Source of the DNA: Guillardia theta CCMP2712
Taxonomy: Eukaryota; Protista; Cryptophyta
Length of the DNA stretch: 64,000 nucleotides
Assembly: GCF_000315625.1 (NCBI RefSeq)
Contig: NW_005434671.1
Location: 414,078 to 478,077 of the forward strand
Direction: 5' to 3'
The notes beneath the pieces were generated by a model. The model did no database searches. It saw only the letters and a program-made list of their open reading frames with translations, and was not told the DNA's origin. The position numbers and the translations under genes are program-made. Below are positions 1-64,000 of the stretch, piece after piece. The first letter of the stretch is position 1. Each line of letters starts with the position of its first letter.

Positions 1-232
1 TCCGTCCTCCGTCCTCCTCCTCCTCCTCCTCCTCCTCCTCCTCCTCCTCCTCCTCCTCCTCCTCCTCCTCCTCCTCCTCCTCCTCCTCCTCCTCCTCCTC
101 CTCCTCCTCCTCCTCCTCCTCCTCCTCCTCCTCCTCCTCCTCCTCCTCCTCCTCCTCCTCCTCCTCCTCCTCCTCCTCCTCCTCCTCCTCCTCCTCCTCC
201 TCCTCCTCCTCCTCCTCCTCTCCTCCTCCTCC
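1..232. repeat. (TCC)n microsatellite, probably intronic in RPA1
   Basis: About 70 near-perfect TCC units, ending just before an acceptor-like TTGCAG at ~244-249. Confidence 0.95.
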
Positions 233-249
233 TTGATCGAGCTTGCAGG

Positions 250-1836
250 AAACTGCCGACAACATCGCGCAACAGCTGTCGCGCGTGAGCGTCTCGGAGC
301 TGATCAACAAGGTGGAAGTCAAGGACAAGATCGTTGAGCGCTCCTCCTCCTACGCCCGCGAGTACGAGGTCACCATCACCCTCGAGAAGCCTCACATGCT
401 CCCGGCCTCCCTCCAGCGCTCCACCACTGCCCGCGAGGCCCTTCCCCAGACCCTCTCCGGCCGCTTCTGCCTGCAGATGCTGCTGGCCTTCGAGCGAGAA
501 ATCCTCAAGGACGCGAAGACGAGGGGGCTGGAGATTGTGTCGGGCATGTCTGAGACAAGCAAGCGAGGAGGAGAGGAGGAAGAGGGAGAGGGGGAGGAGA
601 AGCAGGGGAGAGAAGACAAGGCGAGAGACGACTCGGAGGAATCTTCAGAGGAGGAGGAGGACGCGGAGAACACCAACGCCAAGGACGAGCAGAAGAAGAG
701 CACGAGCAAGGGATACAGCGATGCAGACAAGGCGGACAGGAAAGCGATGAAATCAAGCAAGCAGTCAAGCAAGCTCACGACGGAGGAGGGCGACGAGGAG
801 GGAGAGGACGACGACGAAGGGGAAGAGAAGGACGAGGGGACGACAGGGAGCATCACGCTGATGACGATGAATGAGCGGGAGAAGAACAAACTGGAGAACA
901 TGAAGAACAAGTACTCCGTCTCCACGCAGCTGCACAGCAGCGGCGACTTCGTCCTGCGCATGAGCGCGCCGGTCGGGAGAAAGCGCGTGATGCTCGTACA
1001 GCTCATCGAGGAGGTGGCGGCCCGCTGCATCATCCAGGAGCTGCCGGGGGTTCACAAGTGCCACGTCATCGGGCCGGCCAAGGACAGCAGCGACAAGCAG
1101 CACAGTATCATGACTGAGGGCGTAAACCTCGACCTCCTCGCCCTCTGGCAGCTCAACCGTCAGAAGTCCATCGGGGGGGCGCTGGACCTGAACCGGCTGC
1201 GGTGCAACGACATCACGCAAGTCCGCAACGTCTACGGGGTAGAGGCAGCGCGCAAGATGCTGCTGGATGAGATCAGCAGCGTCTTCGGGGCCTACGGCAT
1301 CGGAGTTGACCTCCGACACCTCTCCCTCATCTCCGACGCTATGATGTACGCCGGAGAGCACAGGTTGGGTCCCTGCTCTTGCCCCAACTCTCTTCCCCTC
1401 CTATCTCGTCCTCCTTGCTACTTTCCCTCTCCTCCTCCCCTCCCTCCCTCCCTCCCTTACTGCATCTCTGTTCTCCCCTCGTCCTGTTCACCCAGCTCAC
1501 TCTCGCTTCTCCTCAGGCCCCTGAACCGCATCGGCATGAAGTTCTCTGCCTCTCCTCTCCTCAAGATGTCCTTCGAGACTACCTGCACTTTCCTCACCGA
1601 CGCCACCACCATGGCTGACTCGGACGACCTGCAATCTCCTTCAGCTCGCCTGATCCTCGGACGCCCGGTAAGTGTGGGCAAATGAAGAGGAATTGGGGAG
1701 AGAGGAGGAGAAGAAGAGAGAGGGGAAGTGGAAATGGAGGAGGAGGAGGAGGAGGAGGAGGAGGAGGGGGAGTGATGATGGTTTGCAGGTTAAGACAGGC
1801 ACAGGTTACTTCGATGTCCGTCAGAGGATGCATTAA
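250..1836 (+). CDS. RPA1: DNA-directed RNA polymerase I largest subunit, 3' exons (5' part outside window)
   Basis: C-terminal Rpb1_5-type motifs: TEGVN, NDI..V..VYGVEAAR..L..EI..VFGAYGIGVDLRHLSLISDAM, plus the long acidic insertion typical of Pol I A190. Removing GT-AG introns 1364-1516 and 1668-1788 gives HRPLNRIGM..SPLLKMSFET..SPSARLILGRPVKTGTGYFDV, with stop TAA at 1834-1836. Confidence 0.93.
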
Positions 1837-1863
1837 TCAGTTAATGAAAACCACCAACCCGCG

Positions 1864-4800
1864 TCAACTCGCAAAATTCTTCTCCTCCTCAGTGTTGGTT
1901 TTCACTCCTGCCCTTCCTCCATCGCTCTGCTCACCCCCCATCGGTCGGTTCGGGTTGTTCTCGAGCATCCACGTCGCCAGGTACCGCAGCGGGTCCGCCG
2001 GCTTCGCTCTTGCGAGCTCCGTCAGGCCCTTCACCAGGAAGGGCTGCAGCCGCGACTTGATGTACTGATTCGCCTCCTGCGCGCTCGGAATGGCCTTGCG
2101 AGGGGGGCGGCCGCTCATATCCAAGGGGATGCGTCGAGCAAGAACAGCCTCTATCTCCTTGCTGATCTCCTCCCGGGCCCTCTGCCCATTGATCCTCCTG
2201 CCCACACACGAGAAGTAGGAGACAACCGTCGCCTCCACCTCGCGGTAAGTTTGCAGCCTCCTCAGCGTCCCCTCACGGCTGTCGGACGTCTGAGCCCTCA
2301 GTCGATGGACCAGATGGTGGGGAGGAGGATGGAAGGAGGTGTGGTAGATCTTTCCGGTCTGAGAGTCCACTCGCTTGCCCAGAGCGCGTTCGAGCACCAC
2401 GGCGTCCGGCACCTCCAGGAGGAAGAAGAAGTCCGGGTCAAGCTCCATCTCCTTGAGCGCCTGGATCTGCCGGATGGTTCGTGGGAAACCATCGAGGATC
2501 CAACCACGTTGGCGCACGTCCAAGTGACTCATTCTCTCCTTTATGAGGGGTATAATGACGTCGTCCGAGAGCAGCGTGCCAGATGCCAGGCTGCTCCGCG
2601 CCTTCAACCCCACCTGAGTCTCGTTCTCGATGTGGAAGCGCAACAGGTCTCCGGTGCACACGTGGACGAGGCCGAGCTTCTTGGCCAGCTCAGTGGACTG
2701 GACGCTCTTGCCGGAAGCCGGAGGCCCGAAGATGACCACCTTGAGGGAGGGAGGAGCAGCGGAAGGGCCCACGTCCTCGAGGATGTCAGAGATCCTGCTC
2801 GAGAGCGAGTCCTTGTCGACAGTGCCGTCCAGTAGATGCAGCCTACCGCGGTAAAGAAACTTCATGTTTGACACCTCCACCTGGAACTGATGCATTCGAT
2901 TCAGAACAGACCGCGAAGTGTCTTCGGCTCTCTGGAACAGGCGGTCAAGGACCTCCGGGTCCTCAGGCGGAGGGTCATACTTGAGGTGGTACATCTTGCC
3001 TGTGACCGGGTCCTTCCTCCTTCCCACGCATCGCTCTACCAGGATGTCCTCGGGGACGTCGAAGAGGAAGAAGTGACTAGGTTGAATCCCTGCTTCCTCA
3101 AGCATGATCGCCTGCGAGAAAGTCTTGGGAAAGTCGTGCAGCAGCCAACCCTGCTGCATACAGTCCGGCTTCGAAAGCCTCTCCTTGAGGATCCTTACCA
3201 TCAGATCATCAGATACCAGGAGTCCTTGATCCATCCGTTGCTTCGCTGCCAATCCAAGTGCCGTGGAGTTGGAGATCGCGTTGCGAATCTCATCCATCAT
3301 GGAGAGTTCCACAACCCCGAATTTGTCGACAACGCACTCCGCTTGAGATCTCTTGCCAGAACCTGGAGGACCCGCGATGATGATGCGCTTGGGGCCGTCG
3401 ACGCTCGACATCTTACCCTTGAGGTACTTGTCAATCTTAGAACTGATAACTTTCTTCTCCTTCGTCCCGTCGATCTTCACGTGCAGATTCGAGTAGAAAG
3501 GCATGATCGCTCGCACGTTCTCGTGGTACGCCCCGATCCTCTTCTGCATCGCCTCCTCCGTGTCGTCCGCACGATGTACAAGCCGGCCCTGTACTTCCGG
3601 GTCCTCTGGTGGAGGATTGTACTTGAGATGGTAGATCTTCCCCGTCTCCGGGTCCGTCCTCCTCCCGACGCATCGCTCTACCAGGATGTCGTCCGGTACG
3701 TCAAGCAGAATGAAGTGGCTCGGCCTGATCCCTGCCGCCTCAAGCGCTTCTGCCTGTACTCCCGTGCGCGGAAAGCCGTCCAGCAGCCAGCCTCGCTCCT
3801 GACAGTCTGGCTCTGCCAGCCGCTCCTTCACGATGTTGATGATCAGCTCGTCCGGTACAAGCCCGCCGCTCTCCATGAAGCCCTTCGCCTGCTGCCCCAG
3901 CTCTGACCCCTTCGCAACCTCTGCTCGTAGGGCGTCGCCTGTCGAGATGTGCACAACGCCGAACTTCTCCACGATCATCTCGCATTGTGTGCCCTTCCCC
4001 GACGCTGGGGGGCCCGCGATAATGATGCGCTTGGGGGATTTAGATGGACAAGGCTTGCCCTGGAGGTAGTCCTCGATGTTCCCTGCTATCGCCTTCTTCT
4101 CTTGTGTCCCGTCGATCTTCACGTGCAGATTCGAGTAGAAAGGCATGATCGCTCGCACGTTCTCGTGGTACGCCCCGATCCTCTTCTGCATCGCCTCCTC
4201 CGTGTCGTCCGCACGATGTACAAGCCGGCCCTGTACTTCCGGGTCCTCTGGTGGAGGATTGTACTTGAGATGGTAGATCTTCCCCGTCTCCGGGTCCGTC
4301 CTCCTCCCGACGCATCGCTCTACCAGGATGTCGTCCGGTACGTCAAGCAGAATGAAGTGGCTCGGCCTGATCCCTGCCGCCTCAAGCGCTTCTGCCTGTA
4401 CTCCCGTGCGCGGAAAGCCGTCCAGCAGCCAGCCTCGCTCCTGACAGTCTGGCTCTGCCAGCCGCTCCTTCACGATGTTGATGATCAGCTCGTCCGGTAC
4501 AAGCCCGCCGCTCTCCATGAAGCCCTTCGCCTGCTGCCCCAGCTCTGACCCCTTCGCAACCTCTGCTCGTAGGGCGTCGCCTGTCGAGATGTGCACAACG
4601 CCGAACTTCTCCACGATCATCTCGCATTGTGTGCCCTTCCCCGACGCTGGGGGGCCCGCGATAATGATGCGCTTTGGCGAGCCTTTGCCTGACGACCCTC
4701 CTAGAAGATAACTCTCTATGCTCCCTGCTATCGCCTTCTTCTCTTGCGTCCCGTCGATCTTCACGTGCAGATTCGAGTAGAAAGGCATGATCGCTCGCAC

Positions 4801-6618
4801 GTTCTCGTGGTACGCCCCGATCCTCTTCTGCATCGCCTCCTCCGTGTCGTCCGCACGATGTACAAGCCGGCCCTGTACTTCCGGGTCCTCTGGTGGAGGA
4901 TTGTACTTGAGATGGTAGATCTTCCCCGTCTCCGGGTCCGTCCTCCTCCCGACGCATCGCTCTACCAGGATGTCGTCCGGTACGTCAAGCAGAATGAAGT
5001 GGCTCGGCCTGATCCCTGCCGCCTCAAGCGCTTCTGCCTGTACTCCCGTGCGCGGAAAGCCGTCCAGCAGCCAGCCTCGCTCCTGACAGTCTGGCTCTGC
5101 CAGCCGCTCCTTCACGATGTTGATGATCAGCTCGTCCGGTACAAGCCCGCCGCTCTCCATGAAGCCCTTCGCCTGCTGCCCCAGCTCTGACCCCTTCGTA
5201 ACCTCTGCTCGTAGGGCGTCGCCTGTCGAGATGTGCACAACGCCGAACTTCTCCACGATCATCTCGCATTGTGTGCCCTTCCCCGACGCTGGGGGGCCCG
5301 CGATAATGATGCGCTTGGGGGATTTAGATGGACAAGGCTTGCCCTGGAGGTAGTCCTCGATGTTCCCTGCTATCGCCTTCTTCTCTTGTGTCCCGTCGAT
5401 CTTCACGTGCAGATTCGAGTAGAAAGGCATGATCGCTCGCACGTTCTCGTGGTACGCCCCGATCCTCTTCTGCATCGCCTCCTCCGTGTCGTCCGCACGA
5501 TGTACAAGCCGGCCCTGTACTTCCGGGTCCTCTGGTGGAGGATTGTACTTGAGATGGTAGATCTTCCCCGTCTCCGGGTCCGTCCTCCTCCCGACGCATC
5601 GCTCTACCAGGATGTCGTCCGGTACGTCAAGCAGAATGAAGTGGCTCGGCCTGATCCCTGCCGCCTCAAGCGCTTCTGCCTGTACTCCCGTGCGCGGAAA
5701 GCCGTCCAGCAGCCAGCCTCGCTCCTGACAGTCTGGCTCTGCCAGCCGCTCCTTCACGATGTTGATGATCAGCTCGTCCGGTACAAGCCCGCCGCTCTCC
5801 ATGAAGCCCTTCGCCTGCTGCCCCAGCTCTGACCCCTTCGCAACCTCTGCCCGCAGGGCGTCGCCTGTCGAGATGTGCACAACGCCGAACTTCTCCACGA
5901 TCATCTCGCATTGTGTGCCCTTCCCCGACGCTGGGGGGCCCGCGATAATGATGCGCTTTGGCGAGCCTTTGCCTGACGACCCTCCTAGAAGATAACTCTC
6001 TATGCTCCCTGCTATCGCCTTCTTCTCTTGTGTCCCGTCGATCTTCACGTGCAGATTCGAGTAGAAAGGCATGATCGCTCGCACGTTCTCGTGGTACGCC
6101 CCGATCCTCTTCTGCATCGCCTCCTCCGTGTCGTCCGCACGATGTACAAGCCGGCCCTGTACTTCCGGGTCCTCTGGTGGAGGATTGTACTTGAGATGGT
6201 AGATCTTCCCCGTCTCCGGGTCCGTCCTCCTCCCGACGCATCGCTCTACCAGGATGTCGTCCGGTACGTCAAGCAGAATGAAGTGGCTCGGCCTGATCCC
6301 TGCCGCCTCAAGCGCTTCTGCCTGTACTCCCGTGCGCGGAAAGCCGTCCAGCAGCCAGCCTCGCTCCTGACAGTCTGGCTCTGCCAGCCGCTCCTTCACG
6401 ATGTTGATGATCAGCTCGTCCGGTACAAGCCCGCCGCTCTCCATGAAGCCCTTCGCCTGCTGCCCCAGCTCTGACCCCTTCGCAACCTCTGCCCGCAGGG
6501 CGTCGCCTGTCGAGATGTGCACAACGCCGAACTTCTCCACGATCATCTCGCATTGTGTGCCCTTCCCCGACGCTGGGGGACCAGCAATGATTATGTTTAG
6601 TTTATCTTTGGTTGACAT
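1864..6618 (-). CDS. Multi-domain adenylate kinase (7 AK domains) with C-terminal Dpy-30-like dimerisation motif
   Basis: 1584-aa uninterrupted ORF. Five near-identical domains (GPPASGKGTQC, HISTGDALR, GWLLDGFPRT, GRR.DP.TGKIYH, R.DD) and two diverged ones. C-terminal YIKSRLQPFLVKGLTELARAKPADPLRYLATWMLENNP matches Dpy-30. Confidence 0.93.
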   Translation of the reverse strand: MSTKDKLNIIIAGPPASGKGTQCEMIVEKFGVVHISTGDALRAEVAKGSELGQQAKGFMESGGLVPDELIINIVKERLAEPDCQERGWLLDGFPRTGVQAEALEAAGIRPSHFILLDVPDDILVERCVGRRTDPETGKIYHLKYNPPPEDPEVQGRLVHRADDTEEAMQKRIGAYHENVRAIMPFYSNLHVKIDGTQEKKAIAGSIESYLLGGSSGKGSPKRIIIAGPPASGKGTQCEMIVEKFGVVHISTGDALRAEVAKGSELGQQAKGFMESGGLVPDELIINIVKERLAEPDCQERGWLLDGFPRTGVQAEALEAAGIRPSHFILLDVPDDILVERCVGRRTDPETGKIYHLKYNPPPEDPEVQGRLVHRADDTEEAMQKRIGAYHENVRAIMPFYSNLHVKIDGTQEKKAIAGNIEDYLQGKPCPSKSPKRIIIAGPPASGKGTQCEMIVEKFGVVHISTGDALRAEVTKGSELGQQAKGFMESGGLVPDELIINIVKERLAEPDCQERGWLLDGFPRTGVQAEALEAAGIRPSHFILLDVPDDILVERCVGRRTDPETGKIYHLKYNPPPEDPEVQGRLVHRADDTEEAMQKRIGAYHENVRAIMPFYSNLHVKIDGTQEKKAIAGSIESYLLGGSSGKGSPKRIIIAGPPASGKGTQCEMIVEKFGVVHISTGDALRAEVAKGSELGQQAKGFMESGGLVPDELIINIVKERLAEPDCQERGWLLDGFPRTGVQAEALEAAGIRPSHFILLDVPDDILVERCVGRRTDPETGKIYHLKYNPPPEDPEVQGRLVHRADDTEEAMQKRIGAYHENVRAIMPFYSNLHVKIDGTQEKKAIAGNIEDYLQGKPCPSKSPKRIIIAGPPASGKGTQCEMIVEKFGVVHISTGDALRAEVAKGSELGQQAKGFMESGGLVPDELIINIVKERLAEPDCQERGWLLDGFPRTGVQAEALEAAGIRPSHFILLDVPDDILVERCVGRRTDPETGKIYHLKYNPPPEDPEVQGRLVHRADDTEEAMQKRIGAYHENVRAIMPFYSNLHVKIDGTKEKKVISSKIDKYLKGKMSSVDGPKRIIIAGPPGSGKRSQAECVVDKFGVVELSMMDEIRNAISNSTALGLAAKQRMDQGLLVSDDLMVRILKERLSKPDCMQQGWLLHDFPKTFSQAIMLEEAGIQPSHFFLFDVPEDILVERCVGRRKDPVTGKMYHLKYDPPPEDPEVLDRLFQRAEDTSRSVLNRMHQFQVEVSNMKFLYRGRLHLLDGTVDKDSLSSRISDILEDVGPSAAPPSLKVVIFGPPASGKSVQSTELAKKLGLVHVCTGDLLRFHIENETQVGLKARSSLASGTLLSDDVIIPLIKERMSHLDVRQRGWILDGFPRTIRQIQALKEMELDPDFFFLLEVPDAVVLERALGKRVDSQTGKIYHTSFHPPPHHLVHRLRAQTSDSREGTLRRLQTYREVEATVVSYFSCVGRRINGQRAREEISKEIEAVLARRIPLDMSGRPPRKAIPSAQEANQYIKSRLQPFLVKGLTELARAKPADPLRYLATWMLENNPNRPMGGEQSDGGRAGVKTNTEEEKNFAS
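3385..6590. repeat. Coding tandem repeat, 642-bp unit x5, with alternating linkers giving a 1284-bp higher-order period
   Basis: Shadow ORFs recur at exact offsets of 642 bp (3833, 4475, 5117, 5759, 6401) and 1284 bp (3949/5233, 4744/6028). Confidence 0.95.
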
Positions 6619-7327
6619 GCTTTTCTTCTATATCACTTTCTTGTGTGCATATCCTGGAAATGAAAAGTTCCTGGAAACGGAAAGGTGTTAGGTCTTTTCT
6701 TGATTAGAATGTTATCAAGTTTTTTTGATAGCGGAGGAAGTCAGGGCTTCAAAACAACGCATGTTTGAAAATTTTTCCAACTATTTGACTTACTTGTTCA
6801 GGTGCTTTTGATAAAATATTTTACACCAAGGAAGCAATTTCACCACGACACTCTTGCAGTTGCAAAGATTCTTCTCCTTTGATCACCAACTACCCTTGAA
6901 GACTACTTACCACTGGATTGGGGTTTGGAACAAATTGTGCAACAACAAACAAAATGAGATCTTAAGTCAAGACTTTCAAAGAAGATAGACTGTCATACTA
7001 ACACTACATTGCTGAAACATGCCATGTCCTTCTCCTGCTCCTCGCGTGCCTCTTCTCCCTAACGTCTCCCCTCCTCGTTCCTCGTCATCCCGCCATAACC
7101 GTTGGTGCTTGGAATTTTTTTCATCTACCCCTACCCCCTATTTTCCTGAGTCGTCCCTAGGGGAAAGTGGTGGTGGTTCCATTTTGAGCATTATGCGTTT
7201 ATGATTGAAATTTTTTCATATAATTGCAAATATTGAGTAAAACCTAGACCATAATTATGAATTTTATGAGTCTGTTATGATATATTGCAATAGCATTGCG
7301 ACAACCGACATATAACACTGAGTCTTC

Positions 7328-7360
7328 TTTACTCAAAGTTAAGTTAAAAATCAGTACGAG
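7328..7360 (+). repeat. Dispersed motif copy 1 (left flank + core)
   Basis: TTTACTCAAAGTTAAGTTAAAAATCAGTACGAG. Confidence 0.85.
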
Positions 7361-7379
7361 CTGCGAGGTACCAGTTTAA

Positions 7380-7880
7380 TCATTACAGTGACTTAACCCG
7401 GGGTTCGGTGGCGCCGGGCCGTCCGATGAGTCCGATGATCGGATCATAGTACTTCGAGTCTTTCAATCACTAGGTGAGACGGCACTGCACCGTACCGGGG
7501 CCCGGCCCGGTGATTGGATCATCGAGTCGGATGCAAAGGCTAACTGCAATAGGCGGTCCGCCTCGGAGCCGCTGACTGAGTCCGGACGGGTCAGCCCCTC
7601 CGGCGTAACATGGCGAGTTTCACATGATTGATTTTTCACGTTTTGTGCGGCCCTGGCGCGCCGCGGCCGCACTGGCCACCGAGCGCCGGACTCTCCGGGA
7701 GCGCGGCTTGCCCCCTTCCCCCCCCCCGGCCCGGGCCCCGGCCCCCCGGCCCCCCCGCGGCCCGGCCTCCGAGGCTCCCGGGCCCCACGTGACGGCCCCC
7801 CGGTCCGGCGACAGGCGGCCGGGCCGGGCCCGCCGGCTACTAGGACTCGGTGACTCGGGATACGTACCAGTTCAATCTAA
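7380..7880. other. GC/CCGG-rich non-coding island 1
   Basis: Dense CCGG/GGCC/GACTCGG/GATC words, no credible ORF, bracketed by motif copies 1 and 2. Confidence 0.7.
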
Positions 7881-7881
7881 A

Positions 7882-7913
7882 TTAAGTTAAAAAATCAGTG
7901 AGGACAATCAGGA
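7882..7913 (+). repeat. Dispersed motif copy 2 (core + right flank)
   Basis: TTAAGTTAAAAAATCAGTGAGGACAATCAGGA. Confidence 0.8.
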
Positions 7914-8301
7914 GAGTAGAAAAGACAGCGATACTATGATAATCAAACCTAATCCTGCCGACTGCTGTCCCCTAACTTAGTAATAACGTACCCGTTTAAT
8001 AATACACGATTGAGAGTTTTTGTGCAGCAAGGAGTCGAAATGGGAGGAGGGAGGAGCTGAAGAGAGGCATGGCGCGTGCTGGTGGAAGGATCAAGGGACG
8101 AGGATATCAACTCGCAGGAGGTCATGGGAGAGTGATAGAGGTTCCTATACGAAAAAGGGGCAAGGCAAAACTTCATAACGAGGACGGAGTGAGAGCAAGC
8201 ATGTAGACAGAAGGGGACGTGAGCGAGTACAGCGATCATTCGTTAACTCGTATCGACCAAGTGCTGATCATGTTCCGCAGAGGGTCGAGAGCCTGCGCTG
8301 G

Positions 8302-9465
8302 ATGTTTCAAGACTTTCCCTTCTGCAAGAAGGGGAGGCTCGTCCTGCATGACGGCAAGCGCATCGAGGAGAAGGATCTGATCGGAGCTGGGGAGTTTCTG
8401 AGGAAGAAGTCCGAGTTTCGCAGCAAGGAGGTGGAGCCCAAGAACTTTTCGAGGTATGTCATCTTCGCATCCCAAGGCTGTCCATGGGCACACCGATGCT
8501 GGATCACTCTCAGCCTGATGGACTTCCCTCTCAAGCACTACTTCACCCACTCTTTCAAGATCGCCCTCCCATTGTTCGGTCCTGTGTTGGAGATCCCGTT
8601 CCCGGCCATCAGCACGGAGGGATGGCGAGTCTGCGACCTTCCAGCACATGTCCTGGAAGGAGTAGGGCAAGAGGGGGAGGGAGGAAAGTCGAGCAAGTAC
8701 CTGCGTGGCATCTGGGCTCCTCAGAACGACGGGGTTTGGCTAGGGAGGTTCTACCAGGTGTCGGAACCAAAGGTGACGGCTAGGGTTGTGGTTCCGATCT
8801 TGTGGGACTTGAAGGACAAGAAGATCGTCAACAACGACAGTGCGGACATCGTTCAGGTCCTCGACAGAAACTTCTGTCCCTCTGAGAGGACGAGAGCTGT
8901 CGAGCTGTGCCCCAGCAGCAAGTCCAAAGAGATCGAGGAGCTCATCGCTGAGATCTATGTGATCAACAACGGAGTCTACCGCTGCGGCTTCGCTGGCACC
9001 GAGGAACACAAACAAGCTGCTCGCGCGGAGGTCTACGATGCGCTGGAGACGCTCGAGGCTCGCTTGGCCTCGAGCCCACACAAGTACCTGCTGGGAGATG
9101 AGCTGACGCAGCCTGACATTCACCTCTTCACCACCATGATCCGCTTTGACACTGCCTACTGCATGGCATTCCGGGTAGGCCGAAAGAGCCTCAACGACTT
9201 TGTGCACATGAGGCGATACATCCGATCCATCTACGACCAGCCCAAGGTGAGGCGGACGTGCTTGCCCCTGATCTCCTACAGCTTGTTCTACTTCCAAGTG
9301 TGTCAATGGAGGGGCAAGGTGGTTGGAAACCTCCTCCGCCTGTCCCTTGCCTTCCTCCTCCAGCTCACTGGTGCCAACAAGCCAGATTGCTCCATGGCAA
9401 GCCGCGTCCTATATAAGTTGTTGTCCTTGCCAGCATGGACAGCAATCGATTTGTTCCATATCTGA
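8302..9465 (+). CDS. Glutathionyl-hydroquinone reductase / Xi-class GST (ECM4/YqjG-like)
   Basis: CPWAHR active site, VPILWD.K.KKIVNNDSADI, NNGVYRCGFA, YLLGDELT..DI.LFTT.IRFD. Confidence 0.9.
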   Translation: MFQDFPFCKKGRLVLHDGKRIEEKDLIGAGEFLRKKSEFRSKEVEPKNFSRYVIFASQGCPWAHRCWITLSLMDFPLKHYFTHSFKIALPLFGPVLEIPFPAISTEGWRVCDLPAHVLEGVGQEGEGGKSSKYLRGIWAPQNDGVWLGRFYQVSEPKVTARVVVPILWDLKDKKIVNNDSADIVQVLDRNFCPSERTRAVELCPSSKSKEIEELIAEIYVINNGVYRCGFAGTEEHKQAARAEVYDALETLEARLASSPHKYLLGDELTQPDIHLFTTMIRFDTAYCMAFRVGRKSLNDFVHMRRYIRSIYDQPKVRRTCLPLISYSLFYFQVCQWRGKVVGNLLRLSLAFLLQLTGANKPDCSMASRVLYKLLSLPAWTAIDLFHI

Positions 9466-9737
9466 GATCTAGACAAAATTTGTTGGGAGAAATTTTACTG
9501 TTGGTATATGTTAGCAGACATGTTACTGGGCATGAATGAGTCATGAAGCAAACCGTTGCTGCGCTGCACTGGTTACAGGCACTGTTATGCCTTTGAACCT
9601 CCCAATCAAGTTTATCAATCATCTTTATGCTTCTCCTCGTAGTCCTTTGCTCTTCTCAGTACCTCATCGAGCCTGGACCGCAAAGCTTCTTGCTTTCTGT
9701 GAAGGTTTTCTATTCTCGCAATCCTGTGAAACATTCT

Positions 9738-12700
9738 TCAGAGGCTCCAAGAACAAGATGGCACTAACTTGAGCTGCTGCTGGGCTGATCGTAGCTGGAT
9801 GTGGTCTAGCTGGTCGTGGAAGGATCGAACCGCCTCCAAGATGCCCTTGAGGTCTCTGGCAACTGTCGTCTCGAGCAGTGTGTCTTGTCGCAAGCTGATT
9901 GCAGCAAGTGAGATACGATAGGCAGCAGCAGCAGCTTCACAAGCTCTCAATCAGTCGCTTCTGCTTCTCAATCAGTCGGTCGAAGTCTGACATGGTGAAC
10001 CTGCAGGCGCGTCAGTCTCGCTACATCTCACGCCGTAAAGTCACAACATCGCATGTTCCGCATCGCCTTCACTCCTCTTAACCCGCTCGCTCGAAGAATC
10101 CCTGCACGAGCATCAGGGGCATCACCAGCGCTCATGCTAACTCATACCATGATCCTTGCTCCTTCTCCAGCGCTCTCTTGACCTCCCACGCCATGCGTCG
10201 CCGCAGGAGCTTTGGCATAGCCCAGCAGAGAGCTAGCAGGAGGATCCCGCCGGCTCCGACGACTCCGTAGATAACCAAGAGCCAGACAGGAGTAGACGAT
10301 GAGCAGGAGGCGACGGGGAACTGATCACTTCTCCTTGACGATGCTTGACAAGCAGGACTCGGCAGCGTCGAGATCAGGTAGCTCCCAGCTTGGAACGCCT
10401 CGGTCATGTTCCTACCCCATACTGTCGGCACCAACTCCCTCAGTCGTCGTACCTCCAGCTGCGGGCTTGAGATCGCTTCGTAGTAGCCATCTACAACAAG
10501 AAGATACAAGGTAGAGCGAGGGATCAGGTATAGAAACGTTCTCATCATGATCACATAAGGACCCAAGGACCTGACTCTATGAAACTCCACACCCACATGC
10601 TCCATAGAAGTCTCTCCCCTGGCTGCAGCAGCAGACTGTCTCTGTTCAGTCCAATTCACCAGGACCTCATGGTTGACTTGAAATACACATTCGTTGCCAT
10701 TCAGACATGTCCGCACCAACACGTCCTTCTCGTCAAGATATTGCAAGATGTTGGCATGCTTGTCTTGTAGAGCATACGTCTCAAAAGAAGCAGCTTCATC
10801 GAGACTGCTCTTGTCGACTATAACATGCAGGTTCTTCGTCATGATGAAGAGGAGCAGCCCGTTGTCGAGAGATGTCAAGATGGATCTTGCTCCCACTCCG
10901 CTCAGTTTGGCCTTAATATCCGCCACGAACGAGGCATACGATAGCAGAACTCCAGTCACCCCAAGCGGAAACCGCGAGGTAGAGACGTTTGGCGATGTGG
11001 AGAGATAGAGAGCCTTTGAGATGGTCACATATGTACGATTGAGATTCGCAGTTGGAGTCGAAATCGACATCAGGTCTGGATTGAGCAGAGCGGATTGAAA
11101 CCATGTACTCTCGGTGTAGTTATGAAGGGGCTCTGAACTCCTCATAGCTCCAGGATAAGAACGAAGTACACCAGACAAACATCCGAAGAACAGCTCGAGC
11201 ACGTCCGATCTTGTCTTGGAGGTGAAGGTGCTGTTGTCAATGTAGAGTGCATTGCCGTCTGTTTGTCTTCCGCGAATTCCCAACGTGTGTTTCCAGTACT
11301 CCTCCATGTTAGAACTGACTTGGATGCACTTTACAGCAGATGGATGGAGTCCCCAGGCATGTCCACGCGTGCTGGAGGCGCTGGACCTGGGGAGAAGTGA
11401 GTCTGAGAGAGAGAGAGAGAGGAAGAGAGAGAGAGAGAGAGAGAGGAAGAGAGAGAGAGAGAGAGGAAGAGAGAGAGAGAGAGGCGCGCGGGGGGAGGGG
11501 GGGGGGGGGGGGGGAGGAAAAAAAAAAAAAAGGAAAAAGGAAAAAAAAAAAAAAAAAAAGGGAAAGGGAAAAACCTGGGGGGGGGGGGGGGAAAAAAAAG
11601 GGGAAGAGAGAGAGAGAGGAAGGAGTTAGAAGAGCATAAGGAGGCTTACTTGATCTGCTCGTTCAACGCTAACAGCTCCTGAAGGCTCAGGTCCCCTTGC
11701 CTCAACGAGCTCCTCCCGTACAAGGCAGCAGGCGTTGCAAACCAGACGCTTGTGTCGTAAGTGCACCAGACTGTCCCGCAGGCCCTTGTGCCGCCCCACG
11801 GGTACGAGAACCTGGCGGGTATGAGAGGGCGGAGGAGATCGAGGCGATGAAAGCAAGCAGCCATGGTCGAGTACGAGTTGTTCCAGCAGCGCTGCGTCCG
11901 ATTGTCTTCCTGGCAGAGCGGCAAGAAGCTGATTGCAGGGACTTGCAACAAATAAAGTGAGCTCCTTGCTGGAGACGTCCAGCTGCTGCTAAGCTGAAAC
12001 CTTCCAACCAGCGAGAGAGGAGATGCTGCGATCGCCCTCCAGCAAAACATCAACTTCCTTCCAGTGCTGCTGGACCTGCCCGACCCCTTAGCTTGCATGG
12101 TGAACTCTACGCAACTAGAGTTGCGCTGCATGGCGATGGGGATGTAAGAACAACACAGTCTCATCTGATCGCTTCTGGCTTCGTCAAACAGTGTGGCGAG
12201 CCTTGAATAAGAAACTTGCATCGTCAAAGCGTCTAGACTGCCAAGGAGTGCAGTTGAAACAATCCTGAACGATTTGACTGGGTAGAAGCTGTTCAGTTCA
12301 AGCAGATTCATCAGCACTTCATCTGAATAGTCTGCTCTGATGACTCCGACAGCACCAGGAGGACTTAGACCGCAACTCCATTCCAGCGCTGCAATGAAGC
12401 TGTCGGTGTGACTCTGATTCCATGTATCGGCACTTGAGCGCGGGAGGTGGATACTCCAGATACGACGATCGTCCTCGAAAGATACTGTCTTAAGGCTTTG
12501 AATCAGCTTCAGCGAGCTCAGAGCGATCAACTTCTCCCTATCATCCTGACAACAACATCAGAAACCACCTCACACCTTGGTATCAGAACCTTCAAGAATG
12601 TAGAAGGGGTGTCAGGAAGCAAGCTGCTCATGATTGAGCACTTTCCAAACTGACTTGAATTTCCATCTTGTGTCAAAGCAAGCCTTACGACAGTTCCGCC

Positions 12701-14440
12701 AATTTCACATTTCAAATCATTCAGGAATTTTGTTGAGGTCATCGTGTTCATAGTCACAGCGTCGTCTACAACTATCCCAACAAAGATTGTTCTATTCTGC
12801 ACCGATGAAAAACGTTTACCTGAAAACAGTCAGAGGCGTGTCATCTTTGTAATTACCTCCACCATACTTTGAGGGTCATTGCCAGCAAAGCCGTTCACGC
12901 TTGACAGCATCACAATAAAGTTGGACGGATGATTGCTGGTTTCACTACCAGCAAGATAATCCAAGGCCACATCTACTGCGGCAGTCAGATTGGAGTATGA
13001 GACATTAGTGAAGTCGTTATGCTTTGCCCAGTCAGTTACAAGTCGTAGATGTTCTTGTGAGGCAGACAACAGAGATTTGCCGGAGGCCGAGGGGACGACG
13101 TAAGGTCTTTCAGACGCCAGAATGAGCTGAAACAAGTCGACAGGAGAGACCCAGTACTTGATCAACGCCTCAACTTGAGCCATCGCAATGTCCATCGCCG
13201 CGCAGACGCTCGCGGAAAACAGTGCAGCATCGAGCACGAAGACAACCCGCTTGCTTGGATACATCAAATGTTTGTACCAGGATGTGTTTAACATCGCCAA
13301 GTCGTTGATCTTTGAACTTGAGAGATCATTCGAGAGCATTACCACGTTCCCGTCCTGAGCGATAAAGTATTGATTTGCAAGATAAGTGTTCGACGAATTC
13401 AAAGAGATGTTCTTCATTTGGAGACAGAGGCTGTGAGATAAATTACAGAAGCTATACACTGAAGTTTCATTCCATGCGAGCGGCATGTACACTGTACATT
13501 CGTCAATCTGTACACGCTGACCATTGACAATTTCATTCAGCTGAGATCCAGTCAGTCTTGGGTCGAGAAAGGTTGTTTCGTTGACCAATGTCACTTGCGC
13601 TGCACTTCTCACTTTGCCGAGGACCTGTTCTCGCTCATGGAAGATGTCTTGGATGCCTCCTCGTCCTCCTGCCAATTCTTCCAACAAATTTGTCGGATTT
13701 TGCTGTATCTGTACGGCAGGAACTTGTTGGACGACATCATAAGGCGAAAGAATGCCAGTCGTTGGACCCAAGGAGCTGCAGTCTGCCGACGGTTGAGTTC
13801 CAAGTATCGCACACTCGTAATGGAGGAAGAGATCTGACAGGCTCTCGAGCACCTGCCCCACGCTGCACACGAGTCAGTGAAGGCTGATAACATCACGCTA
13901 GGCTACGCACGTCGATCCCCCGATCAGCTCATGACAAGCCGCTGGAAGAAACTCCGAAGCAATCAGAACAACGATGACCAAGTTCAACAACATCCGGTCT
14001 TGAGTAGGCATGTTTCAGTGTACGAGCTGTACGATCGAAACAATCAAGGAATCGCTTGAGCAACCAACAAGAAGCAAGATTGGCGCTTCAAAGATACATG
14101 TCTGACCTATTCTCCTGCACATGCAGTTCGTTATTGTTTTTACACCAGCAGCTCCCTTGACTCAGTCCGCTCCTTCTGCTGCACTTACTGTGATCACGCT
14201 GAGATGTCCTTTGAGCCAGCTGACAACAACCCTGGAGGCATTTCAATCAAAGTACCGGCAAAGCTTGCCAGAACAACTGTCACTTGTCATCGGGTTGCCA
14301 TATCCGATATCAGTGTCAAAGTTCTCTCCGAGCCTCATCACTTGCTCTCTCGTTGTTCTGCTGCTGCTTCTTTCATCTCTCCATGGAGCTCCTCGCCTCC
14401 TCCGCTGCATTTCGTGGCACTGCTGAGCGGCATGGTCCAC
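9738..14440 (-). CDS. Large multi-exon VWA + Cache-domain membrane protein (alpha2delta/CACHD1-like)
   Basis: Colinear exon ORFs 12830-13870 (SWY....PSKRVVFVLD, a VWA start with degenerate MIDAS), 12527-12802, 11646-12530 and 10132-11307 (WFQSA..TISKAL..LGVTG, Cache-like). C-terminal TM WLLVIYGVVGAGGILLLALCWAM. Gene ends are approximate. Confidence 0.6.
11403..11625. repeat. Intronic (GA)n plus poly-G/poly-A low-complexity tract (possibly low-quality sequence)
   Basis: GA repeat decaying into homopolymer runs. Confidence 0.85.
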
Positions 14441-14745
14441 TAGAGTCTCAGAGTCTGGCCTGCGGCCCGACAGTTCTCAATATAGAAAGAAAAACAAAAA
14501 GAAAAGTTTGTTGTAAAACCTGTGTAACGGAAGAAACCGTTGCTACGTGGGCTTCGGCCGCCATGTCGAACGGAGCGGAATAGAAGGAAGCAAGCACAAG
14601 AGGGACAGGAAGACTGAGAGTAAAGTCGAACCCATTCCCACAAAGCAAGCAAACGCTTTCATCTCTCAGCCGTGATACACTGAGATCCCAAGATTGTTCA
14701 AGGTTCTTGCGGGCACAACAAGAATTCTTGCTAGTTTGAGAAAAC

Positions 14746-15251
14746 ATGTACAATCGGAGCAGCAGCAGCCGTGGTAACTCAGGGGCAGCAGCAGCGTCTA
14801 CCTCAGCCGACCAACTTGAAAGCCAGAATGAGATGATGCTGGGGAATCTTCACAGCAGAATCTCAAACTTGAAGAATGTGAGGCCTGAATTTCGTTCTCA
14901 CAACAGGCTGTCGCTGAATTTGTTGACAAATTAGATCACGATCGCAATTGGCGATGAAGTTAGAGAGCAGAACAAAGCTCTTGAGTTTATGCAAAATGGT
15001 ATGATGAGCACTGACAACCTGATAGGGTCCACCTTGAACAAGATGCAGGTATTCTCGGTCTTTTTCTGTAGCGTGCCTTCACTAATCTTGTTCCCACAGA
15101 CTATGTACAAAAGTCACGGTTCAATGTCCATCGTGTACTTGTCGATATTTTGTTTGGTAGTTTTCTTTGCGGTATTTACATAAGATTGGAATCTTGCTTT
15201 TTGCCCTGACATTCCCAGCAGGTATACTCACTCATGAAGATGGGTTTCTGA
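14746..15251 (+). CDS. BET1: BET1-like Qc-SNARE, 4 exons
   Basis: Spliced product LESQNEMMLGNLHSRISNLKN|ITIAIGDEVREQNKAL..M..TDNLIGSTLNKMQ|..IVYLSIFCLVVFFA|VYSLMKMGF*, i.e. SNARE coil plus C-terminal TM. Confidence 0.88.
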
Positions 15252-15399
15252 AGGCATTGGGGTATAAGTTCACGTGTATAGATCTAGACGCCTTCACAAG
15301 GGTCATATTTTGATTGAATTTTATTCTGTTCAGTACAGAGAACTATTTCTCTTCCTTTTCTGGGGTATGAATGTTGGCTGACATACCGAGCTTGCTGTG

Positions 15400-15750
15400 A
15401 AGCAATATTCAACGTACGGAAACACAAAAAAACTTACAGAGTAGATGCTTCAAAATGGAAAAAGAATAGACAGGGTGGATACAAATAGAATTTGCGTACC
15501 TGCCAGATATATGCATGACGTAATTGGTTACTGCTTGGAGGGCATTCTTCTTTAAGTTGTCAAGTTTGGATTGGTCCGTGACAAATGCATTTTTCTTGAA
15601 CTCATTTTTAACCAGCACTTTAACTTGCCTCGCATCTACACTCCTGTGCTGCAAAGAAATTGTCACAAGTACTTATGATAAAACGGGAACCAGACCGTTG
15701 CTGAGATGTGTTGCAAAAGTCTTAAGCAATCTTTGTAGAGCTGCAACATG
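15400..15750 (-). CDS. Small LYR-motif (Complex1_LYR-like) mitochondrial protein, multi-exon
   Basis: MLQLYKDCLRLLQHI..|..VKNEFKKN..VTDQSKLDNLKKNALQAVTNY. Terminal exons uncertain. Confidence 0.7.
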
Positions 15751-16385
15751 GTTTCAGAACTCGAAGAAACTAAAAAACTGCACAGAAAGAAGGACAACAG
15801 GAAAAGCAATTGTTAAAATTCGATTCAAACTGAACCGCTCGGGTAAAGTTCTAGGAAACCCACGACAATTTCGGCAAACATGTTGGAGTGTTGCAAAGTC
15901 GTTTTGTGAGAGTTTCTCGCTTCACTTAGGTCGAAAACAGAGCCCAGGTACACACTGCCTTCATACATTCCAACGAATGATGTGTTTGGAAAGGGGGGGG
16001 GAAGCCAAGCACAAGACAGAGTGAATGGAGTACACCACATGGTGACGGGATCCAGCACGTGAGTTAGCAATCAAGACAAGAAACCAAGTCTACCGCATGC
16101 ATCCGATCGTGAACAGGTCATGAGCCCATGAAGGGAGAGAACAATCAGCAGCCGCAAGTCACATCTCTCATCTCTCCTCCTCGTCTCCTTCCCCTTCCCC
16201 TTCCCTCCCCTTCTCACTCACTCGCTGCACGCTTGGCTCGAACCCGCGCTCCATGACGGACGGACGTTTCTCCGTTTCCTTTGTCGTTACACAATTAACG
16301 GTGAGGGAGAGATTTTGAGGATGACGGCAATAAGACCCATGGCCCAGGGAGCTATGCGACCTGCTATGCCACGAGCCTCACGGAA

Positions 16386-18521
16386 ATGAGGGCGAGGAAG
16401 GGGAGGATGAAGAAGACGGGGACGACGATGGGTGCAACGATGGCGATGGTGATGGTAGTGATGATGATGATGACGATGATGGAAGTGAACGAGTCAAGTT
16501 GTGTCAGGCTGGTCATACCCAACACTGTCAGGCTACGGGGAGGCGCAGAGCAAGAGCCGGGGTACGATCCTTTCGGTGATTCCAATCAGTTCTCGATTGA
16601 GGATTGGAACGTGGGGGGGAGCGACCCTGAGATCGAGGTGCGAGACTCCGATGAAGACTTTCAGACTGCATACCGTTGTATGCATGACGGTCAGGATTAC
16701 TCGGTGAAGACTGTGAGCAAGGAATCTGTCGAGACCATACAAGACTTCCTGGCCTTTCCTTTCGATGAGAAGAGCGTGGAATTCTTGGAGAAGAGGCTGA
16801 CTTTCAGAGGTCTGATGGAGATCATCAATGGCAAGGTAGGAGCACAGATCAGCCCAAACATCTCGCACCTGAAGGCTGTCAGGTGCCTTGAGAAGATCAT
16901 GAGGTCGTTCAACGACAGCAAGAGCATCGAGCTCTTCTTCAAAAAGTTTTCAATCTCTCTCAGCTACTTAGCATCGACGCTCAAGAATGCGTTGAGGACT
17001 GTTGACCACCCTGGCGACTTCTATGTCCTCAGCTGTTTGACCCGTCTAACTGATGAACACGCTCAGCCCCTGCTTGTGGAGCATGAGTTGCTCGTAGACG
17101 TCTTGAAGGGTCTTTGGAACAAGAACAGCGACACCATTGTGAAAGTCTACGAAGTTATGATCAAATTCTTCTCCACGGATTTCGGGTTGGCCCAGATAAA
17201 GGAAGAGAGTTGTCTTCAAATAATCCAGCAGGCCTTACAGGATGACAAGTCGCAAGTCAGAATGCGAGCGCTCGAGCTTCTCTTGAGGACGGTGAACATA
17301 AGTCAGAAAGCTCAAGCCGCCTTCCGGGGCCTCAACCTTCAATCCATCTTGATCGAGAGCTTCAACCATCCCGACGACGTGCTTGTTCTCAACGCCATTG
17401 AGCTCGCTTGGTTCTGCCCCATCGAATCTCTACCGATAGAGGCGATCTATATGTTCTTGGACGATGCAATCCTGGCGTGGGAGAAGAGGAAGGAGAGCGA
17501 AGACACCATCCCCTATGTCAGCTTGCTGCACGAGGAGAGGCTAAGAGCTGTGGCGAGGCATTGGGCCCTGCAGGACGAGTCCATCCCTCCCTTCATGGTC
17601 AACCAGCTCGAGCTACACCTCTTGGACCTCACCAATCGGCAAGAAACAGGCCCCGTGGCCTTGGCTATCTCCACTTGTGCGATGCTGTGCAGTACGAAGC
17701 GGGGAGTGAAGGTGTTCGAGGAAATGCAGCTGTCGTTTGAAATCACGCAGAACTTGCCGCATTTTGCCTCGAGCACGAGAGAAGATCTCTTCCTTGCTGC
17801 AATCGTCCTCACGGAGAATTTGATTCTCAATGCAAACCTCGATAGCCGGTTAGAAAACGCTTTCAAGCATTCTCAGGATAACGTGCAGGGGTTGTTGAAG
17901 GAGGAGTTCCAGGTTTGTGCTTACAGCAATTTGATGCCTGTCTGTACCACGTGACTTGCTCACAGGATCTTCCATCTTGGTTGATAGACTTGATCATGAC
18001 AATGCGGAAGCGATTGTTCTACCTTGCAAACGTGCTCACTTCACCTCCATCCCCTGCCTTGCTCACGTCCATATAGGTCCCTTTTCATGAGCAGCGGATC
18101 ACAACCCTCTCGCTCATGGAGAAACTCGCCCGCACTCCCACGGGTGCAAACATTCTCCTACAAGATGTACAGATGATCGACCTGCTCTTCGCACGCAACA
18201 AGATCGGTCAGTTCTTCACATCCTCACTTCCTGTCAATGAGTGGACCGACAGGATTCGTCGACGAGAACGAGGCAGACGCGATCGAGTCAAAGCACAAGC
18301 TGGCAAGGGTGAGTGGAACAGTGAGGGGTCGAGGAGTACTGAGTCGAACCCAGAGCCTCTTGCTCCATCCGGAGATCGTCAAGAGTCGCTGCAGCCCGGA
18401 TGCTGTGCAGGCCCTGACGCTGCTCGTGGAGAACGGGCCCTTCTCTCCTGTCTACCTTAAGAACGCATCCCTTGTCAGCAGGGCAGTTCCAATCGTAGCG
18501 ACAACGGCTGCAACGGTGTGA
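16386..18521 (+). CDS. PSMD5/S5b(Hsm3)-like ARM/HEAT proteasome assembly chaperone with signal peptide + RLRGG leader
   Basis: Helical repeats with DDKSQVRMRALEL and DDVLVLNAIEL. Spliced 3' exons end VPIVATTAATV*. N-terminal hydrophobic stretch followed by VRLRGG. Confidence 0.6.
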
Positions 18522-18781
18522 TAAAGAATGTGCTGGAAACGAAATGTTCTACCTCCCTCCCTCATTGCTCCATCATCAACAGATCAACGCGCTTTGTAGC
18601 ACCTTGCTTGTTGAATTTCGTCCATGTAACGTGATCAATTCTGTTTTTTTAGTTCGAAAAAAAAATAGAAAAGAATGAGAGTAAAGACATTGAAAGAAGT
18701 GTGAGTTCGAAGACTGCAAGAAGGACGCAACCAAAAGGACAGTGAGTGAGCTGAGAGTACAGTCAACACAGTAATTCTGCC

Positions 18782-20707
18782 TCAGGCAGAACTGGTCAGG
18801 CATCCGAGGATCTGGCGCACGCTCATGAGGACCTTGTTCAATGCGACACTGACTAGACCGCAAGACTGCTTGTCCGTGAGTGGAGCATGCTTCATCCACT
18901 CCATCTGGTCAAAGCGAAACCGCCAGAGGTCGCTCAAGGTGAAGGCAGAGTCCTCGAAGCTCAGCAGATCCCTTCCCCGCACAAGCACCACTGTCAAGAA
19001 CAGCGACGACCAACAGGCCAGCGCCGCTGAGGCGGCAAGGAACGGGAGAGGAGACCAAATGCCGAGCAATCCGGGAGCAAGCAGACCGGCGACTGCGTTG
19101 CCAAATCTGCGAAGCATCTGCCCCCTTCCTTGCCAGCTCCTGTATTGCGAAGGGGGAGCGATCTGCTGGATGGCATCATTGACGAGATACGTCCAGAGGT
19201 CGTTCAATACTTGGAAAATCAACTGGAACGATACAGCAATGGCGAGGACGGGAGTCGTGAACAAGAAAACCACTCCAGAAATCAGGATCATGACAGACAC
19301 GACAGAGACGATAGGCTTCAAGGGATATTGCTCTCTTGCCCCATGCTCGAATGGATGACGCATCTTGTGGCTGATTGTCATGCCCAGGAGCTCACCAAAA
19401 CCCATCGACACCCCAAAGAAGAAGGCAGACTTGCCGTACTCCATATTGTAGTAGATAGTGCCTGCTCCAAGGAATGTGCCAATGCAGAGAGCAATAAAAA
19501 TCTGAGAAAAAACCAGGAAATGAATCACACAGGGAACCCGCTCCGTGCTTGTCGAGCTATCAAGGCAATGATTCTCGTCCTGATATTTCACAACGCCATG
19601 ATGCTCTCCATAACACGCAATGGAGGCCTTGACTGTTTCTTGCGCCCCATTGTTTGGGTGCATCACATACGTGACACATTGCCGTACAATCATGCCATCA
19701 TGTGCATGCTTTCCGAGTGTCCCATCGAGCATGTCTTGCACAACCCTTTCGAGTGCTGGCGGATCTAATTCCTCTTCACTAACTCTAGACAATGCCAGCA
19801 TGCTCCCTGTCAGGATGGCAAATGATCGAAGATTGATTAAATCCATAGGGAAAGGAGCACAAGGGGCAAATATCGACTGATATTTGTTGATTTTGTCCAA
19901 AATAAAATGTAACATCAACTGTAAAATGCAGCAAAAAGCTCCAAGCGTGCATGCCCACTGGAAGCTCAAATTTTCGAAAACCCATCCTCCGACTACAAAC
20001 GATACACAAGCTCCAAAACACACCCAGGAAAATTGTTTTCTCAGAGGGGGGTTGTTGTTGGAAAGACTTGACACAAGGATAAGCTCATGCTGCAAGCTCA
20101 CGATGACTTCGCCAAGCCCTGTCAGAGCAAACAACCATGGACACCATGTTTTGTTCTGTGAAAGAGCATTGCAAAGAAAACCGACGAGTGAAAGAAGGAT
20201 AAGTGGCTTCGTCATGCGCGTCCCTTCCTTCACTATGATCCAGTTCGCAAACAACCTCATAATCTGGAAGAGACCAACAACCAGACCTATGTTGAAAAAG
20301 GAAAAATTGCAGTCTCTGTACAAATAGAGAGGTACTGTTACAAATCCTATCCTTGTCGAAATTCCATACAGTGCTGGTAAAAAGCAGCAAAGAATATTTT
20401 CAGTAGCTTGGAAACCGAAGGATTGTAGCTGGTTGTTTCGCAAAATCGCGTGCTGAAAATCTTCAATCGTGATATGATCCTTTCCTTGACTAGACTCATC
20501 AAATATCCTTCGACTGAGCTTTCTGATGTCCTCCTCGGGCAAGGAAGCCCCTGGGGCAAGAATTTTCGCAACAGACCTTGATGCGGAAAAAATATCATCT
20601 TGGGATAAGGATTCTTTTCCTGACTTGAGAGAGAAGTAAATGTCTTGGACATTCACAGATGAAGAATTTGCTCCTGAACTTGGCATTATGTCGTGCGACA
20701 AGTGCAA
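18782..20707 (-). CDS. MFS-type transporter with EF-hand-like N-terminal domain
   Basis: 641-aa intronless ORF with two blocks of ~6 hydrophobic segments, Q.IAPP...SWQG.GQ (MFS-like), and N-terminal RRIFDESSQGKDHITIEDFQHAI. Confidence 0.7.
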   Translation of the reverse strand: MHLSHDIMPSSGANSSSVNVQDIYFSLKSGKESLSQDDIFSASRSVAKILAPGASLPEEDIRKLSRRIFDESSQGKDHITIEDFQHAILRNNQLQSFGFQATENILCCFLPALYGISTRIGFVTVPLYLYRDCNFSFFNIGLVVGLFQIMRLFANWIIVKEGTRMTKPLILLSLVGFLCNALSQNKTWCPWLFALTGLGEVIVSLQHELILVSSLSNNNPPLRKQFSWVCFGACVSFVVGGWVFENLSFQWACTLGAFCCILQLMLHFILDKINKYQSIFAPCAPFPMDLINLRSFAILTGSMLALSRVSEEELDPPALERVVQDMLDGTLGKHAHDGMIVRQCVTYVMHPNNGAQETVKASIACYGEHHGVVKYQDENHCLDSSTSTERVPCVIHFLVFSQIFIALCIGTFLGAGTIYYNMEYGKSAFFFGVSMGFGELLGMTISHKMRHPFEHGAREQYPLKPIVSVVSVMILISGVVFLFTTPVLAIAVSFQLIFQVLNDLWTYLVNDAIQQIAPPSQYRSWQGRGQMLRRFGNAVAGLLAPGLLGIWSPLPFLAASAALACWSSLFLTVVLVRGRDLLSFEDSAFTLSDLWRFRFDQMEWMKHAPLTDKQSCGLVSVALNKVLMSVRQILGCLTSSA

Positions 20708-21019
20708 GACCCAAGTTCAGGCTAGCCCTCTATCAGTGACGGGCCACAAAGATTAATTACGGATAGAACGTGGCAGGGTCAGACAGAAACCAGCAAGCAG
20801 GAATATGGTACAAAAGGGTGAGTTGTAGAGAGGCGAGGTGGCACAGGGCGAGTGAGGACACTGGTTCGCGCTGGCAGGAGGATCCACGAGGCTATTGGAG
20901 GACGAGGTGCGATCAGGGTATGGGATGCGAACGGCAAGAAGGCGTTCACGATCAAACAGGAAGGAAATAGTATGTTGTGAAGGGAAACCGTACCCGGTCC
21001 ATTTACCTACATTTTTCTG

Positions 21020-21480
21020 GTGGGGGTGGTGTGAAAGGGGTCACATGGAGGGTCGCAAGAAAGTCTTCATGCCCTCACATGGGGGGGGTAGTCATGTGAT
21101 CGAAAAAGGGAGTGGTAGGGTGCAAGAACACCATTTGGTGGGTAGGGTAAAGATTTGTTGAGTGATAAAGTGTACCAGTTGGCCGAATAAAATTAACTTT
21201 TAAGGGGTGGGGTACCCTTGTGAGATGGGGTAGTCGTGGAAAAGTGACTGCCTTGCCGAGTTTGTAACTAGATGGGTGGGGTCATTATTTTCGGAGAGGT
21301 GACCAGGGGTACTTTTCCTATGCAAAGGGTGGGTGGGATATTTGGGGAGACGGCCGCCGGGGAATGTTCGATATTTCCTCGAGCCAGGAAAAGAAGTGGT
21401 GGGTAGTAGTGGGGGAATATGAGGGTACAATTGGGGACTAAAAAAGTATGGGGGTACCCTACCCCCCAGGGTACTCACCC
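21020..21480. promoter_or_regulatory. GGGT/GGGGTA-rich upstream tract (G-quadruplex-prone)
   Basis: Many G3-G7 runs upstream of the MFS gene; the same type of tract precedes other gene starts. Confidence 0.4.
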
Positions 21481-21489
21481 CGAAACGGA

Positions 21490-22260
21490 TCATCATTTCG
21501 GGATCATTTCAAAGATACTACTGTGACAATCGAGCCCCGGGCCCGAGTCCCGGCGGCCGCAGGCGGCCGCTTCCGGATCGGATGGGCCGCGGCGCCGCTG
21601 GGCTCAGTACCGCCCGGCGCGCGGCCCGGCGCCTCGCCGGATGCCGCCATGAAGTGGGCCGGCGGCTGGTGGGCCCGGGCCCGGGCCCGGGCCCGGGCCG
21701 GGCCGGTTGATGTCGGTGCCGGCTCAGTACGCCGGTCACGACTGTTCACCCGGTCACTAAGTCACGGGCAGTGCAGCGGCGTTAACTGTGACGGCCGCGG
21801 GTCCGAAGTTTTGGAGACCCGGACTCGACACCGGGTTTACTAGTGAAAGCCAAGCCTTAGAGTCAGCAAGTGCAGTGCCGCGGCACTGAGCCGGCCGGCC
21901 CCAGGCCCTGTGCGGCGGCTTTTCAGTTTGACTCGGAGCCTGGCAACTTTCAACTGCCGCTCGGATGCCGCAGCTGCCTCCACCCTCCTGCCGCGTGCTT
22001 TCAACCCTTCGGCCGCTCCATCCTGCCCGGCCCTGGAAAGCGCGGCCCCCGCGCGTGACAGGCTGGACTGCCGCCGGCCGGGCTGTGATCACACTGGCTG
22101 CCGCGCCATGATTTTAAGTTACTCCCATGATTACCGTACTAGTCACTCCTCGTACTGATTTTTAACTTAACTTTGACTCACCGTAGAAGAAGTCCGAGGG
22201 CCAGCCGGGAGGGCGCGCCGGAGCCCGGCTCGGACATAGCGTTGCCGTTCCGTATCCTTG
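21490..22260. other. GC/CCGG-rich non-coding island 2
   Basis: (GCCCGG)n, GACTCGG and CAGT words; contains motif copy 3 near its right edge. Confidence 0.7.
22147..22176 (-). repeat. Dispersed motif copy 3
   Basis: + strand TCCTCGTACTGATTTTTAACTTAACTTTGA. Confidence 0.85.
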
Positions 22261-23281
22261 TCGGATCAGTTAACCAGGGTGGTTCTCATAGTAGTTTTAG
22301 TCAAATTCAAGCGGCAAGAGAAAATTGAGCTAAAAATGTTGGCTCCGTCAATTTATGTACCTTTTTCGTTGCCAGGGGCTGCCGGGCCATCCAAGACAAG
22401 AAGGGCGATGTTGAGCAAAACCTTCCTCTATTTGATATGAATAGGCGTGTATAGTTGACTAAATAATCATGAGGAGGCTCGGGGTAGGTATTCAAATGAT
22501 TTGAATCTTTCCAACGGCCTCCAGCCCGTGTTGAGGGGTAGGGGGTAGTGCAAACTTCTCGTATCAATCTAAAACACTTGTAAACGACCTCACACTTGCC
22601 CCGGTCTCTTCCCTATCCCACTACTCCCAATGTACTCAGGGACTGTTTGCTCAGCTGCTGAGCGCAGTCAAGGACCATGGCCCCTCAATGCTAACTCCTG
22701 AAACTGCCAGGCAAGTACTGAGATCAAACAGCTCAATTCTTGGCTGAGAATCACACCTATAGTAGGTTGAATGTGTAAGGTATGCATCTCATCGAAATTT
22801 GCACTTGCGTACCAAAGCACTCATCAGCTATAGGTGATGGTTGTTCACTTCCAGAAGAAGGGAAACATGAAGGGAACCGATCAGAGAAGCAACCTTCGAA
22901 GACATGAAGGAAATTCGATTCTCCTTGTTGTGTTGACGCCCTAGCTTCCTTTACCTGAATGCTTCGTCGGTTGAATAAGAAACATATTTCAAGAGACTTC
23001 CTGTTGCTTTGCCATGATTGCGTTTTTTGAGGCTTCTCCCAACCTATTGTAATATGGCGGTGTCATTTGTGAGGAGGTGAGGAGTTTGAGAGGCTGGGGG
23101 AAGGAGAGGGGAGGGGTTGGAAGGGAAATGGACGCCTGGGAGGCCAGGCTAGTTGACATGCCTGATCGCTGCGAGAGGAGATGCCGGAGGAGAGACCGTG
23201 TTTACTCAAGACCACTAGCGAGGAAGGCAGGAGGGCGAGGAGGACATGAGAGGAGAGGAAGGAGAAACGGGTAGAGACGGT

Positions 23282-24220
23282 TTACTTGACAGCACTAATG
23301 AGGAAGGGATGCTTCAGAGCCTCCAGTGCTGTAATCCTCGTGCGGGGATCGATGTTGAGGCAGCAGTTGAGGAAGTCCCAGATCGCATGTTTCTCATCCA
23401 CCTCCAGCCAGTCCTTGCATCCCGCATGCGCGCCCAGGGAGCTTGACAAGGTCCGCCATGTTTGCTTGAAACCGCGGGCATAGCTGAGATGCAGTTCCAA
23501 TGGTGGAATCTGAATGACATCAAGTTAGCAACCTCAGGCCTCCCGCCACCATATCACCCTCATCCTCATCCTCTTGATACAACAACGCCGACGACAACAA
23601 TTTTACCTTAACGTCGAGGAGCTTCCACACAGCATCCATGCTCTTGATGTACATGCGCAAGCTGCTCAGACAGTCAGACAAGCGCACTTCCAAGGTACAC
23701 AAAGAGCGTACCCGTAGATCTCCATCGTTGCCGTGACTATGTCGTTATACTGGAACCATTGGAACTGTGTCGTGCGGCACAGCAGGGTAAGCAGTACTAC
23801 CCCAGCAGCCCACACGTCCACTGCTGTGGTCTGGCACTGCATGCCCATGAGCACTTCGGGCGCTCGGTATCCCCGAGTTCCCGCGCGTTTGACTGGACGT
23901 TCGAATTTGACCCCTGAGTTCCTCACTGTCACCGATGCGTTCGTCTTGCTGACGCCCAACATGATCCGCCTCTTCGCCATCTGCTGCGCCATCTCTAGCT
24001 TCTCCTGCTCCTTTTGATTCCGCGAGGAGCGAGAGCTGGCCGTAGAAACCTCACAGGGCAAGATGTTGCCGATGCTGCGGCCTGATGACTGCATTTGTTT
24101 CTCTGCCAGCCCAAAGTCCACAAGCAAGTACTTCTTATTCCTTCTGTCGTAGAGGAAGTTATTCAATTTCACGTCTCGATGTATAATAAATGTATAATGT
24201 ATAAGACAGTTCTTGCTCAA
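23282..24220 (-). pseudogene. CDC7: CDC7 kinase, C-lobe only (5'-truncated)
   Basis: IIHRDVKLNNFLY....KYLLVDFGLA, kinase insert, RAGTRGYRAPEVL, TTAVDVWAAGV, RITALEALKHPF. No GxGxxG or VAxK exon is visible upstream. Confidence 0.7.
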
Positions 24221-24339
24221 GACCGAGTTTAACTAAGTAATGCACACTGTGACACGAAACCACTGAGAATTGAGGCCCAGCACTGCACATGAGAGACTCC
24301 CGACAGTATGCTAGAATATGAAACTCAGTCAAGCATCAT

Positions 24340-25010
24340 TGCAACGCCGCCGCTGTTCCGATGACACGGACCGGGTACGGCCCGGTACCGCCGGGCATTG
24401 CCGCCGCGTGGGGCCGCCGCCTGGCTCGGAACTTGACTCTCAACGTGACCGTTCAACGGTTGACTCACCGGCTACGGTACCCGGTAGCCTTGAAGCCTCA
24501 GAGGTCCCGGGGAGTCCGGCTCGCCCGGCCGGGCAGCGCCGTCGGACCTTCAACCGAGTTTTCAGCCTGTGTTCAATTAACGGGAGTCAGCGGGGCTATC
24601 TGATCGGACTGGCCGCATGGCTGGCATGCTGCCACTCGGATCCCGGCATTAATCAGCAGTCGGCCGACGGTGACGGCGCCGTCTCACTGAGCCTCCGCCG
24701 GGCGGCGGCCGCGGCGGCCGGGCGCCGGAGCCCGAGCCTGGCAGTCACTCAGCGGCTGAGTGCCGCGCCAGCCCGGCGCTGACCGGACTCAGTGACTCGG
24801 CCTTGGAACCGTCACGGTGCCTGCTTGCCAGCGCCGGGGCGGCCCCGGTACTACGCCGGGTAGCCTGAGTCACCGGGTGTCAGACACAACTTGAACAGTC
24901 GGAGGTCAACATAACTTAACATAACATGGCATGCCAGGCTTCTGAGTCGGAACTTGGAACACTCAGTGCGCCGCCCGAAACTTTCAAATGATTCAGGGCC
25001 GGGCGGCCAC
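24340..25010. other. GC/CCGG-rich non-coding island 3
   Basis: Same word composition as islands 1 and 2; runs into the hairpin array. Confidence 0.7.
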
Positions 25011-25036
25011 AAAAAATATTTCACTGTGGAACCGTG

Positions 25037-26213
25037 AACTTGAAAATTGAGGGGGTGTTCGGCCTGAAATCTTTGTGCCAGTGTCACGCTCCTCCAAGTT
25101 TCAAGTTGTTCCATATAGTTTGGAGCAAGTCCAACCTACATGGAACAACTTGAAAATTGAGGGGGTGTAAGAACTCGCCGCCGATAAGTTCTTGGAGACG
25201 GCGAGAACTTCCGAAGTTCAGGGTATTGCGTCTCATCGGTAGACGGGGGCGAACTTGAAGCTCAGCGACTCAGATGCAAGTGGGCTTTGACATAGGTCTG
25301 GAATTAGCAGTGAAAAGGGGGTGAGGAGGACACGTGTCCAGGGCGCTGCCACGGTGCATTCAAACCGGTACTTGGTCACTGGAGTCACGGTTGCAACTTC
25401 CGGGACTGAAGGGGAGGTGACTGCTGTGAATAAAGGAAGTGTTGGTGGTGTCAGTGTGTGGTTCTTCTGACTCGGAGCCTTCTATCATCATCAGTGAAGG
25501 TGTTAGAGACTGCACAGCTGTGTATCGTTGAGATGAATAAGGTTGGGGTAAGGATCTCAGGTGTACTGAGAGATAGTGTTTGCCGTGGATCTTGGGTTAA
25601 ATAGAGTATCTGGCCAGTGAGGTGGAGGTTGATTCGATTAGCCGGGGTGTTCGGCCTGACTCAATCATTGTGTGTCACGCTCCCGGAGTCCAAGTTTCAA
25701 GTTGTTCCATATAGTTTGGAGCAAGTCCAACCTACATTGAACAACTTGAAAATTGAGGGGGTGTTCGGCCTGAAATCATTGTGTGTCACGCTCCTGCGGC
25801 CTGAAATCATTGTGTGTCACGCTCCTCCAAGTTTCAAGTTGTTCCATATAGTTTGGAGCAAGTCCAACCTACATGGAACAACTTGAAAATTGAGGGGGTG
25901 TTCGGCCTGACTCAATCATTGTGTGTCACGCTCCCGGAGTCCAAGTTTCAAGTTGTTCCATATAGTTTGGAGCTAGTCCAACCTACATGGAACAACTTGA
26001 AAATTGAGGGGGTGTTCGGCCTGAAATCATTGTGTGTCACGCTCCTGCGGCCTGAAATCATTGTGTGTCACGCTCCTCCAAGTTTCAAGTTGTTCCATAT
26101 AGTTTGGAGCAAGTCCAACCTACATGGAACAACTTGAAAATTGAGGAGGTGTTCGGCCTGAAATCATTGTGTGTCACGCTCCTGCGGCCTGAAATCTTTG
26201 TGTGTCACGCTCC
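25037..26213. repeat. Tandem array of five palindromic (hairpin) units with 31-bp subrepeats
   Basis: Core TTTCAAGTTGTTCCATATAGTTTGGA-GCAAG-TCCAACCTACATGGAACAACTTGAAA at 25099, 25695, 25832, 25946 and 26083; spacing of the last four is 137/114/137. Confidence 0.95.
25169..25643. mobile_element. 475-bp non-coding segment inside the array flanked by GGGGTGT direct repeats (insertion with TSD, or LTR-like)
   Basis: GGGGTGT at 25162-25168 and 25644-25650; removing the segment restores the regular unit junction. The left junction reads TTGAGGGGG-TGTAAG, resembling PPT + LTR start. Confidence 0.6.
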
Positions 26214-26299
26214 CATCGCAAGTCAGCTTTGATGGCCATTATGGCCTTCACAGGCGTGGCTGGCCCTCCGAAGCTCAATCATGATGCATCGCCAATACG

Positions 26300-28210
26300 A
26301 TATCAAATATCAAAATGAAAAATATCAATGTTGAAAGTTTCCCGCCACTGTGAACTCTGCGAAGCCGTACAGATATGAGGATGTGCAGCGTTTGACAGAG
26401 CAAGACAAGTCAGGTGAGCATTATCTCTTTTTTTCATCGAAATTATCACGGGAAGAGATCCAAATGACGTGTTCTTGATGCAGGTTGGAATGATTTGCAG
26501 CCTTTGGCAACTTGTATGAGATTGATGAACGGGTGAAGACTTTGGCAAGTGCCCAACCAATATTACAAACCGGTATCCAGGAGTACGTAGACGTACCAGT
26601 AAGCCGCCCAGCATACAAAACTCTCGAGACAATGGCTGCATACGAAGGGGGTTTCGACACATCGCAGAACTGTCCCGATGTGAAAAGGTTGTGACATGAA
26701 ATGGGCACAAACAAAGATAAGTTCAGGACTCGGGAGTCGATCAGGTCTAGGCAAAATATTGACATGGTCATCTCACTGCATGGAAGAACATGCAAAACTG
26801 AAGGAAAAGCTCAACGGAAAGTTCTAAATGAACAGATACAGCGCATTTTAGCAGTCACGGTCGGAGCAGCTCGATGCTTGAAACAAAGATGATCCTCAGT
26901 ACAATCGAATGATGACAAGTAAGTCCCGTGGTTCGTGAAGGATTCTTCATCCAATTCTTAAGGATGTGTTGGAACGATGAAACATTTTGCAAATCACCAA
27001 TTTCATCACACTGACTGATGCATCATGTAAATATTACTGGTGTGAACTTGCATCAGATTCTGTTCATCGGATGAGCCGCTACCAAGCAGTTGATGTCACA
27101 GCAAACAAGAGAGCCGTTTTGAAGATGTTGATATTCCTGACCGTAGAGCATTCAAGATGTGGCCACATGTCACATGCTTCTTGGTTAACGCAGATACACC
27201 CTCGCCAGGCAAAAGATGGAACGTCTTCAGGATTACAGGGAGGTCGGTTGTGCTTGTACCCTGATTGTAACTCTTCTAATAAAGATATGATAACCTGAAT
27301 GTGCAATTCTGTTTGTTGATTCACAGTGTTTGCGACTCGATTGCAATCATCGAGTGCTTGCTCTGTTGAACAAGGCACTCCTCTGTAGAGCCATGCGACA
27401 AGAACACTACAGTTGCACGGTAGCATTGCGACACCAAGACAGGATTGATCCGATGAACGTCTCATTTATTGATACGCAAAGGCATCATCTGCACATTGCT
27501 TCATTTCTGACTAGGTTTCTGTGCAATCGAAATCCTTGTGAAAATATCATGACAAAGGAAAAATTTGAAGCGAAACGGAAAAATCATCGAAATATGATCA
27601 TAGATATAGTGATTCATGATCAACAACGGTTCTCTACAGTCATCTATGCGGGCAGGAACAGTCATCTTCTGTGCAAACGTCTCTTCATGTATCGTTGAAC
27701 GGTTGAGTGCATGTAAGACTTGCCTCCATAGAAAGGTGAAGTGCATGAATCCTGACTGTAAGACTAGAAGAATTGAAAGCAAGTGATGACATGAGAACAC
27801 ATATCTAGACAGAAAAGTCGCTCAAGGTACAGCTGGATACAAATTTCTCACAAATCACAGTCATGCATTTGAGCGCAACGTGCAACCTACGGCAATTTGA
27901 ATAAAGGGTCAATCAGAGTTGATTCTGTTCAATGGTGTATCGATTATCAATTCCTTACCTGATCATAAAAATTTCATCTTGTCTTCGAAGAATATTTGCA
28001 AGTACACCCGCGGATTGTTTGAACCTAGGGTGCATATTCCATTGCAGGATGGATGATTCAAACCTTGGCCCAACCTGTAGAGTTGAGAAAGAAGCTCGAT
28101 CATCTCTTACAGGTATGATATGAGATCTTCATCTCATTTCTATCTCAGTTGGGTTGGATTCGAAGTCTCTCAATATCAAAGTTCATCCTGGTGAGTCAGG
28201 AAGGCACCAT
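26300..28210 (-). CDS. Orphan multi-exon gene or degenerate gene of unknown function
   Basis: Several GT-AG-bounded open segments (e.g. VGPRFESSILQWNMHPRF.., ORF 27079-27465); no recognisable domain. Confidence 0.3.
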
Positions 28211-28882
28211 TTCATCGCTTCTTGCTCGTCCAGGGAGAGGGGGCTTGGGGAATGAGAAATGGGTGTTACCCCCACCCCCTATTGTAGAGTTTCAAACTCG
28301 TTCAAAGGTGGGTAGTTGAGGGTGCTCCATACCCACCCCACCACCCAAAATGACTCAAACGGAGGGGTTCTCGGATCCGAAGGAGTCCCGCCTCGATCAC
28401 CCCCTCTCATTTGAATTCAAGATGGTTCAGGCCGACCCCACATACAGGCTTGCAGTTTTCTTATGTATGCCCATATGATTTGATCGGACAGGCCCCAGGT
28501 TCAAGGGATGAAGCAATTCACCAGCATGCTTGAAGATTTTTCATGGGAGTGGGGTTATACTTGTACCGGATGTGTACAATACATAGGGGAGAACCCCGAA
28601 TGGTACCAAAAGAGTACCAAAGTCACATGGTTCGGACTGTACTAACTGGTACCAAGAAATTGTACTCAAGAAGACCCTACCCCTGAAAAAGTTCTGCTTG
28701 GCTCTTCGTGATTTGAATTCGGAACACGGTCGGAAGACCCACCCCGCCCCCACATGAGGCGTGGTATGCGTGGATTTGAATCTACCACCCTCACCGCGAA
28801 ACGTTTTAGAGCTCCAAGGTCAATTGAGAAAGGCAACGCTATGACTCGAGCCTGAAGGCCGGCGCGGAGCCTGTGACTGCTT

Positions 28883-28926
28883 TCCTGATTGTCCTCGTAC
28901 TGATTTTTAACTTAAGTTTGAGTAAA
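28883..28926 (-). repeat. Dispersed motif copy 4 (full length)
   Basis: + strand TCCTGATTGTCCTCGTACTGATTTTTAACTTAAGTTTGAGTAAA. Confidence 0.85.
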
Positions 28927-29467
28927 AGTCACGGCTCCCGACCGTACCAAGTTCAGTTAGGTGTAAATGGGGCTACGTGGCATGTCCCCGAGCCTAGTCG
29001 ACCGGTCGCAATTCCGGTAGTAATGATGGAGCTCCGTAGGAGAAGTCCGAAGGGCCTTGGAGAACCCGAGAGGTTGTTGCAGTGACAAGGAGGGGTGGTC
29101 TAGCACGATGAAGGGGTCAGCCAATGGCAATGGCTCCAAAGAGTTTGTTTTCAAGATTCAACAACTCACTCACTCACACTCTAGAGTCGTACCTGCCGCT
29201 CCCTCAACTTTTACAGAAGTAACCCACCCCAGTAGCTTCACCCGCCCCCCTTCACTGGCTGCTCCTGCCTCTACTCCTCTACGCTCTCCGGGCTAAAGCC
29301 TCTTTCCTAATCGTAGATCTTATCTCTAGTCGACTTTGCTACACCTTAGTCAGACTGCAACAAGCACAACATTGTTGTTTATCTGCCGTTTCTCTCCCCA
29401 GGATCCAGAGATCCTTCTCAATCAGCACATCCATCCCTCGCCCGCCCTGCACACCTTCAGTTCCCAT

Positions 29468-29967
29468 ATGAGCTCCCTGACGCCCTTCCGACACCGACGG
29501 AATAAGAAAACGGCGGAGCTCACCCAGGACTTCCTTGAAAGTCTTTTTGTCCTCCGGCAGCAGGATGCTGCTCAGATGCTGGTGAGTCGCTCCGTCCTCT
29601 CCTTTCCCGACTGATTTAGAAACGCGAGCAGGGCTTTTCCATCACCACAATGAAGCACCTGTGCCGACGACTAGGCATCCGCAAGTGGCCGTACTCGCGC
29701 GGGCGACCAAGGGAGCTCGAAGCGGAGGGTACGAAGTCCGTGCTGATCAGCCCGCGTGAGACCCGTGTCATCCCCCAGCAACCGCAACAAACAGTTGGCG
29801 AAGACTGCGCGCTCGGGGATCAGGGCGAAGAGGAAGGATTCTTTCAGCAGGTCGAGCAGGAGGGCGAGCGGTATTGGATAAGCAGGACTAGCGATGACAT
29901 GGAAGGTCTCTTTCGAGAGGCGCTTGACCACGTACAAGGCAAGAGTAAGGGGGACAGGCGGAGTTGA
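29468..29967 (+). CDS. Small RWP-RK domain transcription factor, 2 exons
   Basis: Removing intron 29582-29631 gives LTQDFLESLFVLRQQDAAQML|GFSITTMKHLCRRLGIRKWPYSR. Confidence 0.88.
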
Positions 29968-30899
29968 AGCGATGGTTGCTACTCACAAGGTCTACCCCTG
30001 TGACTTGTTGCAGGTGAATGTGCAGTAGAATACATTTTGATCAGAAATAATGAACAAGATTTTGAATGCTAAATACTTGCATCTACATCTCACTTTTAGC
30101 TTCTCTTTCAATGTAAGCTTGCTATGACTTCATCTACAACTGAATTCCACGTTGCCCTCAAACAAAATGTTCCGTGGCCTTGTCTGTGAGGCTGTATTTA
30201 CCAAGGCCGTTCACAAGGCGAGCAGGAGACTGCAACTGGCGGTCTAATGGCAAGTAGAGCAGTTCTGTCGGTACTGACTTTCAGGCGCACGGGGCAACCT
30301 GACGATCACGAAGGAAGTGATCTGGACCTCGATCTGCTTCGCCCTGTAACCATTTGCGGCACAACAAGGCAGGGGAAACCTTCAGAGAAAGTGAAGCTGA
30401 AGGTGATTGCGAACTCTTCAGCATTCAACCTCTGATTCATAATCTCTTATCAAAATGCACTCGGCTGCATTCAATTCATCGCTGATTGCAGAGATGGAAA
30501 CGTCGAGTCATGTCTGACTTGGGCTGACAAGTGAATCGGACGTTGTTGTGCAGGACGGAGATGTCTTGTCAACATGAGCGAGTACGTGACCTGTCGCTGA
30601 GGGTTCTACAATCAGCCGGCGGGCCGGGCGAGCCTCTGAGTCGGCGCGAGCGGCGAACTGACTTTGAGAGTCAGAAAAGCTTAGCCTTGTGCCAAGTTGA
30701 AACGGATCTGTTGGTATACCCTTTCTTCCTTCGCTTGTTCCGATTTGCCTTTTCCATCTCAAGAAAATAAAGATATCAATTTCGCAAACTACTCGTTACT
30801 CGGACTGATGACGCTGCACGGCAGTGTCAAGCCTTCAGGCCAGCCTGACCGAGGCTGGGCAAGGCTTCAAGTTGACTGCCTGACCTGGGCCGCAATTCT

Positions 30900-31660
30900 T
30901 CACGTTGCTGCCAAGTTGGCCTCGGTCTCTCCAGCTCTTCATTTTTGTCCCCACTGGAGTTTGCCTTCTTCAAGCGTCAGCTTCCATATCAGGAGGGCGG
31001 GGATGGTTTCACACCCCAAGCAGGGGTTAGTCTATCTGCTTATTACATCGCCCTCCGTCAAGCGGACGAGCCGGATCTGGCCCTTCCTCTCCTACTAGCT
31101 TCCTTCCTGCGGGTGCGTCAGGCCCTGCTTGATCGTGGAGTGCTGCAATATTATATCACCTCGGTGACCTAGACAGCGCACGTCTGAGCAACGAGATCCA
31201 TCGCCTGCTCTCTTTCAACTCGCTGGTTCAGGCAGCTCTTCGCCGGGCCTGTCATGGCACTTACACAGTGGAGCTCTATCCCCCGAGTCAGCGAGTCAGT
31301 CTTCTAGCCCGTTCCCTTCGAACCCTCAGCGGCTCCTGCAAGACTCTCTGCCTCCCACCTGTGATCGCTGTGCTACTACTTTAGACCCATCGGCGCCATC
31401 GCGCATGAGCAGTGTACTGTGGTTCTTCGTGACGATGCCAGCGAAGTTCTTGGCAACATCTGCGCTGGCATCGTCACGAAGCTTCATCAGGAGGGTCTCC
31501 AACACCCGGACGCATGTCCACATGGGCGACCTCTGGCTCCCTGCCCTTTCCACCGCCACCTGGAATTCCGGTCCCACCCAAAAGAAGATTTCGGATCATC
31601 GCACAAGCTATGCCGCCCATCTCCCGCCGCAGGGAAGCCTTTCTTCGCTTCGCTGCAGGT
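30900..31660 (+). mobile_element. Degenerate CRE-like (RLE-type) non-LTR retrotransposon fragment, copy A
   Basis: Frameshifted motifs QLPYQEGGDG..SAY (RT thumb-like LP...GG.G), CDRC..LDP..H..C..RDD (Zn knuckle-like) and HMGDLWLP..KISDHR.SY (RLE-like). Shares DNA blocks with copy B. Confidence 0.6.
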
Positions 31661-31765
31661 AGATGGTCTGCTTCAGGTAGATGGTCTTCTTGAGGTAGGT
31701 GGTCTTCTTCAGGTAGATGGTCTTCTTGAGGTAGGTGGTCTTCTTGAGGTAGGTGGTCCTCTTCC
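31656..31765. repeat. 18-bp minisatellite x~6 ([C/G]AGGTAG[A/G]TGGTCTTCTT)
   Basis: Direct reading; encodes (Q/E)EDHLP repeats on the - strand. Confidence 0.9.
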
Positions 31766-32209
31766 GTTCCATGCATAGATGCCTTGTCCTTATCAAAGAG
31801 CGGGGTACTGTACATGTACCAGATGACAGGGGCCGGGAAGCATCCGATCAAGCTTGAACCTCATTATCAAATCTTGAAGGCCTTGCGAGTCAAGAACACG
31901 ATTCTACCTGAACACCTTGAACGAAAGCGCTCCAGGAGACGAGCTCAAGACTTCAAGTTTCAGGTGCCAATACCAAAGGAGTTGGCAGAGTACAATCTCA
32001 CGCAGGATGCGATGGTACTGTCGAAGAGAGTCACAATGGAAAGTTTAAATAGAGGGAACCAATGCAAGCCGCCGCCGAACATGCTTGCTGAATTGACCTA
32101 GTCTCAAGCTCTTCCTTGGATTAATCTGTTTTGCAAGGTTGTCAATGCAAGGAACTTCCTCCTTCACCTAGCGATCAAGGAGAGCTGTCGTTTGCGAACG
32201 ACGGCTGTT

Positions 32210-32262
32210 GAGCATGAGGTATGAGCATGAGGCATGGGCATGAGGTTTGAGCATGAGGTATG
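32210..32262. repeat. 13-bp minisatellite x4 (GAGCATGAGGTAT-like)
   Basis: Direct reading. Confidence 0.8.
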
Positions 32263-32565
32263 CAAGAAAATCTCATGTGGGAACTGAAGGTGTGTAGGGC
32301 GGCCGAGGGATGGTTGTGCTGATTTAGAAGGATCTCTTGCTCCTGGGGAGGGAGGAAGGAGAGATGAAGGACATGATCCGGGGTTGTTCCCTACCGCCGC
32401 TCGCGTGGTTAGAGTGGAGGTTTTCAATGCCTCTTCCAGCTGACGACAATGCTTTCTCGCCCGTTTCTTCCCGTCTTCCTCCTCTCACTTGATCTCTTGG
32501 ACAGGTATATCTCATCGTTTTCGGAATGCTATCCTAGGCAGGAGGGAAAGCCTGACTGCCGAAAG

Positions 32566-33475
32566 ATGGATCCTCCTGCCAGCATCCCGTCGTTGACCAA
32601 CGCCTTGGAAAGCTTAATCTTGAGCAGATGTGTGAGTCTAGGCTGCACTCGACGAGTGTTGCTTAGAGTCGATGCCGGCATCAGACTTATCGCTCAAAGC
32701 GACATTTTGTTTGAATGTAGAATACGTGAGAAGGTTCGACGCTGTAGCGAAAGACGCGGGTAACGCGGTTATACAAACTTTCCCGGGAAAAAAGGAGGTT
32801 GCGCCTACGATCAGTCAAGTAGGTGCTGCAGCGTTCAACAGCACAAGACCAAGCACTAACGAAACCTTCCTTTATCAAACCATATCAAAGTATCAAGCTA
32901 ACATGTGGGTGATCGTGGAAGGGGAAACAGATCTTGCGACGATTTTAGGGTGTGGTTGACAAACCAGCTGAGGATGTCAGGGTGTTTGAAAAAGGCGCCT
33001 CATACCAAAACTTTCCGATCAAGGAGAGCGAATACATGTTTTTTGACATCATGGAGCAACCGTACAAAATCTTTGACAAGCTGTTCCAGATCAATCGGTT
33101 GTACAATGTGTTGTAGAAATGACATGATTGGCGAGGACACAAAGATTGTGGCGATGGGTTTGTTGATGAATGGAAAGAGAAACGACTTTGAGATGATCAG
33201 TCGATGAGTAGGCAAAGTTCTTTGATCTTGTCGCTTATCGGCGTCTTTTTGTCGCCGATGGTCGACACTATAACCACACCGCAAGTCTCAATGTACACTC
33301 CTTACAGGATTAGTTTTTGATTCTTTGCACAAGCTGAGAACGATGCTGACGCAAGGTTCAACAGTATTGACGCGCAGATCCTTGGCTTGACGGATGCTGA
33401 TTTGACTGTCCAGATGCATAGCGTGCTGAACTTTCTCAGCCCATTGCTGAAGAAGTCAAATCAAGTCTGACATAG
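32566..33475 (+). CDS. Orphan multi-exon gene or pseudogene
   Basis: Open segments (MDPPASIPSLTNALE.., 32672-32959, VFEKGASYQNFPIKESEYMFFDIM..) separated by short GT-AG-like gaps; no domain recognised. Confidence 0.35.
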
Positions 33476-33889
33476 AACGTTGCCTATCTCGGCCTCTTTG
33501 CCCGACGGTCAAAACCTGATGCGCCTTTGTCGAAAGTGGCTGGTTGGAGTCTGTTTTGAGCTTCTCACCTTTGAATAAAGTACCGAACTCATTGAAGCTG
33601 AATGAAAGACCGGGCTCGCAAGTCTGCTCACTGAAATACTCCGAGTGATGCCTTAGTTTTCCTTTCCAGGCGTCAGCTTGTCCTGTTGCTGCTCCGAGGC
33701 TGCCGCTCCTCATCCACTTTCAAGTTTTTGTTTCGGATCAAAGCAGATCAGAACATTCAAACGCTGAACACTGTCTTGTGATACTCAGCATGACGTTCAG
33801 TCTCAGCAGCCTATGCTCATAGTGTTACAGCTGATATACGTTGCAATCAATACCCATCAAAAGGTGTTTCAGCTACCAGCTATGGTGAA

Positions 33890-34480
33890 GAGCCGGAACT
33901 GGTCCTCCCTCCTCCCTGCCCTACCGGCATCTGTTCTGCGGGTGCATCAGGCCCTGGTTGATCGTGGAGTGCCGCAACGTATGTACCTCAGTGACATGGA
34001 TGACGAACGTCTGAACAATTCGATCCCATCACCTGCTCTCTTTCAACTCGCGGGCAGACCTCCTTTTCCTCCCCCCAGCCTTCAGTCACAGGGCGGTTGA
34101 TGCAGACTTCAAGTCCCCACCCCCACCTTGCTCCTCAGCACCGAGTTCGGCACACCCGGACCCACGTCCCTGAGCATGGCCCCACCAACAGACACATGGG
34201 CGACCTCTGGCTCCCTGGCCTCTCCACCCACACCTGGGATGGGCTGGTTCTGAACTTCACGATGAATCATCCTTACAACAGCAGCGGCAGCCCCGTCGGC
34301 CTTTCTGCGCTCTCCGGCCCCGCCCAACAGAAGATTTCGGATCATCGGGCAAGTTATGGCACCCATCACCCCCGCAAGCCTTTCTTCCCTTCACTGCAAG
34401 TACGGAGGTGTATGGGGACCCTGCTTGTCATCGTCTGCGTGCTCGTCCGTCTCGGCAGCATCGAGATCGTATGGGTCTTC
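33890..34480 (+). mobile_element. Degenerate CRE-like non-LTR retrotransposon fragment, copy B
   Basis: HMGDLWLPGL..GLVLNFTMNHP..AL..AQQKISDHRASY..KPFFP resembles the PD..D/E..K restriction-like endonuclease. DNA is similar to 31100-31660. Confidence 0.6.
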
Positions 34481-34542
34481 TTTGTCCTGATCTTCGTGTT
34501 TGACTTTTTTTTAAATCCGGTCTGAGAACTGAGTTGCTCTAA

Positions 34543-36171
34543 ATGCGGGGGCGCCGCCATGCAGCTGGGGCGGCAGCAGCAGCTGGGATGCTGCTGGTTC
34601 TCATCTGCGACTTTGGGCTAGAGGGGACAAGAGAGGAGGAAAAGGAGAGCAGCGACGAGTTACAGGGAAGTTTTCAGCAGGGACAGGAATCGCGAGCAGG
34701 AGGTCGTCTGATGGGTGCCTGGAAGACCGATGACTTGAACGCTTTCGCAGCTGAGAACTCTGCCGTTGAACGATTTCCTTCGATCGTTGTAGTACCCCCT
34801 GGTATGATGCATCTCCAGGACACTGGCATGAAACCTACGAGCACTGTTCAGCCGAGTCCTCGTCCAAATGCTAGTCATCACCCTTTCTCATGGCAACGGG
34901 TCAACTCCCACCATGCTACTCAGGTGGAGAAATCTCTTCGAAGGATGGATGGAAGCGAAGACATAACTGAAGATCATTGCTATTATGATCAACCTGAAAT
35001 GCTCGTCCAAGAGCTCCGTCACTCGATTTGCGATCTGCATTCAAACATGGGAGAGCAGGCATGTGCTCAGTTGTGGTCGCAAGTTCGTCAGCTGCAAGGT
35101 GATAGCGTGGGTTACGTTCTACAGCAAGAAAGGGATTGGAATCCCAAGTTTAGAAGCTCCTTCTCTCAATTCCTTTACAAGATCTCTGCTCCTACCCCTT
35201 CGATGGGCTCAGGAGATCAGTTGGGGTATGTGACTTCAGGGTTCACGTTGAAAGGACCTCTTGCCACGTGGTTTCCTCGAGGAGATCAGGCAGGTGCTGC
35301 CGTTGCGAGCTGCCAGCCTGTTGATCTCTCATGGAACTTGGATTACCTGAGTCTCAACTGGCTGCAGGGTAACAGGATCCCCTTCGCTGTCAAGGATTGT
35401 GCAGGAAAGGAGGTCAGCAGGTTTTCAGTCGATTGTCGTTCTCACCCCTTCCAAGGAACTGGTAAGGGCAGGAGTTCGTCTAAACTCAACCTGGAGATGC
35501 TCAATGCCAAGGCAATGCATGTAGAGGAAGAGGCGATCCGAGGTCCCGGCAGTGGCGTCTTGGGATGGCAATTCTACATCACTGGGGAGGATGGGGAGGC
35601 GGTTGGTTCAATGATAAGAATCAACTCAGCAAATAAGGCGTGGATACTGCAGGCCAATCGTGCGGGCCAAGTGGATTTGAGACTCCTCGTCATGGTAGCG
35701 TCTATCCTGGACTTCACGTTCTACAAGAAAGTTGCTGGATTCTTTGTTGGTTTTTTGGTGTCTGTACTGGCAGTTGCCACCTTTGTGCCGCTCTGGCTCT
35801 GTCTGTGCTACAGGGGAAAGAGGGGACAACGTGGATCTCTGGTGACTAAAAAAGGTCACGATGATGACAAGGAAGGCGGTATCAGACCAATTGTAGAAGT
35901 ACCCAATGACCCGAAACAAGAGCATCGTACCGAGGAGAAAAGCCAAGAGCAAGAACAAGAAAACCTACTCCAAGAGGAGAATGATCTAAAGGCAGAGGAG
36001 GAAGATCTTAAGGTCAGCTCCGTACCGTCTTCCTTTCCCTCTCTCATGCATGCTTCATCCTTGCAGGAAAATGCTGATCCATCAAGTGTCGGCGTTGAGC
36101 TAGAAGAAGCGATTGCAGCCATCGACAGGGCCATAGACAGGAACAGCGCAACGCGCAACTCGAGGCGATGA
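34543..36171 (+). CDS. Membrane protein, possible scramblase/LURP-one-like region
   Basis: 542-aa ORF with N-terminal hydrophobic segment, WQFYITGEDGEAVG..DLRLLVMVASILD, a TM near aa 400 and an acidic tail; probable in-frame 3' intron. Confidence 0.6.
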   Translation: MRGRRHAAGAAAAAGMLLVLICDFGLEGTREEEKESSDELQGSFQQGQESRAGGRLMGAWKTDDLNAFAAENSAVERFPSIVVVPPGMMHLQDTGMKPTSTVQPSPRPNASHHPFSWQRVNSHHATQVEKSLRRMDGSEDITEDHCYYDQPEMLVQELRHSICDLHSNMGEQACAQLWSQVRQLQGDSVGYVLQQERDWNPKFRSSFSQFLYKISAPTPSMGSGDQLGYVTSGFTLKGPLATWFPRGDQAGAAVASCQPVDLSWNLDYLSLNWLQGNRIPFAVKDCAGKEVSRFSVDCRSHPFQGTGKGRSSSKLNLEMLNAKAMHVEEEAIRGPGSGVLGWQFYITGEDGEAVGSMIRINSANKAWILQANRAGQVDLRLLVMVASILDFTFYKKVAGFFVGFLVSVLAVATFVPLWLCLCYRGKRGQRGSLVTKKGHDDDKEGGIRPIVEVPNDPKQEHRTEEKSQEQEQENLLQEENDLKAEEEDLKVSSVPSSFPSLMHASSLQENADPSSVGVELEEAIAAIDRAIDRNSATRNSRR

Positions 36172-36264
36172 CACCGTGTCGCTCTTTGCTCCAACTGTCT
36201 TCGGGGAGGATCGTGTACATAGATAGGAAAAGTTGAAATTGAATGAATGTGATGTAGCAACTAA

Positions 36265-37491
36265 CTAAAAGTTGTAAAATATTTCTAACTTGGGGAGAGG
36301 GATGCCGCGGCTGACCAGCCCCTCTCTCATCTTGAAGAAGTTCTCTTGGCACTTGGTCAAGAACTCTGGGAGCTGCAGCAGGGTCAGGGAAGGAAAGGAT
36401 GAAGGGCGGTCAATGAAACCTTGATAACCATCGAAGCTCTCTTCTGCCGCAGCTCCTCCAGGCGAGACCGCAGCTCGGAGATCTTATGCTCTAGATCGTC
36501 CTTCTCCTGCTTCATGGCTGAGAATTCCTTGTTGAGTCTCTTGTTCTCGGCGTTCAACTCATGGTAGTGCTTGAGCTGTCAATGTAGTCAAGGGCCAAGG
36601 CTGAGCAATCTCTTGTCATCTCCACATCTTACCGAAGCTACCATGACGTGGTTCTCCTTCCTGAGGTCTTTGATCCATTCCTCGATAGTCTTCAGCTCGG
36701 AGTCTCTCTTGCGCAGATCGTCCTGGATGCTGGAATTTGTCCTGTTCGCAAAGTCCCAGAACCTTGCTCGCTTTTCCTCGCACTCGGAGATCTTTGGTCG
36801 AATCCATTCAAACTTGCGCAGCGACTGGTTCGTGCAATCCTCATACGTGAAGCAAGGCATCAACCCGGGGATCTCTACATCAAGACTGCAAGGCAGGGAG
36901 GAGTCAGCTCCACATCGCCCTCATTCACAGGTCCCTCACCCGCTGGACATGCTAGACAGCCGGTATCTGTCCTCGCATGTCGAGTTGTGCTCGTATTTCC
37001 AGTGCGAGCAGCCGCAGCCTCCATCGAAGTCTGTCTCTGCCTTGGCCCCCATCTTGTCTTGGCACTCTATGTTGGTCTCGTTGAGCCTCAGGAGGGTTGC
37101 TTTCGCCTCGAACGGCGAGAGCGAGATCTGTCAGTGCGGGTGAAAAGCTCTCGGAGCCGTCGAGAAAGGAAAGACGAGATCGAGGGAGAGTTGAGTCAGA
37201 ACGGGGAAGGCGGGAAAAAAGAGCAAGAGAGGGATAGGGAGGGGTAGGAGGGAGGGAGGAAGGGACAGGAGGAAGAAATGAAGGAAGAAAGGAGGAGGGA
37301 GAGGAGGGAGAGGAGGGTTGGTGTTGACGTTTCCTTACATCAAGAACCTTGAGATGAGCTTTGATCTGTTTCAGGTCTAAATGCGGCCGCTCCTTCTGCT
37401 CTTGCTGTGCAGACACCATGTTTGATAGTGTGGAAGTAGTTAACAGCACCCATATGATGAGAGTGGTTCGCATGAAAACGTTACTCGGCAT
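36265..37491 (-). CDS. Secreted coiled-coil hypothetical protein, ~5 exons
   Basis: Signal-like MRTTLIIWVLLTTSTLSNMVSA; the exons splice in frame through a Cys-rich and then a heptad region to LEIFYNF*. Confidence 0.6.
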
Positions 37492-38022
37492 TTTCTCTGA
37501 CTGGATCACAACAGATCGATGAACAAGCTCTTACTAGGCAAAAATGGATTCCATCTGAAGTTCAAGCAAGAGGTCAGTTCGATGCAAAGAGGCTAACGTC
37601 GTCACTGATACAATATCAACCTGATCTCATGGATAGCCTCGCCCACCTAGGTTCTAACCCGCCTCTGCCATGCCTGCTTCGACAACGCGATGAGCTCTTG
37701 ATCTGTACCTGCTTCTACATCTGTTCTCTATCCTATCCTTCGAGAATGCACTCGCATGCTTTCTTCCCTCCTCTCTCCTCTCCCTCGCCTCCTCCATGAT
37801 TGTTTTTCCTCATCCCGGGACATAGCCACGTACCCCCTTTGCAACACACCCCGTGAATCACAACATAAACCACCCCCTCTTTGACCCCCTAGTGCACACA
37901 CCCCCTGTGTCCAAGGGAAAATAACCCCTTCTTCTGTAAGTCATAAAAACTTTATAGGATATTGCTCAACACCTATGACTTTCGCCAATAGACTATAAAC
38001 ATCAGCCTGATAGTCGGGGGCC

Positions 38023-40871
38023 ATGGCGAGGAGACGGAGCGCGCGGCGATGGTGGAAGCAGGAGGGGATGAGCAGGAGGGAGAAGAAGAAGCAAGAAGAT
38101 GCGACCTTGGCTGATGGTGCGGCAGAGGCGCCAGCGAGACAGGAGAGGGAGTCGACAGTGTTCGAGGAGTATTACAGCATGCAGCAGCTGCTTGGGGAGG
38201 ACCAGAAGTCCTGGGCTGCCTTCCTCCGTTGCCTGTGCACTCCGCTGCCCGTCACGTTCAGAATCAACAGGAACCTGCACAGCGAGGAACTTGTCTCGAA
38301 GTGCCTGGAGGAGGCGGCTCTCATCCTTCATCCCTCTCCCGAAGATCTGCAGCAGGAGCCGGGGGTAACCTTGGCTCACCCAAAGAGATTGGAATGGTGT
38401 GACGGGTATCAGCTGGGTGTGAGCAGGACCTCTCTGAAGCATGGACAGAGTGCGTACGTCCAGAGCCTGAGGACCTGGTTGATGAGGTGGGGAACTCTCC
38501 CGACGCGCGCAGGGACCATTACAAGTGCAGGGGTCATCACACGCCAAGAAGTTTCCAGCATGGTGCCCGCCGCTCTGCTGGGCATTGAAAGCCATCACAT
38601 TGTTCTTGACCTCTGCGCTGCTCCTGGCTCGAAGACCCTCCAGGCTCTTGATGGCTTGTACAGCACTGTTGGGCAAGGAGAGGAGCCCTTGGGTGGGATA
38701 GTCGCCAACGATATCGACGAGAGGAGGGCGTACGGGTTGGCTGCAAGGGCAAGGCCTGTGGGATCTTTCGCCAAGAACTTGATGATAGTGTGTCATAAAG
38801 CGCAGAAGATCCCAAACATTCATGCGGAAGGAGACGAGAGCGCGGGGAGCTTCGACCGCATCCTTTGCGACGTCCCTTGCAGCGGGGATGGGACTTTAAG
38901 GAAGGATACCAAGGTTTGGAAGCTCTGGGACCCTCTCTTTGGTATCAAGATCCACAGGCTGCAGGTCCAGATTGCGATGAGAGGGCTGGCGCTGCTCAAG
39001 GTGGGGGGGCTCATGGCGTACTCGACCTGCTCGTTCAACCCGATCGAAGACGAGGCAGTCGTTGCTGACCTGCTGAGAAGGTAATGCAGTGCTGTCCCGT
39101 GAGTCGACGACTGTCTTGCGGTCCATGGCGAGTAGATTTTCTGAGCTGTCTTGCGATGTTTTGCTCTTGCTCGATCTCTGTCTGGATGCTCCCTGACACC
39201 TGCGTCCGTTGGAATCTCAGGTGCAAGGGGAGCGTCGAGCTGGTACGCTCCGACGACCTACTTCCTGATTTGAAGCGAGGCAGAGGCTTCTCCTCCTGGA
39301 AGGTGATAGACGATGACCTGGAGGAGCACAAGACGTATGAGGAGCTGGAGTCGAAGCCTCATGCCAGCCGGAAGAAACATCTCTTCTGCAGGTCCATGTG
39401 GCCCCCGGGAAAGGGCGAGAAGTTTCCGCTGGGTGAGAACGTTGTTGGATTGTTCTGGGAGCAAACCGTAGACAAGTTGCTGACCAATTTGTGCTAGACC
39501 GCTGCATTCGCATCTATCCTCACCTGCAGGACACTGGAGGGTTCTTCGTCGCGCTATTGCGGAAAGTCGCCCCTCTCCCTCAACAAACAGAGAAGATTCC
39601 CAGGGAGCCTGCGGGGCCAAGGACGGAAGAGGCAAGATACCAGCACTTGCGCTATCAGCCCGTCTCAAAGAGCTGCTTGAGCAAGTTTGGCAAGGACCTG
39701 ATGTTGAGCAAGGAGGACACCAAGGCCCTGGCCAAGAACCTCTACTGCCGCTCCTCGCAGGCGACATCCGTCAGTTGGATCACGCACGGGATGAAGAAGC
39801 TGTTTGTTGACTCGCAAGACTCGAAGGCGCTGAAGACGGTCTGGGGAGGGGTGAAAGTGTGCGACTGGGACAGGAGGGGCGGATTCTACTTCCTGCGGCA
39901 GGAGGGTTTGCCGTTGCTGAGAAGATTTTTGAGCAAGGAGAGGGAGATCGAAGTCGAGGAGTCGGACATGCGGCTGATTCTCGACCGCTGCCATGAGCCG
40001 ACTGGCGAGTCCGACCTTTCCAAGAAGGCAAGGCGGAGGTTGAAGGACATGGAGCCCGGGCAGTGTGTGGTAAGCACAAGGGTCAAGGACGAGGGGAGCA
40101 GCAGGAGAGACGAACGGGAAGTCTGTATCGTGGCACACGTGGAGCAGTTAGGGGAGGGTCCCATGTTGTGCCTTCGCATGAGAACGTCTCCTCTGGAAGC
40201 TCAACTCATCGCTCAAACGCGCCTCTGTCGAACTGCTGCATCCGCTGCCTCCTCCTCCAGCCACAGACCTGTATTCCCCTCCTCCTCCTACGAGGTGACG
40301 TGCCGCGGGCTGCCCTTCTCCTCCACGGAGGACGACATCGTGACCTTTTTCGGGGAGTGTAAGAACCTGGAAGCGGGAGACGTCTCCATCCTCCTGGACG
40401 CCAGGCAGAGACCGAGGTTGAACCTTTCCTCAAGTACCGACCAAGTCCCGCTGATCATTTTGGCAGCGGGGAGGCGACGGTGAAGTTGAGGAGCGTCGAG
40501 GACTTGCATGCTGCGCTCTCGTGCAATCGAAACATGATGGGCGAGAGATACGTGCGGGCATCCTGCTCCAATGAGAGTCAGAGTGAGCTCACTGTTGTGA
40601 TGCAGGTTGAGGTGTTCGAGCACCGGAAAAGAAGAGCTGAGGAGGAGGAAGCGGTCGAGGAATCCATCAAGAAACGTGAGTTTGTCCTCCTCTCCCCTCC
40701 GCTCCCTTTCTTCGTATCGCTGAGTTGTGTTTCAATTCTCACACTGGCCCTCCTACAGCTAAGACTCTCCCACCTCCTCCCACTCCTCCTGCTCGTACCA
40801 ATACCGCCGCCGCGCCCGCGGGAGATGTGCGAGCGAGTCTGTTGAAAGGAGTGAAGCTCAGGTCTTTGTGA
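38023..40871 (+). CDS. NSUN2/Trm4-like RNA m5C methyltransferase with C-terminal qRRM and Pro-rich tail
   Basis: RQEVSSMVP, VLDLCAAPGSKT, FDRILCDVPCSGDGT, YSTCSFNPIEDEAVV, RIYPHLQDTGGFFVA, then CRGLPFSSTEDDIVTFF..RPSGEA..MGERY|VEVF. Confidence 0.9.
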
Positions 40872-40925
40872 TACTGAGAGTGGCTTCATCATAGTAAACG
40901 ATTCGGTACCTGTCGCTGAGACGGT

Positions 40926-41065
40926 CTTCTCTTCTCAACTCAGTTCTACTGTTCTCAACTCAGTGAACGGTTCTACTGTTCTCAACTCAGTTCTTTCTCA
41001 ACTCAGTTCTCAGTTCTACTTCTCTTCTCAACTCAGTTCTACTGTTCTCAACAAAGTTCTACTCT
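40926..41065. repeat. Degenerate minisatellite (TTCTCAACTCAGTTCTACTG)
   Basis: About 6 copies of TTCTCAACTCAG just 3' of the NSUN gene. Confidence 0.85.
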
Positions 41066-42264
41066 TCGAGTTTCAACTTTTACTCTCCTCACTTCTATTT
41101 AGAGTATTCTTGTCATTCTTTGACTTGACGTCCGATGACTAATTCGAAGTCGGGTTGTCCCGCTACACCTCGATTCCAACGCCTGAGGCCAGCCCACGAT
41201 GTTGGTGTGAGGGACTGAATAATTCGAACTTGGACCGGTCAATTTGAGGCATATCAAGGGGTAGTCAGCAATGAGTTTTCAACTGTAGCCCAGAACTTTC
41301 AAATTAGACATTTAATTTTCAAAGTTGGGGAATATGACAGATAGAGTTTAGTCATCTAAGATCGTGGGGTGGTGGAATGGTGGATCAGGTAGGGGTCGTG
41401 ATTTGACCAACAATTTGAAGTTTGAATCATTTGGAGGGGGGTAGGGGTGATTGAAATACCCATATGAATCGTATGGAATTGCTGGTTCAAATGTGGGTAC
41501 GGGTGATCGAAGGACGGTTATCTTTGAGAGCACGCAAAAAAGAATGAGGGGTAGGGTACCACATGACGGGGTTGTATGAGAAGAAATGGGGTAGTGCAAT
41601 GAAATGGGGGGTACTGTGAGCTCCCCTGGTAAATCAAAGACATGGCAAGGACGAGGGAGGACTATGAAAATGTTGCGAGGAACGAGTCGCAGCAAGAGAG
41701 TAGCCACCAGGACGAAACACAGGATTGAAGAGCAGAATGGGAGCAGCACATGTATATCTTGAGGCATTGAGGGTGAGGAGAGTGAAAAGAAGAAGAGAAT
41801 TGGGTCGAACTAGACAAAATAGGGCAAATAAGAGCAGGAGCAGCCAGAAGGGGGAAGACGTTTCAACCTTCAAAAATTTAGGTGGAAAGGAGCGAAATAA
41901 AGGCGATATCAATACGATGGATGGTTCTTTTTATTTGTGTGATCTCTGTTTCCCGCGCAAAGCAAAATAGGACAAGGCAGGATGGTTTTTGACAAATTGA
42001 GCATACCTGTCATGGCTATTGATCAGCACAATGTAGATGAGGCATGAGCATATTGTATATTTTTTTCTTGTGTTGGATTACAGGGCTGAATGTATCTGAC
42101 CATGTTTGTTTTCAAGAGGAAGGCCTTGCGATCTTGGGTCCAGCGATCATGCGCTTGAATTAGAAAGTGCAACTGTACCACTTGAACAGCTGAGCAAGGG
42201 TTGGTCTGCTTGCTTTTCTTTTGTATGATGACTTTTTTGTATAGGCGCCAGGAAAGATTTCGCA

Positions 42265-43374
42265 ATGCCGCCAAGAACTGGGGGAAGACACTATGACATC
42301 GCTGGTCTAATCAAGAAACTTGAAGAGATACATAAGGAACTTGGAGATGAAAAAGGTTGCTGGCTGAACATTTCTATATTTGCTATGCTGAATGCCAGCT
42401 GTAGATGAAAAAGAAAAAAATGAAGACGATACTGATGAGTTCACACGGCTCAAGAAAATGTCAGCAAAGCAGATGACGGAAATTCGAAGAATGATCACGG
42501 AAAGAGATGAGCTGCTTTCTTCATCTGGAGGAGGAGGGAAAGCCGCTGTTCAGATGTCCTCCAGAATCAGAGAACTGATCCGAAATGCGCATGATCTCCA
42601 TGGAAAGATGCAAGAGAAGCTCTCCAAGGAAGAGAAGGAGGTCGCGAAGGGCAAGGTGAGCGCATGCGGTTTTCAATGAGAAAACTGATCACAATAATGA
42701 GCAGAAGAATGGCAAACTGACACCTGAGGATTTGGAAATCCATCAACAGATGGCAGAGCTTGTATCTAAGCACATAGCAGAGTGTGAAAGCTTGGAAAAG
42801 AAAAGATATCAGGGCAGAGCGGGAGGAAGGAACGGGACGAAAGGTGCTGGAGTGAACGGAGAGATAAAACGCACGGCCATGGATACAGACTTGGCACCTA
42901 TTGATTTGGATCCTGATGTATATGATGATGTGGCAAGATTTGAGCGACTATCTCACTTGTGCGCTAGGTGAATGAGGGACTGATCCAGTTGAGGAGGAAC
43001 GACGAGAAGCTCGATGAGCAGCTGGACATGATCTCCAAGGTTGGAATGCTACATGTGCAGTTTGATCTCTAAGCGATCTGGATTTCAGGGTATGGTACGT
43101 CTGAAAGGCATCGCTGTTGACCAGAGCAACGAAGTAAAGTTGCAAAGTGTTATGATTGATCAGATTTCAGACAATATGGACAAGGCCACTGAGCATTTGA
43201 ATGATGTAAAGACTAATCTCTCCTTCGAAACATTCTGTAACAACAACGCAGGTTAACATGAAGCTCAAGGATACGCTTGCACGCGCTGGAGGTGCAACCA
43301 ACATCCTTGTCAAGGTCATCCTGCTCATCCTCCTCTTGTCCATTGGGGCCTACATGTATAAGGCCTTCGGATGA
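42265..43374 (+). CDS. SYP7/syntaxin-71-like Qc-SNARE, multi-exon
   Basis: N-terminal helical bundle, then LDEQLDMISK|GMVRLKGIAVDQSNEVKLQSVMIDQISDNMDKATEHLND|VNMKLKDTL and a C-terminal TM. Confidence 0.8.
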
Positions 43375-43557
43375 TTTCGATCCTCGTTTTGCTGCAGCTT
43401 GACCAATAGTCCAGTACAATGTATTCTACAGGCTAAAGTTTTGAAACCTCCTCTTTCGGTCTTTTGCTATTCCATGATTGTATTGAGGGAAATGAATAAT
43501 ATGAAACAGAAAGACTTGCTTTCATAACACAATTTCTAATCTAAGGTTTTTCCATTT

Positions 43558-44139
43558 TCAGACTCCCGGGCTATCATGACAAGCTTCTTCGTCGGAATGA
43601 TCATTGTGCACACCATTGTCGTCGCTCCTCTGAGTCGCTATTAGTGCCTCCATCACACCAGCTCCGAAGCGTATGCAAGGTTCCGCAAAGAAATACTTGA
43701 ACATTGCAGATAGAAATCCTCCAAACAATAACAAAAGCAGAGAGTGGGGGAGCATGCTCGAGTGATAAAGCTTCGTCATCTCCTCCCTAACCTCGTTAGT
43801 GATTGTCATCTCTGAGCTTCTTAATCCTTCAGCGCTCACGAGTCGAAGCATCACTCTGTTCAGCCATGGCCCAGCCACCAGCAATGGCGACAGTACCAGC
43901 GCCCGGGCCAAGTTCGTGACTAAAAGGCTCTGCTCGACAGCCGCTACGTCCGACCATTTCACTTTCTTGCCTGTCTTCTTGCTGTTCCTCGAGCGACCTG
44001 CCACTGTAGCTCCATAATGTCGTTGAAGTATCCGCAAGGCTTCGGCGCTTGCGATCTGTATCGAGGCACCCCCTCCGGACTGCTCAGTGTGTGACGATTC
44101 CGATCTTGCGCCACTTCTCATCTTCGAGCCCCAAAACAA
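43558..44139 (-). CDS. Hypothetical membrane protein
   Basis: 193-aa ORF with two hydrophobic segments; start codon uncertain. Confidence 0.5.
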   Translation of the reverse strand: MFWGSKMRSGARSESSHTEQSGGGASIQIASAEALRILQRHYGATVAGRSRNSKKTGKKVKWSDVAAVEQSLLVTNLARALVLSPLLVAGPWLNRVMLRLVSAEGLRSSEMTITNEVREEMTKLYHSSMLPHSLLLLLFGGFLSAMFKYFFAEPCIRFGAGVMEALIATQRSDDNGVHNDHSDEEACHDSPGV

Positions 44140-44454
44140 TGTTTGGCTGTCAAATTATATTCTAGGAGCCCATCTATGTGTGCGCTTGATCACTGTCCGA
44201 AGAAACCTTAAGCTTGAACGAAGCTAGAGAGAATTACTGAGCGTATGCGAAGTGCGCGATGAGGCTCACAGAGAGGAGAGGGAGGAGGAGGTAGAGCCAG
44301 CAGGCCTAGAGGAAAGGATGAGGATGAAGTGAGAGGGGCGTCAAGGAGAAGGATGGAGAGACGAGCAGACCTAGGAGCACATGGTCCGAGAGAGTTGGCT
44401 GCTAAATCCGGCTGACGGTTAAAATCTCCCTCGACTGGCTGTAACGCCTGCAAT

Positions 44455-44900
44455 GCGTTGCCGCCGGGGCGGGCCATCGGACTCGATGAGTCTGCCCGGC
44501 GCCTAAGTCCGATCATGATCATCACTACCGTGACCGTGACGGTGAGTTCGATCATGAATACTCTGACTCCGACTCGGAGCAGTTGGGCATAGGTTGACTC
44601 TTTCTCTTACTCGTATAGTATGGGCCTAGGCTGCGCCCCCCCCCCCCCCGCCATCATAATGCCGCAATGCGGCGGCAGTGATGAGTGTCCCTCAGCTGAG
44701 CCCCGACGGTCTGTGCACAGTGCAGTGCGAGGATTTGATTTACTATTGAAAGGCTGAAACTAATTACAATCAGGTGCCATACAGTCAGACGGCACTGACA
44801 CTGCCATTCGACAACTGCCCGTCCGTTGTTGCCGGCAGGCGCCGGACGCTCATTGGGATCCGAAGAAGCCGCTGCCAGCCTCGGGTCTTGGGCCAGTCGC
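44455..44900. other. GC/CCGG-rich non-coding island 4
   Basis: GATCATGATC, GACTCGG and CCGG words plus a poly-C run. Confidence 0.55.
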
Positions 44901-44945
44901 CACGAGGTAGAAGAGCAGCCCTGACATGAGGCCCGCGCAAGGCAG

Positions 44946-47900
44946 CTACACAATGAAAACCCGTGAGAAGCCCCGAGAAGCAGTCAGGGAGTAGATGTCA
45001 CCGTCAGGATCCAGCCAAAGAGGATGATTGCCACCATCCTCCAGTTCACTGATCGCCAGTCGCCGCTGTAACGACCGGAAGCTCAGCGGATGTGTGGGAC
45101 TGGCATGCGGACGAACCTGCAGAGGCCAACGGCTGCGGTGGCTCCGCACTTGCAGTGAGTTGTAGAAATGGGCGCACCGAGCTTTGAGAAGGTGAGGACC
45201 TGGAAGAAAGTCACAGACGTGAGCGAAGGCTCTTGGGAAGAAATGATGAGGATAGGAGATCTGTAGGGGAGATGGAAGGGAAAAGCGGGATAGATGCGGA
45301 AAGGAGGGAGGAAGGGGAGGAAGAGAGACGGGGGTAGGGAGGGGGGATGAGGGGGAAACAGGTAGAGGGAACTAGGAGAGGAAAGGCGGAGAAGAGTCAG
45401 AGTCTCCTTACAGTGAACATCGCTCCTAAATCCATGCTGAGACCTCGCGAGGGTGAGTGATAGGTAAGTTTGTTGCCCTGACGGCAAGGGTCAAGGATGC
45501 TCGGCAGGCAGCCGCCTTGTCTCACCAGCGCCCTCATGATGTGATGGCCGTAAGTCAGCAGGCCGATGTCAAGAGCAACGGCACCTGGCTCGGTCGGTCA
45601 GTGGGGCAGCTGAGGAGGGAGAGATGTTGCTCGGCTCACCGTAGACGAGGATCCATACAGGGACGGGGGCCTTGACGATGTATCGTGAGGTGACGTCGAT
45701 AGTGTGGGAGAGGAGGAGGTGAACGTGAGGGATTAAGGAGGAGGAGACGAGGGAAGGGGAGAAGGTAGACAGGATGGAGAGGACAGAGAGGCGAAAGGCG
45801 AACAAGAGTAAGAGGGCTGGGATGCAGTGGAATGGAGCAAGTAGAGGAGAGCTAGGAGTTGAGCGTGACGGGACCTTGGAAGTGGCTCGTCCTGTCGAGT
45901 AAACCATCCAAACCTAAGGCATGTCACCAGCACAAGGGAGCAGGGAGACTTTCACCGTAGCGAGAGGGCCGATGGAGTTCGCAATGTCATTGGCACCATG
46001 TGCAAGAGAGGCGAACGAACATGTTCCCACCTGACGAGGTTGACGGTGAGGGAGGGAGGGAGTGAGGGAGGGAGGAGAGCGGGAACAAGGAAGAAAGCGG
46101 AGGGTTGCAAAGGGGAGGACCTGCAAGACTTTGTACAGCTGCGTAAAAGAAACGTTACATGAGAACGCGAGGGGCAGGGTTGAGCAAACCTTCTCAGTGT
46201 TGGAGTCATGCTTCTCAACGCTCTGGTCGATAGTCTCGTCCACCTCTTGCTCTGACACGTCAACGACGAACTGAAAGTGAAAGTCAGGCAAGGCAGCTCC
46301 ATAGACGGCTATGGAACTGCACCTTGTCGGCTATTGTCAGAGCCCATCTCCTGCTCTTGTCTCCTCCTTGCTCAGCCTCTACCCCCTCATCGCTCACTTG
46401 CTCCTTCATCTCGCTCTCAGTGTCCTGCACGCAACTAAATCGACGCAGACAGTCAACGAGATGGGAAATACCTTGGATCCGTTCACAGCAGCTTGTTCGC
46501 CCGACTCATGCACTATCATGCTGCCGTTCTGCCCCACTAGTCTCGTGAATTCTGAACTTCTTACTTGTTCTTTGCGCGGGAAGGAGACAGTCAGAGGTTG
46601 GAGCATACAGCAGCTCTCACCTTCCATCTCAGCATCCTCGTTCTCCGGAGGCATGTCGAACATCCTGTACCAGGGGATGTCTTCATTCTTTTCAATGACT
46701 CTCCTGCACCTGCCAGAGAACTTGCTTCACACCAGCACAACTCCCGCTCCTCATCTTTGGTAACCATGGCACAAGGTAGCGGATGGAGAAGACAAATCCA
46801 GCAGCGGCGATGGCGATGATGATGGTGATGGACGCCTGCAGCTGTCGTCAACTATCCTCCCAACGTGGAGCAGAAAGGTCCCACAGGTAACGGGAGTTTG
46901 TCCAAGGAGAGCGCCGGACTAGGGCGAGGGAGTCAGAGGAAGAGGCGCGCTTCACTGAGAGCGCATTCACAACCTCCCTTTGAGGAGCATGAATGCAGCG
47001 ATGACGCCCCAACAGAGGGCCGTGAAGACTGGGAGGGTCTGCAGCCTGTGGCAGGGACAAGGAACGTGAGTAAGCGAGGAGAACTTTCCCTGGGGAAGGA
47101 TAGAGGGGTGATGGAGGTGGCAGAGGGGCGTGTGTTGGAACACTCAAGGAAGAGAGTTGGTTCCTTGGCAGTGAGGAGGATGCGAGCACAGCTTTCGGCG
47201 TCGTACCCTTTCTGGAAGGAGAGCTCTCCTTCGTGCTTCAAGACCAAGTACTTGAGGGTCGAGTAGAAGGTTGAGGCTACAACTCCTGACGCCAAACATC
47301 ATTCAGGGGAGGATTCCACATGAGGGAAGAGAGAGGAGAGAGGAGAGAGGAGAGAGGAGAGAGAAGAGAGAGGGGAGAGGAGCGAGGAGCGAGGAGAGTG
47401 GAGGGAAGAGAGAGGAGGGAAGAGAGAGAAGTTTGGAGGTTGGAGTCACTTTACCAGCACAGAATGGCGAGATGAACCAGGAAGCAACGATACTAGCGAC
47501 GCCTCCCTGCTGGTAGTCCCAGATGACTCCCGGGAGCCCGAACGCCGCCATGCCGACCCCAACTGCGGTCAACTGCAGTCACTCTGGCGAGAGGCAGCGG
47601 AGAGACAAGCCCCCACTGATTGCTCCGATGGTCGCGTGAGTGGACGAGACGGGCATCTGAAAGTTCTCCTCTATCAGCTTCGCCCACAGACAAGGAAAGG
47701 ATCGCCTGTAGTGATGTGGCTACCAACACCCAGATCGCTGAACCTAGAGACGAGCAGCCCATTCCCATCATCAGGACGTATGGTTCGCCGTAGAATCGTG
47801 ACACGTCTACAATCTTCTTCCTCACTGTGTCCGTGACGCTGTGCAAGGTTGTCATCTGGGGGAGGAGAGGAGAAATGTCGACGGCAGCAACCTTGATCCC

Positions 47901-48238
47901 AAAACAATTGCACCAAACGCTTCTGCGAACAAGGCTATAACAAGACGGTCAGAATAAAATTTGTGAGAACTACAACATCAACCGATCGCCACAGCCTGTT
48001 TGTGTGTGATGGTTCTTGATGCAACAGCGGTAGAAAACGAGTTGGCAACGTCATTTGCACCAATTCCTGCATGGTCATCAGCCCGTACAAACAGGTAGAG
48101 CAAGACCGACCGTAAGCATCTATGAAGGCCCAGAAGAAGGAGAAGATTGCCCATGCAGGATGAAGCCAAGGGACTCCAACCTACACTTGCCTTCAGCCCT
48201 CAATCTCTCCGAACAGCATCCCTAACCTCGGATTGCAT
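44946..48238 (-). CDS. PiT/PHO4-family (SLC20) phosphate symporter, many exons
   Basis: Both signature motifs GIGANDVANSF and HGANDIANSIGPLA, plus PVSSTHA, IVASWFISP and LGAPISTTHCKCGA. Confidence 0.92.
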
Positions 48239-48848
48239 GACGAGAGACAACGGAGAGAAGCAGGGCCAAGTTGGCAAGAAAGTCTAGGCTTTGAGCCTCG
48301 CCAAGTCACGAGAGAGGCAGATTCCTCAACGACAAGCTCCTCCTAGCGGCTCCTACTTTGCGTCCTCCTGCGCTGCTCGCCCTTGCTCCGCTACGTTCAT
48401 CCCCCAAACCATTCCTAACAGATTCTGAATTGAGGGGTAGGGGTAGATGCAATGTGCAGGTGGTGGTGTTGAGAGTACCCCATAATTCAACATTTTTAAT
48501 CCTTACTCAGTCTGGTGGGTAGGTACAATAGAAGGGTAGGGGTAATCAGAATACCGGGTCCTCTTGATAAAGTGGAGGTCAAAACAAAGGGATGTAGTGA
48601 TTATTCTGACTTAATCGAAGTAACTAAAATCTCAAGGTTCAATTGTTATACTCGCATATTTTAGTTACTCAGGAATTCAAACTCGGTTCTTGGTAGTAAT
48701 CTGTACTGGAAGCGACTTAAGTAAACACAGGGAATGGCAGACTCGCGGGCAAGTGCGGGAAGGGGAGGTGGGAAGGGAGAGGAGGAGAGGGGAAGGCGCA
48801 GATGTGGTGAGGTGTAACGATGTGATTGGGAGCAAACATCGTGTTCAG

Positions 48849-51800
48849 ATGCCTGGGGAGCACAGGGATGTAAGAGACCTACACTTCGCGGAGACTTTGG
48901 TCCGCGATTTGTTGTTCAGTGCTCGCAAGGGGGTGGCTGGAAATCTTGGTCCCAGCCTCAGTCTTACACACCCTCTTGCTGTTGTCGGCAACAATGGTGA
49001 GTTCCTAGGCAATGCCTCACTGAGAGTGTCGGAGGAAAGAAGGCAGCATGTCATTGACCTCGCGCCCAAATTTCGAAATGCGCTCGGGACACCTGAACTG
49101 TCGAATGCCACATGTGGTTTGGTGAAGAAGAATGGTTTGGTAGTTGCAGCAGAGAGGCAGGGCGACCGGATAAAAGTCATGAAGATCGGAGACGCCGATA
49201 AGGTCATAGGGAGGGTTGCCCTGAGGGAGCCAGGAAAGACCCATCCAATGAGGGTACTGGTGATGGGAGGAAAGGAAGAATACCGTTCGAAGCTCCTCTG
49301 CGAGAGATTGCAAGTGTCCTCCCTGAATTACATGATGGAGCTGAAAGAAGACGAAATGAGCTTGCAGAAGAAAAAGCTTGAGTCTGATGAGACCACACTG
49401 AAAGCCCTAGAGGATCGCCTGTCTAGGCGGAGGGCGGCCTTCAAGTTCATTGCCACGTTCTCAGAGGAGAAGAAGAACGCCGTCTTCCTCGAGATGTCGC
49501 GCAGGATCGGAGAGCTGTCTGAAATGATACAGAACAAATCGAAGAATCTCGAGTGGAACATGGACGAGGAGGAGAGGGCCGACAAGTATGCTAAGATCGA
49601 GGATGAGCACTCCCGGCTCAGCCGGGAATTTGAAACTTTCAGGAGCTCGCAAGGGCGCTCCTCTGCTTTCGCTCAGGGATCTGAGTGGCTGGTGGAGGAC
49701 CAGAAGACTCTGCTGGGGTTGGAAGCAGCGGAGCTGTTCTTCCGGGGGGTGAACGACTCCTCCTCTCTCGAGACCTTCTCGTCCCCTGCTGGTTTCTGGG
49801 ACGCATTCTGCAAGGAGGCATGCTCAGAGATTGGGGAGGAAGACGCCAGGATTCTGTTTTCGGGGGAGATGTTCCTGAGCACAACCCGGTCAGAGGTCGA
49901 GAGTGAACTGTCACCGCCAGATAACTTTATCTTCGTCCTTGCCCCAGATATTGTTCAGGAGGAGCTCGATGAGGAAAAACACCACCATAAGGTCGCGAAG
50001 CTGAGGAGGAGGATGCTGCCAAAGTTGGGTGAGCTGCTCGTTCTGCTGAAGAGTTCGGACATCGACAACTCTGGGACGGTGGACAAGACTACATTCCTGC
50101 GAGCACTGGAGTCTGTGAACTTGTTGCAAGTCATCTCCAAGCAGGAAGCGCTCGAGGTCTTCTCTCTTCTCGGCCCAGATGTGTCAGGATACGTTGAGGT
50201 GACTGTTGCATAGCCTCCTGATGATCCCAGGCTGACGCTCGCTCGCAGTACAGCGACCTGAGAGACTTGATCGGAGTAGCCAACTCGCAAATCAAATCTG
50301 AAATGGATCAAGCTGCTGCTTTCAAATGCATAGCCTCCACATGTGACAAGATCATTGTGCTCTTGGATGGCAAGTCGTCTCGTTACAACTGGTAATCAGT
50401 TCCATGCTCGTTCTTTCCTTGTTCCTCTCTTTACTCCTCCAAGTTTCCAACTTTTCGCTTTTCAAATCCTCCCGCAAGATCTAATGCTGATGCCTAGGAC
50501 GGAGCTCGAAATCATCAAAGACTTGTACCAGTCGGATCCGTCAAAGGTCCATTTCGCTTGCGTGAGTCACCACAACCATCGCGATGCTCTCGCGCGATCG
50601 TTGGCAGAGCTGCTTGGCGACCGCGCGTTAGAGAGCGTCCCGCTGGTCTCCTCCCTTGCTCAAGGTTTCACGTCCGAGCTCTCAAAGGAGCAGCAACAGA
50701 TCGTGTCCCTGTGCAAAGATGTCTCCGATGTCCTCAGGAGTGTGTTGTTGAGGCTCAACAACTTGTACCAGCAAGCGAATGACCCAGCAGACGGCAGGAA
50801 GCCGCATTCTTGCGTGCTAGACCGAAGCGCGATAGCTAGAGCCAATCAGGAGCTTTCGGAAATCCTCAAGTTCTACACCCGCAAACTCTCGTCGACCAAT
50901 CAACTTTTACATCGCCTGAAGCAAGTCATCAAATTTGCAAAGCAAAACTCTGACTCCATGCTGGACAACTCGGGGGTTCTGATTATGTCTCTGGAGGTGA
51001 CGTGAATTGTTGTGTCCACGTGTGCATTGCTCTCTCTGACATCGAGACTTTTCTTAGGAGAGAACGAGGAAGTGGAATCGGCAAGAGGAGCGGGCAGAAA
51101 AGATCAAGCAAGAGGTAGGGGCGAAGCTTGTTTCTGATCCTCATCATCCCTCAGGTATCGCGCAAAGAGATCGGGAAATGGTTGACGTGGGAACACATCG
51201 AGGTGGGGCGGCAGGAGGTGACACATGATGCTCAACTCGCTCGCAGCTCTGGCTTGCAAGCTTGTCAGTCTCATCGGAATGCATCAACATCTTCAGATCG
51301 AAGAGGATCGACTCGCTCAAGAAGCTCCTGCGGGTATTGCCCTCTCCTTGCCCATCGACTCTTGACTGCGGGTGTTCAGGTCAAGGTTGATGAGCTCAAG
51401 GATTGGGACGTCGATGTCGGCGATCGACTGAGACTCAAGGCAAGTCATCGCTCGTCCCGCCAGCCCCCTTGACTGCCTGCCGACAGATTGGGCTCAAGGA
51501 CCTCAAGGCTTTCTACTCTCAGAAGCAAGTCTCCTTCCTACAGGAAGGCCTGTGGTGGTCTGTCTGCCCTGCCCCCCTCCCTACGGCCTCACCTGCTAGC
51601 AGGCTGCTCAACACGGAGGCTCCCAACCATGACAAGCTGAAGCTTGAGGTTTCCCTCCTCCCCAGCTTCTCCTCTTGATTATTGTCTGTCGCCTCGACCA
51701 GTTCCCGGAGCATCTCCTTCACGACCAGGGAGCGGGAAAGCAGACCAACCTCAAGGGACTTAGAGCAGGCGACCTCACGGTCGTAGACTTGGCGCACCAT

Positions 51801-52886
51801 GGCAGCTACCTCCTAAAGGTCCCCGAGGCAAGCGACACCATGCATGTCTGCAATCCTGCCTCTCACGTAGCCTGCAGCGAGCGGAGCTGGAAAGGTTGAA
51901 GTTTAAGCTCGAGCTGGATCGCAGGCCAGGTCAGGCAGCATACATCGACTCGGAGGATCTCGGAGTGATGTACGGCATCCTGCGAGGGTGAGGCCGCCTT
52001 CTCCCCTTCTCCTCCCTGACCTCCAGCACAGAGATGTAGAGTGTAGCAAGAACAGCCTGGCGCTGCTTCGACAAGGCCTACAACTGTTCTTGACGGGACA
52101 AGTTCCACCACAGTTGCTCACTGAGCTCATCGATGATCTGCGACAAGAGGTCCTCCTCCTCTCCCTCCCCTTCCATCCCCTTCCTCCTCCTCCTCTTTTC
52201 CTTCCCTCTCCTTCCTCCCGGGCCTTCCCTCACCTTCCTCCTCTCTTCACCAATTGGTCCTTTCATAGTCTCCGCCTCCTTCACTTTTGTACCTGCAGGC
52301 CGAGGAAGTCGTGGGACATCAGTCGCCTGAAGCTCAAGGCGGAGAACCTCTCAACCTCTCGCAGTTCAGTAGGAGGAGGAAGACTCCGTCCAGGTGGGCC
52401 AACCCGCTAGACTCTCCTGCTGCTGACTCGTCCCAGCTCCGTCCACCAACGACGGTGGAGGTTGGAGGAGGTCGAGAAGGAGCAACTGGCGTCTTCGTCG
52501 GACGAGGAGGAGGGGGATGGGGATGGGAGCGAGGGAGGCACTTGGTCCGAGGTAGCTATGCCTTGCTCCTGTCCTCTCCTGATCAGTCGCAGCGGCTGCG
52601 GGCCTGCCTGGAGAATATCTTCGTGGCAGTGTCGGGAGGAGGTGTCATCGCTGATGGGACGAAGCTGGAGCAGGAGATGCTACGACACCGCGGCTTCCGG
52701 CGCGTGCTCAAGACGGCAAGGAAGAGCTTCGAGATGGGGCAGGTGCCGCGGCTGAGGGAGGAGGAATTCTTCCTGAGGAGAGAGTTCCTAGAGGTCCGCT
52801 CTGCTTCCTCCACCTCGTGAACTGACCGGGAGCAGGAGATGCTGCGGGTGTTGGAGCCGGAGGGCGAGCACGACCTCGTACGATGA
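48849..52886 (+). CDS. Large multi-exon protein with coiled coil, EF-hand pair and SAM-like domain
   Basis: DIDNSGTVDKTTF and a second GPDVSGYVE loop. Spliced IDSLKKLLR|VKVDELKDWDVDVGDRLRLK is SAM-like. Confidence 0.55.
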
Positions 52887-53065
52887 GTAGCAGAGAGACC
52901 AGAAGTGCGCAGGCGGAGGGGAGGGGGAAGAAAGAGGAAGGAGTGATGCGAGGGCTGTGGAGGAGGGAGGTACAGGGAAGGAGAGAGGAGACATGCTTTC
53001 AAGAGTTTATCTTAAGAATTATCGATCAGCCTGAGGCTCCTCAGACGACTAGTGGAGCCAAGATG

Positions 53066-55507
53066 TCATCCGGCGTAGGGCATCGATCTTTCAATTATAC
53101 AATCAATAAAGCTGGCGAACTCGCCCGTCTTGATCTGGATGACCTGCCCAGCAAACGCTTAGAGTTCTGACACCCCCCTTGTCAAACGGCAGCTACTCAC
53201 CTCGGTGTCAAACCCGTACATCTGTACCTCCATCTGCGGCATGGCCTCCGCAGCTTCTTTGAAGATCTTGCCGAAGTGATTCCTCCCCCTAAAGCCCATG
53301 CTGTCGGAGGCGAGGCAGCCAACTACTGTACACGTGTGATCCTCTTCGTTGTCGACGCCCAGCACGATAGGCTTCAGCTCCTTGTCTGACGTCTTCTTCT
53401 CGAGGTCCATGAGAAACATCGCCAACCTCGAAAGAACCGCCGGGTTCGTCAAGATCTTGTTCCCCTCATTGACAGCAAAGTAAGCATGACGGAAGAAGTT
53501 TGTCTTCTGAATCATTCTATCTTGAGCTAGTTCAAATCCCTTATGTACAATGGTCTGCAATCAGCCCTCAGCACATCCACCTGTGCGCCCTCATCCTGTC
53601 AAACCTGTTGAAGTTGTATCGCGTACTGCACAACTTTGGAGTTGCCTCCCACGAGAACATCCCAGGCATCTTCATGGTGAGCACAATCCTGAACAGAGGC
53701 GTCACTGTCAGACGAACGTGGGGATTGCGAAACCTACCTTGATAGCATCGTATGAACGAATGTACGAGTCCGTCCAGTCTTCATTCCCCACAGGCGGATG
53801 GTACATCATAGACTGAGGGGCGGGGCTTCAACGAACCATCAAGAGCAGGTTGAATCAACTCACACTACAGATGTAATAGCAATCCGTCACGGAGATCGGG
53901 TTCCCACAAGTTCGTTCCTGCCACATCCGCGTCAAAAGGGGATAGTCAATGTTGAAACGATGTCCTGACCTTCCGGAAGGTCGGAAAGACAAGCTAGTGA
54001 TAGAAGAGTCAGCAAACCGCAAGACCATAGAATTTGTCACGTACTTCCTCCAGGTTGAACTCTTCTTTGTGCTCTTCCAGCAGCGCTCGCAGCCTGTCCT
54101 TGTAGTCGGAGTTCATGTGCATGTATCTCTGTTCTGCTTCGACTAGCGGGATTCCCATCCTTGCCAAGAGAGTTTGAAGTTTGTTTGTTGTTCGATCCTT
54201 CCATATTCCGAGCCTCGAAGCAACGTAGTTGGAGTAATACATGCTGTTGTACAAGGTCCAATGCTGAAGCAACAGAAATCTGAACTCTTCGCTGTAGTTG
54301 ATCTTACTTCCTCCCACGCTTGATGACTCCCCTAATCGAACAGCCTGCAGCTGCGCGTCAGCTGGAGGTCTTGGACTGGAAAGGACAGGCACCTCGTCTT
54401 GTAGAACAAACACTTCCTGCTCGTATCTTTGTCTTCCAATCATGTCGTTCATGAACTGTTCAGTCAATCCGATCATCGCCCACCATCTACAGTCAGTCAG
54501 TGTGATTGCACAACAGAACGATGTGAGGTGTATCACAGCATCGAGTTGTTGTCTCGCTTGATTGTTGTTGATAAATTGTACCTTCATATCAAGATGAGGC
54601 CAAGTCAAGGCAAAATCAGCCATATTCAGTTGATGCTTACATCATTATTGCAGAAGAAAGCCCTCTAGATGTTCCTTTATAGTAGTCCTCGATGGCGAGT
54701 CTGCATTCATCCCTAACCTGTCTTTTCCTTTGCTTCTCAAGTTTTTCCTCATCCTCTTCGTCCACGTCTACGCTATTGCCATCTTCGTCTATCCTCCTAC
54801 GCTGAACCGGTGATCTGATGTTGAACTCGTCCTCCTCCTCCTCCTCCTCTTCCTCAGCAGCATTCAAATCGGCATTCACAACCTGAGAAGGATAAGGATC
54901 AGCGAGCCGGGCACCTCAACAACAGTTGGAGTACCATCATCGCTGTTGGAACTTCATACTCTCTGAGCCCATCGTCGAGCAGGATGATCCTTGCGGTGGA
55001 GAGATCTTGGTTCTCAAAGTCCTCCACATCACCGCAGTCGAAATAAATATTCGAGAGGGAGTAGGGCCGATGACTGTCGATGACCACAACTTGCAAGTCA
55101 GCTCTGTCGTCTTCCCCAAGCTGCAGGAGTTCTGAAAGCAACCAGTCATCCCCCAAGGGCGGCACACCATTGCCATACCGTTCAGAGCCTCAGTAGAGCC
55201 GCAGTTGATCAGGACGATACATCGACAGCTGCTGGTATCCAAAGAGTCCACATGCTGCTGCACGTCCACATATCCCCTCACGAACTGAAGGGAGTAGGAG
55301 ATATGGTCCGCTCTGAACATGGTCTGCCGCATGCAGTCAGGTGACATGAGCCAATCGCAAATCACTTGTGGTTACCACTAGGATGTGGCAGGCAGCTATG
55401 GCATCACACTCTCCGGCAACGCAGATGAGGACTGACGACCCTTCATCCCTCACGCTGTTCTTGATGAGATGGTAGACTTCAGCTATCCTGTTCTTGTCCA
55501 CCAACAT
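53066..55507 (-). CDS. CDC45: Cell division control protein 45, multi-exon
   Basis: VLICVA..CDAIAACHIL, IVLINCG, VIDSHRP, acidic insert, WWAMIGLT, LLQHWTLYNSM..SNYVASRLGIW, LARMGIPL, NHFGKIF. Confidence 0.95.
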
Positions 55508-56059
55508 CTTGGAAGCTGGAAGGACAACGTGAGCAGAAGGATATGGAGGAATCAGCAATCTTGCCTCAAGAAATATAATATACACAAGGTTGGCGCTCGC
55601 CAACACCAATGGGTCTGTAACATAAAGTTGTCATGCGAAATATTTGTGATGAATGCGGTCAGGCAAACAAAATATGACTTCTCTCTTGATCTGCTACAGC
55701 TTTCTATTCAGAAACTTGTATTCTGTTCGAACCTTCATCCCTTCCAAGTACATCTCCAGCTCGACAGCCCCGTGCCATCGTCTAAGTACTCACAATCCTA
55801 TCTTCCACCTTTCGAACTTCCGTACAATGGCGCCCCCTTCACAACTCTCATCCCTTACAGATCATCTCATGGCTCAAGAAGCATCTCATCTTCATCCTGT
55901 TTTAGTATCAGATGTCATCGCTCCCTCTCCCTCCCTCTCCTCCTCTCCTCCCCCCCCTCCCACGCGCGCTCCCGCTCTGATCCCCCGCCTCCATTGCGCG
56001 CCCCTCTAGCCCGTCCACTTTCACTCAATATTTGAATCCGGAAACCACATCCCCACTCT

Positions 56060-56340
56060 TTCCCTGCAGTCACTGACGGTGAGACGGTACCGGGTCACCG
56101 GGTGACCGTCTCCGACCGGTGACCCGGCACGACCGGGGCAGCCGGGTCGTCGACTCTTGAACATGAACCGGGCGGCCTGCCCGGACCGCCCGGCCGGGCC
56201 GCGGGCTCCACTGCAGTGCGGCGCCGCCGAGTCCTGGGCCCGGGGGCCGCCGGGCAAGTTGCGCCGGGCCCACTGAACTTCGGAAATTTACGAGTCGGCG
56301 CGCCGGGGATCGGAGGCGGAGGCTCAGGCTACTGGTACGG
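56060..56340. other. GC/CCGG-rich non-coding island 5
   Basis: CCGGGTCACCGGGTGACCG and GGCCCGG words upstream of CDC45. Confidence 0.65.
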
Positions 56341-56480
56341 TAACCGTTGAAGAGTGTGAAATGATACAAGATGAGGTTGATGCCCCGATCATAGTTCAAG
56401 TTTTTCTTGGATTCCTACTGCAATACACACGCCCCTGTAAACCACTGAGGAGACTCAAGGGAGGGGCGACTCCTTGTCGT

Positions 56481-56950
56481 TCACAAACAGGAGTCTCCTT
56501 CGACTAGACCTTTAGCAGCCTGGGAACAAAGGAAGCAATTAGCAACACCCCCCTTCCATCCAGCCTTTCTCTTGTGCTCGCAAGCACAAGCGAGCCTCAC
56601 CTGGTCCTCCAAGTCGGGGAGCTTTGCATTCTTTTCAATCTCCTCTGCAGCCTGACCATGAGCCATCAGCAGCTTTACACTGAGGGTATTGGACAAACCT
56701 CGATAATCTTGTCCAGGGGAGCAAGAGTGAAGAAAGTCATCTACAGCCCCATCAGACCTTGCTCATCCGCACTCCTCGTCCCTTACCGGGTACGCAGCCT
56801 TCCCCCACTGTGGGTGTAGGACGATGCCGCAGCATCCAACCTGCAGGAGAGTTGTCAGGAAGACGAGGAGAGTAGTTGGTGAACAGGAAACAGTTCAGAC
56901 ATCGTGACGACCGACCAACCAATAGACAAGCAAGTAGGTAGTTAGAATAA

Positions 56951-57008
<58 letters not shown>

Positions 57009-57745
57009 TTGGAGGATACCGGCAAGGAATCATATCCCAGCATCATCGTTAGCCCAGTCAATTCATTGTAGACATGGGCAGTTCGCTCGCCTCCAAACAG
57101 AACGAGTCAGAGCAGGGAAGAGAAGCGTCGTGGCGGTACCAAACATCGAGTTGCCAGTGATGGGACATGCGGCATTGGACCAGTAACCACGACGCAGGAG
57201 CGCGTCCCTCATCGCCGTGGACCATGCATGGATCTTGTTATACATCTGCTTCCTCACCTTGTTCACCTCCTGCAGGCAGCCAAGAAGCATCACACAAGTC
57301 GCACGTCTCAGATTTGAAACAGCTCGCATCTCACCTCATTCGGATACAAGCTCAAGTCCAGCTTCGCTGATTTCCAGTCACCTTGCAGCAAATCCTTCCA
57401 GGTAGGTGCGGGCTGCCATCTTGACTCGGATTCAGAACAAAGGGATGAGCAACAACAATGTCTGATGGTGGAACGATCTTACGTGGGCATGGCAAAGAGG
57501 TTCTCCACCAGGAAAGCCTTCCTCTTCTGCACTTCCACACCCAGCTTCTCCATCTCCTGCTCCAGCTCGTGCTGGAAAGTGAGCCGCGCGTCCTCCATCA
57601 TGGCCGCGCTCATCTTGTGCACGGAGAACTCAACCTGCCAGTTCTCCTGCAAGGCTGGGCCTCTCATCTTCCGAGCTTCTCTCTTCGCCGCCGCTTCTCC
57701 TACCTGCGGCATCTTCCGCACCTCGCAAGTGCCGCCTGACGCCAT
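56481..57745 (-). CDS. MMADHC/CblD-like cobalamin trafficking protein, multi-exon
   Basis: VEFSVH, LRRGYWSNAACPITG and VGCCGIVLHPQWGKAAYP match the CblD pattern GYWAD..DP.SG / GCC.V..HP.WG. Confidence 0.75.
56952..57008. repeat. (GGCA)n intronic microsatellite
   Basis: 14 perfect units. Confidence 0.95.
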
Positions 57746-57797
57746 GGATCGACCGGTCTTATATGGGCAGGCGAGCCCGCCCAGTTGATGAGATTTC

Positions 57798-58475
57798 ATG
57801 CCGCCCCCGCGACATGGCCTGTCCCTCCTCCTCCTCCTCCTTGCCCACGCTCATGGCAGCCTCTGCTTCCTCGCAGCTCCTCTCTCAAGTATCAGAGCAT
57901 GTGGACCAGTCGTCCTGCCTGCTGCAAGGAAGCTCAGGCCATCTGCAGTACCTCCTCGGCACCTGATACGGATGCAAGGGCATGATGCTGAGCGTGGACA
58001 TGCAATACTTGAATGCTGCCAAGCGCAGGTCGAGGATCTCGACCAGATCTTGCAGCTAGACACTCAGGCTTACAATGGGAAGAGCCTCTGGCCCAGAAGC
58101 ATCTACGAATCCGAGTTGAACTCAACTAACAATGAGATATTTGTCTTGAAATTCCCAGAAAATGGTGAGATTGTAGGGTTTGCATGTTGTTCTCTTGTCT
58201 TGGACGAATGTAGCATAACAAACATCGTTGTATCAAAGAATCATCTCAGGAAGGGTTTCGCCAGTCAACTTCTATCCTACATGCTTGACTTTGGCAACAG
58301 CAAAGGAGTACGGCAGTGGTACCTGGAGGTCAGGGCAGAAACGAATCCGGCGGCTGTTGCTCTCTACAAAAAGTTCGGGTTCGAGAGTGTTGGCAGGCGG
58401 AAGCATTACTATTCAAACCCTAGAGAGGACGCTCTGATCCTGCAGCGTGGGTTGGATCTTTCACAGATATCTTGA
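57798..58475 (+). CDS. rimI: RimI-like GNAT N-acetyltransferase with bipartite plastid-targeting presequence
   Basis: ITNIVV....RKGFA..LL, YLEVR..N.AAVALYKKFGF..VGRRKHYYSNPREDALIL. N-terminal signal ends SLC-F and is followed by a basic transit-like region. Confidence 0.88.
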   Translation: MPPPRHGLSLLLLLLAHAHGSLCFLAAPLSSIRACGPVVLPAARKLRPSAVPPRHLIRMQGHDAERGHAILECCQAQVEDLDQILQLDTQAYNGKSLWPRSIYESELNSTNNEIFVLKFPENGEIVGFACCSLVLDECSITNIVVSKNHLRKGFASQLLSYMLDFGNSKGVRQWYLEVRAETNPAAVALYKKFGFESVGRRKHYYSNPREDALILQRGLDLSQIS

Positions 58476-58613
58476 AAAACAGGAACAACTACGATTCCTT
58501 TACATCGAGCAGGATGCTCAAACAGGAGATACGAAGACACTGCAACAATTCTATAATACAGGAAAAGAAAGCCAAGAATCAATCTAGTCTCAACCATGGA
58601 ACAAATCAAGCCC

Positions 58614-60438
58614 TCATTGCTGGCGATCTTGATCTCGCTTGAGTCCGTTTTGCCGAATGCTCCACAGGAAATTTGCTGTGGTCCTGCTGCCGTTCTTCCG
58701 CCAGTGAATCTCCTCTTGCAAGGGGTCGCCTTTCTCCAAGCTCAAAGGCGGATCATACAGCTTGGTGTCCTGGCCAACAAGCTATTGCGCATCAGAGATC
58801 ACTTTGCTTCTCGCAAGCTAAACCACCTTCGTGCCAACTGCGATCGCACCCGCACCCGCACGGAGCCTGGATGAAACACATGGATCAACGTCAGGAGATA
58901 AAGAATGGTCGGTACCATTTCTGGATGTCCTCTGGTAAAATCCCTCCCGATACAAGGATGAAGACCTTGAGCATGTCACTGCCCCCATCAACCAATGGAC
59001 ACCAACGCTAGATACCTCCTTGTACGGACCGAGCGACTTGACGGCTTCGAGGCCTTGCCAGCCCAGACTGCAAGCAGGAAACAACTTCACGGCTCGAGCT
59101 CCCGCTGCATGTCGGTGACGAGAAGAAACAACTTCATCATCCTAACAAACCTTGAATCGCAGTGTAAATCTCAGTCGGTGTCAACGCAGCTGGAATGGCC
59201 AAGACGCCTCTCTTCTCGCAGATATCTATGATCTCTGTGCACAAAATCTTTTTGGGAAATTACATGTCTCCAACGAAAGCGTGAATCCGCAACTTACTGG
59301 ACTTGTGATAAATTTTGCTCCGGCATCTATCGCTGCAACTGCTTGCTCTTTGTCCATAACAGTTGCAGCCCCAACGGAGACTCGTTTTGGAAGTACAGAA
59401 GAAAGGGTCCGAATCACGTGTAGTGCTTGTGGGGTATCCAACGTGACCTCCAACAAAGGACACCTTATGAAGATAAATCACAGGTGAACAGGAAGATTAA
59501 AGGGATTTCTTCACCCTTTCATCGATGCCAATTCCAGCCCCCTAAGGATCAGGCGGTCTGGGTGACCACCGCGGAGAACGGCAACCACCTTATGCTTCTT
59601 GATCCTCGCCATAGTCCTCTCAATCTCTGTTTCAGGACTAGAATGGGTAGAGTTAGGTTCAACACTCACTCCAAGCTCCACTTACGCGATCACTTCTCCC
59701 TTGAGCGAGTTGATGCCTTCAATACCGCCGACATCCTCTTGCAGCAATTTTCTAACATAAGTCGCGAGGTCAGAGATTGTTTTCTCTTTGTTGTGAAATG
59801 TGATATCTAGATTAGACAGACACGTTACAAGAGAATCCGAAGGAATCCGCCAGCTCGTTTACCTGGATCCGTCAAACGGGAGAAGACATCATCCATTATC
59901 CTGATGTGCAGGAATTTCCTCTTCCTATTCTTTTGATCCGCACTCATTGCATCTTTGCACATACAAAGTGAACTGAAAGGTTGCCTCCTCCCACAAACTT
60001 CAGAAGCCAAAAACGAATGTCCCTCCATTCTGCGAACCAGGATAGAAAAGGCTATCAGCTCTTCTCGTTGTAAGAAACGACAGATACCTATCACTGTTTC
60101 CTCCAAAGTTGGAAAACTCTCTGAGAATATTTACGTCCTAACCACGAGTCATCATCCATTGGAATAGGATTGCACGTACCTTAAGGAGCATGTTGAAATT
60201 CCCCATGAAAGCAAGAGATGGCTGATTCGCAGCAAGTACCAGCTGTGAAACAAAGAAGAGGACCCCGATCCACTTCGACGGCATGATCTGCATCGAGTTT
60301 GAGTACTTTCGCAAAAATTACATTTGAAATTTTGTCATGATAATGAAAATAATTCGATCCATAATATGCTCTTTGATGTCCTTCCTGCCATGCAATCTGC
60401 TTTTGCCACTTTCGAACCCCGTCCGTCCTATCGCCCAT
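58614..60438 (-). CDS. KDPG/KHG aldolase (Eda-family) protein with N-terminal extension
   Basis: VVAVLRG, LEVTLDTP, VGAATV, AIDAGAKFITSP, VKLFPA (Schiff-base Lys), SGGI, GA.AIAVGT. The upstream exons (59800-60438) could be a separate gene. Confidence 0.8.
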
Positions 60439-61288
60439 TTCCCTCAGTTCGCGTTCCACCCCTCCCCGCTGCCCTTTCTACTTGCGCTTGCTCGTCGCAT
60501 TTTGGTTCTAGGGATGGGGTTGGCACGGGGAGAGTAGGGTGGGTACTAGCAAACAGTTGCTACGGTCGGAAGACGGGGTCCTCTCTAGCGCTATTCGATA
60601 CATAGGGTAGGTGGGTAGTTCTTGGGGAAAAAGAGTGGTAAAAAGGTTGTCGGAGGGCAACATGGGAAGTCAAACAACGGGTAGGGTCTTGAAATGGGGG
60701 GGTATTCACATTGGATGGACGGGTGGGTCTTCAGGTATGACACGGGTGGGGTAGTGTAAGTTACCACTGTGTGAGCGTTTGTTGGAAAACGGTAGGGGTA
60801 GTAGGTGATGTTGGGGTGCCTCACAAAGTAGGGGTGGGTGAATTTTGTGCGAGGAGTGTGACAGACATGGCTTCCCGTGATGCAAGGGGGTGACGAGGAC
60901 GAAGACGAGGAGCAGGAGCGATCGAGAAGGTGAGGAATGTCTGGCTGAGATGTCTCTGCTTCCATGGACCTTGTTTCCTCCTTGCATTGAGTGTTGGGTC
61001 ATAGCGTATGAGATTCATCGCAGAAATATTTTCTCATCTGCCATGATTCGTGTAGTGCATTCTGCTACCACACCTTTCTTTGGTTTCTGTCTTTGATATA
61101 TCCACCCCTCCTTGGAACTGAATAATCCGGAATATCTGCACATAAACTTTATGTCATAACACATTGTATCAACTTCATATGGGTGAGAATTAACCCTTCG
61201 TCGTAAGGCCCTGGACATTAGTTCGCTGATTGGCCATTGCAGGATAAATATGGAACCATGAAATGAGATCTCTCTCGCTAATCATTCA

Positions 61289-62500
61289 ATGAGTACAATG
61301 GATATTTCGGTCGCCGAGCCAACTGAATCGAAGAGTGGAGTTAAAGGTAGATGCCAGTCCATCAGTTCTAAGCGAAGGAGAAAGATACGGCTGATCACAC
61401 CTGAGGTTTTACGGCAGTTTAATGAGGCATACGATCGCAATGGTGAATGTGCAGCAAACAGCGAATATGAGATTCAAAAGCGAAAAGATGAGAAGGTTCC
61501 GTTCTCTACATCAAACAGCGGGGAAGAGGGAATTGCTGTGATATCCAGTTCTCGACCAATCAACAAGGAAATAGCACAGGAGTATTCCCTGTGGTGCGAG
61601 AATTTCTTAGACAACTTTCCTATACTGTATCAATCTCTACAGCTTCAAAATGGCAGGTCGGATGCTCTAGCGTTCATTTCGCAGATCTTTCGAACAAGTG
61701 AACAGAAGGCAAAGCAAGGGACAAAAAGGCTGGGGCCATCGAATTGGGCGGATGCTCCTGCTGAGCCCAAACCTGGATCAGATTCTCTTCCCTCTTCGAA
61801 GTCGTCAGGAGGAGAGCCAGATAGCCAGACGGTGGCTAACAGCGAGAATCGATTGAAAGCATACTTTCAGGAGATGCTGCATGAAAAAACTCTCAGGGAG
61901 TGCATATCCAAACTCGTCAAGATTTTTCGGGACCTGCAGCGCAGCAGTCCACGAGCCTCTATCTGTGCAGACGCTGTTGGAAAATTAGACATGTATAATT
62001 CCAAGAAACATAAGGTCAGCTTGTGATTTTCTCACTTTTTTATAATGACCATGATGCGACAGCTACTCGCAGGGCATTGCGAGCCATATGAAGATTGCAT
62101 CACCATCTTCCCTGCGATTGAAGCCGCTTCACCAGGATCTGTGCATGAACGTGCGTTGGTTTTACCAAGCGTTCCTTCAGGATCTTCTTAGCTCTCTTTT
62201 GTTGTTCATTCAGTACAGGCAAAACTTTTCAACCCCGTCTGATATCCGATTGTTGTTGTTGCTCCGAACACCAGTGGCTTCCCGATGTGTACAACAAGGT
62301 TTGCTGCAGAGAAATCTCTCAAAATTCGAGGAATATGCGCCTCATGAGTTACATAACCACCTATTGCTTGCCAAGACCGCAATCGCATCTCTTGTTCTAT
62401 TCATACTGCATTATCTTGCTACATTCACTTTGTTCTCAGATCTGGCTCTTGAAGACATACACAGTAATTACAGCCTTGCTTTATTACATACCATCACATC
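61289..62500 (+). CDS. Hypothetical protein, multi-exon
   Basis: 245-aa first exon ending at a GT donor near 62014, with further open segments downstream. Confidence 0.5.
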
Positions 62501-62919
62501 AGAGACAAATGAGATGAGATGAGACCGTTGGTGATAATTCGATGGTCCAACAAGTCCGAAGATCCGAAAGGGAGTACGTAAAGACAGTTGAAAGCAGGGG
62601 GATGGTAGTATGGGAAAGACGATCTGTGTAACGATCTGTGTCAAAGGGTTGAGGGCGGGGGGAGCGGGAGGGGGGGGGGGGGGGGGCGGGAGCAGCAATC
62701 GTGGAGGAAAAAGTAAAGCCAGGCTCAACAAACATCCACTACCCCCCTTTTGCTGAGTCATTATGACCGGTACATGACATTCTGAGTAGAGTACCCCAGA
62801 TCTACCCTCGTTCTACCCCCGTTTCGAATACCCTACCCTCGAACGTCGATCTGTACCCCCCCTCGCATCAATTTCCACCCCTACCCCATTTCATATCGTG
62901 GTGACTCTTCGCTATCAGC

Positions 62920-64000
62920 ATGGCGGGGAAGGGAAGGCTATGGTGGGGGGGAGGAGCGGCTGCTGCAGCGGGAGGAGCTGTGATGCTGCTACTCGTGTTG
63001 GTCAGCTACATGGCAAACTCGGTATGTGAACCATGCAATTGCTTCTTGCGCTGTCCTTTCTTTGTGCCTTTGTGTCGTTTTTGTTGTTCAACCTAAACCT
63101 TTTCTCTAGTCCTCTTATCTTCTCCTGTTCCCTTTCCTTTTGATAAGCTCCTGCTCTATTCCCTTTCCACGATGTCCCCATTCTGAACAGCTTATGTTCT
63201 CCTCAACTAAACTTGAGTTCATCTCCTGGCTGTGCACCTCTTTCTCGATGAGAGCCTTGGATGTTTTCTTCCTTGGCTTCGCGTGTTTCTCCTATCATCA
63301 ACATTCATCCTTAAGGCTTGTTTTGATCGTTTGCTGTTCCTACAGAATGTCATCAGCACGGTGCAACTCAACCCGAGGATAGCAGAGCTGAGACAGAAGC
63401 TTCAGAACACTGAGAATGCGTTGATGGGAATGTCGGGGAGAGAGGCCTTGGCAGAAGCTGAACGAGCTCAGATGCTCCAGCAGAAAATTGACAGTCTGAA
63501 ATCCGCCCAGCTCGCGCCCAGAGGGAATTTGGCAGCGTTTGAAACCTTGGCGATTGTGCATCCTCGAGGCAACCCTGGTGATCGACCCCACGTGTATCAA
63601 CCTGTGGCAGCTGGTGGGCATTACAGGACGAAGCAAGCTGAGGACTTGGCGAGGAATCTTGCCAAGGCGCACCAGCACGAGCAGCACATGATGCAGGAAA
63701 ATGCTCCCCACGTCGGGATTCAACGGCCAGCTCATGTCGCTCCTCGCAAGCAAATGAGCAAGAGGATTTCCAAGAAGGTTAATCCCTGGTCAGTCATCCC
63801 GAACAAGAAAGTTCTTCACTATGCTCGCAAGTCCCAATACATGGGGCAGTCATTTGACCATGCTGAGGGCTTTGATAGTGGAAGCGACAAGGACATTCTT
63901 GCTCGGGGTTTAAGCATCCTTTCTCAAGGTACAAAACGTGCAAGTGCGCCTGGGGGATTCGTTCAAGTCAAGACGCTTTTGCCGGGACAGAAGCTTCCCA
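62920..64000 (+). CDS. Type II membrane/secreted hypothetical protein, runs off the window
   Basis: MAGKGRLWW..AVMLLLVLVSYMANS, intron ~63022-63346, then an open frame to the window end. Confidence 0.6.

Follow-up and report, generated by a model that had tools for sequence, protein, structure and literature searches.

The window (the whole stretch of 64,000 nucleotides that was analysed) carries an array of five near-identical long hairpins, which we read, at a probability of roughly 0.6, as a young, locus-restricted and neutral palindromic minisatellite that is kept uniform by unequal exchange. We infer its neutrality and the order of the events that built it, as well as an expansion driven by the hairpins themselves. 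The first-pass annotation of this DNA had counted a tandemly amplified miniature element or an ordinary satellite among its readings, and this is the reading favoured by the higher-order array, the older edges, the low copy number and the lack of relatives in our searches.

Architecture and genomic setting of the array

Five copies of an imperfect palindrome of 83 nt lie between 25086 and 26152, and a truncated sixth copy precedes them on the left. The array is oriented head-to-tail, and its hairpins are of two types:

Hairpin 1: 25086-25168, + strand, A-type
Hairpin 2: 25682-25764, + strand, B-type
Hairpin 3: 25819-25901, + strand, A-type
Hairpin 4: 25933-26015, + strand, B-type
Hairpin 5: 26070-26152, + strand, A-type

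From start to start the hairpins are spaced by 596, 137, 114 and 137 bp, and the higher-order unit of 251 bp is composed of 137 + 114 bp. TRF reported a period of 251 with 2.2 copies and 97% matches, as well as periods of 137, 114 and 31; the 251-bp copies, each an A+B dimer, are 99% identical to each other. The period of 251 bp is not a multiple of 3, and a protein search with a spurious 110-aa open reading frame running through the array returned no match. In the unit alignment the units could be placed in register and head-to-tail, as is expected of a tandem repeat, and were delimited as follows:

U0: 25019-25058, + strand, cut leftmost unit with the end of the 3′ arm and the outer stem GAGGGGGTGT, lacking the 5′ arm and the loop
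U1: 25059-25168, + strand, one module of the 31-bp type, then hairpin 1
U2: 25651-25764, + strand, B-type, 114 bp, module with CTC and CGGAG before hairpin 2
U3: 25765-25901, + strand, A-type, 137 bp, two 31-bp modules and hairpin 3
U4: 25902-26015, + strand, B-type, 114 bp, hairpin 4
U5: 26016-26152, + strand, A-type, 137 bp, hairpin 5
U6: 26153-26213, + strand, cut rightmost unit with two 31-bp modules, the last being the ATCTTTG variant as in U1

The 31-bp module is present in six copies. A-type units (137 bp) carry it as a tandem duplication, and B-type units (114 bp) have one module plus insertions of CTC (3 nt) and CGGAG (5 nt). As 137 − 31 + 8 equals 114, the loss of one module together with the 3-nt and 5-nt insertions fully explains the higher-order spacing. 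An alternation of 137 and 114 bp, set mainly by one or two copies of the module, had been described in the first-pass annotation; the unit alignment agrees and adds the two small insertions. The remaining features given there for the five near-identical long hairpins are likewise all present in the DNA. Its exclusion of CRISPR also stands, as the "spacers" are the repeated 31-bp module itself and the genome is eukaryotic.

At the left edge, the end of the 3′ arm of U0 reads TGGAAC, followed by the 4-nt insertion CGTG and then by AACTTGAAAATTG. The module of U1 is an edge variant, ATCTTTG, which carries the 4-nt insertion CCAG. This variant occurs only in the first and the last module (at 25063 and 26186), while all interior modules read ATCATTG. 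The right end of the array falls exactly at the expected start of a 5′ arm. Interior unit copies are 99-100% alike, and hairpins 1 and 3 are 100% identical. The interior is more alike than the edges, as expected under concerted evolution, and the distribution of the two module variants points to edges that are older than the homogenised interior they enclose, a pattern that unequal exchange usually leaves. Within each unit, the arms differ from each other at fixed positions in every copy. Exchange between units homogenises units and not arms, which explains how the units can be alike and their arms nevertheless differ.

The array is located in annotated intergenic DNA, with no gene called at 24543-26700 in GCA_000315625.1 (scaffold JH992967.1), which we take to be the nuclear genome assembly of Guillardia theta CCMP2712, a cryptophyte alga. 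The stretch of JH992967.1 consulted for annotation corresponds to window positions 24543-46171, and an intronless 542-aa open reading frame at 34543-36168 has an exact match on this scaffold of 1.29 Mb. The nearest called genes are a 57-aa gene (26701-26871, + strand) and an RWP-RK gene (29468-29967, + strand). On the left, a GC-rich island (24300-24870) adjoins the array, and the neighbouring gene is represented by exons for a protein kinase C-lobe (23285-24232, - strand; Pfam Pkinase, E = 1e-19). The C-lobe of this weakly expressed kinase is CDC7-like with a long insert after DFG. A search for N-lobe exons upstream on the - strand found none, and the gene may be truncated, may be a pseudogene or may have 5′ exons that were missed by the search. 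The possibility that the array is an intron of the kinase gene was rejected, since there is no N-lobe upstream on the - strand and no called gene across the array. Visual inspection had suggested that a partial unit in inverted orientation forms a fold-back head to the left of the array (24860-25040); this was also rejected, as its local alignment score of 23 is not significant (shuffles: mean 16.2, sd 2.6, maximum 28). Just beyond the kinase gene, the region 22800-22980 had an RNA depth of about 680; many of the reads fitted in part only and the alleles were mixed, which suggests a highly expressed repeated sequence or a 3′ UTR.

Summed word depth in DNA run X2 was 2,380, 2,963, 4,162 and 10,110 in the bins of the array, compared to about 1,000-1,400 in the single-copy flanks. 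This rough measure fits 2-8 copies per word, as assembled, and not hundreds. In the same run, low-depth joints were observed at 25641>26008 and 25647>26185; they may stem from variation in array length, from paralogues or from template switching at the palindromes. The array was seen in the independent DNA runs X1 and X2, and in X6 its right end only. X6 is a lake-water metagenome, the contigs of which are about 99% identical to the flanks of the marine alga (22800-28200), for example over 616 nt with 6 differences; this likeness may be due to cross-contamination or a spike-in, or to a closely related freshwater alga.

Neither the hairpin arm nor the unit recurs elsewhere in the 64-kb window. 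Exact-pattern queries comprising the hairpin, the module and the 3′ arm/purine run yielded 0 matches across viral contigs, JGI metagenomes and prokaryote genomes, the result in prokaryotes being uninformative for a eukaryotic element. For the hairpin and for the module, in particular, viral contigs had 0 matches, and sequence strings of the array had 0 matches in the full text of papers. No Rfam family was found at gathering or E-value thresholds; the best sub-threshold scores were obtained with plant miRNA-precursor models that represent generic long hairpins (MIR2646, 44 bits versus 245; MIR9746, 28 versus 79). LTR-like direct repeats at 22147 and 28892 were discarded as LTRs, as they are merely a dispersed motif of 30-64 bp. 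This motif, with the core TCCTCGTACTGATTTTTAACTTAACTTTGA, has four copies in the window that are 78-97% identical:

22114-22176, + strand: motif with the TCCTCGTACTGATTTTTAACTTAACTTTGA core
28877-28941, + strand: motif with the TCCTCGTACTGATTTTTAACTTAACTTTGA core
7328-7396, - strand: motif with the TCCTCGTACTGATTTTTAACTTAACTTTGA core
7855-7919, - strand: motif with the TCCTCGTACTGATTTTTAACTTAACTTTGA core

The 475-bp insert, the micro-insertions and a proposed history

The 596-bp spacing between hairpins 1 and 2 is the effect of a 475-bp insertion, which is flanked by a short direct repeat:

25162-25168, + strand: left copy of the direct repeat GGGGTGT, 7 bp
25169-25643: inserted dispersed element, 475 bp, outside the repeat unit and just 3′ of hairpin 1
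25644-25650, + strand: right copy of the direct repeat GGGGTGT, 7 bp

Uninterrupted units read GAGGGGGTGTTCGGCC, and the outer stem GAGGGGGTGT is directly followed in them by TCGGCC. At U1, GAGGGGGTGT is followed by 475 bp and then by GGGGTGT-TCGGCC, and the 7-bp repeat GGGGTGT is likely the target-site duplication of the insert. In RNA run X23, reads pile up on 25153-25514 at a depth of 135-185 and fit in patches only; on the insert they carry fixed differences, found in nearly all reads, for example in 471/473 at 25277 and in 705/706 at 25414. In DNA run X1, a contig tracks the insert up to about 25640, beyond which its flank is unlike that of the array. Taken together, the patchy RNA fit with fixed differences and the unlike flank of the X1 contig indicate that the insert is a copy of a dispersed element, relatives of which are transcribed elsewhere. 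Within the window no further copies of the insert were found, and an exact-pattern scan of external sequence collections with the insert block returned 0 matches. The insert lacks terminal inverted repeats, TG..CA ends and poly-A, and ARAGORN detected neither a tRNA-like element nor a tRNA-like head. Compared to its paralogue, the insert carries extra short insertions (61 nt versus 30 nt at 25341-25401), and it looks decayed itself. The identity of hairpins 1 and 3 across this decayed-looking insert could be due to conversion, but selection on the hairpin sequence could explain it too.

The indels that distinguish the units make small odd palindromes pivoting on a single C or G. They are located at the following positions:

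25659-25662: unit indel, at the same place also in U4
25684-25688: unit indel, at the same place also in U4
25078-25081: unit indel

The CTC insertion results in TGA-C-TCA and the CGGAG insertion in TCC-C-GGA-G-TCC, that is, three bases, C, their reverse complement, G and the same three bases again. The CCAG insertion in U1 results only in CA-G-TG and is a weak case. The array adds three datable cases of palindrome-making micro-insertion, and its founding palindrome may have been made by a local copy-in-reverse process. As a weaker alternative to the hairpin-RNA cluster considered below, the array might preserve a record of a fold-back process by which palindromes of up to about 57 nt are written in this genome and then amplified. 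Elsewhere in the window, a second long palindrome occurs at 31425-31481, with 28-nt arms that are 89% complementary and a 1-nt pivot. Its total of 57 nt equals the length of the hairpin core, and it is situated about 170 bp upstream of a tandem repeat with periods of 18/36/54 bp (31656-31764).

In the history that we propose for the minisatellite, an older palindrome, the arms of which had diverged at 2/26 positions in the core and more outside, would have been copied head to tail together with a 31-bp module. One unit type would have gained a duplication of the 31-bp module, leading to the A-type of 137 bp, and the other type would have gained two small palindrome-making insertions, leading to the B-type of 114 bp. 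The A+B dimer would then have been duplicated to form the 251-bp higher-order unit. Unequal crossing-over or conversion would homogenise the interior, with the edge modules retaining the older variant. The 475-bp dispersed element would have landed later, 3′ of hairpin 1, making the 7-bp duplication. Extrusion of hairpins or cruciforms at replication may favour slippage, and with it the array's own expansion and instability. A neutral origin leaves unexplained why so long a palindrome arose here. Read as a minisatellite, the array is of modest value; it is a clean small example of higher-order tandem-repeat assembly that displays module duplication, micro-insertions, dimer duplication and a transposon hit.

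Folding, transcription and rival explanations

Of the ten occurrences of the 26-nt arm TTTCAAGTTGTTCCATATAGTTTGGA, the five on the + strand are free of mismatches and the five on the - strand have 2-3 each, compared to a chance expectation of 0. The 57-nt palindrome of the first-pass annotation, with a 26-bp stem, two mismatches and a 5-nt loop, is present in five copies; both mismatches of the core stem are fixed, and the loop reads GCAAG. A wobble extension of this palindrome to about 85 nt had also been proposed. It was recovered in the three A-type units, where outer pairing with three G.U wobbles results in a hairpin of about 83 nt, but not to the same extent in U2 and U4, where the CGGAG insertion weakens the outer stem at a cost of about 9 kcal/mol (-37 versus -46 kcal/mol). 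Both strands fold far better than shuffles: the RNA fold energy was -46.2 kcal/mol on the + strand and -43.8 on the - strand, with z of about -8.8 on each, and 0/200 shuffles folded as well as the hairpin RNA. The DNA fold energy was -27.8 (z -8.3). On the - strand, the A.C mismatch of the core indeed becomes G.U, yielding an unbroken stem of 20 bp. The strand asymmetry is mixed, however, as the G.U pairs of the outer helix become A.C on the - strand. With the core favouring the - strand and the outer helix the + strand, neither strand is singled out.

Three point changes occur among the five copies, one each in the loop, in a core pair and in an outer pair. In U4 the loop GCAAG has changed to GCTAG, in U2 a G>T change breaks one core pair, and in U5 a G>A change breaks one outer pair. 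The covariation among copies that the first-pass annotation had named as a discriminator did not appear: compensatory changes were found at 0/35 predicted pairs, with two pairs broken in one copy each, in a comparison to which the near-identity of the copies leaves almost no power. The existing variation among the hairpin copies is indifferent to pairing.

We consider it unlikely that the array is the tandemly amplified remnant of a mobile element, be it a fold-back/MITE-like element or a piece of a retroelement. The palindromic unit resembles terminal inverted repeats with a minimal interior, its inverted arms being 30-39 nt long, 82-90% complementary and separated by 5 nt, values at which any palindrome would satisfy such a test for terminal inverted repeats. 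Some MITEs are known to harbour tandem arrays or to give rise to them, as is reported for DTC84 of the clam Donax trunculus (PMC3879986). However, no target-site duplication occurs at the single hairpins, the flanks CACGCTCCTC and GAGGGGGTG being inverted and not direct; no other copy of the unit is found in the 64 kb, and the depth indicates a low copy number. The purine run GAAAATTGAGGGGG, with TGT after it, is reminiscent of a polypurine tract that adjoins the start of an LTR, but this run belongs to every unit and not just to the one adjacent to the insert. No tRNA-like or primer-binding sequence was found, and no transposase or reverse-transcriptase genes were present among the open reading frames of the window that were scanned.

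It is rather improbable, in our view, that the array acts as one transcribed precursor, the 26-bp stems of which would be diced to yield small RNAs for the silencing of a target in trans. Every unit does possess a long near-perfect stem of pre-miRNA size on either strand, the best matches of generic miRNA-precursor models, though sub-threshold, fall here, and the + strand contains no TTTT, at which RNA polymerase III would terminate. These Rfam scores are 28-44 bits, however, compared to gathering scores of 79-245; there is no covariation, and pair-breaking changes are tolerated. No target-like match to the 26-nt arm at ≤3 mismatches was detected in the 64 kb, and we found no description of miRNAs or hairpin siRNAs in cryptophyte nuclei in the literature.

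Transcription of the hairpins, which had been proposed together with their processing, received no support from RNA-seq: zero reads fell on the hairpins in one stranded run, X23, a single ordinary RNA-seq library that is blind to small or rapidly processed RNAs. In X23, of which about 6% was read, the depth was 0 in the hairpin bins 24972-25152 and 25696-26057 and 0.69 in the bin 26058-26238, compared to 10-17 on the weakly expressed exons of the neighbouring kinase. On these exons (- strand), first mates amounted to 10.8-16.7 on the + strand versus 0.2-0.3, which fixes the strandedness of the library. Reads were not lost to multi-mapping, since a single read of the whole run could be placed twice within the stretch. 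The first-pass annotation had stated which outcomes would leave an ordinary satellite or MITE remnant; two of them, a lack of covariation and, in X23, a lack of reads on the hairpins, were observed. Word shares of 0.08-0.15 in runs labelled "RNA?" were rejected as a sign of expression, because the label was guessed and partial DNA coverage explains the shares equally well. We give only a slim chance to a cryptophyte hairpin-RNA gene cluster that is transcribed at a low level or in unsampled conditions and diced from the five stems. If true, this would be the first description of such a locus, miRNA-like or for endogenous hairpin siRNAs, from the nucleus of a cryptophyte, and small RNAs from the array would open cryptophyte small-RNA biology.

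Very improbable is a role as a cis-acting DNA element, in which cruciform palindromes would bind a dimeric protein as an enhancer, insulator or replication origin and control the flanking genes. The array does lie between the gene for the kinase fragment (- strand) and, on its right, weakly transcribed units, and short-loop palindromes of such length can extrude as cruciforms, as judged from the predicted DNA energy. Each arm contains two CAAGTT-type motifs, and AACTTGAA occurs 21 times in the window versus 2.9 expected, with 11 of these sites within the array. However, the neighbours are barely expressed, there is neither conservation nor viral context, and we know of no protein that binds the palindrome of the array. 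The AACTTGAA sites were also evaluated as a binding-site cluster, and this candidate was rejected: the motif is enriched, but beyond the array its sites are scattered, with two located in coding-like sequence. The likeness to baculovirus hr regions suggested earlier finds no support, with no viral matches, no viral genes nearby and cellular genes as neighbours.

Comparison with known systems

Baculovirus hr regions function as enhancers and origins; their repeats are about 70 bp long and contain one imperfect palindrome of 30 bp each. The array resembles them in its tandem units that each contain an imperfect palindrome. In contrast to hr regions, it resides in a cellular algal genome, has no viral genes or matches, and its palindrome is about twice as long.

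MITEs with tandem repeats and satellites derived from MITEs, for example DTC84 (PMC3879986), share with the array a short inverted-repeat unit that is associated with a tandem array. Such elements are high-copy, dispersed and flanked by target-site duplications, whereas the array has none of these duplications at its hairpins and no dispersed copies in the 64 kb.

Polycistronic miRNA or hairpin-RNA loci likewise combine several near-perfect hairpins of pre-miRNA size in one orientation and at regular spacing. The array differs from such loci in having no detected transcript, no covariation and no Rfam family at threshold.

Satellites with internal dyad symmetry are exemplified by the human palindromic AT-rich repeats (PATRRs). 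Unlike satellites of the PATRR type, the array is confined to a single locus with about 0.7 kb of repeat, its unit sequence lacks known relatives, and its palindrome is not especially AT-rich. With satellites that combine higher-order repeats and dyad symmetry it shares the head-to-tail arrangement, a higher-order unit, the homogenised interior with older edges, the non-coding nature and the predicted hairpin or cruciform.

Follow-up and report, generated by a model that had tools for sequence, protein, structure and literature searches.

Solo LTRs of Ty1/copia retrotransposons that lie nested in other transposons are the usual by-product of unequal recombination between LTRs. Fungal copia elements of the GalEa type possess a Conserved Hairpin Site in place of the primer-binding site (PBS), the mechanism of which is unknown (PMC5445492), and in published tandem TRIMs the repeat and the inner domain alternate along the array as TDRx_I(x-1) (PMC6934838). 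For mobile repeats bounded by terminal inverted repeats (TIRs), tandem-repeat-containing MITEs and non-autonomous TIR elements provide the comparison system, in so far as they are represented in the reference list of PMC6934838 (Satovic and Plohl 2013). The locus described here lies in a window of 64,000 nucleotides, the whole stretch of DNA analysed, from the cryptophyte Guillardia theta CCMP2712, and was searched against the 669 contigs (87.1 Mb) of its own genome. The finding, a solo LTR of copia type within the tandem array of a TIR-bounded repeat, is an ordinary one; neither Guillardia copia families nor the 6.6-kb repeat were described in the literature that was searched.

The motif GGGGTGT occurs at 25162-25168 and again at 25644-25650, leaving 475 bp (25169-25643) between the two copies, and unit 1 of a hairpin array ends in TTGAGGGGGTGT at 25168 while the unit picks up with TCGGCCTGA at 25651. 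The window coordinates thus bear out the bracketed 475-bp segment inside a hairpin array that had been reported in the first-pass annotation, and the AATAAA which it had placed within the segment is located at 25429-25434. Nested inverted repeats had also been described at the start of the segment. Both pairs are indeed present, AAGAACT/AGTTCTT at 25169-25175 and 25188-25194 and CTCGCCG/CGGCGAG at 25174-25180 and 25200-25206, but one is interleaved with the other, not nested within it, and folding at the 5' end is no better than for shuffled sequence (z -1.7).

The segment is present once in the window and in many copies across the genome, with at least 46 matches to the 475 bp, about twenty of which are end-to-end copies of ~424 bp. 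Every copy whose flanks were read (30 in total) starts with TGTAAGAAC and ends with GATTCGATTA; ten run on into one common internal sequence that opens with a perfect palindrome of 22 nt, and a common purine tract, CAGGGAGGG, precedes eight. Pairs of copies on the same strand are found 8.0-8.6 kb apart on C57, C105 and C14, and between the members of each pair Pfam detects RVT_2 at 127-129 bits (cut-off 31.6 bits) with rve located ~1.9 kb 5' of it at constant offsets; in the C57 element both domains are part of a single open frame of 2042 amino acids. Identical 5-bp target-site duplications (TSDs) stand on either side in three cases, AAGAT for the pair on C14, CTCCC for that on C57 and ACTTT for one lone copy on C1. 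The shared termini, the TSDs and the order of rve followed by RVT_2 between the pairs identify these as the LTRs of a Ty1/copia family. The segment in the window is homologous to them from end to end, which upholds its earlier interpretation as LTR DNA of a copia-type retrotransposon, and the genome-wide search that had been proposed for it finds many copies with shared termini, some of them flanking copia interior, instead of a single-copy sequence. It is described by one feature:

25166..25640, + strand: solo LTR, Ty1/copia, TGT...GATTA, 475 bp (end-to-end LTR homology)

The window LTR aligns with the family LTRs from its first to its last base (1-472 of 475) and is ~93% identical to them at aligned positions, the lower BLAST identity of 76% being due to ~15 gap blocks. 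It retains the family termini, with TGT at 25166 and GATTA ending at 25640, as do 5', 3' and other solo copies. From an ancestral length of about 430 bp it differs by about ten private short insertions (52 bp in all) and a 26-bp deletion. The family palindrome is absent after the window LTR, there is no adjoining copia interior at the locus, and Rfam gave no match on the LTR. With nested copia solo LTRs in general it therefore has in common the full-length homology, the termini and the lack of an interior, as well as paralogous empty sites and the 5-bp duplication habit of its family. It is unlike them in that its presumed duplication is offset by three extra bases, in that it has been multiplied as the cargo of a TIR repeat and not by retrotransposition, and in that it is heavily remodelled by short insertions.

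In intact members of the parent family the perfect 22-nt palindrome directly abuts the 5' LTR and has a fold z of -3.4 (seen at L008:1470-1505 on the - strand and at nine further 5' LTR loci). A TGG primer-binding site was not found after the 5' LTR at the loci read. With a palindrome and no TGG at its 5' LTR, the parent family appears to resemble the GalEa elements (PMC5445492); in contrast, the palindrome is a property of intact elements on other contigs and not of the solo LTR in the window.

A larger repeat contains both array and LTR, and the following features were defined for it:

22235..28843, + strand: host repeat, 6609 bp, holding array and LTR (20-kb query, counts of termini)
22235..22246, + strand: left 12-bp terminal inverted repeat CATAGCGTTGCC (homology boundary)
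28832..28843, - strand: right 12-bp terminal inverted repeat (homology boundary)
23282..24220, - strand: protein-kinase C-lobe fragment carried by the host repeat (Pfam)

A 20-kb query returns many copies of the host repeat at 91-99% identity with sharp ends at 22235 and 28843, and its termini occur in the genome at least 17 times (left) and at least 21 times (right). The 12-bp TIRs are perfect and lie exactly at the homology boundaries, the first base being conserved in 17 of 17 left ends, and the left flanks of the copies are unrelated to one another with the exception of one duplicated pair. The bases flanking the window copy, GGA and ACT, give no sign of a target duplication. Pfam found no transposase, the ten open reading frames of at least 70 amino acids in the host repeat yielding the kinase fragment only, and no autonomous partner was identified. 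The kinase fragment lacks the N-lobe, is 94-100% identical among host copies and is interrupted by stop codons in some of them (two in LTR-less copies); possible parent genes, 65% identical, are found on C276, C307 and C389. Because of the sharp TIR ends, the many copies in unrelated flanks and the kinase-only reading frames, the host is read as a non-autonomous TIR-bounded mobile repeat that carries a gene fragment and an internal tandem array. As far as tandem-repeat MITEs are represented among the references of PMC6934838, the host repeat is like them in its short TIRs, its internal array, the transposase that was not found and its many copies, some internally deleted, and unlike them in its size of 6.6 kb, its kinase fragment and the lack of a visible duplication at the window copy.

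Two minor observations concern the surroundings and the right arm of the host repeat. The sequences flanking it (22200-22234 and 28844-28870) are GC-rich and form an imperfect inverted repeat of one another, which gives the impression of an insertion into the centre of a palindromic GC island. Part of the right arm, 26836-28375, recurs at 84-85% identity on seven other contigs where the remainder of the repeat is missing, and represents either a shared module or a family of related repeats.

The LTR divides the array into two parts:

25036..25165, + strand: part-unit and unit 1 of the hairpin array, left of the LTR (sequence reads, unit search)
25648..26213, + strand: remaining array of hairpin units, 106-137 bp each, with a 31-bp sub-duplication (unit search, folding)

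The hairpin of the unit folds at -18.3 kcal/mol (z -6.4), and Rfam returned only sub-threshold miRNA-like matches to the hairpins (27-44 bits against cut-offs of 50-245). All genome matches to the 114-bp unit fall inside copies of the 6.6-kb repeat, and comparison of the unit with 1.5 kb of copia interior at either end revealed no similarity (z at most 0.6). Within 25651-26213 the array contains two unit variants that differ by short insertions, one of which (CTCC-C-GGAG) is itself a palindrome around a pivot base; the variants have spread through duplication of a 251-bp higher-order unit. The sequence GGGGTGTTCGGC is the ordinary unit-to-unit junction and occurs six times in 24900-26300, so that any insertion there that duplicates the G-run acquires a bracket of the GGGGTGT type. 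The bracket is thus not a chance match. Its coincidental part is only that the first bases of the LTR, TGT, equal the TGT of the unit, which has a likelihood of about 1 in 64 and would be better explained by a microhomology-based event.

Copies of the host repeat exist both with and without the LTR. Arrays with four to five intact junctions and no LTR were read in the copies on C47, C61 and C105, and those on C14 and C184 were judged to be LTR-less likewise by search coordinates. Ten copies carry the LTR at one junction and in one orientation (the window, three on C31, and those on C46, C96, C51, C20, C415 and C114). Their left junctions are alike, a G-run followed by TGTAAGAAC, and so are their ancestral right junctions, which consist of GATTA, GCC, GGGGG and the TGTTCGG of the unit. 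The duplicated target and the extra bases were assigned as follows:

25161..25165, unstranded: GGGGG at the end of unit 1, as left copy of the presumed TSD of 5 bp (sequence read)
25641..25643, unstranded: GCC, three additional bases that separate the end of the LTR from the right-hand duplication copy (junction reads)
25644..25647, unstranded: right duplication copy, GGGG here and GGGGG in other copies (junction reads)

The bracket is accordingly made up of a presumed 5-bp duplication of the G-run together with the TGT of the LTR on the left and that of the unit on the right, with GCC as an extra and one G lost in the window. The five bases directly after GATTA are GCCGG, the G-run being reached only beyond the extra GCC. 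The first-pass annotation had proposed a sequence-targeted insertion with a TSD of 7 bp. An insertion relative to paralogous arrays without the LTR is supported, but neither of the two qualifications is: the habit of the family is a duplication of 5 bp, seen here as GGGGG on the left with the right copy displaced by GCC, and the known TSDs (AAGAT, CTCCC, ACTTT and TTAGC) have no common motif. The last of these belongs to the copy C31b, which contains a second solo LTR, 504 bp long (L002:997-1500, - strand), that comes from a sister family whose initial 11 bases are identical. This second LTR sits 3 bp inside the end of the first and is flanked by a perfect 5-bp duplication, which demonstrates that such insertions do happen in the 6.6-kb repeat. 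Two different LTRs are found within 8 bp of one another in C31b, and a preference of copia cDNA for landing at the G-run/TGT junctions of the array is a weak possibility.

It is proposed, with a probability of roughly 0.75, that the segment derives from a single old copia insertion in the array, of which a solo LTR was left, and that the host repeat spread this LTR to at least ten loci. A copia retrotransposon would have integrated at a unit-to-unit junction by the usual integrase route with a 5-bp target duplication, and LTR-LTR recombination would then have removed its interior. The GCC may have been added afterwards at the right junction; since it is common to all LTR-bearing copies, it would have arisen before the host repeat amplified. 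The later multiplication of the host would have allowed the LTR to hitch-hike to its present loci, including the window, where each copy could have gathered short GC-rich insertions of its own. The inferred order of events is insertion, solo LTR, GCC and amplification, whereas the homology of the LTR, the termini of family and host, the 5-bp habit, the empty sites and the shared junctions are direct observations. Other points count against this proposal in addition to the match of the two TGT sequences. The duplication is not clean, with GCC offsetting it on the right; no full-length copia element was seen at this array junction in any copy, so that the two-LTR intermediate would have to be deduced from the solo state; and one copy, C31c, is a mosaic of the LTR-bearing and LTR-less lineages. 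The LTR is most likely a functionless passenger now.

The mosaic copy bears on the polarity of the change, which could also be reversed if the LTR were ancestral to all array-bearing copies and the LTR-less lineage had lost it by deletion between 8-bp repeats. Two direct copies of GGGGGTGT would permit such a deletion to be precise, and untidy deletions do occur, as is seen from an LTR without its first 21 bp (C51) and from copies in which its 3' part (C415) or its 5' half (C114) is missing. Over 1.4 kb at the left end the LTR-bearing copies cluster at 99.4-99.7% identity and a second group, at 98%, is made up of four LTR-less copies, with which the LTR-bearing C31c groups. To the right of the array (787 bp), however, LTR-bearing copies are 99.5-99.9% identical and C31c (L006, L067; C31:544484-551108) joins an LTR-less-type left arm to an LTR and a right arm of the LTR-bearing type. 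Its arms stem from two lineages, which marks it as a product of recombination or gene conversion between copies. In the right-arm tree the LTR-less copies on C47 and C61 and that on C105 lie across the only deep split, with C105 on the longest branch. C105 is the most divergent array-bearing copy and has a clean array of 106-bp units without an LTR, with TGA instead of TGT at its junction, which makes one gain of the LTR a more parsimonious account than repeated loss, of which at least two events would be needed were C105 the outgroup. As the trees are short (0.8-1.4 kb) and unrooted or midpoint-rooted, loss between the 8-bp repeats is assigned a modest probability and regarded as improbable next to the proposed insertion.

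A smaller chance still is given to the segment being the 3' LTR of a full-length insertion that was truncated, with GCCGG as the surviving right TSD. Here a deletion between the GGGGGTGT of the unit and the GGGAGGG-TGT junction of the element would have removed the 5' LTR and the interior. Such an origin would explain why an exact TSD is missing, why the left junction looks like a PPT and why GATTA is directly followed by GCCGG. It would, however, require a target that already read GCCGG (unit junction GCCGGGGG), which no empty junction displays, and a large deletion ending exactly at the start of the LTR. LTR-LTR recombination is moreover the common route to single LTRs (Vitte and Panaud 2003, as cited in PMC6934838).

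The tandem layout of the locus, with a short internal-looking unit beside the LTR and a purine run in front of it, also recalls TRIMs and tandem TRIM arrays (PMC6934838). It differs from these in possessing a single LTR, in the lack of a recognisable PBS and of independent copies, and in that its units belong to another element. Units end in a G-run; the window sequence after the LTR contains no TGG or tRNA-like site, its fold relative to shuffles has a z of only -1.0, and there are no tRNA genes in the window. The second model of the first-pass annotation, in which a TRIM-like mini-retroelement used the ~110-bp hairpin unit as its interior and its other LTRs collapsed via GGGGTGT, has the G-run directly before the TGT of the LTR on its side, as in the parent family, whose palindrome in place of a tRNA site beside the 5' LTR makes a hairpin-primed derivative thinkable, but it is highly improbable given that each locus has one LTR with units adjoining each other without LTRs between them and without the TDRx_I(x-1) alternation of published arrays (PMC6934838), that the units occur only within the host repeat and not as dispersed copies with TSDs of their own, that they neither open with the family palindrome nor resemble copia interior, and that diverged copies carry arrays devoid of the LTR. 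The odd structure is thereby resolved into two ordinary parts, which removes the case for a hairpin-primed mini-retroelement. For annotation, the analysis defines an unnamed copia family by its LTR termini, its 5-bp TSD and the palindrome that replaces the PBS, and an unnamed 6.6-kb non-autonomous repeat with exact ends.

The remodelling of the LTR is part of a wider pattern which became apparent when five LTR-bearing copies were aligned over 5 kb, and to which two features correspond:

24235..25734, unstranded: hypervariable block spanning the GC island, the first array units and the LTR in full (alignment of copies)
25205..25219, + strand: private 8-bp insertion (25205-25212) that creates a 7+1+7 palindrome with the adjoining bases (LTR alignment)

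Within the block, which is ~1.5 kb long and sharply bounded, there are 15-26 indel events per 250 bp, although the arms of the copies are ~99.5% identical. Per 250 bp of arm (22235-24234 and 26235-27400) there are 0-2 such events and 0-6 variable columns, and the 3' limit of the block is close to that of the LTR. In the block the near-identical copies have each acquired at least ten private insertions, which measure 2-16 bp with a GC content of 54-70%, and none is present in young autonomous LTRs. It is conceivable, if rather doubtful, that the block owes its state to an insertional mutator that acts fast and on targeted regions, such as a defence-like activity against retroelement-derived or island DNA, and not to relaxed repair. 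If so, the 6.6-kb repeat family would amount to a built-in control for measuring the mutator. The repeat copies in any event offer an internally controlled view of the short-insertion process of this genome, with the variable block set against quiet arms. Some of the private insertions are inverted copies of neighbouring bases around one pivot base, as at 25205-25219. When insertions were compared with shuffles, five to six of the 26 private insertions gave palindrome arms of 5-7 bp and the mean arm was 2.1 as against 1.3 in the shuffles, which makes the formation of palindromes a property of a subset of the insertions and not a general one.
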